The translations under genes and the position numbers were made by a program. Positions 1-64,000 of a stretch of 64,000 bases of DNA are shown in pieces. The notes under the pieces are model-generated. The model had not been told where the DNA came from. It did no database searches and saw nothing but the letters and a program-made list of their open reading frames with translations. Location: NCBI GenBank assembly GCA_963827655.1, contig CAWHCF010000006.1, positions 267,022-331,021 on the forward strand, written 5' to 3'. Position 1 is the stretch's first letter. Each line of letters opens with the position of its first letter. Origin of the DNA: an uncultured Acidobacteriota bacterium (GTDB lineage: Bacteria > Acidobacteriota > UBA6911).

Positions 1-1
1 G

Positions 2-181
2 GAGTTCGGCGATCCCTGGGAATTCGTCGATTGGCAGAAGCAGCAGAGTCTTCGCAGGGTCGCCGAGGAGTTCATTGCCCGCTACGATCTGGGGCAGTAT
101 GCGTACCGATTCGATATCGTGTCGGTGGTCGCGCCGGGCACTGCGGAGGAAGAAGTCTTGCTCTTACGCAACGCTTTCTAG
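2..181 (+). CDS. YraN family protein, C-terminal part (runs off the window edge)
   Basis: Frame 2 reads EFGDPWEFVDWQKQQSLRRVAEEFIARYDLGQYAYRFDIVSV...LRNAF*, matching the YraN FG.P.E.V...KQ, RFDIV and terminal NAF pattern. Confidence 0.8.
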   Translation, partial: EFGDPWEFVDWQKQQSLRRVAEEFIARYDLGQYAYRFDIVSVVAPGTAEEEVLLLRNAF

Positions 182-234
182 AGTCTGGTCTTTTTCTTGT
201 GTCCTTGCGCCTCGGCGCTGAGGCTCAAAATCGT

Positions 235-263
235 TTGACCCCAATTTTTGGCTTTGTTAATAT
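235..263 (+). promoter_or_regulatory. sigma70-type promoter for tRNA-Gly
   Basis: TTGACC, 17-bp spacer, TAATAT with an extended TG, ending 24 bp upstream of the tRNA. Confidence 0.6.
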
Positions 264-286
264 CCACTCGCTTAAAACCAGTGGGA

Positions 287-361
<75 letters not shown>

Positions 362-469
362 AACAAACCAAATAATCCCAACAATTTATAGAGAATCCAT
401 GAGAAACCGCGGATTCGCGTTGCCAGGGTGCGCCTGGGGTGCGGATTTGCCGTTGCGTCCGGGCAGGAT

Positions 470-995
470 ATTGACGAACCCCCGGTTCGCTCCAGGCAGC
501 AGCCTTCCATACCGCTTGACGGTCATCTCGTGTCGCCTTGCTATGGTGAGAGATAACTCCGCTGGACCTTGATGAATTTGCTATACCCCAGTCGATGTCG
601 CCCGACTCCAGGCCAGCGAGCGGAGGAGCGGAGTCGGACCTTTCCCCGCATAGATTCACGGATCGGTACGAGGTGGACGATCAGCTCGGTTTTCAGCTCG
701 GGAACCTGGATTCGGATCGATCGGTTCAGCATGGCCTGCAGTTGCTGCCGTCTGCGTTGCGCACTCTCACCCGGCCTGAGCTGCCGGAGAAATGGCCGTG
801 CACAATTGAATGAATCGGTCGAGTCGATGATCGCCGCCTCCAGTCGCAGTGGAGCGGAATCGATCCTCCCGCATAGATCTCACGGATCAGTTGGACGTCG
901 CTCTTTCAGTCGGGAACCTGGGTTCGGATCGATCGGTTCAGCATGGCCTGCAGTTGCTGCCGTCTGCGTTCTGCACTCTCACCCGGCCTGAGCCG
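470..995 (-). pseudogene. Degraded ADOP/MacB-type ABC permease fragment with internal duplication
   Basis: Minus strand reads LRPGESAQRRRQQLQAMLNRSIRIQVPELKTELIVHLVPIRESMRGKVR, resembling the permease RLKPG..A..L..P LRE..G.VR segment; many indels. Confidence 0.45.
625..993. repeat. Imperfect tandem duplication (about 625-781 and 851-993)
   Basis: Both copies share cgggaacctgg.ttcggatcgatcggttcagcatggcctgcagttgctgccgtctgcgtt..gcactctcacccggcctgagc. Confidence 0.9.
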
Positions 996-997
996 CA

Positions 998-1117
998 GGC
1001 GCAATGGCAGATCGCCGCCACAAGCTCTCGTCGAGGAAAGCCTCCCGCTCGGTCAACCGAGCGGTCCAGCGCGGCATTGAAAATCTCTTTGACTTGTTTT
1101 CAGCGTTCGGGGGTCAT
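998..1117 (-). pseudogene. Truncated copy of the Ser/Thr kinase 5' end
   Basis: Near-identical to 3864-3981 (MTPERWKQVKEIFNAALDRS...), with TGG changed to TGA at codon 6. Confidence 0.8.
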
Positions 1118-1147
1118 CTGGCTCACTTCTCGCTCTGCCCATCAGCT

Positions 1148-3981
1148 TTACTTGACCTTTGCCGCCGCCTGGAACTTCGCGAGATTGGTTTCAAGCTCAC
1201 GGCGCACAAGCGAGTTGGCTTTCAGCAATGCGATAGCCTTCTGTTCCGTTTCGAGTGCGCGCGCGTGATCGCCGGTCAAGTGACAAGCCAGCGCGAGTGT
1301 GTCCAGGATCTTGGGAGCATTTCCTTTAGTCATCTCGACCGCGCGCCTGGCGTGCGGTAACGCGGCTGCCGGATCGCGAAGATCGGATGGCTCAGAAGTC
1401 AGCAAGGCCCAGGCATAGCTGTTGAGGTCATTCGCGGTCGCTGCGGGCTGCTCGGCCTGCGCCTTCTGAATGCTCAAAGCGCGAAGCGCCAGGCGGCGCG
1501 CCTCCGCCGGTTGCCCGGTTTGCGCCAACAGCCTGGCAAGCGGATGCAGCGTTTCAGCCACGTCTGATTGCAAATACGTGTTCATCGGATCAGCCGCTCC
1601 CAGCGTCTCAAAGATCGCCAGTCCCTTGCGGTAATAGGCCAGCGCCCCGGCCGTGTCCTGGGTCTGGGCCAGGTGCGTGCCGCGGCATCTGTAGCTGATC
1701 GCAAGATCTCGGCGGGCAAGCATATTGGTCGGATCTGCGGCGGACATGGCCTCAAGGATGTCCACCGCTTTGCGGGATTCTCCAGAAGCTCCGACGGCAT
1801 CGCCGGTCTTTGCCAGGATGAGTCCGATCTTGTCGTAGAGCACCGCCAGGTGGCGGCGGTAATTGCCGTTCGACGGATCGGTCGCGAGCAACGTTTCCGT
1901 GATCGTGTGCGATTGTTTGTAATACTCGATCGCTCCCGCCGTGTCGCCAGTCAGTTCGAGCGCATCGGCAATCCGTTCGTGGCTGAGGTAAACATAGCGG
2001 CGCGCCTGCGCATTCTTCGGGTCACGCATAGCCAATGCTTCAGCCACTGCCATCGACTTGCGGAAATAATCCAAGGCCTGGTCTGTCTCACCGAGGCTGG
2101 GGAAATTAGGATTGCCCAGGTCGTCCCCGAGCTTGAGGTAGCATCGCGCCAGATTGATCTGCTCTTGTCCATCGGCGGGATTGGCTTTGGCCAGCGCTTC
2201 GAAGATAGGCAACGCCTGAAGCCGGCTCTTGATCGCTTCAGCGGTACGGCCGGTCACGGCCAGCACGTCGCCAATCTTGTTGCAACTGAGCGCGAGGACG
2301 CGGCGGAAATTCAGCGTCGTCCGGAATGCGCCCGGAGAGCGCTTCAGCAATCGCCTTCGCTTTATGGTAGCTTTGCAGCGCTCCGGCGGTACTGCCCAGG
2401 TTGGCATTGTTCGGATTGCCTTGCACGTCGCCGACTTTGAGGTAAGCCTCGGCCAGCTCCAGTTGCAGCGAGGGATTATCGCCCGCCTCCTTGTTCACGC
2501 CGTCCAGATAGTCCAATGCTCCCTTGACCATCGACTCACGCGCTGGTGTAGACCCCGCCAGCTTCTCAACCTGATCGTGCAACTTGTAGATTAACAGGTT
2601 GGCCAGCTTCCGTCCCTCTTCAGAGCGTCGCTCGGCTCGCGCTCGCTGATCCTTGGCGACCTGAGCCTGCCAGGACGTGGTCATGACACCAGCCAGCAGA
2701 CTCACCCCTACTACCGCGGCGGCGGCCACACTCGCCTTGTGCCGCGCGATGAATTTCTCCGCGCGATAACCGAAACTATCTTTGCGCGCCACCACCGGCA
2801 GTCCTTCCAGATGCCGGCGAATGTCTTCTGAAAGCTGATTGACCGTGGCATAACGCCGCTGCGGCTCTTTGCGCACCGCCATCAAGACTATGTTGTCAAT
2901 GTCGCCGTGGAGGCGGCGGCGCAATTTTTCGGGCTGGCCTTCGCGCGTCCGGCTGACGATTTCAGGAGTGAGCGAGACCTGAGTCGCGCCATCGGCGCTG
3001 GTGGTCGTCTCGACTCGATTGATGACGGTGCTCGGCTTCTCCGGCTCTTCTTCGCAGACGGTGCGCAAGTTCTCGTGCGGCAAGGGGCTCGTCAGCCGAT
3101 AGGGACGATGGCCGGTCAGCAGCTCATAAAGCACGATGCCGATTGAATAAACATCACTGGCCGTCGTCACCGGCTCGCCGCGGACTTGTTCGGGGCTTGC
3201 GTACTCTGGCGTCATCAACTGCAGCGCCGTCGCCGTCGGGTCTATCGTCTGTGCGGACAACTCCGGGTTGAGCAGCTTGGCAATGCCGAAGTCGAGCAGC
3301 TTGGGCGTGCCATCCGCTGTGATCAGAATATTGCTCGGCTTGAGATCACGATGCACCACCAGGTTCTGGTGAGCGCAGTGGACCGCCGAGCAGACCTGAC
3401 GAATGAGTCTGAGCCGTTCGGCGATGGTCAGCTTATGCGTGTCGCTGTAGTTGGTGATCGGCTTGCCCTCGACGTATTCCATCGCGAAGTAAGGCAATCC
3501 GTCTTCCGTCGTACCGCCATCGAGCAGTTGGGCAATGCAGGGATGATTGAGGCTCGCCAGAATCTGCCGCTCGTGGCGGAAGCGGCGCAGGATGTCTTTC
3601 GTGTCCATCCCGCGCCTGACTAGCTTAAGCGCAACCCGCTTCTGATATTGATCATCGGCCCGCACCGCCAGGTAAACCGCGCCCATCCCGCCTCGCCCGA
3701 TTTCGCGGACGAGTTTGTAAGCGCCGACCTGCCGCCCGATCATGGAGTAGGGCTGCAGCGCTGATGGCTTCGTCAGCTGGAAGCGAATCGCGGGACGGGG
3801 CGGCGGGAGTTTCCATGAAGTCGCCGGCCTGTTCGTAGCGGTTGATAAAGTGTTCGACCTGTTGGCGCAGTGACAGATCGCCGCCACAAGCTTCGTCGAG
3901 GAAAGTCTCCCGCTCGTCAACCGAGCGGTCCAGCGCGGCGTTGAAGATCTCTTTGACTTGTTTCCAGCGTTCGGGAGTCAT
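1148..3981 (-). CDS. Hanks-type Ser/Thr kinase with TM helix and TPR repeats (frameshifts near 2330 and 3745)
   Basis: GRGGMGAVY, VALK, HRDLKPSN, DFG, MTPEYASPE motifs; N-terminal MTPERW; TPR C-terminus in ORF 1148-2407. Confidence 0.92.
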
Positions 3982-3993
3982 GCCATTCACTGA

Positions 3994-4557
3994 TCACGAT
4001 TGCTTGCTTAATTCGTCGTAAAGCCATGCTTTAGCCATTCTCCACTCGCGGACCACCGTCGCCCGGCTGACACCCAGGACTTCAGCCGTCTCTTCCAGCG
4101 TCATTCCGCCGAAATATTTCAACTCCACGACGCGGCTCTGTTGGAGATCGAGTTCGGCCAATGTTTTCAGCGCTTCATCAAGCGCCACCAGTTGATCGGC
4201 GCGCTGGTGCGTAACGTCAATCGCTTCATCGAGCGAGACCGCCAGACCGGAGCCGCGTTTTTCGGCCATCCGCGCCCGGGCATGATCCACGAGAATGCGC
4301 CGCATCGCCTGGGCCGCGATGCCGAAAAAGTGTGCGCGGTTCTGCCAACGTACGTTCTGCTGATCTATCAACCTGAGGTAAGCCTCGTGCGCCAACGCCG
4401 TCGGTTGCAGCGTGTAACCGGCGCGCTCTCGCCGCAGATAGCTCTCCGCGAGTTTCTTCATTTCCCGATAGACCAGCGGGGTGAGCTCCTCGAGGGCCTC
4501 CCGGTCTCCGTTGCTCCACGCGAGCAACAGTTGAGTAATGTCCGTAGAACTCTCCAT
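3994..4557 (-). CDS. ECF sigma factor, kinase-associated (TIGR02999/ECF43-like)
   Basis: [62 protein letters not shown]; directly upstream of the kinase. Confidence 0.93.
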   Translation of the reverse strand: MESSTDITQLLLAWSNGDREALEELTPLVYREMKKLAESYLRRERAGYTLQPTALAHEAYLRLIDQQNVRWQNRAHFFGIAAQAMRRILVDHARARMAEKRGSGLAVSLDEAIDVTHQRADQLVALDEALKTLAELDLQQSRVVELKYFGGMTLEETAEVLGVSRATVVREWRMAKAWLYDELSKQS

Positions 4558-4730
4558 ACGATTGTCAGATTGCAGACGACGGGTGAGCCATGAAACTAAT
4601 GTGACGACAGGCGAAGCATAGAAATTGTCAGTAATTAAGTCAAGATGCCCGACTCGGCAAAAGCCGTGGCAACCTCACCGATCAAACTTTTTCCACCTGT
4701 GCAAGTAGTCTTACGAAGGGTTTGTGAAGA

Positions 4731-4795
4731 GGGAAACAAAAAGAGCAAAGGAGAACTTGTCGCCCTTTTTGCCTTTCTTGGCGGTTTTGCTTCCC
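4731..4795. repeat. Imperfect palindromic intergenic element (REP-like)
   Basis: gggaaacaaaaagagcaaag ... ctttttgcctttcttggcggttttgcttccc; a similar right arm occurs near 38685-38720. Confidence 0.4.
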
Positions 4796-5017
4796 TCCTG
4801 CACTACTTGCAACAGGTCGAGATTTTTTTCCCTCCTGCGTGATCCTGTCTCAATCCATTTTCCGCGTGTCTGGTTGAAGACGAGGCCCGGGCGCCGGCCG
4901 GCTGACGGTGGAGGCGCGGGTGACCCCGTTGCCGCCGGACAAGCGTATCCCCATTTCCGACGATCTGGTCGAGTGATGAGCGCGCAACTACAAATGAAAA
5001 CAAGAGAAGGAGAAAGT

Positions 5018-6598
5018 ATGATCAGCGGTTTTTTCAACACGCGGAAAGTTCGGATCGTGAGTGGCCTTCTGCCGATCGCATTGGCTGTCTTGGCGGTTTG
5101 CCTGATGGACCCCCTTTTTACCAGCGCCCAGGGCCGCGAACAATCGCAGGAGAAACTCCGCAAACACGCCAGCGCGAATGCTGTCGCCAATCGCTACATC
5201 GTGGTGCTCGATAACGATGCAGTCAATTTCGCCGCTCACGACACGGCGGTAGCCGAAGTCGGCGACTCGCTCGCCGCAACCCACGGAGCGCAGATCGAGA
5301 TGACTTACAAACACGCGCTTAACGGCTATGCAATGGAGATGACCGAAGCACAGGCTCTGGCGGTCAGCCGCGACCCAAGGGTCGCCTACGTTGAGGAAGA
5401 CGCTTACGTCAGCATCGAGCCAATCGCGGCTGACAACATCGCCCAGGACAACGCTGCGTGGGGCCTCGACCGGATCGATCAGCGCCGCCTCCCGCTCGAT
5501 AATAACTACGCTTATAACACCAGCGGGAAGGGAGTCAACGTCTACGTTATAGATAGTGGGATTCGGCACACGCACTGGGAATTTCAGGGCCGCGCCTTTG
5601 CCGCCTTCGATGCGGTCAACGAAAGTCAGAACACGGACGACTGCAACGGCCACGGCACCCATGTCGCCGGCACCATTGGCGGGACTACCTACGGCGTTGC
5701 CAAGGATGTACGCCTGTACGCCGTGCGCGTGCTCGGCTGCGATAACAAGGGATTTGTCTCAGGGTTCATTGCGGGTGTGGATTGGGTCACAGCCAATCAC
5801 ATCAAACCTGCGGTGGCCAACATGAGCATCGGCGCGCGCGCGTCCCAGGCTTTTGACCAGGCAGTGAAAAACTCCATCGCGGCCGGCGTGACCTATGTCG
5901 TGTCCGCTGGGAACGATACCCAGGATGCGTGTAACCAGTCCCCCGCACGCGCCGAAAACACTATCACCGTCGGGTCAACGAGCAGCTCCGATAGCCGGTC
6001 CTCATTCTCTAACTACGGGCCTTGCGTCAACATCTTTGCCCCCGGCTCAGGGATCACCTCCGCCTGGTTCACCAATGACGACGCCACAGCTGTCCTGAAC
6101 GGCACGTCAATGGCCTCTCCGCATGTGGCGGGCGCGGCGGCGCTTTACCTCGAGGCTGATCCCGAAGCCACGCCCGCGGCGGTCGGCAGCGCCATCCTCG
6201 GTAGCGCCACCGCCGATCAACTGAGCGATGTCGGACCTGGCTCGCCCAACCTTCTGCTTTTCTCGCAGCTCGGCGCCGCCGGCACTGACCCGTGCACCAA
6301 CTGCACCCGTTACACCGGCTTGCTCTTCAGCGGAGATGCAGGCCTTGAGCCAAACGGCACTTACTACGACAACGCTTCATTCGGGTATCACCAGGGCTGG
6401 CTGCGCGGTCCGGCGGGGGCCGATTTCGACCTTTCCCTCTGGAAATGGGATGGATCGCAATGGGTGGTCGTGGCGAGCTCGGAAGGCGAGAGCTCGACTG
6501 AGGAGATCTCCTACTACGGTTCGCCCGGTTATTACATCTGGCGAATCTTCTCCTACCGCGGGAACGGCTTCTACGATTTCTGGTTGCAGCAACCTTAG
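5018..6598 (+). CDS. Secreted S8 subtilase (aqualysin/proteinase K-like) with I9 prodomain and C-terminal PPC-like domain
   Basis: Catalytic triad motifs VIDSGI, HGTHVAG and [11 protein letters not shown]; signal peptide; RBS AAGGAG before ATG at 5018. Confidence 0.95.
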
Positions 6599-6699
6599 CC
6601 TTCGCGCCGCTCAAGGTTTACTGGCAAATATCAACGAAAAACCCTCACGAGCGCGCTCCAGGATCGGTGACTCGTGAGAAAACAATCACGGAGGGAGTT

Positions 6700-8917
6700 A
6701 TGAAAAGTCATATCCGTTATGCCACATCAGGCATGAGATCCATTCTGTTTTTGACCGTGCTGGCAGGTGGGGCCTTTCAATTAGCGTCAGCCGAACGCTC
6801 GGCTTTGACGAGCTTCGGCGCGCAACCCGTCGCTGCGCCACACTATTATGCTCGGCAGATTCAAGAATTGAGAGACGTTCAGCTTCCGCCTGCCGAAGCG
6901 CAAGATCATCTTCACTTCACGCCGCTCGAAGGCGGGTCGGTACTCGAATTCCGCGATGGGAAGGTGTCTTGCCGCGCCGCGACAGAAGAAGAGTCGCAGG
7001 CGCTGCAGCGCAACCCTGATCAGCAGTGGCGCGTGATCGGCGATGAAGCCTTCGCGCTCAACTCAACGGAGCAGGCGCAGAAGGGGTTGAAGATCATCCT
7101 GCGCGGCACGCCCCAGCTCGAACAGTTCCCGGAAGCCACGGCGGCCTTCTTGCGCGCCGCCCGCACGTGGGAATCGTTGATTCAAAATCCCATCACGGTG
7201 GTGATTGACGTGGACTTCGGGCCGACGTTCTTCGGCGAGCCGTTTGCAGACCAGTACGGTCTGACGAGATTTCAGTGGAACTTCAATGAAAACGCCTATC
7301 CCATAATTCGCTCCGCTCTGATCCGAAGCGCAGGAAGCCCGCAAGAGGCTGCGCTCTACAACTCTCTGCCGCCAGCGCAACTGCCGACAGACCTGGGCGC
7401 GGCTACGGGAATGATCTATCACGTTGCGGCGATGCGCGCGCTCGGACTGTTTCCACCTGTGGCTGATCCGGACACTGAGCGGGAGATCTTGGGCTTGCCG
7501 CCGGCCATCGCCTTCAATTCGGCCATCAGCTTCGACTTCGATCCGAGCGACGGCATCGAGCCCAATAAAATTGATTTCACTGCGGCTGCCCTGCACGAGA
7601 TCGGCCACGCGCTCGGTTTTTTCTCCGGTGCCGGTACCAAAGAAGAGTACCCCAATGTGCCGCTGACACCAGATTTGCTGGACCTGTTCCGCTTCCGTCC
7701 CGGCGTTACGCTCGAGACCTTCTCTTCCGCGCCGCGCATCCTGTCGTCGGGCGGTGAGCACGTCTTTTTCGGCGGAGGGCCGGAACTGCCGCTCTCCACG
7801 GGACGGACCGACGGCGTAGGCGGCGATGGCCGGCAGGCTGGGCATTGGAAGGATTACACGCTCGGCGGGCGTTACATCGGCATTATGGCTCCGATTTTTG
7901 GCTGGGGTCGTGCTTTTGAGATGACCGCCAATGATCGGGAGGCGTTCGAGCTGATCGGGTATCGCACGAACCCGCTGCCCAATCCCCAGGAGGCCGAGCT
8001 GAAGCTCGACGACGGGGCGGCGGACATTGGCGCGCGCGCCGATGGATTGATAGTGTATCAACCGGCTGACACCGCCGAGCTATCCGGCGACGTTGCGCAA
8101 GGTGCTTATCCTCATTCCGCCTTTCCGAGACCAGCCCGATCCAGCAGGCAAGCCGATTACGCTGATCTACGGGCACAGCAACCCGGGCGCCCAGTTGAAC
8201 CTCGTCGAGACGACCGTCCCCAGCGCCAGTAACGAACTCTTTCTTGAGTTCACGATCCCCGACGGCCCGACGATCAACGCCGGCGATTTCTACATCGGCT
8301 ATCAAGCTCCATCGCCACACCAGGGCGTAGGGTTCGCCGTTGATTTAAGCGGCACGACGGAGAATCGCAGCTTCTATTCCCTCAACAACGGCGCAAGCTT
8401 GGCGCCTCTCCCTGAGCTGTATGAAGGCAAACCGGCAAACGCCATGATCCGCGCCCTCATGTCTATTGGCGATCCCACCCCTACACCGGCGCCGCCGCCC
8501 GCGCGGGCACCGACGCCCGGCCCCGATACAGTGGCGCTGACTTCCAGCGTGCCGCAAGACGGGTATATGCCAAGATCATCGCCAAATGGCGCGGTTTTCG
8601 AAACTCAGTACACGATCGAGGTGCCGAGTGGCGCGACGCAACTCAAGATTGATCTGAATGCGAATACCGACCTGGACCTCTTCGTGCGTTTCAGCAGCCG
8701 CATCGTGGTTCAAAACGCGTTGCCGGTAGCCGATTTCAAATCGGTTTCGGACAACTATCAAGAATCGATCACCATCACGCCCGCCAGTTCGCCGGCGCTG
8801 CAGGCAGGCGTCTATTACCTCATGGTTGCGAATTACGGCCCCGGCCCGTCCACCTTTACGGTCACGGCCACAGTCAATGGCGGTTCCAATGAGGCAGGGC
8901 AAGGTGGTGAGCGCTAG
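6700..8917 (+). CDS. Secreted zinc metalloprotease (NF038122-like) with PPC domain; frameshift near 8055, C-terminus possibly truncated
   Basis: HEIGHALG zinc motif, FDFDPSDGI, DLLDLFRF, QAGHWKD; PPC-like DLDLFVRF...ESITIT. Confidence 0.82.
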
Positions 8918-9199
8918 GCCGGAAGACCCCCAGGCGCCCAGACTCAAAGCATGGAACAAAGACAATCCGAAGTTGAAATACCATCGGGAAAGTAATTTCC
9001 GGCGCGATGCCATCAGGGCGAGGAAAGGTCTTCTTGGATTGGATAAGGGGAGCGGCTCGAGAAGGCTACCCAGATCTAAGCGGCGTCGCCTTTTTTGGGG
9101 GTGCGCCCAGGGTGCGGAAGTGCGGGAGTCTTACGCGGATTTGCTGAAATCTGCGAACCAGAATCAACAACTTGCAAAGAATCAACACCGCGAATACAA

Positions 9200-9247
9200 T
9201 TGCCCAGGTTAAAGTACGCGGGGTTCAAATCTCCAAGTCTCCTGTCA
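9200..9247 (+). other. Degenerate attR: copy of the tRNA-Gly 3' half
   Basis: ttgcccaggttaaagtacgcggggttcaaatc aligns with ttgccaaggttgaagtcgcgggttcaaatc of tRNA-Gly. Confidence 0.8.
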
Positions 9248-9387
9248 TCACGGACGGGAGCTTTGAGTAAGGATTGTGAATTCAGGAATGAGGCTCCCAG
9301 GCGGCTCTGACCGAGAACGTTTCAGAAGGCCCGATTCTCCCGCGAAGCTCGACCGGTCCTGAATTTCAGATCCTGGTGTCAGTGTGC

Positions 9388-9463
9388 GGCGCCGTACCCA
9401 AGTGGCTAAGGGAGAGGTCTGCAAAACCTTTATGCAGCGGTTCGAATCCGCTCGGCGCCTCCA
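9388..9463 (+). tRNA. tRNA-Cys(GCA)
   Basis: GGCGCCG/CGGCGCC acceptor stem, anticodon loop CTGCAAA, GGTTCGAATCC, T discriminator, CCA. Confidence 0.97.
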
Positions 9464-9672
9464 GTTTCCAAAGAATCGTCGGTCCTTCAAAAAACCCAGG
9501 CCGGATCGCTCTGCCGCAAATACTTCCAGGTTGCCCATCAGCCTGTACGTGGCGGGTGCGTGAATACCCGAACACGGCTGCGCGTGTCGCCAATCCGACA
9601 CTCCGGCAAATCGGAAGTAAAGGTACCGAAGATTTAGAGACAGCAGGACAGAAAACCTTGCGTGGTTAGCGC

Positions 9673-9697
9673 TGACACAATGTTCTGCATTGTGTCA
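9673..9697. promoter_or_regulatory. Palindromic operator upstream of the antitoxin
   Basis: Perfect inverted repeat TGACACAATG-N5-CATTGTGTCA. Confidence 0.7.
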
Positions 9698-9714
9698 CAC
9701 CACGGGTGAATCCG

Positions 9715-9942
9715 ATGAGAGAACTCAGTATCCGCGAGATCAGATCCCAGTTGCCCCGCCTGGATGAGCTTCTGTCTCAGGAAGGCGAGATCCTGATTAC
9801 TCGGCGCGGCAAGCCGATCGCTCGCGTCCTCCCGGTAACGCGAGCGAAGGTGATGTCCAATCATGCAGGCTTGCGCGCGCTAATGCCGCGTCTTTCCCGT
9901 GGAAGTGAACACTACGTGCGCGCTGATCGGGACCAGAGGTGA
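9715..9942 (+). CDS. Phd/YefM family antitoxin (no adjacent toxin)
   Basis: MRELSIREIRSQLPRL...GEILITRRGKPIARVLP. Confidence 0.88.
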   Translation: MRELSIREIRSQLPRLDELLSQEGEILITRRGKPIARVLPVTRAKVMSNHAGLRALMPRLSRGSEHYVRADRDQR

Positions 9943-10061
9943 CGGCACGTATTTCCGATGAAGCAGGCAGGAAGCTGCGGCGTGCTATCCTTGATCAGCT
10001 CGGCCGATTATGACAGGTCATGCAGGAGATGATCGTGTTCGGCCATCACAAGCAATTCCCT

Positions 10062-11777
10062 TCAATTGCTGGTAGGCTTTTTCGCCTCGATCGCGGGTTC
10101 TTGCTCGGCCATCCGCTCCAACCCGACCAGCTTCCAGCCGTCATTCGTCCGGCGAAAGAATACACGTACGGGCTTCGACCAGGCTGCATGGGGGGAACCA
10201 TTACCCCGGACTTCAGCCAGAATGAAACTGCCTGGAGTCTTCGGCAAACCCGCCGGCGCGGTGATGCGGTCACCCGAACCCTGGGTTTCGCCCAGCGGGG
10301 CGGTCGCGCCCGTGTTGTTATCAAAGGTATGCCAGGAAGCCGCGGTTGAAGCCGCCGGTTGGGCCACACCCGCCTTCACTGCGGCGTTTTCGAAGCTCAG
10401 GACACCGGACGCGTCGAGGGAAAAATTCACCAGGGGATTGATGCGCGTCAAGTAAACCTGGCCGATCTTGTTGCGCCTCTGAATGAGCACATCCGCCAGA
10501 AGTTTCTCGGCCTCCGGGTCGGTGTACTGGCCGCTCTTGACCATAGCCCGAACCATCTCGTCGCTGATGGCCATCACGCGGCGCGCGGCCCAGAAGTTGT
10601 CGTCATCGCGCGCTCGCAGCATGGCGGCCATGGGCACGCGGCTCTTCCATTTCTCGGGGTCGAATACCTCGCCCTCGAACCGGCCGATGGCCGGGTGCTC
10701 CTTGTAGTCCACGGTCTGCCACGGCTGGAGATAGAATCCGAAACTCACCAGCCGCTTCAACGTCTTGTCCCCTTCATAGAGGTTCTCATACCCTTCGGTC
10801 CACTCGCGGGGAGCGTTGGCTCCCATTCCAAACGTGGAACCCACGTCCAGCAGGTAGTGCCGCACCCGCGCCTTTCCGTTTTCAGTGATGAGCGTGTCCA
10901 TGGTGTTGAGGGCTTTCAGGTCCACCAGGTTCGTCCAGGCGGCGAAGACCTTCAGGGCGCGCAGCTCGCGCCGGTGCTCATGCGGAACGATATCATTGGG
11001 GTCGTCGGGCCGGGTCCCGAAGTACTTGAATCCCCCGAGAATCTTACCGGGCAGAAGGCGGCTGGCAAGAACCCGGTAGGCCCCGTCCGGTTTGCGCGCG
11101 GCCCTGTCCAGCGCGGGTTCAATGTCCTTGAGCTTCATGGGGCGCTCTTTTCCGGAGACCGGGTCAAATTTTGCCTTCGGATCAACCTCCAGTTGCTCCC
11201 GGCGGAACTCGCTGATGTGGTATTCCGCCTGAAAATAGCCCAGCGTCCAGAAGATCCTCATGGCGATCACCGCGGAAGCCGAGGCGCCTTCCGGGTTGCT
11301 CTTGGGATCGAACGCCAGGAACCAGGTCTCCCCGGCGCTGTCACGAATCGTGAAACCAGGGGCGTCGCCCTCGGTCTTGGCGCGGATAATTGACCATTTA
11401 CCCGGGGCGGGTCCGTTGGTGGTGAGCGGACCGCGGACGGCTTCCTCAACGCTCACGGGCCGGGCAAGAATGCGATTGGTGAACCAGCTGGAATCGGGCA
11501 CTTCGTCGATGGTATTGATATTTTTCGCGCGCGGGCCCGCGGGTTCTCCCGGACTGCCGAACTGGTTCAGTAACAGGTCATAGAACAGGTCAATTTTCCA
11601 GGGAACCACCCGCGACGCATCCTGCGTTTCCGGTTCAACTGCAATGGGGTCGTCATCGTAGAACTTCGGCCCGGTGCTTGCCGACGCCACGAACGAGACC
11701 AGCAATAAAAGGGTCGCCAGGACCATCGGTCGCCAACCGTCGGCGCGTGGCCTTGAAGCTTGCATGTTTTCCTCCAT
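10062..11777 (-). CDS. Exported hypothetical protein with kinase-like motifs
   Basis: Signal peptide; PDSSWFTNR; AWTNLVDLKALN...YLLDVGSTFG resembles catalytic-loop and DFG motifs. Confidence 0.75.
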   Translation of the reverse strand: MEENMQASRPRADGWRPMVLATLLLLVSFVASASTGPKFYDDDPIAVEPETQDASRVVPWKIDLFYDLLLNQFGSPGEPAGPRAKNINTIDEVPDSSWFTNRILARPVSVEEAVRGPLTTNGPAPGKWSIIRAKTEGDAPGFTIRDSAGETWFLAFDPKSNPEGASASAVIAMRIFWTLGYFQAEYHISEFRREQLEVDPKAKFDPVSGKERPMKLKDIEPALDRAARKPDGAYRVLASRLLPGKILGGFKYFGTRPDDPNDIVPHEHRRELRALKVFAAWTNLVDLKALNTMDTLITENGKARVRHYLLDVGSTFGMGANAPREWTEGYENLYEGDKTLKRLVSFGFYLQPWQTVDYKEHPAIGRFEGEVFDPEKWKSRVPMAAMLRARDDDNFWAARRVMAISDEMVRAMVKSGQYTDPEAEKLLADVLIQRRNKIGQVYLTRINPLVNFSLDASGVLSFENAAVKAGVAQPAASTAASWHTFDNNTGATAPLGETQGSGDRITAPAGLPKTPGSFILAEVRGNGSPHAAWSKPVRVFFRRTNDGWKLVGLERMAEQEPAIEAKKPTSN

Positions 11778-11789
11778 CGTTCTTCGAAC

Positions 11790-13013
11790 CTAGAATATAG
11801 CGTCGCCCGCGAAGACTATCTGCCAGCCCTCATTGCCGATTGCAAACTCAAGGCGCAGCGGTGTGGAACGAAGGCCGTGGAAACGAGCGCCGATCCCCAC
11901 ATCGCTCTTCATCTCCTTGAAGTTCAAATCCTTGCGCCGGCTGGCCACCTTGCCGGCATCGTAGAATAACGCCATATCCAAAGCCACCGAAGGGGTCCAA
12001 CGGAATTCTGCAGTCAACAATAGACTGTGACGATCCCGGAACCGGTCGCTGGCAAAAGCTCTCAGGGTGCTGCCGCTGCCCAGCTGGGGCAGCAGGAAGT
12101 ATGGAATCAGGTCGTTGTCATTCAGCGTGGTTTCCACGCGGCCGCGCGCCGCCAGGATCCAGGTTTCGCGCAAGATCGGGAAATGCTGAATGAGGTCTCC
12201 ATCGAGCTTCTGAAAGCTGTAGGCCCCGTCCTGGTCGCTCTTATAGTCGTGGAAGGTGACCTGGTACAACCCGCCCCGCCGGGTGTAACCTGGCGACTGG
12301 CGCCAGTCAATCCCTGCCGACACTTGCGTGTGGAGATACTTGGGATCGACGCCCAGGCCCGGAACCGGGTCGGGGAAGTTTTCGATCGACGGATCTGCCC
12401 CTTCACCTTCTTTAGTGTCCCAGCGTTCGTAAGCTACGCTCCCCTTCAGCGGGATCCACCAGACCGGCCGGAAATCTACGTGCCCATCCGCGTAAGTCTC
12501 CTGAAAACGAAAATTGTGGCGGTCATCACTCGATGTCTTGATGCCAAGTCCGTAGTAAGCCACTTTAGTCGCGTCCCGCCAGCCCAGGCGGGTGCCGAAG
12601 GAGAGCCGCCTCCCCAGGTGGTCTCGGGATTCTACCGCCCCCTCCACCAGCTTGTAATTCTCGAAGGAGTACAACCCCTTCACATCCCAGAAGCTATTGT
12701 CTGCGAAGAACCGTCGATAGCCGGAACCCAGAGTAATTCCACCCCCGTGATACACCGACGAAAAGTAGGGAAAATATCCCGAGGGATTCAACAGGAGCAT
12801 CTGCTCAAACTTCTGAACCCACGCCTCGACCTTGTCCGGTCTGTGGGGCTGACTCTTCTTGAGCTTTTCTAGTTGCAGTGTCGCGAAAACGTCCTGTCGC
12901 GATTGCGGCGTTGGGGCCTGCTCCTGCGAGAGGCCTGCCCGTGAAAGGAAAGCCAGAGTGATCATTACAGCGATTGCCCTGTTCAAGCGTCTTGCCGATA
13001 TCACAATTCTCAT
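11790..13013 (-). CDS. Omp85/BamA-TamA family beta-barrel without POTRA domains
   Basis: LGSGSTLRAF..RFRD loop-6 motif, FYDAGKV, DVGIGARF, C-terminal Phe, signal peptide. Confidence 0.82.
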   Translation of the reverse strand: MRIVISARRLNRAIAVMITLAFLSRAGLSQEQAPTPQSRQDVFATLQLEKLKKSQPHRPDKVEAWVQKFEQMLLLNPSGYFPYFSSVYHGGGITLGSGYRRFFADNSFWDVKGLYSFENYKLVEGAVESRDHLGRRLSFGTRLGWRDATKVAYYGLGIKTSSDDRHNFRFQETYADGHVDFRPVWWIPLKGSVAYERWDTKEGEGADPSIENFPDPVPGLGVDPKYLHTQVSAGIDWRQSPGYTRRGGLYQVTFHDYKSDQDGAYSFQKLDGDLIQHFPILRETWILAARGRVETTLNDNDLIPYFLLPQLGSGSTLRAFASDRFRDRHSLLLTAEFRWTPSVALDMALFYDAGKVASRRKDLNFKEMKSDVGIGARFHGLRSTPLRLEFAIGNEGWQIVFAGDAIF

Positions 13014-13244
13014 CTCCGAGTCTCCGAACTTCGAACGGACTGCAACCGCAACTCGCTGATCGGGCTTTGAAAGGGCCGACACCAGAATCAACGAACCCAT
13101 TCCAGACGCTAACGCTCCATGCGCAATTATAAGAGAATAGGGCTTTGGCATAAGTCTTTCTTCGCGTTTGTGGCTGACTCTGTGCAGCCTTAGGGTTCTT
13201 CCCGTCTGGTGGTAGATTTGGTCTTTTTACGACGACGAGGACTC

Positions 13245-15022
13245 GTGACTCCGCAAATTGGATTGCTGCTGTTTATCATCGCCGCCGCGCTCGTGCTTTT
13301 TTCCCTGGAACGGGTCTCCGCCGATGTCATTGCGCTTGGGACACTTCTGGCACTTATCCTCACCGGCCTCGTTCCGGCCAACCAGGCTTTCGCAGGATTC
13401 GGCAGCGACGTGGTCATGATGATCCTCGGCCTGTTGATCCTGACCGCCGCGCTGCTCCGCACCGGTGTGGTTGAAATGTCGGGGAGAGCGCTGCTTCGAC
13501 TGACCGGCGAAGACTCTCACCGCGTACTTGTGGTCATTACTGTTGCCGTGGCATTGCTTTCGGCCTTCATCAGCAACACGGCCGCCACCGCTTTTTTTCT
13601 GCCGATCACGGTGGGAATCGCCGCGCGCGCTCGAGTCAGCCTGTCGAAGCTTCTCATGCCTCTTGCGTTTTCCTCCATCGTCACCAGTTCGGTGACCCTG
13701 GTAAGCACCTCAACCAACATTGTCATTAGTGGACTGATGACGCGCTACCAGATGGCCCCTATGGGGATGTTCGAGCTGTCCCCCGTAGGAGTGCCGATTG
13801 CCGTGGTTGGCCTGGTATACATGCTTTTCGTTGGCCGCCGCCTGATCCCGGACCGCGGCAACCCAAAGGATCTGGTCGAGGAGTTCGGGCTCACCCAGTA
13901 TCTATCGGAGGTCTTGATTCTTCCCGACTCCAAGCTGATCGGAAAGACGCTGGCTGAATCCGGACTGGGCCGAGACCTCGATCTGACTGTTCTTCGGATT
14001 GTCCGTGGGAAGAGCCATATTGCGGCCGCGCGCTCACATCCGACTGGCAGCCGGAGATGTGCTGCTGGTCGAAGGACAGCGAGAGGGGATTCTCAAAATC
14101 AAAGACACCTCGGGGATCGATATCAAAGCCGATGCCAAGCTGTCAGACCCGAGATGTCGAGGATGAGGACCTCCGGCTCGTCGAGGTCATCCTGCTCCCC
14201 GGGTCGCGCCTGATCGGGCGAACTCTGAAAGGCTACCGTTTTCGAGAGCGCTACGGGCTGCAGGTTCTGGCGATCAACCGGCACCGTGAGACAATCCACG
14301 ACAAGATGAGCGAGGTGCGGTTAAGGATGGGCGACGTACTGCTGGTGCAGGGTCGCCGCTCGAACATCGCCGCACTGGCAGACGACAATGCCTTTCGCAT
14401 TCTGGGTCCGGTGGAGGAAAAGCGTCCCAACATCCAGCGCGCCCGGATTGCGGTCGCGATCTTTGCGGGAGCCCTGGCGGCGGCGACTTTCAATCTCCTC
14501 GATCTTCCCGTAGCGGTTTTGCTGGGAGCGGTGATCGCGTTCCTGACCGGCTGCATCACCCCCGAGGAGGCGTATCGGGAGGTCGAGTGGAAGGCGTTGA
14601 TTCTGATCGGGAGCATGCTCGGGGTCGGGAGCGCGATGGATCACACTGGAACGGCCACGTATCTCGCGTCACAGATCGTGACCCTGGTCGGACAAGCCGA
14701 CCCCCTGTGGATGCTGACCGGCTTTTTCGTGTTTACGGTTTTGCTCACTCAGCCGATGTCGAACCAGGCTGCCGCCGTCGTGGTCCTTCCGGTCGCCATC
14801 CAGACGGCGATGCAACTGGGCTTGAATCCGCGGACGTTCGCCATGATGATTGCGGTCGCGGCCAGTTGTTCCTATCTCACGCCGCTGGAGCCATCTTGTC
14901 TCATGGTCTACGGCCCGGGGCGATACCGCTTCGTAGATTTTCTGAAAGTGGGCAGCCTCCTGACCGTTCTTATTTATATCGTGGCGATCGTTCTCGTGCC
15001 TCTGGTTTGGCCGTTGCGATAG
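13245..15022 (+). CDS. SLC13 family permease with TrkA-C domains (frameshifts near 14020 and 14150)
   Basis: SAFISNTAA, TLVSTSTNI, QPMSNQAAA, ASCSYLTP..MVYGPGRYRFVDF. Confidence 0.9.
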
Positions 15023-15058
15023 GGCGGCTTGCGCGCCTCGCGTCGTCTGGTTGACGTT

Positions 15059-15817
15059 TCATGGCCGCGAAACTGCCCACCGTTCGATGGCGTCGTAGAG
15101 TACTTTTTCATCAAGGATCGGCTTGGCAATGTAATCGTTGAACCCGGCGGCGAGGTACTTTTCGCGATCACCCGACACGACGTGCGCCGTCAGGGCGATA
15201 ACCGGGATTTCTCGAAGGTCGGCCTCGGCGCGAATCTTCTCGAGGATTTCCAGTCCGTCCATCCCTGGCAGCGAAATATCCAGCAGAATCACGTCTGGCC
15301 TGTCCTTTCGAATGCCCTCGAGGGCTTCCTGCCCCGTGCTGTAATCGGTGACGTGATAGAGATGCCCGAGAATGGCCCGCAAGAGCTCGCGATTGTCAGG
15401 GTTGTCCTCTATCACAACAACCTTCTTCATTCGGCTGTATCCTTTCTCTTTCTTGAGCTGCGCTGCCGCTTGCTGCAATGCGCGTTCGAGTTCCGGGAAG
15501 AGAAGCCGGACCTCGGAATCCTTGTTCTCGATTGCAAGGCGCTCCAGCCTTCCGGCAAGTTCGAAAAGAATTCTCGCTCCCACGTTCCCTGCGCTCGACC
15601 GGAGCGAATGAACCGCACGCCCGAAGTTCTGAAGGTCGTCCTGCTTCAGGCATTCGCGCGCTTCTTCTACTTTTGCGGACGTATGCGAACAGAATAGCTC
15701 GATCATCCTGTGCACCAGGGAATCTCCGCCAAGCTTTCGTAACCGCTCCAGCGCCGTAGAATCCACTACAGGCATTTCTGAGTCGTCCATTGTCCTGAAC
15801 GCGGAAATCTGCGCCAT
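15059..15817 (-). CDS. Hpt domain fused in frame to a receiver domain
   Basis: Hpt AVHSLRSSAGNVGA; REC VIEDN..ILLDISLPGMDG..ALTAH..AKP. Confidence 0.88.
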   Translation of the reverse strand: MAQISAFRTMDDSEMPVVDSTALERLRKLGGDSLVHRMIELFCSHTSAKVEEARECLKQDDLQNFGRAVHSLRSSAGNVGARILFELAGRLERLAIENKDSEVRLLFPELERALQQAAAQLKKEKGYSRMKKVVVIEDNPDNRELLRAILGHLYHVTDYSTGQEALEGIRKDRPDVILLDISLPGMDGLEILEKIRAEADLREIPVIALTAHVVSGDREKYLAAGFNDYIAKPILDEKVLYDAIERWAVSRP

Positions 15818-15862
15818 TCCTGGCGCAGTCGCGCTGTCGATCCGTGACGGATTCCGACCGAT

Positions 15863-16465
15863 CTACTCCTGTTTAGAAAGAAACGCCGTGACATAGCAAA
15901 GAAGCAACACCTGGAAGAGCCGGCCGAGCAGGATCGCCCTGAGCTCGCTGGGATTGTCCTCCTCAAGAACCGGAGCCAGCAAAGCGTCGACCAGAGCCGT
16001 CCGGGTTTCGTCAGCCAATTCGGGACGATTGGCGGCCGAAAGCCGCCACAGATGACTGCGAACGCGCCATGCTGACTGCCGGTGCATCGAGTCGAGGTCA
16101 CGATTGTACGCCTTTACGTATTGTCGGCTCGCCAGCACCATCAGCGTTTCGCTCAAGCCTCCGATCACCAGTCGCCGCATGAGATGTTTGCCGGCATCAA
16201 AAATGTTGTCGAGAACCACGCCGCCCACAGCTCCAATATCCAGCTTCGAAGCCAGCTCCGCGAAGGCGTGCGCATCGAGCTTCCCCTGAAGTTCCACGAT
16301 ATAGTCGTAGAAATCATCCAGGACTGCCGAGCGCCGAACTGATTTTGACCCGCTGCGTCCTGCGTCGGCTCCCTTCTCGACCGAAAGCAGCGCCGCCTGC
16401 AAGTTCAGCAGATTGCCGGCGGCGGGCGCCGCCAGGACTTGCCGCAGCAGCATGACTGTGTCCAT
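15863..16465 (-). CDS. Hypothetical alpha-helical protein
   Basis: About 200-aa ORF with protein-like composition, co-oriented with Hpt-REC. Confidence 0.65.
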   Translation of the reverse strand: MDTVMLLRQVLAAPAAGNLLNLQAALLSVEKGADAGRSGSKSVRRSAVLDDFYDYIVELQGKLDAHAFAELASKLDIGAVGGVVLDNIFDAGKHLMRRLVIGGLSETLMVLASRQYVKAYNRDLDSMHRQSAWRVRSHLWRLSAANRPELADETRTALVDALLAPVLEEDNPSELRAILLGRLFQVLLLCYVTAFLSKQE

Positions 16466-16751
16466 GGATGAATCCTGGCCCAAACACAACAGACAGGCAA
16501 AGAAACCGAGATGCAACGATAAGAAAAATGTTGGCGAGTTTCAACACCTGGTTACCGATTGCCTGGAGTCGTCGTGCCTTTGTCGTTGCGCTGGTCGAAT
16601 AAATACCGCCAGGACACCAAGACACACTCCAACCGAGAAAACGGTTGAACGAAACCAGCCCATCACTTACTCTCTAAATCAGCAACGCCGGCCGGGCAGG
16701 CGTCCCCTCCGATTATTCAACCGGTTCCTCCCGCTATGATGCTCAGGCACA

Positions 16752-16806
16752 ATGGCTGTTCGCGACATCATCGTCATCGGAGCTTCCGCCGGCGGTCTCC
16801 AGGCTA
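16752..16806 (+). pseudogene. CheB N-terminal remnant
   Basis: MAVRDIIVIGASAGGLQA, after which similarity stops. Confidence 0.65.
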
Positions 16807-17067
16807 AAATCGGTTACGCCGCAGGCAAATCTGAGATCCAACACTCCGCGCCCCCTGCGGGACGGAGGAAATCTGCGCGCAGCAATTGACGCTCTGCCAG
16901 GGGAATTTTGATTTTTTCGAATGTCAACCTCGAATGTGGCTCGGCCGAAGAAACGCCGTTGTTCTTTCTTCGATACTCTCGTAGAGTACCTTCATTCCGA
17001 CGCTACGGGCGACTCGTCGACGCGTTCTCAATAAGCTGCGTCTGAACTCACGGGGTGGAGGGCCCCC

Positions 17068-20000
17068 ATGGTCAGAAAAAAGAAGAAGACTTCGTCCCGC
17101 AAGTCGCCCTCCGCTAGAAGTCGAAAGGTCCAACCGTTGGCGCCTATACCTCGCGCGCGCGCCAGCTCTCCCCGTGAGCTGAGTCACCGTATCGCCGACG
17201 CCGAACCTCCGACAATTGTGGGAATCGGCGCCTCGGCCGGTGGACTCGAAGCGTTCACTCAGCTCCTGCATGCCCTCCAGGAACGCTACTGGCATGGCGA
17301 TCGTGCTCGTTCAGCATCTGGCCGCAAAGCATGAGAGCATTCTTCCTCATCTTCTTGGGGGCACGACGCGACTCCCCGTGGTTCAGGTCAGCAATGGCAT
17401 GCTTCTGGAGCCGGATCACGTTTACGTCATCCCGCCTAATGCGTATATGGGGATCCAGGAAGGCAAGCTGCACCTGATCCCGCGGCCCGGTGACCAGAGG
17501 CAGTTCATGCCGGTCGACTTCTTTCTCCGCTCGCTGGCCCAGTACGCGCAAAACCGCGCGATTGGAGTTATCCTTTCCGGAACGGCCTCGGACGGCGCCA
17601 TCGGGCTGCGCGAGATTAAAGCGGTGGGAGGAATCACGGTCGCACAACAGCCCGAGAGCGCAAAGTACGACGGGATGCCGCGCGCGGCCATCGCCACCGG
17701 GATCGTGGACCTGGTCCTCTCTCCGCAGGAGATCGCGGCGGAGCTTGTGCGCATCAGCCGCCACCCCTACATAAAGCATGCAATACCGCGCCGGCCCGGC
17801 GACACCATCCCCGTCGTCGACGCGCAGCTCTTTCGAATCTTTGCGCTCCTCCGCAATTCTAGCGGTGTCGACTTCACCCAGTACAAGCAGCCGACGATCA
17901 AACGCCGCCTTCAGCGCCGCATGGTTCTCCACAAGGTCGCCAGTATCGACCAGTACATCAAACTGCTCGAGCAAAACCCCGACGAGGTAAAGAACCTCTA
18001 TCACGACATTCTGATTCACGTAACCCAGTTCTTCCGGGAACCGGAATCTTTCGAGTTACTGATCCGGAAAGTATTCCCGAAGATCATGGAAGCCCGCAAT
18101 GGAGAGAGCCCCATCCGAATGTGGGTGCCTGGCTGCGCGACCGGTGAGGAGGCCTATTCGCTTGCTATGGCCATGCTGGAGTTCTTTGAGGACGAGGCAG
18201 GTCACATTCCGATCCAGGTTTTTGCGACCGACGTCAGCGAATCGGCCATCGAGTTTGCCCGTGCCGGTGTTTATCCGGAGAACATCACCGCCGACGTCTC
18301 GCCCGAGCGGCTGCGGCGCTTCTTCAACGGGACCGATGGAAAGTACCGGATACTCAAGCGGGTTCGCGACATGTGCATCTTCGCCCGGCAGGACTTGACG
18401 CGTGATCCTCCTTTTTCGAAGCTTGACCTGATCCTGTGCCGGAATGTCCTGATCTACCTCGGCGCGCAGCTACAGAGAAGGCTGATTACGATATTTCATT
18501 ACGCTCTCAAGCCGACCGGTTTCCTGATGCTGGCGGCGGCCGAGACCATCGGCCCGTACGCCGACCTCTTCAGCGCTTTTGATCGGAAGCACAGGATCTA
18601 CAAAAAGAAAGAAGCCAGCCCCGGCAGCCCAGGTGCGCTTCTCGGCTGCGCCATCCGCCGTCTATCCTGTCGCAGCCCGAAAGATGGCACTCGAGGGACG
18701 CACCCGCGTCGCGATCCAGGAAGAAGCTGACAGGATCCTGCTCGCGAGGTTCGCCCCGGCCGGGGTAATCGTCGACGACGATTCACAAATCATCGAGTTT
18801 CGCGGGCAAACCGGGCACTTTCTCGAGCCCGCGGCCGGCGATGCAAGCCTGAATCTTTTGAAGATGGCGCGCGAAGGCTTGCTCTACGGGCTGCGCACCG
18901 CGCTGCATGATGCGCGCAAGCGAGGAGGTCCGGTACGCAAGTCGGGACTCAAGGTCAAAGTCGATGGTCACTGGCGCGATGTGAACCTCGACGTGATCCC
19001 GCTGCTCAAGGCGGGTGATTCGCCCCACTTCCTCGTTCTTTTTCAGGAAGCGACGGCTTCGACTGACACCAAGGCTTCGCCGGCTCAGCGGCAAAAAACA
19101 GAACCAGCACCGGGCAAACGCCACAAGGGCTCCAGGATCGCTGAACTTGAAAAGGAGTTGGCCGCCAGCCGCGAATATTTGCAATCGATCATCCAGGATC
19201 TGGAAGCGGCCAACGAAGAGCTGCAGTCCGCCAACGAGGAGATTCTGTCCAGTAACGAGGAGCTGCAAAGCACAAACGAGGAACTGGATACGGCCAAGGA
19301 AGAACTGCAATCTACCAACGAGGAACTCAACACTCTGAACGAAGAGCTGCATGGTCGTAACGAAGAGCTGGGCCTGGCCAACAGTGACCTGGTGAATCTG
19401 CTGGCGAATGTCCATATCGCAATCGTGATGGTGTCGAACGATCTGAAGATTCGCCGCTTTACTCCAATGGCAGAAAAGGTTTTGAACCTGATCCCCAGCG
19501 ATATCGGTCGTCCCATCAGTCACATCAAGCCTAACATTCACTGCCCCGACCTCGAGCGGTCGATCGCCCAAGTGATCGACACGGTTACCGTGACCGAGCG
19601 TGAAGTTCAGGACTCACAAGGAAACTCGTTTTCGCTCCGGATCCGTCCCTACAAGAGCACTGAAAATCGCATCGAAGGCGCCGTTCTTGCGTTGTTCGAC
19701 GTTGACGCCGCCAAGCGCTACGAGACCGAGCTCCGAAACGCGCGAGAACATGCCGAAGCCATCCTTGACGCTGTGCGCAAGCCTTTCCTTGTATTGGACC
19801 GGGACCTGCGGGTGAAGGAAGCCAACGAGGCCTTCTGCAAATTATTCGACGTAACGCCGCAAGAGACTGCCGACCGCTTCATCGATGAGGTCGGTAACGG
19901 CAAGTGGAATGTTGTACGACTTCACGAGCTGCTCCAGGAAGTGCTCGAAAAAGGTTCTGATTTTGAAGGCATTGAGTTAGATCATAGTCTTTCAGCTCTC

Positions 20001-20102
20001 GGTCGGCGGAGAATACTCGTGGATGCCCGGCGAATACGGGGTGAGAGTGATGGGCGACCATTGATCTTGCTGGCCATGGCGGCTGGTGGCGCACCCCGAT
20101 GA
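17068..20102 (+). CDS. CheB methylesterase-CheR methyltransferase-PAS fusion (frameshifts near 17280 and 18620)
   Basis: GIGASAGG, VQHL, LSGTASDG; GCATGEEAYS, CRNVLIY; NEELQS heptad repeats; PAS domains. Confidence 0.92.
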
Positions 20103-20125
20103 GCTCCGCCTGAGGTTTTTGCAGA

Positions 20126-22461
20126 ATGCCAAAAGATTATGGGCAGATGACCAAGCCCGAACTTATTGCTGAGATTCTCAGGCTCGAAGAGGAAGCCTCG
20201 AGGTTCGAGAGCACCAAACATGAACTCGACGTTCACCGCGAGGAGCTGCGGGCTCAGACCGAGGCGCTTATCGAATCGCAAAGGCTTCTGGAACAATCGC
20301 GCGACCGCTACGCCGACCTGTACGATTTCGCCCCCTTGCCGTACGTAACGATCAGCAGCGCCGGGCTCATCGAGGAGATCAATCTGACCGGGGCCACGTT
20401 ACTCGGAATCGAACGGCCCCGGATTCTGGATACGCCGTTCCTGTCGTATGTTGCGCCGTCAGCAAAGGTCGGTCTGGCTGAACCACATGACTCTCTGCCG
20501 GGCGGGCGGCTCCAGCGTGGTTACGTCGCTCAGCCTCACGACGCGGCAGGGATCGACCATCCCGGTGCAGCTCGTCAGCGCGCCCTTCGAGCGCAGCGAA
20601 GGGGGTTTCTCTTACCGCACGGCGATTACCGACCTGACCGAGAGGGAACATGCCGAGGAAGAGATTCGACGCCTCAACGCCGAGCTCGAAGACAGGGTGC
20701 AGCAGCGCACCGGGGAGCTCCAGGACGCCATCGAGCGGCTGCGCGAAGAGGTCGCCCAGCGAATCGCCGCCGAGGATCAGCTCAAGGAGTATGCCGCAGG
20801 CCCTCGAATCGGCAAACCAGGCGCTGCAGCAGGCCTCGCGAGGCAGCTCGGCTGGCCGACCGCGACAAGCTCGAGTGCGAACGCGTCGCACGCTCGGAGG
20901 CTGAGAAAGCCAACCAGATGAAGGACGAGTTCCTCGCGATTCTGTCGCACGAACTGCGCACTCCGCTGAATGCCATGCTGGGGTGGACGCAGCTGATCCG
21001 GAAAGGACGCCTGGGACCGGAGGAGACGCAACGCGCGATCGAAATCATCGAGCGCAATGCTCGAGTCCAGGAGCAGCTGGTTAGCGATCTGCTCGACATG
21101 TCCCGGATCATCTCAGGAAAGTTTCGTCTGGAACTGGAGGGGATTGAGCTACGCCCCGTGGTAGAGTCCGCTCTTGATACCGTGCGCCCGGCGGCTGCCG
21201 CCAAAGGGGTGCGGCTGGAAGCCGCGATCGAGCTGCGGTGCGGAGAGATCCTGGCGGATCCCAATCGGCTGCAGCAGGTCGTGTGGAATCTGATTTCAAA
21301 CGCGATCAAGTTCACTCCCACAGGTGGGCGGGTCAATCTGAGGGCACGTCGCGTGAACTCCGACATCGAAATCACGGTCCAGGACACCGGCATCGGGATC
21401 AAGCCGGAGTTTCTTCCTCATGTATTTGATCGTTTTCGCCAGGCTGACGCCTCTTTAAGGCGTCACGAGGGAGGGCTCGGTCTTGGACTCGCCATCGTGC
21501 GCCATCTGGTCGAGGCGCATGGAGGAGCTGTGCGTGCCGACAGCCCGGGAGAAGGCAAAGGGGCCTCCTTCACCGTGATGTTGCCCGCCAGGCCGGCAAT
21601 TCCCGGCGAATCCAAGGCTCTGTCGTCCGCTCACACGGCCGCAGCCAATCCTCACACCGGATCTGCTGCGAGTCCGGGGGCTCAGGATTCTGGTCGTCGA
21701 TGATGATCCGGACGCGCTCACGCTCATCCAGCGACAGCTGGAAGGCTTGCAGGCGGTTGTCTGCCTGGCCGGGTCAGCTCAGGAAGCCGTTCGCGAGTTC
21801 ACTACGTTTCGACCGGACCTGCTGGTGTGCGACATTGGGATGCCCGGGACAGGACGGGTATGAACTCATACGGGAGATCCGAGCCCTTGAACGGGACCGC
21901 CACAAGACCCCCGCTATCGCACTAACGGCATTCGCCCGCCCTGAGGATCGGGACCGGGCAATGGAGGCGGGCTTCCAGCTTCACCTCAGCAAACCGGTCG
22001 ATTCAGACACCCTCGCGCAAGCCGTCGCTAGCATGGCGCAACGCGCCATTCCCGCCCGTCTGTCAAGGAGTCCGCGCGAGAGAGGAGGAAATACTCTCCG
22101 CCTCCTCCTAGTTGAGGACAATGAGGACACCGCGCTCTACATAGGCACCGCCCTCGAGCAGCAAGGGCACGAAGTAACGGTGGCCCGCGACGGCCCCTCA
22201 GCCCTCGAGATCGCCGTTGCCATTCGACCGCACGCCGTGCTTCTCGACATCGGCCTGCCGGGGATGGACGGCTATGAGGTCGCCCGCCGCCTGCGGCAAA
22301 CGAAAGGGCTTGAGAATACTCTTGTCGCAGCCGTAACAGGTTACACGGTAGATCCCGCGAGCAAGGGCGCCGGCCTTTTTGATTACTACGTCAACAAGCC
22401 GATCTCGCCCGAGAAACTATACGCGCTCATCGATGATTTGCGCCTCCGCGCATCGCGTTAG
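20126..22461 (+). CDS. PAS hybrid histidine kinase with two receiver domains (several frameshifts)
   Basis: LSHELRTPL H-box, NLISNAIKFT, DTGIGI, GLGLGL; REC domains in the downstream frames. Confidence 0.88.
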
Positions 22462-22589
22462 CCGTTCCACCACCCTGCCATAACAACGCGTGTAACGCTT
22501 CGCCCCTCTCGATCACATATACTCGAAACTGTATTGCTAAGTCTCCGTGTCTCGCGTCTTCAAGGCGCAACCCTGGGGCGAGGAGTGCT

Positions 22590-25301
22590 ATGCAAGGAAC
22601 GGAAACGTTATTTGCCAACAGCGAGCAGGCAGGAAACCTGTGCCCGCCGGTTTCCCAAAAGCTGCCCGCAATATCCCGATCCATGGTGGGGCGGATGATC
22701 GGCTCCTACAGGGTCCTCGCCCTGTTGGGTGCAGGAGGGATGGGTCACGTCTACCGGGCCAAGGACACGAAGCTGGGGCGAGAGGTTGCAATCAAGATCC
22801 TGCCGGATAAATTCTCGTCAAACCGGCAATGGGTAAAACGCTTCGAGCAGGAGGCGAGGGCGGCGTCGGCCCTGAACCATCCAAGCGTTGTCACGATTCA
22901 CGAGATCGGTCAGACCGGGTCGTTGTATTACATCGTGATGGAACTGATTGAAGGGCAAACGCTTCGCGAGATTCTTGGGTCCGGTCCGCCGCCGGTCAAA
23001 GAAGTGGTCGCGCTGGCCGCGCAGATTGCCGATGGGTTAGCGAAAGCTCACGAAGCGGGCATCACACATCGCGATCTCAAACCCGAGAATGTGATGGTAA
23101 CGAGAGATGGCCTGGCTAAGATCCTCGACTTCGGCCTGGCGCAGCTGCCCGAGTCTCAGGAAGGGAAGATTGAGTCGGGAGTTTCGACTCAGGCCGGTGT
23201 TCTGGTCGGAACCGTGGGATACATGTCGCCCGAGCAGGTGAGAGGCGGCCGGGTCGGCATTCAGTCCGACCAGTTCTCTTTCGGCACCATGCTCTATGAG
23301 CTGGCGACCGGCAAGCGGGCGTTTCAAGGGGCCACCCCGGTCGAGATTCTCTCGGCCATCATTCGGGACGATCCTCCTGCAGTTAGCGATCTGAACCCCA
23401 GGGTCCCCTTGCCCCTCCGCTGGACACTTGAGCGCTGCCTGGCGAAAAACCCTCAGGATCGTTATGTGTCGACCCGCGACCTTGCCCGCGACATTCAGAA
23501 CCTCCGGGATCGATTCCCGGAGATCAGGACGCAGACGGCCCGGCCTAAAACCCAGGCGCGCTCAGCCTGGATAGCTGCCGGTATATTCCTTCTTCTTGCG
23601 GCGCTGGCCGTGGGACTTCTCCATTTCCAAACCGCGCCAGCGACAGCCGGTCGGCCGGTCGTTTTTTCGGTTTCTCCACCCGAGCAGGAGACTTTCGATT
23701 TTGGAAGCCTGTCGCCCGACGGCAATCTCCTCGCTTATGCATCTCATAAACTTGGAGAGCCGAGCCGTCTCTGGATTCGACCTCTCGATTCCCTGGTCCC
23801 TCGCCCTTTGCCCGGAACAGAGGGCGCCGGTGCAATCTTCTGGTCACCTGATAACAACTTCATCGGGTTTTTCGCCGACGGAAAGCTGAAGAAGGTGGAA
23901 GTCTCCGGCAAACTTCCGCAAATTTTGTGCGAGGCGCCGGAGCCTCGAGGCGGAACCTGGAACCACGAAGGAACCATAATTTTTGCCCGGAGCGCAAACG
24001 AGGGGCTCTTTCGAATTGCGTCAGCGGGGGGCGAGCCGTCGCCCGTTACCACACCGGACCTGTCACGCCGGGAAATCTCTCACCGGTGGCCCCAATTCCT
24101 GCCGGATGGCCGGCACTTCATATTCTTCGTTCGAGGTCATGGAAACGAGGCTTCCGCTATCCGGACCGGGTCCCTGGAGTCTCGAGAAACCGAGGCGCTG
24201 TTGAGCGCAGATACGAACGCTCTCTACGCGGCGCCGGGCTACCTGCTCTTCATCCGGGCAGGCACGCTGCTGGCCCAGCCATTCGACGCAGGTCTCCGCC
24301 AGATCCATGGGGGGCCCGTTCCATTGGCCGAGCAAGTGGCCTACAGCGCCGGGAAGGGGCACGGCGTCTTCTCTGCCTCGCAGAATGGCGCGCTCGTCTT
24401 CGCGAACGCAGTCTCCCTGAACTCGCAACTGGCCTGGTTCGATCGAAACGGCAAGCAAATCGGAAGCGTCGGCGAGCCGGCCGTTCAGCGCTGCCCGACG
24501 CTCTCCCATGACGAAAGCAAGGTCGCCGTGGAGCGGCTCGATCCGCAGACAAGAACCTATGACATCTGGCTGATGAACCTGGTCGACGGCGCTCTCCGGA
24601 GGTTCACTTTCGATCCATCCAACGACGGAAACGCGGCCTGGTCGCCCGATGACCGGCGCATCCTGTTCACCTCAAACCGACAGGCGCATTGGGACATTTA
24701 CCAGAAGGACGTTTACGGCGCCGGAGGAGAGGAGATTGTCATGGAGGGCGAAAATCCCAAGAACGTCGATCACTTCTCCCAGGATGGGCGCTACGTTGTT
24801 TACACATCCTCAGGCCCACAAACGCAAAATGACTTGTGGGTCCTGCCGCTGCTGCAGGGCCGCTCGCCGGTGCCGCTGCTAAAGAGCCGATTCAACGAAG
24901 TGCAGGGGCAAGTCTCTCCCGATGGCCGATGGCTGGCGTTCGCTTCCAATGAATCGGGGACGCTTGAGGTCTACGTCCAGCCTTTTCCGGCATCGGGTGC
25001 CCGGTGGCAGATCTCTACCAACGGGGGCGCACAGCCGGCGTGGCGCCGCGACGGCAAGGAGCTCTTCTATATGAGCGGCGACAAGAGACTGGTGGCGGTG
25101 GAGGTCAAGGCCGGCACGAGCTTCGAACCGGGAGCCCGCAATGTCCTCTTCCAGACGCGAGTCAGTGGTCTGGTCAATGCCAGGAATCACTATGCCGTCT
25201 CGAAAGACGGGCAACGCTTTCTCATCAATGCGCTGGTCCAGGATGCGACGTCCCAGCCGTATAACGTGATGCTCAACTGGACCCAGACGCTCCCGCGCTA
25301 A
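22590..25301 (+). CDS. Ser/Thr kinase with TM helix and TolB/PD40 beta-propeller
   Basis: [20 protein letters not shown]; repeated WSPD/SPDG units. Confidence 0.95.
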
Positions 25302-25347
25302 GTACGCGGTTTCGTAACGCAGCCGTGAGGCCGCAACCGAAGTGCTC

Positions 25348-25433
25348 TTAGTGTTTCTTTGTGTCTTCGTGTCTTTGTGGTTAGAGCTATCTAACAAATA
25401 CCACGAAGACTCAAAGACACGAAGAAACACTAA
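25348..25433. repeat. REP-like long inverted repeat
   Basis: ttagtgtttctttgtgtcttcgtgtctttgtggt ... accacgaagactcaaagacacgaagaaacactaa, built from 9-bp units. Confidence 0.75.
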
Positions 25434-25570
25434 TAATCTTGCCAAAAAAGCGACGCCTGTTCTTAGAAACTCACCACGAAGACGTGAACCCCTCGCTTAA
25501 CGTCCGCACGTTGAACCTCTCGAGATGCGGTGTTATAGTCGGCCAATTCCACCTCAACCATTGGGACCTG

Positions 25571-27515
25571 ATGATGCTCATCAAACCTCGGGCGTTGTGC
25601 TTGATAGTGGCGCTTGTTCTGGGTTGCGCTCTCACCACCACCTCAGCAGTGGCAATCCTGGATGGCCGCAGTCAGGACCGAAACGCCCGACCCGAGCGAC
25701 CTCCTTCCTCCAGCGAGCTGCGCGGAATGATTGAAAGGTACGGTCGATCGCGGGAACTTGAGCCGTTCGTATCCGGTCGAAATCTCGTCCGCCCGCCAGG
25801 CTCGCCTCAGGCAGTTCTACTCCGAATGGCTCGCCCTGATCGGGCCGCTCAAGTTCGACGCTCTCGGCCAGGATGACAAGGTGGACTATCTGCTGCTCAA
25901 GAATCATCTCGATTACGAATTGCGGCAGCTCGACATCCAGGCCAGGACTCTCGCCGAAGCGGCGCCGCTCGTCCCCTTCGCGCAAACGATCACCGAACTC
26001 GAAGAGCGGCGGCGCCGGATGGAGCGGATCGACTCTCCGAAGGTAGCCGCCTTGCTTACCGGTTTGAACAAGCAGATCGCGGCCGCGCGCCGCGGCGTCG
26101 AGGCCGGGTTAAGGGGCAGGGCAGGATGGCAAACAATACCGAAGGCGACGGTGATGGCAAGGTCGAGCCCATGGCAGTGAAAAAGGCCGTGGCCAACCGC
26201 GCGGCGATGATGATCAACGGCCTGCGGAACACCCTGAGAAACTGGTTCAGCTTCTACAACGGTTACGATCCCGTCTTTACCTGGTGGGCGGAGGCGCCCT
26301 ACAAAACAGTTGATAAGTCGCTCCAAGACTATGTCGCCTTACTGCGCGAAAAGGTCCTCGGCCTCAAAGCGAGCAGCGACGATGCGGGTAGTCCGCCGGA
26401 CGCCAACCCGCCCGGTGGAGGCAATCCGTTGAGGAGCGGGCAAGGCGGGCGTGGCGGAAGCGTAGCCGCCGAAGCAGGCAGCAGCGCTGACATCGTCGGC
26501 GACCCGATCGGCCGTGAGGCCCTGATGGTCGAGCTGGCCCGGGAAATCATCCCGTACACGCCGGAAGAACTCATAGCCCTCGCCAACAAGGAGTTCGCGT
26601 GGTGCGAGAATGAAATGAAGAAGGCTGCGCGCGATCTGGGCTACGGCGAGGACTGGCTGAAGGCGCTCGAATACGTCAAGACGCTTTACGTCGAGCCGGG
26701 CAAGCAACCGGAGCTGATCCGCGATCTGGCGCTGGAAGCGATCAAGTTCGTGGAAGATCACGATCTGGTTACCGTTCCGCCGCTGGCGCGGGAGACCTGG
26801 CGGATCGAGATGATGACTCCTCAGCGGCAACTGGTGAATCCTTTCTTCACCGGCGGCGAGACGATCAGTGTTTCTTATCCTACCAACACGATGTCGCATG
26901 AGCAGAAGCTCATGAGCATGCGCGGCAACAACATTCATTTTGCGCGGGCTACGGTATTTCACGAGCTGATCCCGGGCCATCATCTGCAAGGCTTCATGAC
27001 GGCTCGCTACCGGCCCTACCGCGGCCTGTTCAGCACGCCGTTCTGGGGCGAGGGCTGGGCGCTTTACTGGGAATTGTTGTTGTGGGACATGAACTTCCCG
27101 AAAACGCCGGAGAACCGGATCGGAATGCTCTTCTGGCGCATGCATCGTTGCGCGCGCATTATCTTCTCGCTCAGCTTTCACCTGGAGAAAATGACGGCGC
27201 AGGAATGCATCGATTTGCTGGTCAAGCGCGTCGGCCATGAGCCGGAAAACGCAACCGCGGAAGTGCGCCGCTCATTCAATGGCAGCTACCCGCCGCTCTA
27301 TCAAGCCGCGTATTTGCTCGGCGGCCTGCAGTTTTACGCGCTCCATAAGGAACTGGTGGACTCGGGCAAAATGACCAACCGCGCCTTCCACGATATGATT
27401 CTGAAGGAAAACCGGATCCCGGTCGAGATGGTGCGCGCCCTTCTGACTAACCAGCCACTCGCGCGCGACTACGTGTCGAACTGGAGATTCTACGGGCCAA
27501 AGAACCAACCGCTAA
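25571..27515 (+). CDS. DUF885 family protein (frameshifted; 3' end approximate)
   Basis: HELIPGHHLQ, EGWALYWE, YQAAYLLG; signal peptide. Confidence 0.85.
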
Positions 27516-27538
27516 GGCGCCAAGTCGCGAGGGAAACG

Positions 27539-29173
27539 CTAAGCTTCTTTCGCCCGTTTCTCGTAGACGGCTCTTCCGATTCGAAAAGCCTCGATCGAAG
27601 CCTGCTTGTCTTCCGGCCGAGCGAACTTCGCCTGGGTTTCCAGCCACTGGATGCTCAAGTCCATGTACCGGACGTAATACTGAGCGTCGTCCCAACTCCG
27701 AATCGGCCGGCCGTCCCGCAGAATGTACACGGGTGAGGTATGGGCGAAGACCGTCTCCGGCCGGCGGGTGCCAAAGTAGTTGCTGAGAACGGTCCCCTCC
27801 TCGACGTGAATGGTATCGAACTTGACTCCCTTGGCGTGATAACCATCGATGTCTTCGTAAGCTCGGGCGGCGATCCAGCAGCTCTCGCGCAGCGGGTGCT
27901 CCAGCTTGATCTCCGCCGAATGCCTCGGGCCGCTTGGCGTCGTCTCTCCGATAACCCGTCCGTTGCAGACGACTTCGAGATGGTGGTAGGGCAGCTGAGA
28001 TTCGGCGCGGGCGCGGATCTCCACGATCTTGGCGCGCCGGGAATCCAGCTCGAGCCGGGCGCCAGGCTCCTGGCCGTTCACGGTCATGGAGAGAATCGGA
28101 CTATTGCTGATAAAAGTGCGCCCCGCCTTCAGCGCAGCGATCCAGCTACCATAGGTGAACTCCCCTTCGATGCGTCCGAAAACGCGGTTGGCTCCCACCG
28201 TCACGAACGTAGTCATCTTGTCCGTGCCCGCGGTAGCCGTCAGACGAAAGCCGCAGTTCAGAAAGCGATACCAGAGCCGCAGACCGTCATTGGCCTCCCA
28301 CTCCGGCACCACTCCTCTCATGAACAAGGGGAACCGGCGCGGCTCGAGCACAGACATGAATTCCAGGCCGTCGAGCTTTTCCATCGCCACGTCGAGCGGG
28401 CTCTCTACTCCGGGCCAGCTCGGGAAGTGCGCCCACGAAACGTAGCCGCCCTGCTCATGGACTTCGTCGCACACTCGAAGGTGCAGGGGATGATGATGCG
28501 GCTGAACCTCCGTGACGGGCTGGACCAGCTTCTTCAGATTCAGGAGGCAGAGATGGCCCAGCTGGTGGTTCCGGAACTCCTGGTTGACGTAGATGAGGTG
28601 TTTGCCGCTGGAATGGGTATTAACTCTCCCCTCGAACTCGCGCTGGTCCTTGGTGAAATCGGAGGTGAGGATGTTGGCGACATTCAAGTCCTCCGCGTCC
28701 ATTTCGAGGCGACAGGTCTTGGGAGCAATGTGATGAATATGAACGTCGCCGCTATACCATCCCAGGTCCGACAGCGACGACCAGCGCGAAAGCGGAACCA
28801 CCATTGCGCCCGTACCTCCGCTCGGGCCTGTCAATTCTCCCTCGGCAATCCTGTACTCATAGCCCTTGAGCATCTGGTATCGCAGCGGGAGCCGGGCGCG
28901 GTCGACGGCAAATTCACCGTCGATGTAGCAGTAGCGGCGCGATTGAAACCTGACATCCCCTTCCTGGGCGTCCTTGGCCAGTTGATCCGCGTGTCCCAGA
29001 GGGACAACTTCCCTGCCCTGCGAATCCACGAGCCGCACCCGCGCGGCAAGCGGACGTCCCGATTTCTCGTCCACGACCCGGCAAGTCACCGGACCGCCCT
29101 GAGCGGCGCCAAATTGCAGGGCGGCGCCGCTCGCGCCGAGATTGCGAAGGAATCTACGTCGATTCATGGTCAT
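27539..29173 (-). CDS. Tat-exported CehA/McbA-like PHP metallohydrolase
   Basis: RRRFL Tat motif; GDVHIH, QEFR..GH, WAH, AGTD, AHTSPVY. Confidence 0.85.
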   Translation of the reverse strand: MTMNRRRFLRNLGASGAALQFGAAQGGPVTCRVVDEKSGRPLAARVRLVDSQGREVVPLGHADQLAKDAQEGDVRFQSRRYCYIDGEFAVDRARLPLRYQMLKGYEYRIAEGELTGPSGGTGAMVVPLSRWSSLSDLGWYSGDVHIHHIAPKTCRLEMDAEDLNVANILTSDFTKDQREFEGRVNTHSSGKHLIYVNQEFRNHQLGHLCLLNLKKLVQPVTEVQPHHHPLHLRVCDEVHEQGGYVSWAHFPSWPGVESPLDVAMEKLDGLEFMSVLEPRRFPLFMRGVVPEWEANDGLRLWYRFLNCGFRLTATAGTDKMTTFVTVGANRVFGRIEGEFTYGSWIAALKAGRTFISNSPILSMTVNGQEPGARLELDSRRAKIVEIRARAESQLPYHHLEVVCNGRVIGETTPSGPRHSAEIKLEHPLRESCWIAARAYEDIDGYHAKGVKFDTIHVEEGTVLSNYFGTRRPETVFAHTSPVYILRDGRPIRSWDDAQYYVRYMDLSIQWLETQAKFARPEDKQASIEAFRIGRAVYEKRAKEA

Positions 29174-29424
29174 GGTCTGTCCTCCAGGCTCGCGCTTTTT
29201 TTACGGCTGCATTAGACCGCGAAGACACGAGGAAACACTGAGACTCGTCCCAAGCCTCAGGGGTGATACAATAGGCGGCATTTGGAATCAACCCCGTCTC
29301 GGTTACGGCATGGTTCGCACACGCTGTTCCAGCAGTACGTTCTTTTTCATTTGTCATTCTTTCATTGGTCACCGACGCCAGTCTATGACAAAATGAAAGA
29401 CCAATGACAAATGGAGGAGGGATT

Positions 29425-32400
29425 ATGCCAGAACGGCTTCTTTCTCGTTGCTTCTTGATCGTTCCGGTGGCGCTCACACTCCTGCCCCTGTACGCCCAGG
29501 CGCCGACAGCGGCGATCGTAGGGACGATTCGCGACGCTTCGGCCGCCGCCGTTCCAGGCGCCACGGTAACGGTGATCAATGTGCTCACAGGCCTTACCCA
29601 AAGCCGCGACAGCGGCGTCGAGGGCTCGTATTCGATCCCGTTGCTGCCCGTGGGGCAGTACCGACTCGAGGTCCACAAGACCGGGTTCCAGCGCCATGTC
29701 CGAGAACGAATCTCGCTGGCGGTCAACGATCGCCTGACGATCGATGTGACCCTGGAAGTCGGGACCGTAGCGGAGCAGGTGACCGTTACCGGATCGTCGC
29801 CGCTGGTTGAGGCCCAGACGGGCACGTTGCGCGGCGTCGTTGATCAGCAGCGCATGGTCAGCCTCCCCCTGAACGGGCGCAACATGACCCAGCTGGTGGC
29901 ACTCCAGGCCGGCGTGATTCAGACCGCCGATCTGTCCTCCACCGGAGAGGGCGTCGCTTTTGCCGTCAACGGCAGCCGCCAGAACGGCGTCTACTACCTG
30001 CTCGACGGCGGTTACAACACCAGCACCTATCGCAACTACAGCGGCACTTTCCCGAACCCTGACGCGGTCCAGGAGTTCAGCGTTCAGCGCAGCAACTTCA
30101 GCGCCGAATACGCCAACGCTACCGGCGCGGTCGTGAACGTGGTCACGAAGTCCGGGACCAACGAGTTCCACGGGTCGGCCTTCGAATTCGTGCGCAACTC
30201 CGTCTTCAACGCGCGCAACTTCTTTGCGCCTCGGCGCGACACGCTGAAACGCAACCAGTTCGGCGGCGCCTTGGGCGGTCCGGTCATCAAGGACAAGCTC
30301 TTCTTTCTGGGTTCTTATCAAGGAACGCTCCTGCGCAGCGACGCCCAGCTTTCGCGCCAGTTCCTTCCGACCGCCGCACAGCGCAACGGGGACTTCTCCG
30401 CCGTTGCCCGCCAGCTCATTGATCCTCAGACCGGCCAGCCATTCCCAGGCAACCGCATACCCGTCAGTCGCTTCAGCCCGGTGACCTCGAATTTCCTGAA
30501 GTACATTCCCGAAGTCCCGGCTTTCGACGGCCAGCGTTTCACGGGTTCACCCAATATCACCGATACCGCAGAATACACCGGCCGGCTCGACTGGAACCCG
30601 GGTTCGCACCGGTTCTCCGGAAAGGCCTTCATCGCAACCCTCTCGAAGCCATTCTTTGCCGATCCTGACGATATCGCCCTTCCTCTGGTGCGGCGCGAGA
30701 GCCAGCCCTACCGCCACGTGTCCGGCAATCACACCTATGCCTTCTCGCCGAACTTCATCAACAACGCCACCTTCGCTTACCGCTACCGGGCGCGGTTCAA
30801 CGACTGGGATGGCTTCGAATACCCCATCAACTTCAGCACCGCCGGCGTGCGCAACATCGCCACGCGGAGTCCGGCCGGGATGGTGATGACCATCTCCGGT
30901 CTTTTCAGCGTCAGCACGACCTGGCCCTACGAGATTGAAGACAGTGACTGGCACTGGGCCGACACGTTGACGTTGATGCGCGGGCGCCACGAGATCAAGG
31001 TTGGCGGCGAATTCATCCGCAGCAGAAACCAGATCCGCAACCACTTCCGCACCATGGGCCTGTTCACCTTTGACGGAAGCCTCTCGGGCAATGCCATGGC
31101 CGACTTCATGCTCGGCGAGGTCTATAACTTTCAGCAGGGGGGCGGCGAATACAAGGATCTCTCGGGCAACCGCGCCGGCCTGTTTGTGCAGGACGACTGG
31201 CGCGTTCATCCGAACTTCACGCTCAATCTTGGCGTCCGGTGGGACCCGACCTTCCCGTTCGAAGACACGCTGGGCCGCGTCCAGTGCTTCCGCCCGGAAC
31301 TGCGGTCCACGCGTTTTCCCAAGGCGCCCGTGGCGTATCTCAGCGCCGGCGACCCGGGTTGCCCGGCGGGCGGCTTCGATTCCTACCTGAGATCATTCGC
31401 GCCGCGGGCAGGCTTCGCCTGGCGGCCCCAGGGGTCACGGACCGTGGTGCGCGCCGCGTTCGGCCTGTTCTGGAATCCGCAGTTCACCAGTCTCTACAAC
31501 GGCTTTGTGAACGGCGCCCCATTCAGCCCGCAGGTCAATCGGTTCGCCGTGCGATTCCAGGACCCCTATGAGAGCGCCGCCAACCCCTTTCCTCAGTTCT
31601 ACGCCCCATTCAGCCCGCCTTCCGATTCCGATTTCTTTCCGCCCCTGGGTCTGGTGGGCTCGTTCGATCCCGCTTTCCATCCTTCGTACACCGAGACATG
31701 GAACCTGACGCTCGAGCGTGAAGTAATCCCCAACCTGCTGGCGCGCATGAGCTATGTGGGCAATATGGGCCGCCGCCTTTCCTACGACGTGGATATCAAC
31801 TATGCCCGCTTCGTGCCGGGCGCCTCCGCGCGAGACATCCAGGACCGTCGGCCCTATCGGGACTTCGGGCAAATCCTGAGTGCCATTCCGGGCTCCACAT
31901 CCAGCTACCACGGTCTGCAGGCATCGGTCGAGCGCCGCTTCTCCTTGTTCTCGTTCGAGGCCAACTACACCTGGTCCAAGGCAATCGACGACTACTCGGC
32001 CGACCCTACTCCCGGCCAGTCGTCGTCTCTTTCGATCCCTTTCGACCGGGCGTTGAACCGGGGCCTGTCGGACTTCGACGTGACGCACCGTTTTGTGGTC
32101 TCTTACGTGTGGGCGCTGCCGGCCCTTTCGTCCGCCTCGCCCTGGGTGCGCAGCGATTTTCGGATCCTGGGAAACCTCCGGCATCTGGACGCTGCAGAGC
32201 GGCCGGCCGTTCTCGGTCACTTCGGGACGCGACAATGCGTTCAGCGGCATCAACCGCGACAATGCCGATCTGATCGGGGATCCTTTCCTCGATACGGACC
32301 GCCCTCGCGGCGAGCAGATTGAGCAGTACTTCCGTACCTCGGCCTACGCGACGAATGCCACCGGCACCTTCGGCAGCGCACCCCGCAACCACCTGCGCGG

Positions 32401-32614
32401 CCCCGGATACTCTAACGTGGACCTGGCCGTGCTGAAGAACTTCCCTATACGCGAAGGCATGAACTTTCAGTTCCGCACCGAGTTCTTCAACGGGTTCAAT
32501 CAGCCGAATTTCAGCAATCCGTTCAGCACGCAAAGCACGCCCGCCCGCTTCGGACGGATCGAAAGCGCGGGCGATGCGCGTGTCATCCAGTTCGGCTTGA
32601 AACTCCTGTTCTAG
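29425..32614 (+). CDS. Oar-like TonB-dependent receptor with carboxypeptidase-regulatory N-domain (frameshift near 32150)
   Basis: LPLNGRN, PNPDAVQEF, TKSGTNEFHG, RNQFGG, C-terminal RVIQFGLKLLF. Confidence 0.93.
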
Positions 32615-32707
32615 AAAAAATCGGTGACAGGCTCCAAATTGCGTTGCGAAACACCAGTCTTTGGGCGCTCTTAACAACGCAATTTGGAAGCCTGTCACCG
32701 ATTTTTT
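32615..32707. terminator. Long hairpin between convergent genes (bidirectional terminator or REP-like element)
   Basis: AAAAAATCGGTGACAGGCTCCAAATTGCGTTG ... CAACGCAATTTGGAAGCCTGTCACCGATTTTTT. Confidence 0.75.
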
Positions 32708-32712
32708 GCGGG

Positions 32713-35167
32713 CTAGTCGTGCCGCAGCGCCACCATCGGATCTACCCTGGCGGCCCGCCGGGCGGGTACGAGACTGGCGGCTGCGGCCACACCCACCAGC
32801 AGGAGCGACACCGACGCAAACGCAGCCGGCTCGGTGGTGCTCACGCCATACAGAAGCGTGGAAAGGGTTCGGCTGACTGCAAGCGAGCCGGCCAGACCGA
32901 TCAGGACCCCGGTCGCGGCCAGCCTCAAGGCCTGCGCCAGAACCATGCGCAGCACGTTTCGCGGTTGCGCTCCGAGCGCCATTCGAATCCCGATCTCTTG
33001 CGTGCGTTGCGCGGTCGAATAGGATACGACGCCATAGATGCCGAGCGCCGCCAGCAGGAGAGCCAAACCGGCGAAGACACCAAGCAGGACGGCGCGAAAC
33101 CGCGGTTGGGCCACCGAATCGCCGACGATATCGTCCATGGTTCGGATTGACGTGATGAGAGCATTGCGGTCCAGATCGTAGGCTGCGCGGCGCAATGCGG
33201 CGGCCAGACTCGACGGGTCCGCGGTTGCGCGAACTACAAGGTCTACCTCGTACCAGGGCCAGTGCCAGTAGGGCATGTATAACTCCGGGCGCGGCTCGGC
33301 GTCGAGGCCTATGCCGCGCATGTCCGCCACGACACCGATGATCTGCATCCAGTCCGGCTCGCCGCCTCCACCCGGGCGGGTCCGCCCCAGCCTCTCGCGG
33401 CTCCCCAGGGCCGCGCGGCGCCCGACGGGATCTTCTCCCGGCCAGTAGCGCCGGGCCATGGTTTCATTGATGATTGCGACGGGGGGCGCTTCGGCCCCGT
33501 CCGATTCAGTAAAGAACCGCCCGCGAACCAGCGGGACTCCCATGGTGCGGAAGTAGTCGGGCGTCGCCCCGCCGGCCTTCGCCTTCGCCGAATCGGCTGC
33601 CGGCAGTATACCCCGCTCCGGGATCGTAATGGGCTGTCCCGCCACTCCGCCATCGGCCAGCGGCAGCATGCTCACGCCTCCTACCGAAACCACCCCGGGC
33701 AACTCTCGGATACGACTCATCAGTTGCTGAAAGTACACCCTCGGGGGCGTGCGCCCGGCGAAGGAGCGGCCGGTCATGTCAAATCTCGCCGCAAGCACGT
33801 TCTCCGGACGGAATCCGGGATTCACCCCGCTCAGACGAAAGAAGCTTTCGATGAGCAGCGCGGCGCAGACCAGGAGCATCGTGGCGAGCGCGATTTCGAA
33901 GACGATCAGGCCCTTCCGGGCCGGCATGGCCCGCCCGGTCCAGTTGCGGGCGGCGAGGGCCGTCCTGGATGCGTGCCAGGCGGGCGCGAGTCCGAAGAGC
34001 AGGCCCGTGAGAATCGCGGCCGCTGCGGTGAATGCGAGCACCGGCAGATTGATCTCGGCCTCGGACAGACGCGGCACTCTGTCGGCCGCGGCGGCGGCGA
34101 CCAGCTTCAGGCTGAAGATCGCCAACAGGAGACCCGAGCCCCCGCCGGCCAGAGCAAGCACGAGGCTTTCGATCAAGGACTGGCGGATTATGCGCGCGCG
34201 GCTCGCGCCCAGGACGACGCGCATGACGATCTCCTTCTGCCTTGCGACGGCGCGCGAGAGCATCAAGCTTGCGATGTTGGCGGATGCAATCAGCAGCACG
34301 AAAAGCACCGCGCCCATGAGGACCAGGAACGATCGCCGCAGCGGCCCCACCATCTGCTCCAGCAGTGGAATCACGACGACTGCCGGGCTTTCGCGCGCTT
34401 CCGGATGCTGGTCGAGGATGCGGCGAGCGATCGTGTCCATCTCTGTTTGGGCTTGCGCGAGGCTGGAACCGGCCTTGAGCCGGGCGACTACGACCAGCCA
34501 GGAACAGCAACGGGCGGCGGCGCCGGGGGCCGGCACCTGGACTCCCATCCAGCCGGCAGGCAGCCAGATCTCCGAGCGGTCGGGAAAATCGAACCCGGGC
34601 GGCATAACACCCACGATCGTGTACGTGCGGAGGCCGTAGGTGTCGACCGTGACCGTTCGGCCCAGGACATCCCGCGCGCCCCCAAAGCGCCGCTGCCAGA
34701 GTCCGTAGCCCAGTATGGCGGCCTGGTTCCCTTGCCGTTCGTCTTCCTCCGGCGCCGAACGTGCGTCCCAGGATCGGCTCGACGCCAAGCGCCCGAAACA
34801 GGCCGGCCGATCCATAGGCTCCCGCGACGCGTTCAGGACCGTCATGGCCGACAAGCCGGAATGTCTGGGCTCCGCCCCAGGCCGGGTAGAAGCCCATGTG
34901 ATCAAACACCTGGTTCTGTTCACGCCAGTCGGCGAAATTGGCCGGTGCCACGCGTGCTTGCGCGGTGCCTTTCTGCGGATCCCGCTGCCAGAGCATGACG
35001 AGGCGGTCTGGCTCGGGGTAGGGCAGCGGCCTCAGAAACACCGCCTTGACGATGCTGAAGATGACGGTGTTGGCTCCGATCCCGAGCGTCAAAGTAAGGA
35101 TCGCGATTACGGCAAACCCGGGATTGTTCCGCAGAGTCCTGATGGCGTAGCGAAAGTCTTGACCCAT
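32713..35167 (-). CDS. ADOP (acidobacterial duplicated orphan) ABC permease (frameshift near 34760)
   Basis: [45 protein letters not shown]. Confidence 0.92.
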
Positions 35168-35610
35168 GGTGTAAGAGACGGGCTTGGAAGGCTTTTGTTA
35201 ACGCGCCTGGGCTCCGACGCTGCGTCTGGAGAGCGCAAGCTTGCTTTCGGGCACTCGGCAGGGTAGGCGACGGAAATTAGGTCCCGAGGCAGGCGTAGCG
35301 TGAGCCCAGGGTTAGAGGTCCGAAAGAACTGTGCAAGCCTAACACACCCGGAGCCATTGACGGAAAAGTCCGTGTCCAACGCCCCCCGGGGCGCGCATCG
35401 TCGACGTGTCGTTGACGTGGTCGTGCCCGCTCGTCGACGGCTAATTGCGCGTTCGACGTTCGGGACTCGCAAGCTCGTCAAAGAACCCAATGTTCTAACT
35501 CAAGGGCGAGTAAGCTTGCCGAGCTTGCTTGCGCATCGACTGCGGCAGCTTCCTACCGCAAGCGCTGCCCGAATATGGCCAATCACCAGCCAGCCTTAGT
35601 TCCCTGACCC

Positions 35611-37923
35611 CTACTCCTGGATTTCTTTCAGCAATCGCTTCGCCTCCGGATTCGCAGGATCCAACCGGATGACCTCCTCGAACAGAGCTTTGGCCTTGGC
35701 AGGGGCGCCGGTCCTGAGATGGCAGACTCCGAGCGCAAGGAGTACCCTGGGATTTCCTGGATTCTTCTTGCGGGCCAATTCAAAGAACTCAATGGCTTGC
35801 GGGAAGTTCGACTTTCGCGCGTACAAATTGCCCAGGTTTATCAGGGTCACCTCGCCTGCCATCCCTTTAGCGACGGCGTTCTGCAAGGTCTTCAGCGCGT
35901 GATCGAGGTCACCCTGCTGTTCGGCAACGACCGATAGGGCATTGTAAATTTCCTCGCGCGAAGCATCAAGTTTGAGAGCTTGTTCGAAAAGTTGCCTGGA
36001 CTCCGCAAGTTTGTTCTGCGAGATGAGAATCTGACCGAGATCCAGGAGCGCGGGAAGATACTTCGGGTTCAAGGAAAGACACTTCTGCAATTGTTCGATG
36101 GCTTCCTCTCCTCGACGCTGGCTCAGATAGAGTTGGGCCAGCCGGTAACGTGAAGAAAGAGCGCCGGTAAACAAAGCGGTAGCTTTGTCAAAATACCCGA
36201 CTGCTTCCTGTTGCCGGCCGGCGCCTTCGGCCAACGCGCCAAGGCCGTGCAGCGAGGGAACGTGATCGGGAAACCGCTGGAGAACCTTGGAGAAATACTG
36301 GCCGGAGAGGCGTAACTCGCCACGGTCCGCATGGAGCAAACCCAGATTGTAAGTCGGTTGCAGCTGACCGTCTTTCAACTCGACGGATTTCTCGTAGTGG
36401 ACGACGGCATTTCCGGCGTCGTTCAACGCCTGGTAGCCCTTGCCCAGCAGCGCTTCAGCCCGGCTCAGATAAATTGAGCTGGTACCCCCCGGCCCGATTC
36501 CGCCGAGATAGTCGTGCATGAGTTGGATGCCTTTCCTGGCATACTCGGGCCGCCGGCTCAGCTCGCCGACCGGCGCGTCCAGATAGGCAGCGCTCAGGTA
36601 GAAGACTCTCTCCTTTTCAGAAAGGTCTGCGCCGGTCTCGCGGAAGATCAGTTCAGGGGTCATTGAACCGGTGGAAGGTGCTTGAACCGAACCTGTTTTG
36701 GAATAGATTCCGATCCTGTGATTGGTAAACACCGTGTGGCTTGCATTGGCTGGAACGCCGCGCGGCATGTGGCACTGCGCACAGTTCCCGGCCAGTTGGG
36801 CCGGTGTGTGACGCGACAGTTTTCCGGACGGGTGGCAATCCAGACAACGCTGACGGTAGTGAGCGGCAGCGTTGTTCTCCGGCACCTTGCGGTGTGGATC
36901 GTGACAGCTCGTGCAGGTCATTTGTCCTTGACTCAACTGAAAGCACCTGGAGTCTTCCATGAGGTCCGCATGCTGAACGACTTGAAATCCCTCGCGGTTC
37001 CGCCCTTGAAGGGCGAACTGCACCGCATAATCGGAGAACGATTGCCCTGGGCGGTAGGAAAAGATTTCTCGATCCGGTTTGAGAACGCGGATCCCGAGGC
37101 TGTCCACGCTGATTTCCATATGACACTGGTAGCAGACCGCGCGCTGGGCCTGTTTCGTATCGCGGCCGGGATTGTAGATCGCCTTCCTCAAGGTTTCCTC
37201 TCGCTCTCCTTGTGACGCAAGTCGAACGTGCGCTTCGCCGGGTCCGTGGCATCGCTCACAGCCAATTCCCGAAGGTAGTTTGAAAGGAAAGTAATTGACG
37301 TCTTCGATTCGATCTGGAAGCACGCGCGGGTAGGCTGTGTGACAGAAAACGCAAGCCTGCGGGATCGCGCGGGTGAAATCCAGATGATCCTGGACGTCGT
37401 AGCCCGGTGACATGCCCCAGCGTTTTTCCTGGCTGTACCAGGTAACCGGCAACTGAGTGATCACGCCATTCGGGTGATGATGGAGATAGGACCGCGCGTG
37501 ATTTCCCGAACCCACGATGTAAGTCACTTCTTCCTCGTGGACGTGAATCGGCTCTCGCTTGCTGCCCAGCACATGCCGCCTTTGAAAAAACTTCCCGTCC
37601 TTTTGCAGCATGGTGTAATAGTAGCCGGACTTCTCGTGAAAGAACGTGTTTCTCTTGGAGTAGTCTTCAATGACTTCGGCATTAGCGGGAGTGGACCAGG
37701 AACGCCCCATTCCAAGCCGTTGGAAAGCGTCGTAAGTCTGCCGATGACAGGGAGCGCACGCTTCCTGGCCCGCATACCCCTCGGGAAGGGTTGCCGGGTC
37801 GCCGGAGGCGGCAAGTGCCAGCAAGAACAGCCAGATGATGAAAAGGAAAAGGCGGTGACGAGGAAGCGTTCCGGCGCGAGCAGCGTTACGGCTAGAAGAG
37901 GTGAAAGAGTAACCCGTCACCAT
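35611..37923 (-). CDS. Multiheme cytochrome c domain plus TPR repeats
   Basis: Seven CxxCH motifs (CAPCH, CVFCH, CERCH, CYQCH, CTSCH, CLDCH, CAQCH); signal peptide; C-terminal TPRs. Confidence 0.9.
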   Translation of the reverse strand: MVTGYSFTSSSRNAARAGTLPRHRLFLFIIWLFLLALAASGDPATLPEGYAGQEACAPCHRQTYDAFQRLGMGRSWSTPANAEVIEDYSKRNTFFHEKSGYYYTMLQKDGKFFQRRHVLGSKREPIHVHEEEVTYIVGSGNHARSYLHHHPNGVITQLPVTWYSQEKRWGMSPGYDVQDHLDFTRAIPQACVFCHTAYPRVLPDRIEDVNYFPFKLPSGIGCERCHGPGEAHVRLASQGEREETLRKAIYNPGRDTKQAQRAVCYQCHMEISVDSLGIRVLKPDREIFSYRPGQSFSDYAVQFALQGRNREGFQVVQHADLMEDSRCFQLSQGQMTCTSCHDPHRKVPENNAAAHYRQRCLDCHPSGKLSRHTPAQLAGNCAQCHMPRGVPANASHTVFTNHRIGIYSKTGSVQAPSTGSMTPELIFRETGADLSEKERVFYLSAAYLDAPVGELSRRPEYARKGIQLMHDYLGGIGPGGTSSIYLSRAEALLGKGYQALNDAGNAVVHYEKSVELKDGQLQPTYNLGLLHADRGELRLSGQYFSKVLQRFPDHVPSLHGLGALAEGAGRQQEAVGYFDKATALFTGALSSRYRLAQLYLSQRRGEEAIEQLQKCLSLNPKYLPALLDLGQILISQNKLAESRQLFEQALKLDASREEIYNALSVVAEQQGDLDHALKTLQNAVAKGMAGEVTLINLGNLYARKSNFPQAIEFFELARKKNPGNPRVLLALGVCHLRTGAPAKAKALFEEVIRLDPANPEAKRLLKEIQE

Positions 37924-37991
37924 TTTCTCATCCTAACACATTTCAAACACCGGCGGGTTCGGGGGATCCCCGCATGGCCGGGAGGAGCGCC

Positions 37992-38666
37992 ATGTTTCAA
38001 TCTGATTCAGAGATTTTCAGTTTCGTGAAGACCCACCTTTACGTTGCCGCGGTGTGCGACATCCTCGACGATTTGGGATACCGCCACCAGGCGATGCATC
38101 AACGCCTGCGCCCCCTTCTGCCGGATCCCAAAAACTGCGGCTTCGTGGGCCGCGCGCGCACCGCGCGCTGGATGGAGACCGACTATGTGGTCGAGGGAAA
38201 TCCCTATGGACTCGAAATCGAGCTGATCGATTCTCTCAAACCGGGCGATGTTGTGCTCCATTCCACGGATCACGGCGGATCCAATGCCCCGTGGGGGGAA
38301 CTGATGTCCACCATTGCCCAAAGGAACGGCGCCGCGGGCTGTGTGTGTGACAGCCAGATTCGAGATTGCGTGAAAATCATGGAACTCGGATTCCCGGTGT
38401 ATTACTCGGGAATTCGACCGCTCGATTCGAAAGGCCGCGGGTTCATGATGGCGTACGACGTGCCCATTCGTTGCGGAGAAGTCCTGGTCAACCCGGGTGA
38501 ACTGGTCTTCGCCGATTTTGACGGAATCGTCGTGGTTCCGCGCCAGGCGGAAGGCGAAGTGTTCCATCGAGCTCAGGAAAAAGTCGCCAAGGAAAACCTG
38601 ACTCGAGAGGAACTCCTCCATGGAAAGTCACTGAGCGAAGTCTATAACAAGTACGGGATACTCTGA
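37992..38666 (+). CDS. RraA/HMG aldolase family protein
   Basis: GRART, APWGELM, IRD, VNPGELVFADFDGIVVVP. Confidence 0.9.
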   Translation: MFQSDSEIFSFVKTHLYVAAVCDILDDLGYRHQAMHQRLRPLLPDPKNCGFVGRARTARWMETDYVVEGNPYGLEIELIDSLKPGDVVLHSTDHGGSNAPWGELMSTIAQRNGAAGCVCDSQIRDCVKIMELGFPVYYSGIRPLDSKGRGFMMAYDVPIRCGEVLVNPGELVFADFDGIVVVPRQAEGEVFHRAQEKVAKENLTREELLHGKSLSEVYNKYGIL

Positions 38667-38732
38667 CAAAGAGTCACTCGTCGTTGCTTTCTTGGCGCTT
38701 CTTGGCGTCTTTGCTTCTTAGAGGTATTTGTT

Positions 38733-39470
38733 TTAGATCGATATTCCGCCATCTACCGGAATCACCTGGCCAGTGATGTAATCGGAGTCTGCCGATCCCA
38801 GGAAGCATACGAGTCCGGTGATTTCCTCGGGCTTTCCAAACCTGCCCGCCGGTATCGCCTCGATGATTTTCGCCCGCACCGCCTCCGGAATGGCCTCGAC
38901 CATGCGAGTTGCCGCGTTGGGTGAGATCGCGTTGACCTGAATGTTGTAGCGCGCGAACTCCTTGGCGTTCGATTTCGTGAGTCCGATGATGCCCGCTTTC
39001 GCCGCGCAGTAGTTCGCCTGGCCGATATTCCCGCGCAGTCCGCTGTAAGAGGTCACATTGATGATCTTGCCGCGCCGGCGCTCGCGCATCACGTCGTAGG
39101 CTGCGCGGGTTGTCGCGAACGTTCCCTTCAGATGGACCTGGATGACCAGATCCCAGTCCGCCTCGCTCATCTTGTGGACCATCGCGTCGCGCAGGATGCC
39201 GGCATTGTTGACGAGAATATCGACCGGGCCAAATCGAGTCAGGGCAGTCTGAATAATTGCTTCTCCGCTCTGAAAGGTGCCGACCGGATTAGTATCGGTC
39301 GCGGCCTGCCCTCCTTCCTGGTGGATTTCACGAACCGCCTCCGTGGCGGCTGCTTCATCAATATCGTTGACAACCACACAAGCCCCCGCGCGCGCCAGCC
39401 GAACGGCAATCGCGCGCCCGATCCCTCTGCCGGAACCGGTTACCACCGCCACCTTCCCTTCCAGTTGCAT
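38733..39470 (-). CDS. SDR oxidoreductase (FabG-like)
   Basis: TGSGRGIG, NNAG, YCAAK. Confidence 0.92.
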   Translation of the reverse strand: MQLEGKVAVVTGSGRGIGRAIAVRLARAGACVVVNDIDEAAATEAVREIHQEGGQAATDTNPVGTFQSGEAIIQTALTRFGPVDILVNNAGILRDAMVHKMSEADWDLVIQVHLKGTFATTRAAYDVMRERRRGKIINVTSYSGLRGNIGQANYCAAKAGIIGLTKSNAKEFARYNIQVNAISPNAATRMVEAIPEAVRAKIIEAIPAGRFGKPEEITGLVCFLGSADSDYITGQVIPVDGGISI

Positions 39471-40440
39471 TTTCTCGCCGCCTACTTCTTAGTCTTTTGT
39501 GAAAGATTGCGGACGCTCTCAGCGGCGTCCCGGCACTTGCAGTCGCGGTGCAGAACCACACAACGCGCTCGCACCCTCGATTCAACGGGAACGGGACGCG
39601 AACCGAACTCGGTCTTGCCCCTGGTTTTACACCGATGCGCTGACGCATGAGATGTTGTGCCAAAGGGCACCCTTGGCCTGCGTCGAAGTTTACTCCATAC
39701 ATGATAAGGTAGCGCAAATCATTGATCCGGGGCTCCACCGCATTGAAGCGATCGGGAGAAGAACGGCATGAGATAGAGTTTTTCAAGTTTCCGAAAGTTG
39801 AGAGATCTGACATTACCCACGCTGTGGAGCGTGGATCTGACCCACCAGGTTGGAGCGGCCGGGAGTCTCACGCGATGGGTAACACAGTTCGCGAAGGTCT
39901 TCATGAACCCTGAAATCGATCCCGCCACCTTTTCCCTGGGCTTGAGGAAGAGCGATTGAATCGACCCCTCAAGTCCGCGTGAACCTGAGGGTCACTCACT
40001 GTGGAGCGCGAGCCCTTCACGCCTCTGGTTCGCCGTTTGTTCATTTAATCAATCAACTTCGAGTTCCTTCAACTGGCTGTCAAGAAAATTCTTCGGCTCT
40101 GCCGATCCGGAACGCTACAACGTCCACAAACACCGGCAGTTGTTGTACCTAGCGCGTTGGTCGACCGGCGCGGGAAGGTTGGACGCGCTAGTGAAGGGTC
40201 CGTCGAACAGCGAGACCCGTGGCAGAATAGGCACCGTCATTTGCAGCACTTCGAGTTTTTCGTCTTGGAAAACGGCTATCTATTTATGCGCGAATCATGC
40301 GCAGACTCATCCTCCCGGGACCTGGGCCCAAGGCGTGGGTTTGCTTCTACCTCTGAATCCGGGAGACGGCGAAACTTCTCGCGGAGCATGAATAACATGG
40401 AATCTTTGGTTCACACGATTATCTTGAGGAAGACAAGTTT

Positions 40441-41055
40441 ATGAGTGGTAACCGCTCGTTTTGGACAACGTTCTATTTATGGATCCGGAATCTGCACCTC
40501 TACTTCGGGCTCTTTGTCAGCCCTTTGGTCCTTGTCTTTGCCATCAGCACCATAATGCTCAACCACAACTGGAAGCCTAATCCAACAGTGGAAAAATCCG
40601 TCCACCCGATCAAGCTCGTGGAGGGTCTGGTTGATTATCCCCAGGCCAGACAAATTCTCGATCAGCTTAACATCACGGGAGAGGTCAACTTCGTGCGCGG
40701 CTTCCGCGGCGCTGAGATCGTACGAATTCCGGTGGTGAAGCCCGGCGCGCGCACTGTCGTCAACGTGAACGTAAAGGAGAGCACGGCTGAAGTCGAACGG
40801 CATCACCTGGGCTTTCTGCACAGTCTGCTGTTTCTGCACATCATACCCGGACCCCACAAGGCTGAGTCGAACTGGGTTTTCACCAAGCTCTGGGGGGCCG
40901 TGAGCGACACAACCGTATATCTCATAATCTTTCTTTCGATCAGCGGCATTTACATGTGGGCTGTGCTCAAGGGCGAGCGCAAGCCCGGGTTCATCTTTTT
41001 GGGACTCGGCTGCGCGACGTTTCTGGCGATTCTGGCAGGGTTGCTCGGAGCTTGA
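40441..41055 (+). CDS. PepSY-associated TM helix protein
   Basis: RNLHLYFGL..AISTIMLNH; LH; C-terminal TM helices. Confidence 0.82.
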   Translation: MSGNRSFWTTFYLWIRNLHLYFGLFVSPLVLVFAISTIMLNHNWKPNPTVEKSVHPIKLVEGLVDYPQARQILDQLNITGEVNFVRGFRGAEIVRIPVVKPGARTVVNVNVKESTAEVERHHLGFLHSLLFLHIIPGPHKAESNWVFTKLWGAVSDTTVYLIIFLSISGIYMWAVLKGERKPGFIFLGLGCATFLAILAGLLGA

Positions 41056-41082
41056 GATTATAGCCATTTACACTCCAGGAGA

Positions 41083-41724
41083 ATGACGGTGGATTCCAAT
41101 GCAACGTCCCGCGGAATAGAGATCTGGAACAAGAAAATTCACATCTACCTGGGACTCTACTTCTTGCTTTTCTTATGGCTGTTCGCGGTTTCAGGCCTGT
41201 TCATGAACCATCCCCGCTGGTTCCATGGGATGCCTCAAAGGGACCGAACGGAGCGGGCGGTCCAGGTTCCGGCAGAAGGAGACGACCTGGAGAGGGCCAA
41301 GGCCGTCGCGAAGCAGCTGGGGATTACGGGAGAAATCCTCACGGCGCGCGTGCCGCCGAAGCCGGGTCTCTTCAACTTTCGCATATTTCGACCCAATCGA
41401 TTGGCCAACGTCAGCGTCGAGCTCCAAACCAACACGGCTACGATCCAGACGGTTCGGGGCAAACTTCCCGGGGTGCTCGAAAACATGCACACTTTTAGCG
41501 GCGTGCGTGACATCTGGGGCGAGGCACAGTCGAAACGCGACTGGATCTACACCTGGATCTGGAGTATCAGCATGGATCTGCTCTGCGTCGGCCTCATCAT
41601 CCTGGTCCTGAGTTCTTACTACATGTGGTACCTGCTGAGAGACAAGTGGGCCTGGGGGCTTGTCGCGTTCGTACTGGGACTTGCGGCTTGCGGCTTCTTC
41701 CTCGTCGGCATGGGCCGGCTGTAA
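41083..41724 (+). CDS. PepSY-associated TM helix protein (paralogue)
   Basis: KKIHIYLGL..AVSGLFMNH; MH; TM helices. Confidence 0.82.
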   Translation: MTVDSNATSRGIEIWNKKIHIYLGLYFLLFLWLFAVSGLFMNHPRWFHGMPQRDRTERAVQVPAEGDDLERAKAVAKQLGITGEILTARVPPKPGLFNFRIFRPNRLANVSVELQTNTATIQTVRGKLPGVLENMHTFSGVRDIWGEAQSKRDWIYTWIWSISMDLLCVGLIILVLSSYYMWYLLRDKWAWGLVAFVLGLAACGFFLVGMGRL

Positions 41725-41957
41725 AAGAGCCGGCGGCCAAGCTGTTCCAGCCGTTGGAGGTCAATGCAGATCTGTGCTGACGCATCTATGTGAGGCTTCT
41801 CGAGCACCGCAATTTTTGCGGGCGATTTGACCAAAGTGGAAGGCGCGTCTGCAGGAGTAGGAAAATGAAAATTGCGTTCGCTGGTCCTGGAACTGAAAAG
41901 CAGAAACCCGCGCTGCGCCGAAGCGTGATTTAACGGGTCTATCGGAACGCGAGGATC

Positions 41958-42240
41958 ATGTCTGCGCTCATGATCATGCTGATACCTGCGGCCCTCGCGC
42001 TGGACGAACTCCCCCGTTGGAAGACGATCGAAACCGCGACGCACCGTTTTGGTGAAATTGCCCCGGGGGTTTATTTCGTTACCGGCACGGGCAGAGTGTT
42101 CGTTCACGGCAACTGCATTGTGATCGTCAATGATTCGGACGCCATGGTCGCTCACACGTTTCGCCGAGTGCCGGGCGGGCTCTCATAGAATCCATCAAGA
42201 AGATAACCGACAAGCCCATCCGGAAGGTCGATCTTACCCA
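41958..42240 (+). pseudogene. MBL-fold hydrolase N-terminal fragment
   Basis: EIAPGVYF..GNCIVIVND then, shifted, PSAGRALIESIKKITDKPIRKV; stops before the HxHxDH motif. Confidence 0.65.
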
Positions 42241-42611
42241 ACCCCTTTCCGTCTATTCGGCATTGTCGCTTCACGTCAAGAACCTTGAACCTCGGATTGG
42301 AGTCCGGCTGTACCAGCGTTTCGAAGAACTGGAGAAGCACGGATCGCGCTGAGTACAACCCCATTCATTGAGTCCGCCTCCAGGGCAGTTTCATCCGGGA
42401 GCTGAGATGGTTCATTTGAGACTCCATCCGTTGTGAGTACCGGCGAAGCGCACTGGATCAGGGTCGGACGCGGAATTTACAGGAGCGTCAAGCGTTGTCG
42501 CTGGTCGACTCGATCCACGCTTGCCGAATCCGATCCCGTTCAGTACGATACGTTCCCGATTCATCGGAGGTAACACCGGAGCTGTGATCGGATTTCGGGA
42601 GTGGCACTGAA

Positions 42612-43541
42612 ATGACATACAGGCTGGGCCAGATCGGGTTGGGGACTCTTGGACGGATTTTTGCCGGACACCTGCTGAAGTCAAACGGCCGCCTGGTTGC
42701 TTACGACCAAAACCAGGACTGCATGGATCGCGCGGCGAAGCTAGGCGCCACGCCGGCCGCGTCCCCTCGTGATGTCGCTGAGCAGAGCACGATAATCGTT
42801 TTTGCGCTGCCCTCCCCCGATGTGGTGAAAAACGTAATGCTCGCCGACGACGGCGTTCTCGCGGGAGCCGCTGCCGGGACCTTAATTCTCGACCTCAGCA
42901 CCGGAGATCCCTGGACCTGCAACGCAATGTACCGGGCATCCAAGGAACGCGGCGTTCACTACCTCGAGGCGCCGGTAAGCGGCGGAGAGCCGAGAGGCGC
43001 AGGAACCGAAGGCGCCCGCGCCGCCAATATAACCTTTATGGTTGGGGGTGACGAAGAAGTCTTCGAACGCGCCAAGCCAATCCTCGGGATTCTCGGCAAA
43101 CACTGGTTCCATCTGGGCCCGGCCGGGAATGGAAGTGTGGTCAAGTTGATCAGCAACCTGATATCGGGATTGAACAATCTCGTAGCCGCTGAGGGATTCG
43201 CCCTTGGAGTCGCCGCCGGTATCTCCTGGGAAAAGATGCTCGAGGTTTTCTACCACACGGATGCCAAGAGCTATCAGATGACCGACTACATGGAACCGCG
43301 CCTGCGGCGTGGGGACTTCGAGCCGGGGTTCAGCGTGGACCTGATGTATAAGGACCACCGTCTTGCGGGAGAACTGGCGCAGCGCCTCCAGGTGCCGGTA
43401 TTGTTCAACCAGCTGGCGCTCCAGGTCTACCAGATGCTGCGGGCCCATGGAAAGGGTAGCAGGGACTTCGCCGACGCGGTCAACTTGATGGCTGGATGGG
43501 CCAATCTCGAAATCAACCAGCCGCGTGAAACCCTCTTCTAG
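42612..43541 (+). CDS. Beta-hydroxyacid dehydrogenase (3-hydroxyisobutyrate DH family)
   Basis: IGLGTLG, EAPVSGG, FMVGG, KLISN. Confidence 0.92.
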   Translation: MTYRLGQIGLGTLGRIFAGHLLKSNGRLVAYDQNQDCMDRAAKLGATPAASPRDVAEQSTIIVFALPSPDVVKNVMLADDGVLAGAAAGTLILDLSTGDPWTCNAMYRASKERGVHYLEAPVSGGEPRGAGTEGARAANITFMVGGDEEVFERAKPILGILGKHWFHLGPAGNGSVVKLISNLISGLNNLVAAEGFALGVAAGISWEKMLEVFYHTDAKSYQMTDYMEPRLRRGDFEPGFSVDLMYKDHRLAGELAQRLQVPVLFNQLALQVYQMLRAHGKGSRDFADAVNLMAGWANLEINQPRETLF

Positions 43542-43679
43542 GGGTCGCCCAACGCTGCGAGTCGAACGCGCTTCGCCTGCCACCCGGCCTCAGGTAACAG
43601 GAAATACCTTCAAACGCCAGTCGCCAACCAGAGCGGAAAAACTTGATCGAACTGTGAACTTTGTGCGCGCCAAGAGATC

Positions 43680-45692
43680 CTAGAGCAGATCCCGCGGGAA
43701 TGTAGAGTCCCAGGTCTTCGAATCCACTCGCGTGTCCCCCTCAAATGCCTCCACGGCCGCCCTCAGGCGGAACGCGTCGGCGGTCGAGGTGAGTGTAGCG
43801 CTGGCCTCGACACGGGTCCGCCAATCCCCACGAGCGTAGCCGTAGCGCCGCTCCATTGTCATCGCTGCACTCAGCGGGTCGTTATCACGGATAGTGTAGC
43901 GGTCGATAATGACCTCTTCCACCTCCAGTCCGGTATCGTCGATGCGGTAAATCCCGTTGTCCTGAAAGTCAGTTACCCTTACCTCGCGAGAGCCGAGGTC
44001 GCGTTCAACCGAACTCCTTTTGATAGCAGGGCGAAGGATAGTCCGGGCCAGCGAGCGTGCCTGCTCGGGCGGACCCAGACTCCGGACATTCTCATCTTCG
44101 GGGCGCGCCCGCCGCACCGGAAGGTCAAGGAAGCTTGCGCCCGTGACGACTTCGAGAGTTGCTCTTTCCGGCATTGGCCACGCGCGGTGCCAGTAGCTCG
44201 TCGAAACTGCCACGCGGATACGGTGACCGGCGGCAAAACGGTGGGAAATTTCTTCGAGCTGCACGCTCACGCGGTAGCGGCGTCCGGGCTCGAGGAACTC
44301 CGGACGTTCGTGGCTGTCACGCCGGGAGAGGTTCAGAATGCCGAAGCTCACGAAGAGTGAGGCTCCGTCGGGTGAGACGTCGGTGAGTCTCACTGCGGCC
44401 ATGGCAATCCGTCGGTCCGCCGACAGTTGCAGCGTGACCACCGGTGCGCCAAGGATCGCCAGCGGCTCCGCAAGAGGCGCCGAGTCGAAGCAGAGCGAGC
44501 ATCCGTCTTCTTCTCGCTGGTCGGCTGCCTGATGGTCATCGAATGCAGAGTGCCAATAGTTCGAGGCGAGGCCGACGGTCTCGGTCGAGCAGATCCATCT
44601 GGGAATCTCGGCCTCCGGAGATGCATCGAGGGTTCCTCCGTTGAGGAACATCCGGGTGGTCGCGATGTTCGGCGACGGCCAGGCCGGCTCCTCAACCCAG
44701 CTACCCTCACGCACTGCGGCTCGCGGGTCCGGGATTGCGCTGTCCTGCTGCCAGACCCGCAGCATCGGTTCATCCATGACTCCGTTGTCAATTCCCTTGA
44801 GCCAGTATTCCCACCATCGAACCGCCTCCTGGAGGAACCCGACCGCAGGACCCGGCTTGCCGTCGTGCGGATAGAGATGCCCCCAGGGGCCTACCAGCGC
44901 TTTGCGCGGGCAGCGGAGACCATTGAGCATTCTGAAAATCGAGCTGGAGAAACCATCGAGCCAGCCACCCACCAGGAAAGTGCCGCACGCGATGCGGCCG
45001 TAGTCCTCGCAGATGGAGGTGCGTTTCCAGAACTCATCGTAGCGCTGGTGCCGGAACCAGTTCTCCAGCGGCATGGCATCATTGGCCAGGCGCTCCTGCC
45101 ACATCGCGCGCCAGCGTTCGCCGACTACAGCAGGGTCCGGAGGGCGCCGCAGTTGGGCGAGAAACAGGGTGCCCCAAACCATCTGGATATCGGTGAGGCA
45201 GCCCCCAAGGTAGTGATCGTTGTCGAAGTAGGTGTTGTCGGTGGCGCACACGGAAAGGATCGATTTCAGTTCGGGCGGCCTGCGCGCGGCGACCTGAAGC
45301 GCGTTGATTCCACCCCAGGACTTTCCAAACATTCCCACGTTGCCGGCGCACCAAGGCTGGCGAGCTAACCAGGCGATCACCTCGACCGCGTCCAGTTGTT
45401 CCTGCTCCTCGTACTCGTCGCGCATGAGACCATCGGAATCCCCCGATCCTCGCATGTCCACTCGCAGTGAAGCCAGTCCATTACCGGCGAAATAACGATG
45501 GATCGGTTCGTCGCGCGGCCTTGTGATGTCGCGCCGGCGATAAGGGATGTACTCGAACACCGCCGGCACCGGTTTTTCTTTGCATCCGTCCGGAAGCCAG
45601 GCTCGCGCAGCCAGCCTGCATCCATCCGGCATGGGAATCCAGAGCGTCTCGATCTCGTGCACATCGTGAGGAAACGAAGTGACAACGGTCAT
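43680..45692 (-). CDS. CocE/NonD family hydrolase
   Basis: EYIPYRR, DMRGSGDSDG, GKSWGG, GGWLDG, GPWGH. Confidence 0.93.
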   Translation of the reverse strand: MTVVTSFPHDVHEIETLWIPMPDGCRLAARAWLPDGCKEKPVPAVFEYIPYRRRDITRPRDEPIHRYFAGNGLASLRVDMRGSGDSDGLMRDEYEEQEQLDAVEVIAWLARQPWCAGNVGMFGKSWGGINALQVAARRPPELKSILSVCATDNTYFDNDHYLGGCLTDIQMVWGTLFLAQLRRPPDPAVVGERWRAMWQERLANDAMPLENWFRHQRYDEFWKRTSICEDYGRIACGTFLVGGWLDGFSSSIFRMLNGLRCPRKALVGPWGHLYPHDGKPGPAVGFLQEAVRWWEYWLKGIDNGVMDEPMLRVWQQDSAIPDPRAAVREGSWVEEPAWPSPNIATTRMFLNGGTLDASPEAEIPRWICSTETVGLASNYWHSAFDDHQAADQREEDGCSLCFDSAPLAEPLAILGAPVVTLQLSADRRIAMAAVRLTDVSPDGASLFVSFGILNLSRRDSHERPEFLEPGRRYRVSVQLEEISHRFAAGHRIRVAVSTSYWHRAWPMPERATLEVVTGASFLDLPVRRARPEDENVRSLGPPEQARSLARTILRPAIKRSSVERDLGSREVRVTDFQDNGIYRIDDTGLEVEEVIIDRYTIRDNDPLSAAMTMERRYGYARGDWRTRVEASATLTSTADAFRLRAAVEAFEGDTRVDSKTWDSTFPRDLL

Positions 45693-46324
45693 GCGTATGC
45701 CGCTGAGGACGAAGTAATTCTCTGGACGCCTTCAACCATCGTTTTCGACCTGCTCAGTCGTGTTGCGGCATTCGGAACGTAGCGGAACGCGATTCTACGG
45801 ACGCATGAGAAAAAGTCAAGGCGCCCGGATACTATCAGCCCCGGACCTCGCGGCAGCAAGCTGCCGCGCTGGTCGCGAGGAACCATTGCGTGCGCTCGGC
45901 GCGAACTTTTGTCGCTTGACAGGATAGAATCACTAAACGAATATCCGCATTTCGAATCCGTGGATACCAAGTGCTGCTGTTCGCAATTACGGTGACGTAT
46001 TTTGGCAGTGAGGCCTGAAAGGCCGACAGAGAGTAGGCCCGGGCGTAAGAGACTGTCTCAAACCTCCCGATCCATGTGCGGACGGGCTATCAAGCCCGTC
46101 CGGCTTCCGAGGGGCACAACTGAATTTGTTAGGTTAGACATACCGATTACGTTACTTGCGACGGTCTCAGATGGCCGGTCGCCACAGGGTGCTCTAAAGA
46201 ATGTCTGAGCCGCACTACCAGGGGAACACGGGCGGGCTTACTCACTGACGGGCCTTCGGCCTGTGGTCTCGGCACATCACATCTATCACCTGGCCACGGA
46301 GAATCGAGCTGGAGGGAAGCGTCG

Positions 46325-47293
46325 ATGAAGCCTCACGAGCAAATACCACTTGACGACATCTACGCGGCGCAGAAACGCCTTGACGGAACGGTAATTCGCA
46401 CGCCCCTCGTGCGCCTGAACAGCGACCACGCACCCAACGAAATCTATCTCAAGCTGGAAAGCCTGCAGCCCGTTAACTCCTTCAAGCTGCGGGGCGCGAG
46501 CAACGCCATGCTCCTTGCAAGCAACGAGCAGCTCTCTCATGGCGTCTACACAGCCAGCGCCGGCAATGCCGCCCAGGGTGTGGCCTGGAATGCGCGCCGC
46601 CTGGGCATCGCCTGCACGATTGTGGTCCCCGAGCATGCGCCACAAACGAAGCTCGACGCCATAACACGGTTGGGCGCGGAGATTGTCAGCGTGCCTTACG
46701 ACCAGTGGTGGCAAGTCCGGGTGGATCATGGCTATGAGCCTCTCGAAGACTGGCTTTACGTCGACCCGGCCAGCGACCCGGCGGTCATGGCTGGCGACGG
46801 CACGATCGGACTGGAAATCCTGGAAGACTTGCCGGACGTGGACGCCATCGTCATCCCCTGGGGGAGCGGCGGGTTGAGCTGCGGCATCGCTTCCGCAGTC
46901 CGAGCCCTCAAGCCTGACACCAGGTTGTTCGCTTGCGAGGTGACTACTGCTGCGCCACTGGCCGCATCATTGGCAGCCGGGAAACCCCAGCCGGTAGACT
47001 ACATCCCTTCGTTCGTCGATGGAATTGGCGCAAAAGGCGTCTTGGCGGAAATGTGGCCCCTGGCGAGCAGCTTGCTGGACGGCTCGTTGGTGATGGAACT
47101 CTCTGAGGCTGCAGGCGCAATTCGTCTGATGGCGGAACGCAACCGGATCATTGCGGAGGGGGCTGGCGCAGTGCCCGTCGCAGCGGCTCTGGCTGGAAAG
47201 GCCGGAGGCGGAAAACTCGCGTGTGTGGTCTCAGGCGGCAACATCGATACCCGCTGCTTGATTCAAATCCTGAACGGGGACTTGCCGCTGTAA
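46325..47293 (+). CDS. PLP-dependent threonine/serine dehydratase family protein
   Basis: SFKLRGA, SAGN, GSGGL, SGGN. Confidence 0.93.
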   Translation: MKPHEQIPLDDIYAAQKRLDGTVIRTPLVRLNSDHAPNEIYLKLESLQPVNSFKLRGASNAMLLASNEQLSHGVYTASAGNAAQGVAWNARRLGIACTIVVPEHAPQTKLDAITRLGAEIVSVPYDQWWQVRVDHGYEPLEDWLYVDPASDPAVMAGDGTIGLEILEDLPDVDAIVIPWGSGGLSCGIASAVRALKPDTRLFACEVTTAAPLAASLAAGKPQPVDYIPSFVDGIGAKGVLAEMWPLASSLLDGSLVMELSEAAGAIRLMAERNRIIAEGAGAVPVAAALAGKAGGGKLACVVSGGNIDTRCLIQILNGDLPL

Positions 47294-47377
47294 AGCGAGT
47301 TCAACGCGGCACGTTCGCATTCCCACGAGTCGGTTTGAGCATCTGCTTTTGCCGCCGCCGGCGCTTTACTTCCATCA

Positions 47378-48697
47378 TCACGCCGTGGGCGCTGCCGCCT
47401 CGAGACCGTGTCCAAGCGGCCCGGTTTCGCGCGCGCGGAGAAGCGCCGAAAACGCAAGCCCCGCCAGGCTCACCAGGGCGAACATCCAGAGCATCGGCAG
47501 GTAACCAGCGGGATTGCTGGCACCCGCTCGGCTCGCGTCGTTCAACGCTCCCGCCGCAATATTCATGACCGAGAGTCCGACATTCTGAAGCAAGGTCATC
47601 ACTCCGTATCCTGTCCCCAGCCGCTTTTCGTCGACCAGGTGTGGAACCGAGGGCCAAAGCACTGCCGGCACGAGCGAGAATGCAATTCCCAGGAGCGCGG
47701 TCGGGATCCACACGTTCCACCGGGTATAACCCAGGATCATGAAAACCGGTACCAGAGCAAGGGATCCGAGAGCCATGAACAGGCTGCGTTTTCCCACCTT
47801 GTCGATCAGAAATCCGAACACGGGCGTAGCGAAGATGGCTGCCAGAAACACGTAGCCGTTCATCTCGCCGGCTTTCTCGAGCGACATTCCATGCGCGTCC
47901 TGGAAATACTTGATCGCGAAGGTACTGCGAAAGGGAAATATGACCGAGTAGAACGTGACGCACAGTCCCGCCACGTACCAATAGGAACGGTCGAAGCGCA
48001 AAAGGTCGGACCAGACGATTCTGTCGGCCGGCTGCGGGCGGCCCAGTTTGTAGCGCGGCTCTGCCACGCGCTCCAGGATCCAGTACAGGAAAGCCCCGAT
48101 CAAAGACAAGACGCCGAAGCCTACGCCCATGATCAGAGGCCCGCGCCAGCCCGAGTCGTAAAGTGCTTTCGCCCACGATGGCGACAGGTCCGCGGCATAG
48201 GACCCTGCGCGCGCGATGCTGACATTCAGAGCGAGGACGAAGGCAAGCTGCCGAAGCTTGAACCATTGCGCCAGCGCCGTCGTGATCGCCAGGATCATGG
48301 ATTCGGCGCCGACACCGAAGAGCAATCGCCCGAGGGCCATTGCGCCGAAGTATGGCGTCGCCGCCGTAACAACGGCCCCAACCAGACAAATTGCCGTAAA
48401 TCCCACTGTCGCCAGACGGGTGCCGAAGCGGTCGACTAGAATGCCGCCTATGAGGACCATGAATATGTTTGGGATGCTGTAGATAGCGTTGAGCGTTCCG
48501 ATCTGGGTGTCGCTGAATCCGAGGTCTCGCTTGAGCGCGCCCGCCAACGGGGCGATCGAATCGTATAGATAGTAGTTCCCGAACATCGCGATACTCACCG
48601 CGATCAGGACCGCCCAGCGGATCGCGGCGGGCGGCGCCAGCTCAGGTGACCGGGCCATCAGTGCAGAGCCTTCCTTCACCGCGCCTCCAGTTGGCAT
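47378..48697 (-). CDS. MFS transporter
   Basis: About 12 TM helices; GILVDRFGTR and GFLIDKVGKR motif A. Confidence 0.92.
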   Translation of the reverse strand: MPTGGAVKEGSALMARSPELAPPAAIRWAVLIAVSIAMFGNYYLYDSIAPLAGALKRDLGFSDTQIGTLNAIYSIPNIFMVLIGGILVDRFGTRLATVGFTAICLVGAVVTAATPYFGAMALGRLLFGVGAESMILAITTALAQWFKLRQLAFVLALNVSIARAGSYAADLSPSWAKALYDSGWRGPLIMGVGFGVLSLIGAFLYWILERVAEPRYKLGRPQPADRIVWSDLLRFDRSYWYVAGLCVTFYSVIFPFRSTFAIKYFQDAHGMSLEKAGEMNGYVFLAAIFATPVFGFLIDKVGKRSLFMALGSLALVPVFMILGYTRWNVWIPTALLGIAFSLVPAVLWPSVPHLVDEKRLGTGYGVMTLLQNVGLSVMNIAAGALNDASRAGASNPAGYLPMLWMFALVSLAGLAFSALLRARETGPLGHGLEAAAPTA

Positions 48698-48996
48698 GCC
48701 GCCAGAACGGGTTTTAACGGTGAGGCGGCCCTGTCCGGTTCGAAGGCGCGCGCGCTATCGACGGACGGTGTCAGGATTTCGCGCATCAGGTTCCACTCCT
48801 GTCAAGACATTGGAATCGTTATATCCGATCTCTGAATCCCGCAACCTATAGGACTGGGCGGGCGCTGATACAGCCACGCCTGCAGACTCAAAGAATTTTT
48901 CGGGAAAACGATAAGAGAATAATTGGTAGCCGCTCTTGTATGCAACGGCAATCGGCCATCCCGGTTGCGATGCGCGCGCGCCTAATCCCCCTTGGG

Positions 48997-49031
48997 CTTC
49001 GACAGGAACAACGTCTATACTCCTGTAGAAG
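48997..49031. promoter_or_regulatory. Putative PadR operator
   Basis: Inverted repeat CTTCGACAGGA ... TCCTGTAGAAG (10/11 match) just upstream of the PadR start. Confidence 0.55.
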
Positions 49032-49043
49032 CGGAAGGGAAAG

Positions 49044-49199
49044 ATGACAGACCAACGCATAGATCTTCCACAAGGTACCCTCGATCTCCTCATTCTCAAG
49101 ACTCTGGCTCATGGGCGGCAGCATGGCTGGGGGATTTCCGAGCGCATTCAGCAGATTTCCAACAGTGTCCTCCAGGTCCAGCAGGGGTCACTTGGGTAG
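49044..49199 (+). pseudogene. Truncated acidobacterial PadR regulator
   Basis: MTDQRIDLPQGTLDLLILKTL..HGWGISERIQQIS..LQVQQGSL, then a stop before YPAL. Confidence 0.85.
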
Positions 49200-49262
49200 A
49201 GCGATGACCGGCGCTGTTGCTGCCTGGTGGATCTTGATTTTGCAAACTGAGAGTTTCAGGTT

Positions 49263-50426
49263 ATGAATTCGCATAAGAATGGATTCCACGGGTTAGGAAT
49301 CGCTCCCAAGTTTCTGGACCTGCTTCACAAGAATCACTTCATCACTCCAACGCCGATCCAACGGCAGTCCATCCCGGTCGCTATCGAAGGTAAGGACATT
49401 ATTGGCATTGCCCAAACCGGCACCGGCAAAACACTGGCATTTGGAATCCCGATGTTGCAGCGGCTGATTCAGCACGGCGGCACCGGACTCATCGTGGAAC
49501 CCACCCGTGAACTCGCATTGCAGGTCGATGGGGCCCTGCAGAAAATTGGCCGTCCGCTTGGTTTGAAAACAGTCGTGCTCATTGGCGGCGAACCAATTGA
49601 GCGTCAGATCCGAGGTCTACAATTAGGCCCGATGGTGCTTATTGCGACACCGGGCCGGCTGATCGACCATTTGCAACGGAAAACGGTGCGTCTCAATTCC
49701 ACCCGGATACTGATTCTGGATGAAGCTGACCGGATGCTCGACATGGGCTTTGCCCCTCAGATTACAAGAATCTTGCAACACGTGCCGCAAGACCGGCAAA
49801 CCTTGTTGTTTTCGGCCACTATGCCGCCGGAAATTGTCACGCTGGCTGCCCGCTATATGCACTTGCCGGTTCGGGTTGAGGTGGCTCCAGCCGGCACGAC
49901 AGCAGCGGATGTTACTCACGAACTCTTTTTCGTTGAGAAGAAAGACAAGATCCATGTGCTTGAAAGTCTGCTGGCGGAATACCGCGGCAGTATCCTCGTC
50001 TTTACCAGGACCAAATTTGATGCAAAGCGAACCGCCCGTCTCATCCGGGCACTGGGCCACCGGGCTGCTGAGCTGCATTCCAATCGCTCGCTGTCGCAAC
50101 GCCGCGAGGCCCTGGATGGGTTCAGGCTGGGCAAATACCGGATCCTCGTGGCGACTGACATAGCCGCCCGAGGCATTGATGTCAGTGGAATTGAGCTCGT
50201 AGTTAATCATGATTTGCCGGCCACAGCCGGGGATTATGTTCACCGCATTGGCCGAACCGGGCGAGCCGGTCTGCCTGGACATGCGATATCTTTTGCCATG
50301 CCCCATCAGCGGGCAGACGTCAAAGGCATAGAGACGCTGATTCGTATGGCCTTACCGGTCTCGCGCTCGCCCATTCATAAACGCAATGCGCAGGTGCCCC
50401 AATCGTCGCGCCTCAGGAGGCGCTAA
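49263..50426 (+). CDS. DEAD-box RNA helicase (RhlE-like)
   Basis: Q motif, AQTGTGKT, PTRELA, DEAD, SAT, ARGID, HRIGRTGRAG. Confidence 0.95.
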   Translation: MNSHKNGFHGLGIAPKFLDLLHKNHFITPTPIQRQSIPVAIEGKDIIGIAQTGTGKTLAFGIPMLQRLIQHGGTGLIVEPTRELALQVDGALQKIGRPLGLKTVVLIGGEPIERQIRGLQLGPMVLIATPGRLIDHLQRKTVRLNSTRILILDEADRMLDMGFAPQITRILQHVPQDRQTLLFSATMPPEIVTLAARYMHLPVRVEVAPAGTTAADVTHELFFVEKKDKIHVLESLLAEYRGSILVFTRTKFDAKRTARLIRALGHRAAELHSNRSLSQRREALDGFRLGKYRILVATDIAARGIDVSGIELVVNHDLPATAGDYVHRIGRTGRAGLPGHAISFAMPHQRADVKGIETLIRMALPVSRSPIHKRNAQVPQSSRLRRR

Positions 50427-50444
50427 GCTATTGACAGCAAATAT

Positions 50445-50482
50445 GCCGGGGTGGCGAAACTGGCAGACGCACAGGACTTAAA
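50445..50482 (+). tRNA. tRNA-Leu(TAA) 5' half only, ending in the anticodon loop
   Basis: GCCGGGGTGGCGAAACTGGCAGACGCACAGGACTTAAA followed by non-tRNA sequence. Confidence 0.9.
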
Positions 50483-50557
50483 CGTCGAAGGCGGCAACTC
50501 CGCCAAGCCGTTGCAATTATTAACCCGCCTAACGTTTGTTCTTCGAATTCAACGATT

Positions 50558-50943
50558 CCGAAATATCTGAGTTCGGATCATGATCCTCTGTATCGGTTCC
50601 ATCAGTGGCAAGCGAACCTTCGCGTCCTCGGCATTACGGAGATCAAAACAGTGCCCTATGTGCCAATATCGCATCCGTTCGTCGAGCGACTGATTGGAAC
50701 TATTCGTCGCGAGTACCTGGACCGTACCGTGTTTTGGACAGCTGGCGACCTGGAATCGAAGCTATTGGAGTTCAAGGACTATTACAATCGACATCGCACT
50801 CACGCCAGTCTCGCCGGCAAAACACCGGAAGAAGCTCCTGGCGTCAATGTGTGCGTGACGCTGAAGTCATATAGATGGAGAGAACATTGTCGCGGATTAT
50901 TTCAGACGCCCACGGCGGCATAATTACGAACTCGCCATGCACA
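50558..50943 (+). mobile_element. IS remnant: rve/DDE integrase core C-terminus with terminal end (IS481/IS3-like)
   Basis: PKYLSSDHDPLY..HPFVERLIGTIRREYLD..YYNRHRTHASL; end reads ...GCCATGCACA (5'-TGT on the minus strand). Confidence 0.75.
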
Positions 50944-51019
50944 CGCCCGCGAAGGCAGGCCGAGGCACTCGAGGATCGCCGGATCGCATCCGGTGGATGG
51001 ATGGCGGCGAGAATCCGCA
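50944..51019 (-). repeat. IS91-like transposase C-terminal remnant, copy 1
   Basis: About 76 bp nearly identical to 54229-54305. Confidence 0.75.
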
Positions 51020-51124
51020 GGCGCTGACGCGAAGGCGCCCGTTCCGAGCAGATCGTTCCGAGTCGTCAGGTCCCCTTCATCTCGCCTGCGGCGAATCGAA
51101 GGCTCACTCACGGCGGGCCGCCCA

Positions 51125-51496
51125 CTACGGCACCGCGTCCCAGAGCTTGCTGACAATCCACCATCGCTCGCTGACCTTGAGCAGGTGGAAATGATCGATC
51201 ACGGTGCCGTGGTGATCGGTTTCCCGCACAGTCGCGGCGGCGACCCTGTTCGTCACCTCGATCTCGAGCACCTCACAATCGAACGGTTCTCCAGTTGCGG
51301 CAGGCGCGGGGTTGGCGCTGACCCAGTCATACAGAGCGGCAATCGGCGCGGCAATCAACTCGTCGCCGAGATAGCCGCATAGGATCGCCTGCTCGTGAAA
51401 GCCTCGCTTCAGCGTCTCGATGTCGCCAGTTCGCATGCCGTCGACGTAGTGTGCGATCGCCTCACGAATCCCTCGCTCTTCAGACGACTTGTCCAT
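51125..51496 (-). CDS. NTF2/SnoaL-like (lumazine-binding-like) protein
   Basis: AIAHYVDG..GD..L..GFH..A ... DHFHLLKV..RWWIVSK. Confidence 0.85.
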   Translation of the reverse strand: MDKSSEERGIREAIAHYVDGMRTGDIETLKRGFHEQAILCGYLGDELIAAPIAALYDWVSANPAPAATGEPFDCEVLEIEVTNRVAAATVRETDHHGTVIDHFHLLKVSERWWIVSKLWDAVP

Positions 51497-51536
51497 ATTG
51501 CTCCTGGGTGTCTCTCGGTGGAATGGCCGTGACCAG

Positions 51537-53884
51537 TCACGGCAGGTTCATCTTCTGCAGCAACGCCGTGACCCGCGGGTCGTCGGCGAGGCGGCGCAGG
51601 GGATCGCCATCCGCGGCGCCGGCAATTTCTCCCCGGAGGAACACCATCTCGCCATTTCGCTCCGCGAACGCCGTTTCGAGCCATTCAATCGCCTTCGCGG
51701 TGTCCCCGACGCGGCTGTAGACGCGCGCCAGACAGATGGCCGGCACGTACTGTTGCCGCCGCACCTCGAGCAACCGATGCAGGATCTCGGCCGCGTCGTC
51801 GTCTCTTCCCGCGAGACTGCAGGCCGAGGCCAGGTCCGCGACGACGATGTGGTGGCCGCCGAGCGACACGGCGGTCTTCAGCTGCTCGACGGCTCTGTCG
51901 AATTCGCCGCTGCTCAGATGGATGGCGCCCTGCAACCAGTAAGCGCCGTAGAAGTCAGGGTCACTCTCGATCATCTTCGCGGCTTGCGCTGACGCCTCGG
52001 CCAACATCCCCGCCGCAAAGTAGGTCCATCCGCCATTCATGTTGATGAGCGGCGCGAGCGGATCCAGTGTGAGCGCTTTCCTGTTCAGCCTGATGGCCTC
52101 GTCGAAGCGTCCGACAAAGGCGAGGAACATCGCGTAGTAGGACAGCGCCTCGGCGTTGTTCGGATTGAGGGTGATGGACTGCTTGAACTCCTGCTCTGCT
52201 CGCTGCCAGTCCCACTCGTAGAAGAACGTGATCATGGCCAGCGACAGATACGCGTCCGCCAGACCTCCGTCAATCGCCAACGCCTGGCTGCTGGCGGCCT
52301 TGCTCTGCGGAACCGTCTGTTCAGCGGGGAGAATGCCGAAGAACCACTGACATCCGCGCGACGCCGCAATCGCGGCGTAGGCCAACGCGTAGTCGGGCTG
52401 TTTCTCGATCGCCTTCTCGAAGAACTCGATCGCCCGCTTCCAGCCCTGAGCCGTGTATTTGTACGAGTGGTACCGGCCTTTCAAGAACAGCTCGTAGGCC
52501 TCGGCGTCCTCCGTGTAACGCCTCAGCACCGCCGCCTTCTCATCGCCGAACAGCGTCACTTTCAGCGCCTCGACGACGGCGAGGGTGATGTCGTCCTGGA
52601 GCGCGAAGATGTCGCGCATCTCGCGGTCATAGCGTTCGGACCACAGTTGGTAGCCGTCCGCGGCGTTGATCAACTGCACCGAGATGCGCACACGATTGCC
52701 CGATCGTCGGACGCTGCCCTCGACGACGTTGTTGACGCCCAGCGTCGTGGCGATCGCGCTGACGGTCGCGCTCTTGCCTTTGAACGAAAACGCCGACGTT
52801 CGTGCGGCGACCTTCAACGCGTCAATCTTGGAGAGCGCGTTCAACAGCTCTTCCGCCAGGCCGTCACAGAAATACTCGTCGTCTTCGTTCGCACTCATGT
52901 TGACGAACGGCAGCACGGCAACGGATTGCACTTTGTTGCGGTCCGACTGCGAGCCGGCGATGGCGGTGATGCCGACTTGCCGAAGCTGGGTGGCGCCTTC
53001 GCCGTCGGCGCGCGCGGGTGCGTGTCCACGAACGCCATGCGCGTCCAGCTCGTGCTTCACTTCGGTCAGGTCGCGCTGCAGATCCGTCGCCGTCTGATAG
53101 CGGCGGGCCTTGTCCTTCTGCAACGCCTTGCTGACGATTCCGGCGAGTCTCGGCGGAACATCCGTCAACGGTGGCGGCTCTCGTGTCAGCACGGCGGCAA
53201 TGACGTCGCTGACCGTGTCGGCCGCAAACGGCGACACACCCGACAGCATTGCGTACAGGACCGCACCGAAGCTGAAGATGTCCGTCTGGTGATCGACCTC
53301 TGTGCCACGAGCCTGCTCAGGTGACATGAACAGCGGCGTGCCGAGCAGCAATCCAAGCTGCGTCTGAACCTGCGTGCCTGTAGTGGCATCATCGCCAGCG
53401 CCGGCCTCGACAACCTGGCAATACCGAAGTCGAGCAGCTTGACCAGGCCGGTTGGCCGAATCATCACGTTGTCCGGCTTGAGATCGCGGTGAATGATGCC
53501 CGCGTGATGTGCCTCGACCAACGCCGATGCAATCTGGATCGCAATCTCCAGCGACGACGCGATGTTCAAGGACGCGTTTCGGACACGCTCGCTCAGCGTC
53601 GTGCCGTCGATGAACTCGTAGGCGATGAATGGGGTGCCTGCCGCTTCGCCAATGTCGTAGACGGTGATGATGTTCGGGTGATTCAGCGCCGATGCGGATT
53701 TCGCCTCGCGAATGAAGCGATGCAACCGGTCGCTGTCGACGGCGAACTCGGCTGGGAGAATCTTGAGCGCGACGCGGCGGTCGAGGCGTGTGTCCTGGGC
53801 GAGATACACCTCGCCCATCCCGCCCTTGCCGAGGGCGGCCACGATCTCGTAGTGCCCCAGCTGGGCGCCTTTGTCCACCTTCAT
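51537..53884 (-). CDS. Ser/Thr kinase with TolB-N-like and TPR domains (frameshift near 53415)
   Basis: GKGGMGEVY, HRDLKPDN, DFG; SVAVLPFVNMS..EYFCDGLAEEL; TPRs. Confidence 0.92.
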
Positions 53885-54028
53885 GTCGAGTGATCCGCCA
53901 GACGATTGTATCGACATGCCGGGCGTGTCGGCCGGGTGCCAGGCGGTTATCCGACGCTCTAGCGCCTGAGGCGGATAGGCCGAACAAGAGCCGTTTTCCT
54001 CGCGCCCCCCGGCTGCGGGGTCGGCCCA

Positions 54029-54058
54029 GCTTCCGATAAGGCAGACATTATGTCAACT
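54029..54058. other. XerC/XerD dif-like site
   Basis: GCTTCCGATAA-ggcagaca-TTATGTCAACT; both arms resemble dif arms, with an 8-bp centre. Confidence 0.6.
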
Positions 54059-54171
54059 CGAGCGCCCGGTCCGACCGTTCTGCGGCATCCGATTGGCCGA
54101 TCATAGACCAAAACTTTTAGGCTGGGATGAAATTTTGCAGGCTTTCGCCACGGCGGCGATCGGGCGGTCAC

Positions 54172-54335
54172 TCAGACCGGTTCATCAGGGTGAGAGGACG
54201 AGCGTCCCGCTGCTGAGGCGATCGGTGGCGCCCGCGAAGGCAGGCCGAGGCGCTCGAGGATCGCCCGGATCGCATCCGGTGGATGGATGGCGGCGAGAAT
54301 CCGCATGCGCCCAAGACAGCGCGGGCACTCGACGC
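54172..54335 (-). mobile_element. IS91-like (Y2/HUH) transposase C-terminal remnant, copy 2
   Basis: ECPRCLGRMRILAAIHPPDAIRAILERLGLPSRAPPIA. Confidence 0.7.
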
Positions 54336-54339
54336 GTGG

Positions 54340-54515
54340 CTGATCGCGCCGCCAGCCCGGAGCGGTCCGTGCTGCTCGATCGTATCTCGTACCGCGGCCG
54401 CGGCCAGATGCCGCCTCTGGCGACTTCGGTCGTCGACCGCGACGGCGTGGAACTGATACGGGATTGGATCCGCCGGATCGATGGCAGCCAGAGCCGCGAG
54501 AGCGGATCGAGGTAG
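54340..54515 (+). pseudogene. C-terminal fragment of a cytochrome c-type domain protein
   Basis: SPERSVLLDRISYRGRGQMPPLATSVVDRDGVELIRDWI*. Confidence 0.6.
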
Positions 54516-54812
54516 GCGCGGAGAATATTCTTTGAGAACTCGCTGCAAGATGGTTCTCGCTGGAGGCGATCCGTGGTTGCACCTCCGGTGTAACTTCCGA
54601 TTAGCCGTCCCGCAAACGGGTTTTGTCAGTGACTTGTGCAGCTTCGAGAACTTTCTCGATGCCCGTTCTCTGAGCGGTAAGGCTCCGGACATCTCTTCAA
54701 TCTTAGTTGTGCAGCAGAAAGAGATGACAGGATACCTGCGGGTTTGGAGCTGAGCTCAAGGTTGCTTTTCACGAACCTTGCATTCCCTGCGCCGAGCGAA
54801 CTGAATGCATGA

Positions 54813-57048
54813 TCAGGGCGCGTGCCCAATGCGCCGCAGCAGGTCTCGAAAGCGCGCATCTTGGCGAAGGCTATCGAACTTTGGATCTACTTTCACCCAG
54901 AGCCCCAGCCACCCGCTGCGGTCTTTGTAAGCTTTTTCGAGCCAGGTCAGAGACTGCTCCTTCTCCCCAAGTCCAGCATAGATGGTTGCTACGTCATAGG
55001 GCGAGACATACTTTCGCTTGGCAGTCTCCTCCAACTGTGCGATCACGGCTTGCGCCTCGGCGCTCTGGTTCGACACGGCACAAACATGTCCGAGCGAGGC
55101 CAAAACTTGCGGGCTGTCATTGAGTCGGCTCGCCTGGTTCAATTCGGTAATGGCTTCAGTAAACTTGCCCTGTTGTTCATAGGCCCAGCCGAGCATCAGG
55201 TGCGACCAATACAACTTTGGTTCCACCCCGATTGCCCGCCGGTATTGCTCAATGGCCTGCTCGTACTGGCGGGCGAAATAAAGAGAATCTCCCAGTCCCC
55301 ACAGGCCGAAGTCGTTCTGCGGGTCGGATTCCAGCGCCCGTTTCATTTCTGCCTGCGCTTCAGCAAACCGTCCCATCGCGATCAAGTACCAGCCGTAGAG
55401 TTGATGCGCTGTGTTGTATTCCGGGGCGAGCGCAATGGCGCGCTTGAATTCCTGTTCGGCCCCGACCCAATCCCACTCATATTGCAGCTTAATGATACCC
55501 AGGGAAATGTGCGCTGAGGCAGATGCCTCATCAAGCTGCAAAGCCTTCAAAGTGGCCGCCGCTGCTTTGGGCATCGCGTCGCGGGGGGAGATATGCAAGT
55601 CCGAAAGGAAACTCCACCCGGTAGCCAGTCCTTCGTAAGCCGAGGCAGACTTCGGATTCAGGGCGACGGCTCGATTGTAGTATTCGATTCCTTGCCTGAT
55701 CTCATTCTCAGTCCACCTGCCCACATAGAAGTTGCCCTTGAACTCAAGCTGCTGAATTTTGAGGTTCTGCTCCAGCCTGAAGTACAGCCAGCTTCCGACG
55801 CCGACGAGGACAAGCACCAAAAAAGCGGAGGCGCCTAAGACAACCTCACGGCGTTTGTTCATTTTGCCGCCTGCAGGCGGGACCGCGAACTTTTCCCCGC
55901 GTTCTTCCTGTGTTCTGCCGGAGCGTTTCTTTTCCTCTGAAGCGAAGTCCAGGTCTCGCTGCAACCCCTTCAGGGCAGCCAGTAGGTCGCGCGCGGTTTG
56001 ATAACGCTCTCCACGATCCTTGCGTAGCGCGCGGCTGACGATATGCTGCAATTCTGGTGGCGTCTCCGGCGCGTGCTCACCGAGTGGCGGCGGTTCATCT
56101 TTCAGAATCGCGGCAATTAGTTCGCTCGCCGTCGCGTCCGCGAATGGCGCGCGTCCTGCAATCATCTCGTAGAGCATCACGCCGAGGCTGAAGATGTCGG
56201 TGCGCGCATCCACCTTCTCGCCCCGCACCTGCTCAGGTGACATATAGCGCGGCGTGCCCATCACGACGCCCGTCTCGGTGGTGACCGCGGCTACCGTCGG
56301 AGCCGGCCTGCCTATCGGCGGCGAGAACGGCTCGGTCAGCTTGGCCAGGCCGAAGTCCAGCACCTTAACGATGCCGTCGTGCCGCACCATGACGTTTTCC
56401 GGCTTGATATCTCGATGCGTGATCCCGGCTTCGTGTGCGGCTGAGAGCGCGGCGGCAATCTGACCCGCGATATCAATCACTTGTGACAGATTCATCCGTT
56501 TCTGCGGCGCGCTCACTATTCGCTGGCGCAGCGTCTCGCCCTCGACGTATTCGGTGATGATGTAGTGCGTGCGGCTCGACTTCGCCGATCTCGTGAATCG
56601 TGATGATGTTAGGATGATTGAGCGCGGAGGCTGCGCGCGCCTCCTGAGCGAAGCGGCGCACGCGATCCGCGTCGGTAGTGAACCTGGCGGGCAGCAGCTT
56701 GACGGCGACTTTGCGTCCCAGCCTGGTGTCGAGCGCAAGATGGACTTCGCCCATTCCGCCATGCCCCAGCGCCGACAGGAGTTGATAAGCACCGATCCGG
56801 GCTGGCGTCGCTATCGGCGGAGTCTGTGCGCCAGACAGCGACACCAATTCTGTGGCCGCGACTTCGAAGACGGGTGCCTCGATGAAACTGCCGACCTGGT
56901 CATCGTAGGCGAGCAATGACGCGACTTCGCGGCGCAGTTCTTCATCGCCCATGCAGGCTTCATCGAGGAACGCCGCGCGCGACTCCGGCTCGCGTTCCAC
57001 CGCGGCTTGGTAAAGCCGTTCGATTTGTGCCCAACGTTCAGGTGTCAC
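54813..57048 (-). CDS. Ser/Thr kinase with TM helix and TPR repeats (frameshift near 56575)
   Basis: GTG start TPERW overlapping the sigma stop; [20 protein letters not shown]; TPRs. Confidence 0.92.
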
Positions 57049-57622
57049 TCGAGTCTTCTCCGCGCAGTCTGCGCAACAACCACGACTTAGCCAGCCGCCA
57101 ATCGCGGTGGACTGTCTCAACCGAGACGTTGAGCGCGCCGGCCGTCTCTTCCACGCTGAAGCCCCCGAAGAAACGCAACTCCACTACGTGACCTTTGCGC
57201 GCGTCAATTTCTGCCAACGCTTTGAGCGCCTCATCGAGCGCGAGCAGGCTTGTATCTCGCTCTGGACTCACCACCAACGCCTCATCGAGCGAAACCTGCG
57301 GAGCGGAGCCGCCGCGCTTCCGGCTGCGGCGCGCGCGCGCGAGGTCCACGAGCACCTGGCGCATCAAGCGCGCAGCGGCGCCAAAGAAGTGCCTGCGGTT
57401 TTCCAACCGCACTTGATCCGCATCAACCAACCGCAGATAGGCTTCGTGAATGAGCGCCGTGGTTTGCAGCGTATGACCGGCACGTTCGCTGCGCATGTGG
57501 TGTTTAGCCAGCCGGCGCAATTCGCTGTAAACCAGCGGTATCAATTGATCGAGCGCGGTTTTATCGCCTTCGCTCCAGGCCAGGAGCAGTTGTGTAACTT
57601 CGTGTGAATTTGACGCCGGCAT
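57038..57622 (-). CDS. ECF sigma factor, kinase-associated (TIGR02999/ECF43-like)
   Basis: [41 protein letters not shown]. Confidence 0.93.
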
Positions 57623-57951
57623 AGGGTGGCTTCGCCGAATTTCAGATTGGCTTAGGCTACTTTGAACTGGTGATCCCATCACTTTTCATTTCGATCGCCT
57701 CAAAAACTTTCGCACACCTTGCAGATTTTCACCGCAATTTACGCATGGAGTGGCGAGGCGCGAAATGAGATTGCGCCCAATGAAGCTGCTGGAGTCATGG
57801 TCGCCTGGGCATCGACGGCCTCATTTTAGCTCACGGCTCCGGACCAGGCAATTCTCGGGACGCTCAGCATCCGCGAGGGGTAGCGAGCAGTTGGCCGAGC
57901 GCCCAATCCGGCGCCGGCTTGGATAACCGGCGGCGCCTAAAGGAGATCTTC

Positions 57952-58218
57952 ATGAGCATCGTGATGGTACGAGACGCACTGCTGTGGTGCGCGATCATCA
58001 ATTTCGGGTTATTGGCTGTGTGGTCGCTGCTTTTCGTGATGTCGCACGAATGGCTGCATGGGCTCTGGAGCAAACGGTTCCGTCTCCCGGTTGACCAGTT
58101 TGATGCGATCAACTTCGCCGCGATTGTGCTTTACAAAACAGGCATAGTCCTGTTCAACCTCACGCCTTATATCGCCCTGCGAATCGCCGGATGGCTGTGG
58201 CAGTGTGATTTTTCATGA
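57952..58218 (+). CDS. Small membrane protein (DUF6868-like)
   Basis: LLWCAIINFGLL..FDAINF..YK..LFNLTPYIAL; RBS AAGGAG. Confidence 0.72.
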   Translation: MSIVMVRDALLWCAIINFGLLAVWSLLFVMSHEWLHGLWSKRFRLPVDQFDAINFAAIVLYKTGIVLFNLTPYIALRIAGWLWQCDFS

Positions 58219-59438
58219 GACGCTCATCGCTGCCGAATCGAATGAGGCCAGTCTCTCCCGACGAGCGCAACGTCGCTTTGGACGCTTTGCGCGGCGCGGC
58301 GCTGTCGGGCGTGTTGATGGTCAACCTGCTGGCCGGCTTTCGCATCTCGTTGTTCGAGCACATCTTTACGTTTCACACGCATCCCGGCTGGGCCAATCAC
58401 GCAGTGGACCTACTGACAGCGTGGCTGTTCGAGTTCAAAGCCTTCACACTGTTTTCGTTTATGTTCGGCGTGGGCGTAGGCGTTCAGGCCGAGCGCGCGG
58501 CGTCACACAAGATCGGCTTCCGGCGCTTTTTTGTCCGGCGTTTTACCGCGCTTCTCGCTCTGGGACTCTGCCACATGTTCCTGATCTGGAACGGCGACAT
58601 CCTCACACTGTACGCCGTCTGCGGCCTGATGCTTATTCCACTCGTCAGCCTGCCTACCAGGCTGATGGTTGCGTTAGCCGTTGCGGTTGCTGTGCTGATG
58701 TTTGTTGTGCCGATCTTCGACAGCCTTTTCCCGACAGAACTGGCGATGCGTGCGCACGCCGTCGTCGCCACACGCGTCTATGCGGAAGGAAGCTGGGCGG
58801 AGATTCTGGTGCTACGCTTCAGGACCTGGCGGCTCATCGCCCCATTTCTTGTCAGTGTCTTACCAAGAACCTTTGGACTGATGTTGCTTGGCATCGCCGC
58901 GTGGCGCGTCGGCGTATTGAAGCGACCGGCACAGCATCGCAACTTGCTACAAGCCATGCTCGTCGGAGCGGGCATCCCCGGCGCGGTGACAACTACTCTG
59001 CTGGTCTGGTCAGAATCAACAGGGCAGTCGCCACCGATCTCGCCCGCATGGTTACGACCTCTCTCGTCTATCCCGCTGGCATTCGCTTTCGGCGCCGGCC
59101 TTTTGCTGTACTTCAGTTCTGCTCGCGCCGGACTGCTGACTCGATTGTTTGCCGCCGCCGGTCAACTGTCGCTCAGCAACTATCTGGCCCAATCTATGAT
59201 CTTCAGCGTGATTTTCTATGGGTTTGGATTCGGGCTTTTCGGACAACTCGGATCGGCAGCAGCGGCACTGATCGGAGTTGCTGTCTTCGTGGGGCAACTC
59301 GCGGCGAGTTACCTCTGGCTTCAGCGCTACGGGTTTGGTCCGGCGGAGTGGCTCTGGCGCTCTCTGACTTATGGACGCTGGCAGCTGTTAAGACGAACTA
59401 CGGGGCATACTTCTGCCGCATCGGCTACGAACTCGTGA
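58215..59438 (+). CDS. DUF418 (YeiB-like) membrane protein
   Basis: LDALRG.AL.G, KAFTLFSFMFG, GDIL..YA, GQLSLSNYLAQS, GPAEWLWRSLTY. Confidence 0.9.
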   Translation: MRRSSLPNRMRPVSPDERNVALDALRGAALSGVLMVNLLAGFRISLFEHIFTFHTHPGWANHAVDLLTAWLFEFKAFTLFSFMFGVGVGVQAERAASHKIGFRRFFVRRFTALLALGLCHMFLIWNGDILTLYAVCGLMLIPLVSLPTRLMVALAVAVAVLMFVVPIFDSLFPTELAMRAHAVVATRVYAEGSWAEILVLRFRTWRLIAPFLVSVLPRTFGLMLLGIAAWRVGVLKRPAQHRNLLQAMLVGAGIPGAVTTTLLVWSESTGQSPPISPAWLRPLSSIPLAFAFGAGLLLYFSSARAGLLTRLFAAAGQLSLSNYLAQSMIFSVIFYGFGFGLFGQLGSAAAALIGVAVFVGQLAASYLWLQRYGFGPAEWLWRSLTYGRWQLLRRTTGHTSAASATNS

Positions 59439-59519
59439 AGTGTCGACCGCCCGATGGTAGCTAAATCGCCACTGTTCGAGATTGCAGCCGGGTGCCAAGA
59501 ACCTCAATTCTGCCATCAA

Positions 59520-60085
59520 TGGCGAAGGCCTAAACTGATCGCCACAGACGGCTTCCAGTCTTACAAGAGAGTTGTCCGTCGCATTTTGGGGTCAGCGTGT
59601 CTGTACGGCCAGGTGATCAAGACTCGCAGGAACGATCGCATCATCAAGGTCGAGCGAAGAACGCTGATCGGCGACGCGTGGCGATTCGAAGAGACGCTGC
59701 GCGACTCCGAGGACTCCTCGAAACTGAACACGTCTTTCGTCGAGCGGCTGAACCTCACGATCCGACAGGGCTCGGCCTATCTTTTTCGGCGGACGATCTA
59801 CCACGCGCGATGGAAGGAGCGTCTCGAAGATCACATGGAGTTGCCTCGCTAAAACTTCCTTAGGCCTCACATGGCGTTGAAGTTCGGACGCGAGATGAGG
59901 ACGCCGGCGATCCAGGCTGGACTAACGACGCGACGGCTGACGTTAAGGGAGATCTTCCCGTCGGCGATGACTTTCTTGAAATCGACGAGAGTCATGTTCG
60001 CATTCGGCAAATCCACGTTCTCGCCAACTGTCGATGAGACGCGAATGCCTCTGGCGGCATAACAAGAATTGATGACGGAAGCACC
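59520..60085 (+). mobile_element. IS1-like transposase remnant with terminal inverted repeat
   Basis: LIATDGFQSY, YGQVIK, NTSFVERLNLTIRQ, RTPAIQAGL; end reads GGTGCTTCCGTCAT on the minus strand. Confidence 0.72.
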
Positions 60086-60154
60086 TCAGACACAATCCGC
60101 ATTTTGCAGCTAGTTCCCGTCAAATCACCATCCCTGTAAGTCATTGTTTTTCAG

Positions 60155-60209
60155 TGCCGAGGGCGGGACTCGAACCCGCACGCCCCTTGCGGGGCCCAGG
60201 ATTTTAAGT
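60155..60209 (-). tRNA. tRNA-Leu(TAA) 3' half only (att-like), inverted relative to the 5' half
   Basis: Minus strand ACTTAAAATCCTGGGCCCCGCAAGGGGCGTGCGGGTTCGAGTCCCGCCCTCGGCA; long variable arm, T-arm, no CCA. Confidence 0.9.
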
Positions 60210-60259
60210 TCGAGACCCGCCCGGGCACTATGTGTCACAATCGGTCAACATCGGAATCT

Positions 60260-60347
60260 AATCAACGACTTAGAGTAGAATTCCGTACTTCACTTTTTCA
60301 CTTGTTTCCGATTCCCACTCGATAGTTCGGACAAAGTTTGGACAAAG
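60260..60347. other. att arm region: IHF site plus arm-type direct repeats
   Basis: AATCAACGACTTA at 60260-60272; GGACAAAG twice at 60329 and 60340; a second IHF-like site at 60137-60149. Confidence 0.65.
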
Positions 60348-60948
60348 CTCGCGATTTGGATGAGCGTGGATGATTTAATAGGTTTCAGGAAGTTCGCCCT
60401 TTTCTCCGCGAACATAGTAGCAGTCATGGGTACCGTCCGGTCTGGAATTGCTCGGAGGACGATATGCGCCTGGACCTCGCCGCTCAATAACCGGCACAGA
60501 GTGGATTCTGACATACATGGTGACACCCATATGCCAAGCGGACGCGGGTAGCAGTGTTTGTATTCCGTCACGCCTTAGCTGAGCAAGAGATTTTGCGCAC
60601 CCAGCCGCCTAGTCCGGAGTGCAAGCGAACGCGGCACGATCATGAACCACCGACGACCTGCCTCCTTCGCATCACCGATACCAACGGCGTGCTGCCTGCG
60701 ACTACCTCAGCCGGCCAGCATTAGGCTGGGGCACGAACACGCGTTCACGAACCACATACCACGCCTGACGGGTGGGACGTGGTGTACTGCGTCACGTTCG
60801 GGATTGATGAACATTCAGGCGACCGCACCCAGAGGGCCAAAAGGAGGGAATGCCGCCGGGGAATCGACTCTGATCAGGTTGCCCGAAAGCATGTGATACG
60901 ATGCATGCAGGCAGGTCCTGCGCCCTGCCGATGTGCTAAAGTTGCCGC

Positions 60949-61212
60949 GTGGCTAAACACGAAAAAACGCTACTTCACGTTTTACGCGGCACTTCAGACG
61001 CAAACATCTCTTTTAACGATTTATGCCAGTTGTTACGCCACCTTGGCTTTGACGAGCGCATTCGAGGCAGTCATCATATTTTTACGAAAGAAGGCGTCGG
61101 GGAGATTCTGAATCTTCAGCCTAAAGATGGAAAAGCGAAGCCGTATCAGGTGAAACAAGTACGCGGGGTGATTCTTCGCTACAAATTAGCGGGAGAAAGC
61201 GATGAACAATAA
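60949..61212 (+). CDS. hicA: HicA family toxin
   Basis: ISFNDL..LL..LGF.ERIRGSHHIF..NLQP..GKAKPYQVKQV. Confidence 0.9.
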   Translation: MAKHEKTLLHVLRGTSDANISFNDLCQLLRHLGFDERIRGSHHIFTKEGVGEILNLQPKDGKAKPYQVKQVRGVILRYKLAGESDEQ

Positions 61213-61420
61213 GTACAAGTACGAGGTTATCATTTATTGGAGCGAAGAGGATAAGGCATTCATTGCCGAGGTTCCGGAGTTACCAGGCTGCGCTGCGGAC
61301 GGAGCTACATATGCAGACGCTCTTGCGAATGTACAAGTGATCATTGATGAATGGATTGAGACAGCAAACGAACTGGGTCGCCCAATACCTGAGCCCAAAG
61401 GACGATTAATATACGCGTAG
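61202..61420 (+). CDS. hicB: HicB family antitoxin (short form, no DNA-binding domain)
   Basis: YWSEED..FIAEVPELPGC.ADG.T..AL..WIE.A...GRPIPEP; overlaps hicA. Confidence 0.9.
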   Translation: MNNKYKYEVIIYWSEEDKAFIAEVPELPGCAADGATYADALANVQVIIDEWIETANELGRPIPEPKGRLIYA

Positions 61421-61721
61421 GACTTGATAACCGGCGCTTCCGCCGACAATTGAAGACCGCGTAAGGGTAAGAAATTCGGCCGATTGCAAGGGCGTGCAGT
61501 TCTGTGGTTGCAGCGGAAACGATCGCGTTTCTCAGCCGAGGCCAACGGTGTGTGAATGCAGTCCTACACAGGCATCGAGGCGATGATCGAACGGTTGCTG
61601 GACAGCGATGGCATGTGAGCGAACCGTGCCGTGAGGCAGATCAGTATCAGGTGCAGAGTATCGAGTGAACTCAGGCCGCGGCCATCAAGCAAAGTGCGAC
61701 GAGTGCCGATGAGCATTCGCC

Positions 61722-61852
61722 TATGACTGGGAGGAGTCGACCACGATGCTCGCGCGGCAGGCGCCGTGGTGGAACCCGGCAGAACGAGCGGGTATCACGG
61801 CATCAATCAAGGGCACCTTGTGGGTGAGGTAGTGCGCCGCGTCACGGGCAAG
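61722..61852 (+). pseudogene. Serine hydrolase/beta-lactamase-family internal fragment
   Basis: [17 protein letters not shown](E)[24 protein letters not shown]. Confidence 0.65.
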
Positions 61853-61934
61853 TGCCGCCGCCATCGTACGTGAGTGAAATCGGACGCGGTGCCCGGCCCG
61901 CTGGTACAGATCGGTCTGGCACCGAGCGGGACGT

Positions 61935-63318
61935 TCACGGTACGACGTTCGGGTTCAACCGAAACAGATTCGTAGGATCGTAGACGCCCTTGACTTGCCG
62001 CAGCCTCGGATAATTCTCTTCAAATGACGCGCGGACCTTTTCCGGTCGATCGTCCGCGGCAAGAACGGTTCAGGTACGCGGAGCCTTTGAGGTGTGGTTC
62101 CAGCTGGCCCCACAACGCTTTCACCCACGCGATGTGGCTGGGGGATTCGGCCCATTCGCCCACTGTCCGATCAGGTCGAAATCCCATTGAGTCCGTCTGG
62201 CTGCGAAGGCTGTCTCCGCCGGGCCCACTCGTGTCGCCGCGCCGTGCATGTGAAAGAAGATCATGGCGCTCATTGGTGAACTGAACTGTGCGGCTCCTGC
62301 GACCAGCACGCCGATCAACTCGTCCGAGATTCGCTCGGTCAAGGCAGAACGCCAGTAGCGTTGCAAGCCGTGCGTCGCGTTCGGCTCGTCCAGTAGCGTC
62401 TGTCGTGCCGTGTACGGCATCGGGCCGACCAGGTCGGCGAGGGGTTGCTGAACCGGCGGGCAGGCGCGAAGCATTTCTCGCCGTCCGCAATGGGGCCGTT
62501 GTAGCCGAGCAGCAACGCAATCACCGGCATTCCCTGCGGCGCGGTCAGGAGCGCTGTGTAGGCTTCGGCTTCGTCCGGGAGAGCGGGGCAGAAGTCGCGA
62601 TAGAAGCGCAGCACTTCCCGCGCCTGATCCAGAGGGAACAGGACCATGCCGCCGAGCACTTGCGGACCTGATGCAGTCGGTATTCAATGGACGTGACGAC
62701 GCCGAGTTGCCGCCGCCGCCGCGCAGCGCCCAGAACAGATCGGGGTGTTCAGTTGCGTTCGCCATTCGGAATTGACCGTCAGCGGTCACGACATCGGCGG
62801 AGATCACGTTGTTGACGGTGATACCGTACTTGCCGATCAGCCAGCCCAGGCCGCCGCCGAGTGTGAGCCCCACGACGCCGGTGTTCGAACCCTACCGCCG
62901 GTCGTGGAAAGCCGAACGCCTGCGTCTCGCGGTCCAGTTCACGCCAGATGACGCCGCCCTGGACTTGCGCCGTCCGCCCGTTGGGTCAACGCGGATGCCT
63001 TTCATCGCCGACATGTCGATCACCAGGCCGCCGTCGTTGGTGCCGTACCCGGGCGCGCTGTGGCCACCGTCGCGACGGAGAGCCGAAGCCCGTGCGTTCG
63101 CGCGAAGTTCACGACCTGCTGGAATCGGCGACGCCGCTGCACCGGGTGATGATCGCCGGGCGGCGATCGACGTTGCCGTTCCACACCCGCCGGGCGTTCT
63201 CGTAGCCCGGATGATCCTGCAGCATCAGATCTCCGCTAACCGCGCCGCGAAGTTCGCGATCTGCGGGTCGCCAAAGAGAAATCGTGCCGCCGTCGACAGT
63301 CGTCGCAATCGTGGTCAT
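61935..63318 (-). pseudogene. FAD-binding oxidoreductase with BBE domain, multiply frameshifted
   Basis: YENARRVWNG..RRPAII, GLTLGGGLGWL, DLFWALRGGGGN, YDPTNLFRLNPN*. Confidence 0.85.
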
Positions 63319-63755
63319 GTCGTCCGCTTCTGCTGTCAGCTTATAGGGATTTGTCATTCTGTCCTAAATTCTGTACCTGGCGATTCGCAGCCTCGCCGTC
63401 ATTTCCATCCACGCGACGAGGACGAATTGTCGCAATCCTTCGATTTTCCGATCTTCAAACGCTGCAACCAAATTGAAACCGGGCTATCAAAGGGTGAACG
63501 TTAGTCCGACGCAGCTGAGCCATTACTCAGTCCTATTCGCTTGCCTGACGCTCCCCACTGCAGAGCTTCATGCCTCATATTTGGCGTTCCGAGAGAATTC
63601 GCGAGAAAGATGCTGTCATTGATATGACCTGAAAGTTGCAGAAGAGCGACCTGCGTCAAGGCTCGGTTCTGGTGGGCGCCCGTCCAGCCCGGCATGCGTT
63701 CGATGACCGTTATAGTACTGGGATCAAAGAAGGTTCAGATTTTTGTCATAAGACC

Positions 63756-64000
63756 TCACTCCTCATCCTCCTCAGTCGCCACAGTCCATATCCGCTTCAG
63801 AGGAAGGTCCTCACGGACGTCGGCGTCGAGTTGCTCGAAATTGTCAACGAGAAACTCTTGAATTAGCGTCTGTTGATCCCACAGGCGGACACGGGGAAGA
63901 ACTGCGCTGGCAAAATCCTTTCGGACGGCAAGATGATTTCGGAGCCGGCACCAGGCTACCAACAAACCCTGGTCCGCATGGAAGTTCTGCATGGCACCGA
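63756..64000 (-). CDS. Mrr-like restriction endonuclease, C-terminal part (runs off the window edge)
   Basis: GAMQNFHADQGLLVAW..RVRLWDQ..LI..LD.DVR.DLPLKRIW resembles the C-terminus of Mrr-catalytic-domain proteins. Confidence 0.65.
   Translation of the reverse strand, partial: GAMQNFHADQGLLVAWCRLRNHLAVRKDFASAVLPRVRLWDQQTLIQEFLVDNFEQLDADVREDLPLKRIWTVATEEDEE

What the first reader, a model, noticed from the sequence alone, without database searches (positions are those of the whole stretch)
50445..60209. Split tRNA-Leu(UAA): complementary halves in inverted orientation that one 9.7-kb inversion would rejoin
Seen: the 5' half (+) ends ...CAGG-ACTTAAA and the 3' half (-) begins ACTTAAA-ATCCTG.... 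The shared 7-bp cores are at 50476-50482 and 60203-60209, inverted. Joined, they give a complete tRNA: anticodon stem CAGGA/TCCTG, acceptor GCCGGGG/CCTCGGC with one G-U pair, long variable arm, A discriminator. The non-tRNA flanks would join as TCGAA-CTTAAAC-GTCGA, a weakly symmetric att-like site, and IHF sites and arm repeats flank the 3' half. Known: tyrosine integrases cross over at anticodon loops but normally restore the tRNA; tRNA-Leu(UAA) reads the TTA codon, which is rare in high-GC genomes and regulatory in Streptomyces (bldA). Inference: either a recombinase-controlled ON/OFF switch for UUA decoding that also flips an ECF/kinase cargo, or a tRNA-disrupting integration later flipped by the adjacent IS1-like element. 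No recombinase gene lies in the window, and genes here (yraN, the helicase) contain TTA codons.
Basis: partly seen in the sequence, partly recalled or inferred. Interest (0 to 1): 0.82.

Follow-up and report, generated by a model that had tools for sequence, protein, structure and literature searches.

The report
tRNA-Leu(UAA) gene split by inversion
The only tRNA gene in this draft genome able to read the leucine codon UUA is cut in its anticodon loop, with its two halves 9.7 kb apart on opposite strands, which looks like the scar of a mobile element recombined the wrong way round at its usual tRNA docking site rather than a genetic switch.

Summary
Window 50445-50482 (+) and 60156-60209 (-) are the two halves of one tRNA-Leu(UAA) gene. 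They overlap by the 7-mer ACTTAAA. Flipping 50483-60202 in silico gives a clean 87-nt tRNA that is 77-85/87 identical to nine relatives' genes.

The interpretation changes. The sequence right of the second core is not an unrelated partner site. It is a truncated tRNA-Leu 3' end on the + strand (60208-60229, 20/23), so this junction is head-to-head tRNA DNA. Three relatives carry ordinary elements at this tRNA, with a direct 3'-half repeat that starts at G29/G30. One of them has a tyrosine integrase 42 nt from the tRNA.

Best reading (about 45%): an integrated element was inverted by a wrong-alignment exchange at the quasi-symmetric anticodon-loop att core, and the resulting palindromic joint was later trimmed by deletion. 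No recombinase lies on the contig. The neighbouring IS remnants do not abut the cores.

TTA occurs in 54% of long ORFs and in rpoB and rpoC, so an OFF state would be lethal, not regulatory. The assembly is about 90% complete, indel-prone (rpoB and rpoC are frameshifted) and also lacks tRNA-Phe. An intact copy probably lies in unassembled DNA. Public reads could not test orientation.

The parts
49263..50426 (+). DEAD-box helicase gene, ending 18 nt upstream of the tRNA 5' part. It contains 3 in-frame TTA codons.
   Evidence: Pfam DEAD 6e-49 and Helicase_C 2e-27; TTA count
50445..50482 (+). 5' part of tRNA-Leu(UAA), positions 1-37: acceptor 5' strand, D arm, anticodon stem 5' strand and most of the loop. 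About 25 nt of upstream flank are shared with relatives.
   Evidence: 37-38/38 identical to 9 relatives
50476..50482 (+). Core ACTTAAA (tRNA positions 31-37) at junction J1. This is the only copy of the 7-mer on this strand in the window.
50483..50557 (+). 75-nt arm 'X' directly after the core. It is unique in the genome and is neither tRNA nor clearly IS. In the model it is the reversed right arm of the element.
50558..50944 (+). 5'-truncated remnant of an IS481-like (rve DDE) transposase gene, C-terminal ~120 aa, 74% identical to the reference copy C10:61679-63057.
51537..53987 (-). Ser/Thr kinase with TPR repeats, split by a frameshift (N-terminal kinase lobe in the overlapping frame 53186-53917).
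54813..57120 (-). Second Ser/Thr kinase with TPR repeats, also split by a frameshift (frames 54813-56792 and 56473-57120).
57038..57682 (-). ECF sigma factor (PF07638 type). It belongs to a family present on at least 18 contigs of this genome.
58215..59438 (+). DUF418 multi-pass membrane protein. It is not a recombinase. The overlapping 419-aa frame is non-coding by GC3.
59454..60088 (+). Remnant of a multi-copy DDE-type IS (weak IS240/IS6-type Pfam hit). It ends 68 nt from the tRNA 3' end, where an integrase gene would be expected.
60134..60149 (-). Downstream-flank motif (AACAATGACTTACAG in tRNA sense) that accompanies tRNA-Leu(UAA) 3' ends and their att repeats in relatives.
60156..60209 (-). 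3' part of tRNA-Leu(UAA), positions 31-87: loop, anticodon stem 3' strand, long variable arm, T arm, acceptor 3' strand, discriminator A.
60203..60209 (-). Core ACTTAAA at junction J2 (reads TTTAAGT on the + strand). This is its only copy in the window.
60208..60229 (+). Fragment F: a truncated, slightly diverged tRNA-Leu 3' end (positions 66-88, 20/23). It is on the same strand as the 5' part and lies head-to-head with the inverted 3' part. In the model it is the trimmed original attR repeat.
   Evidence: inverted repeat I1 15 nt 93%; 1/2000 shuffles
60260..60275 (+). Second copy of the downstream-flank motif (AATCAACGACTTAGAG), belonging to fragment F. It forms inverted repeat I2 with 60134-60149.
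   Evidence: 16 nt, 81%
61202..61420 (+). HicB-like antitoxin gene in the unique region right of J2.
63372..63720 (-). Second IS481-like remnant (3' end, 86% to the C10 copy), on the opposite strand to the first and 280 nt from the contig end.

Best explanation
This is a rearrangement scar at a tRNA attachment site, not a device. In this bacterial family, tyrosine-integrase elements integrate into tRNA-Leu(UAA) with the crossover in the anticodon loop. That leaves an intact tRNA (attL) and, some kb downstream, a direct repeat of the 3' half (attR). I infer that the window once had that ordinary layout: helicase, then tRNA (attL), then a ~9.7-kb element, then a 3'-half repeat (attR), then flank. 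The element was then inverted by an exchange between the two att cores aligned the wrong way round. An equivalent route is excision followed by re-integration in the wrong orientation. Such a mistake is conceivable because the anticodon stem arms are symmetric and the 7-nt loop has a palindromic TTAA centre. The exchange creates exactly two new joints. J1 is the 5' half joined to the reversed element arm. J2 is the 3' half lying head-to-head with the other 3' half. J2 is a palindrome, which bacteria do not tolerate (recalled), and it was trimmed by a short-homology deletion that left the 22-nt fragment F. The tRNA gene is inactive in this arrangement. Because UUA decoding is essential here, the organism most likely has another intact tRNA-Leu(UAA) in the ~10% of the genome that is not assembled. 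Shown: the halves, fragment F, the flank motifs, the element family in relatives, and the lack of a local recombinase or an IS end at either core. Inferred: the ancestral layout, the wrong-alignment exchange, the trimming, and the extra copy.
For: (1) The halves rejoin into a canonical tRNA 77-85/87 identical to 9 relatives' genes. (2) J2 is head-to-head tRNA DNA. 60208-60229 (+) matches tRNA positions 66-88 at 20/23 (1/2000 shuffles), and the downstream-flank motif is duplicated in inverted orientation. Fragment F lies on the same strand as the 5' half and at the far end of the segment, where an attR repeat would sit. (3) In 3 of 17 relatives' tRNA-Leu(taa) loci, a direct 3'-half repeat lies 4.5, 5.5 or 8.9 kb downstream. 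Its identity starts at G29/G30, within 1-2 nt of the ACTTAAA boundary here. The 8.9-kb element encodes a 397-aa tyrosine integrase (PF00589 7.8e-19) 42 nt from the tRNA. (4) By the coordinates, 9 of this genome's 20 PF00589 hits lie within about 400 bp of a tRNA gene. (5) A second locus (C49:478063-478129) has the same anatomy: an inverted 3' half from ACTTAAA followed head-to-head by a tRNA 3'-end fragment (15/17, 1/2000 shuffles). (6) Passages read in PMC8371274 say that the 7-nt anticodon loop with its palindromic stem matches the 7-bp overlap plus core-site layout of tyrosine-recombinase att sites, and that integrases are linked to chromosomal inversions. A passage in PMC5882170 attributes tripartite ICE formation to chromosomal inversions. 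(7) Both halves are undecayed while F has diverged, which fits an old integration and a recent flip.
Against: No integrase gene or remnant lies in the segment or anywhere on contig C6. The segment shares nothing with the three relatives' elements beyond the tRNA repeat, and its GC content is unremarkable, so its identity as an element is unproven. J1 does not fit the idealised product exactly. After CTTAAA the sequence reads C-G-T..., where the model predicts G-T..., so one extra base is unexplained. The C49 junction has no matching '5' half | arm' partner anywhere in the assembly. No other genome searched shows the same scar. However, the only pattern search for it (0 of 137) did not match this genome's own junction either, so it excludes only untrimmed palindromes. 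Wrong-alignment exchange by a tyrosine integrase at a natural tRNA site is my inference. I read no paper that documents it. No reads could be examined for either junction.
Confidence: 0.45

Rival explanations
1. This is a single site-specific or microhomology-mediated inversion between the intact tRNA's anticodon loop and a fortuitous inverted ACTTAAA that happened to lie 9.7 kb away. This is essentially the first reader's geometry. No integrated element or attR is involved, and fragment F is an unrelated older att remnant that happened to sit beside the partner 7-mer.
For: One reciprocal inversion explains both junctions. The two arms next to the cores (50483-50572 and 60210-60800) are unique in the genome. 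No element genes are recognisable in the segment.
Against: TTTAAGT is rare, with 38 copies in 8.18 Mb, which gives about 0.05 expected in 10 kb. For it to lie by chance exactly against a tRNA-Leu 3'-end fragment on the correct strand is a further coincidence. The same head-to-head anatomy recurs on C49.
Confidence: 0.17
2. This is an assembly or consensus artefact. The organism's genomes carry the intact orientation, or a mixture of both. The contig reflects a mis-joined or minority path in an error-prone, probably long-read, metagenome assembly.
For: The assembly is demonstrably imperfect. It has 53 contigs and is 90% complete. rpoB and rpoC are each split by a frameshift, and both kinases in the window are frameshifted. 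tRNA-Phe(GAA) and tRNA-Gln(TTG) are also missing. A genome with no UUA decoder should not be viable.
Against: Indel errors do not create inversions. The two junctions are reciprocal and share only 7 bp, which is too short to confuse an assembler. J2 carries a specific trimmed structure that a mis-join would not produce.
Confidence: 0.13
3. The two pieces are independent remnants. The 5' part is a tRNA-Leu pseudogene truncated in the anticodon loop by a separate event, such as a failed or non-restoring integration or a deletion next to the IS481-like element. The inverted 3' half is an ordinary attR/attP relic of another element. Their complementarity would then be a by-product of integrase breakpoints clustering in this loop.
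For: att-type 3' halves that start at this loop are common (3 of 17 relatives' loci; plus C49 here). The same IS family lies 77 nt downstream of the intact tRNA in G023 and near the C49 copy. Two relatives from other families of the class have two tRNA-Leu(taa) genes, so multi-copy ancestry is possible.
Against: It needs two events with breakpoints exactly 7 nt apart. Both pieces are undecayed, and only one 5' part exists in the genome. It does not explain the head-to-head fragment F.
Confidence: 0.12
4. This is a programmed, recombinase-driven invertible switch that turns UUA decoding on and off, and also flips the sigma/kinase cargo.
For: The two halves are perfectly conserved and precisely rejoinable. 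No intact copy is in the assembly.
Against: There is no recombinase on the contig. TTA is in 2570/4796 long ORFs and in rpoB and rpoC, so OFF would be lethal. Nothing comparable was seen in the 17 relatives' tRNA-Leu loci examined. One junction is a trimmed palindrome, so flipping back would leave a truncated attR, which looks like decay rather than design.
Confidence: 0.05
5. This is a functional split tRNA. The two halves are transcribed separately and are assembled or ligated in trans, as in Nanoarchaeum.
For: Both halves are intact, and no other tRNA-Leu(UAA) is assembled.
Against: The trailer and leader are not complementary: duplex -23.9 kcal/mol against a shuffle mean of -27.8, with 408/500 shuffles as good or better. 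The leader folds onto the 3' half's own acceptor/T arm (-44.5 kcal/mol). No promoter-like site precedes the 3' half. The halves overlap by 7 nt instead of abutting. No Rfam family, including group I introns, is found in 49800-61200.
Confidence: 0.02

Closest known systems
Genomic islands or prophages integrated by tyrosine integrases at the anticodon loop of a tRNA gene (anticodon-loop sublocation of Williams 2002, as cited in PMC8371274)
   Same: The break lies in the 7-nt anticodon loop flanked by the symmetric stem. A 3'-half repeat runs from the loop to the tRNA 3' end plus flank. Relatives show the canonical form at this very tRNA, one of them with an integrase next to it.
   Different: Here the repeats are inverted instead of direct. 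The tRNA is not restored. No integrase is present on the contig. One joint is a trimmed head-to-head palindrome.
Integrase-associated chromosomal inversions (Thermococcus pTN3 integrase; tripartite ICEs of Mesorhizobium)
   Same: Inversions arise at or through tRNA-linked att sites of integrated elements (passages read in PMC8371274 and PMC5882170).
   Different: As far as I know (recalled, not stated in the passages read), the tRNA genes stay intact in those cases. In the passages read, the exchanging sequences are identical segments as short as 104 bp. Here the exchange would be a mis-aligned event at one 7-bp core, and it destroys the gene.
Split tRNA genes of Nanoarchaeum equitans and Caldivirga (archaeal trans-spliced halves; recalled, and listed in PMC4033280, of which I saw only the search listing and abstract start)
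   Same: The 5' and 3' halves are encoded at separate loci, and the break is near the anticodon loop.
   Different: There are no complementary leader/trailer sequences, no promoter-like site for the 3' half, and a 7-nt overlap of the halves. The lineage is bacterial.
bldA, the regulatory tRNA-Leu(UAA) of Streptomyces (recalled)
   Same: It is the same tRNA species in a GC-rich genome in which TTA is the rarest Leu codon (2.0%).
   Different: TTA is not confined to a few non-essential genes here. It occurs in 54% of long ORFs and in rpoB and rpoC.

Membership tests
tRNA-targeting tyrosine-integrase element (anticodon-loop att site) | A repeat of the tRNA 3' part that starts in the anticodon stem/loop and runs to the 3' end | tested here: met
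   In the window, 60156-60209 starts at A31. Relatives' repeats start at G29/G30.
tRNA-targeting tyrosine-integrase element (anticodon-loop att site) | Integrase gene next to the tRNA/attL | tested here: not met
   There is no PF00589 hit on C6 and no remnant by tblastn with 7 integrases (all E > 0.1). The feature is met in relative G017.
tRNA-targeting tyrosine-integrase element (anticodon-loop att site) | Repeats in direct orientation, with the tRNA restored at attL | tested here: not met
   The halves are inverted and no intact gene is present. Fragment F is in direct orientation relative to the 5' part.
Programmed invertible DNA switch (fim/hin/shufflon type) | A dedicated recombinase encoded in or beside the invertible segment | tested here: not met
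Programmed invertible DNA switch (fim/hin/shufflon type) | Both orientations present in the population | tested here: inconclusive
   No public run holds more than 39% of the sampled words, and no laid contig bridges a junction.
Programmed invertible DNA switch (fim/hin/shufflon type) | The arrangement is conserved in relatives | tested here: not met
   All 17 relatives' tRNA-Leu(taa) loci examined carry an intact gene, and none shows an inverted 3'-half copy. No same-genus genome is held.
IS-mediated inversion | Inverted copies of one IS at both breakpoints, with IS termini or target duplications at the joints | tested here: not met
   IS homology starts 75 nt from the core. The termini TGTCGATGG... 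/ TGTTCCTGG... are unlike the arms. The remnants are 74% and 86% identical to the reference copy.
Large-serine-recombinase att site | LSR gene linked to the site, with homologues sitting at the same target | tested here: not met
   An LSR lies 1.45 kb from the C49 copy. However, 0 of 9 homologue loci hold a tRNA or a Leu 3' half, and homology to the closest homologue stops at the LSR's 3' end. No LSR is on C6.
Split tRNA gene (trans-assembled) | Complementary leader/trailer sequences and independent expression signals | tested here: not met
bldA-like regulatory tRNA | Cognate codon absent from essential genes | tested here: not met
   There is 1 TTA in rpoB and 1 in rpoC, and 2570/4796 long ORFs contain TTA.

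The most novel reading that the evidence does not exclude
The inversion is reversible in vivo. A trans-encoded integrase, one of the ~20 in this genome, would flip the 9.7-kb block at the anticodon-loop core. That would toggle the cell's only tRNA-Leu(UAA) and give a heritable, population-level growth-arrest or bet-hedging switch that acts through a single codon.
Probability: 0.05. Interest if true: 0.85.

Novelty: new variant of a known kind. Interest (0 to 1): 0.35.

Why it matters
If the model is right, this locus is a natural example of an orientation error at a tRNA att site. The quasi-symmetric anticodon stem-loop would have let an element be flipped or inserted backwards, which destroys the tRNA instead of restoring it and leaves a palindromic scar. 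That would be a documented failure mode of tRNA-targeted integration. It would also be a caution for annotation: a 'missing' tRNA may in fact be present in two inverted pieces.

It also bears on the use of integrases whose core sites are near-palindromic, where orientation fidelity matters.

If instead no other tRNA-Leu(UAA) exists in the complete genome, the locus would become much more interesting, because the cell would need either reversion or trans-assembly to live. As it stands, in an incomplete and indel-prone draft genome, it is most safely read as a rearrangement scar of modest general interest.

Tried and rejected
Public reads. The look-up of sequencing runs found only soil and rhizosphere metagenome runs, kept as contigs, holding at most 39% of the sampled words. 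Read laying on X1, X2, X4 and X20 gave short pieces only, and no contig bridged either junction. The loose ends at 50482 (ATCCTG...) differ from this genome's 3' half and have varied upstream sequence, so they look like other organisms' intact genes. The reads therefore give no evidence about orientation either way.

Metagenome comparators. The search for related loci with the helicase returned 80 loci with at most 65% aa identity. I scanned 14 of the 80, the 14 listed first (L014-L027), for tRNAs. None has tRNA-Leu next to the helicase.

Synteny. An ECF-sigma/kinase pair lies downstream of tRNA-Leu in G014. I rejected this as evidence because sigma hits occur on 18 contigs of this genome and the window's copy ranks only 8th.

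Large serine recombinase. This idea was rejected.

ACTTAAA as an IS target duplication, or IS-mediated inversion. Rejected.

Fuzzy searches for the arms X, Y and Z genome-wide gave only noise.

My T-arm motif scan for orphan tRNA ends was too permissive, with 353 mostly spurious hits. It was not used.

The pattern search for head-to-head junctions in 137 genomes of the class found none. This genome's own junction does not match the pattern either, so the search excludes only untrimmed palindromes. G034, flagged unpublished, is among the genomes counted.

Other negatives. Rfam: no family in 49800-61200 at E <= 1. Composition: GC is unremarkable, and the AT skew of the segment is an outlier while its GC skew is not, so this is inconclusive. 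The segment has no homology to the relatives' three elements. There are no contig-end overlaps linking C6 to C49.

No supplementary files were consulted.

Papers. For PMC8371274 and PMC5882170 I read only the passages returned by 'find'. All other papers were seen only as search listings and abstract starts. I did not find, in those two searches, a paper describing a bacterial tRNA gene split by a mis-oriented att exchange. That is not a claim that none exists.

Full report
WHAT IS THERE. The window is the last 64 kb of contig C6 of an 8.18-Mb, 53-contig draft genome that is 90% complete by marker genes. At 50445-50482 (+) lies the 5' part of a tRNA-Leu(UAA) gene, ending ...CAGG-ACTTAAA. At 60156-60209 (-) lies the 3' part, beginning ACTTAAA-ATCCTG. 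ARAGORN sees no tRNA-Leu(taa) in the window. After a virtual inversion of 50483-60202 it calls a clean 87-nt gene with one G-U pair in the acceptor stem, a long variable arm and discriminator A. The rejoined gene is 77-85 of 87 identical to the intact genes of nine family relatives, and its first 38 nt are 37-38/38 identical. About 25 nt upstream of the 5' part and a short motif downstream of the 3' part also resemble relatives' flanks. ACTTAAA and its complement each occur once in the window, at exactly these sites, against 51 and 38 copies in the whole genome.

The sequence immediately right of the second core is not an unrelated partner. 60208-60229 (+) aligns to tRNA positions 66-88 at 20/23, and only 1 of 2000 shuffles reaches that score. 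The repeat finder reports it as an inverted repeat of 60161-60175 (15 nt, 93%). A second inverted pair (60134-60149 / 60260-60275, 81%) corresponds to the downstream-flank motif. Junction 2 is therefore a head-to-head joint. A full 3' half with its flank lies on the minus strand. It faces a truncated, slightly diverged tRNA 3' end ('F') with its own flank on the plus strand. F is on the same strand as the 5' part and sits at the far end of the 9.7-kb block. A second locus, C49:478063-478129, has the same anatomy. It has an inverted 3' half starting at ACTTAAA, joined head-to-head to a tRNA 3'-end fragment (15/17, 1/2000 shuffles). A third perfect 13-nt fragment lies about 125 nt away. Outside these two loci, remnants of this tRNA are not enriched: 16 hits against 25 for a reversed-probe control.

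WHAT RELATIVES SHOW. No same-genus genome is held. All 17 relatives' tRNA-Leu(taa) loci that I examined carry an intact gene. Two genomes from other families of the class (G040, G033) have two intact copies each. In 3 of the 17 loci (G002, G017, G033), a direct repeat of the 3' half lies 4.5, 8.9 or 5.5 kb downstream. Its identity starts at G29/G30, within 1-2 nt of the boundary seen here. It runs to the 3' end and is followed by a flank carrying the same CAA...ACTTA motif. The G017 element encodes a 397-aa tyrosine integrase (PF00589 7.8e-19, SAM-like N domain) 42 nt from the tRNA. The G033 element keeps a 219-nt stretch homologous to the tRNA-proximal end of the G017 element, where its integrase gene ends. 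So elements that cross over in this anticodon loop exist in the family. The '3' half from ACTTAAA' pieces in this genome have the anatomy of their attR repeats. In this genome, by the coordinates, 9 of the 20 PF00589 hits lie within about 400 bp of a tRNA gene. The closest homologue of the G017 integrase (C41, 47-59% identical, in two frames) sits beside a different, 74-nt tRNA.

MODEL. The ordinary layout would be: A, tRNA (attL), flank1, element, arm, 3'-half repeat (attR), flank2, B. An exchange between the two cores aligned antiparallel inverts the element. Excision followed by re-integration backwards gives the same result. The exchange yields exactly two novel joints: '5' half | reversed arm' (J1) and 'inverted 3' half | 3' half' (J2). 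The stem arms CAGGA/TCCTG are symmetric, and the loop CTTAAAA and its complement share a TTAA centre (4 of 7 positions), which makes such an error conceivable. J2 would be a ~50-bp-arm palindrome. A deletion of roughly positions 40-66 in one arm, with 1-2 nt of homology at the joint, leaves what is observed. The C49 joint fits a similar deletion through an AGTC homology. Passages in PMC8371274 support two premises. One is that the anticodon loop plus its palindromic stem mirrors the 7-bp overlap and core sites of tyrosine-recombinase att sites. The other is that integrases are linked to chromosomal inversions. A passage in PMC5882170 attributes the origin of tripartite ICEs to chromosomal inversions. 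The instability of long palindromes is recalled knowledge.

WEAK POINTS OF THE MODEL. There is no integrase or remnant on C6. The place where one would be expected, next to the tRNA 3' end, is occupied by a multi-copy DDE-type IS remnant (weak IS240/IS6-type Pfam hit) that ends 68 nt from the tRNA. The cargo is two frameshifted Ser/Thr kinases with TPR repeats, an ECF sigma factor and a DUF418 membrane protein. It is not diagnostic of a mobile element, and it shares nothing with the relatives' elements. GC content is unremarkable. AT skew is an outlier but GC skew is not, so composition is inconclusive. J1 has one base more than the idealised product. The C49 joint has no '5' half' partner in the assembly.

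ALTERNATIVES TESTED. IS-mediated inversion or a target duplication is rejected. Homology to the IS481-like element begins 75 nt from the core. Its termini are unlike the arms. The two remnants in the window are 74% and 86% identical to the reference copy. A large serine recombinase lies 1.45 kb from the C49 copy. However, 0 of 9 homologue loci hold a tRNA or the Leu 3' half, and homology to the closest homologue ends at the gene's 3' end. A functional split tRNA is not supported. The trailer/leader duplex is no better than shuffles (408/500 as good or better). The leader would lock the 3' half into a -44.5 kcal/mol hairpin. There is no promoter-like site and no Rfam family, including group I introns.

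DOES THE CELL NEED THIS tRNA? TTA is 2.0% of Leu codons and occurs in 2570 of 4796 long, coding-like ORFs. This ORF set is crude because the ORFs run from stop to stop. rpoB and rpoC each hold one in-frame TTA, and the neighbouring helicase holds three. UUA decoding is therefore essential, and a regulatory OFF state as in Streptomyces bldA (recalled) is implausible.

No intact tRNA-Leu(taa) is found in the assembly by ARAGORN (46 tRNAs) or Infernal (41 hits). But tRNA-Phe(GAA) and tRNA-Gln(TTG) are missing too. The assembly is also indel-prone. rpoB and rpoC are each split into two frames, and both kinases in the window are frameshifted. The likeliest resolution is a further intact copy in unassembled DNA. 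Multi-copy states exist in the class. The indel rate also means that single-base details at the joints, and the three homopolymer-length differences in the C49 copy, carry little weight.

WHAT COULD NOT BE TESTED. Orientation heterogeneity and read support for the joints could not be tested. The public runs found are soil metagenomes holding at most 39% of the sampled words, kept as contigs, and none bridges a joint.

VERDICT. The 'switch' reading is not supported. The most coherent explanation is a mis-oriented recombination of an integrated element at the anticodon-loop att site of tRNA-Leu(UAA), followed by trimming of the palindromic joint (confidence about 0.45). The rivals are a fortuitous-site inversion, independent remnants, and an assembly or consensus artefact. 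It is a new variant of a known kind, namely tRNA-att-site rearrangement, and of modest interest unless a closed genome shows that no other tRNA-Leu(UAA) exists.

Noticed in passing
G000 contig C8:77634-86284 (outside the window): rpoB is split into two overlapping open frames (1161 and 392 codons) and rpoC into two (573 and 828 codons). Both Ser/Thr kinase genes in the window (51537-53987 and 54813-57120) are likewise frameshifted. The assembly evidently carries about one indel per few kb of coding sequence.
   Followed up: partly
G000 contig C49:478063-478255: This is a second cluster of tRNA-Leu(UAA) debris. It holds an inverted 3' half from ACTTAAA, a head-to-head 3'-end fragment (15/17) and a third perfect 13-nt 3'-end fragment. 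A 689-aa large serine recombinase lies 1.45 kb away, with IS110 and IS481-like remnants on the other side.
   Followed up: partly
G000 contigs C49 (930-1814 and 480700-481587), C45 (119996-120805), C19 (84065-84952), C17, C26: The genome has six large serine recombinase genes. Four of them sit at or near contig ends, which suggests repeated LSR-bearing elements that break the assembly. Window 61468-61679 is 88.6% identical to the 220 nt just upstream of the LSR at the start of C49.
   Followed up: partly
L105 (G023:C138) 10179 onward; window 50558-50944; C49:475989-476450: The same IS481-like family recurs just downstream of tRNA-Leu(UAA) sequences. A full copy lies 77 nt after the intact tRNA in G023, and remnants lie near both tRNA-Leu loci of this genome. 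This may reflect a target preference or a shared hotspot.
   Followed up: no
window 60134-60149 and 60260-60275; relatives' loci L004-L012, L110, L111, L118: A short motif (..CAA(C/T)..(G/A)ACTTA(C/G)..) follows tRNA-Leu(UAA) within about 10-35 nt in many family members. It is also present after the att repeats, so the elements' attP seems to copy it. Its function is unknown; a terminator, a processing signal or a recombinase site are possibilities.
   Followed up: no
window 61202-61420 (+): A HicB-like antitoxin gene (PF15919 4e-8; phrog_497) lies in the otherwise unannotated unique region right of junction 2. I did not look for a partner HicA.
   Followed up: no
window 57038-57682 and whole genome: ECF sigma factors of the PF07638 type paired with Ser/Thr kinases are highly multi-copy in this genome. 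Sigma hits fall on 18 contigs and kinase hits on 36.
   Followed up: no
G000 contigs C27, C40, C29, C41, C44, C46, C13, C52, C31: By the coordinates, nine of the 20 tyrosine-integrase hits lie within about 400 bp of a tRNA gene. One is a fragment next to tRNA-Leu(CAA). tRNA-linked islands are abundant in this genome.
   Followed up: no
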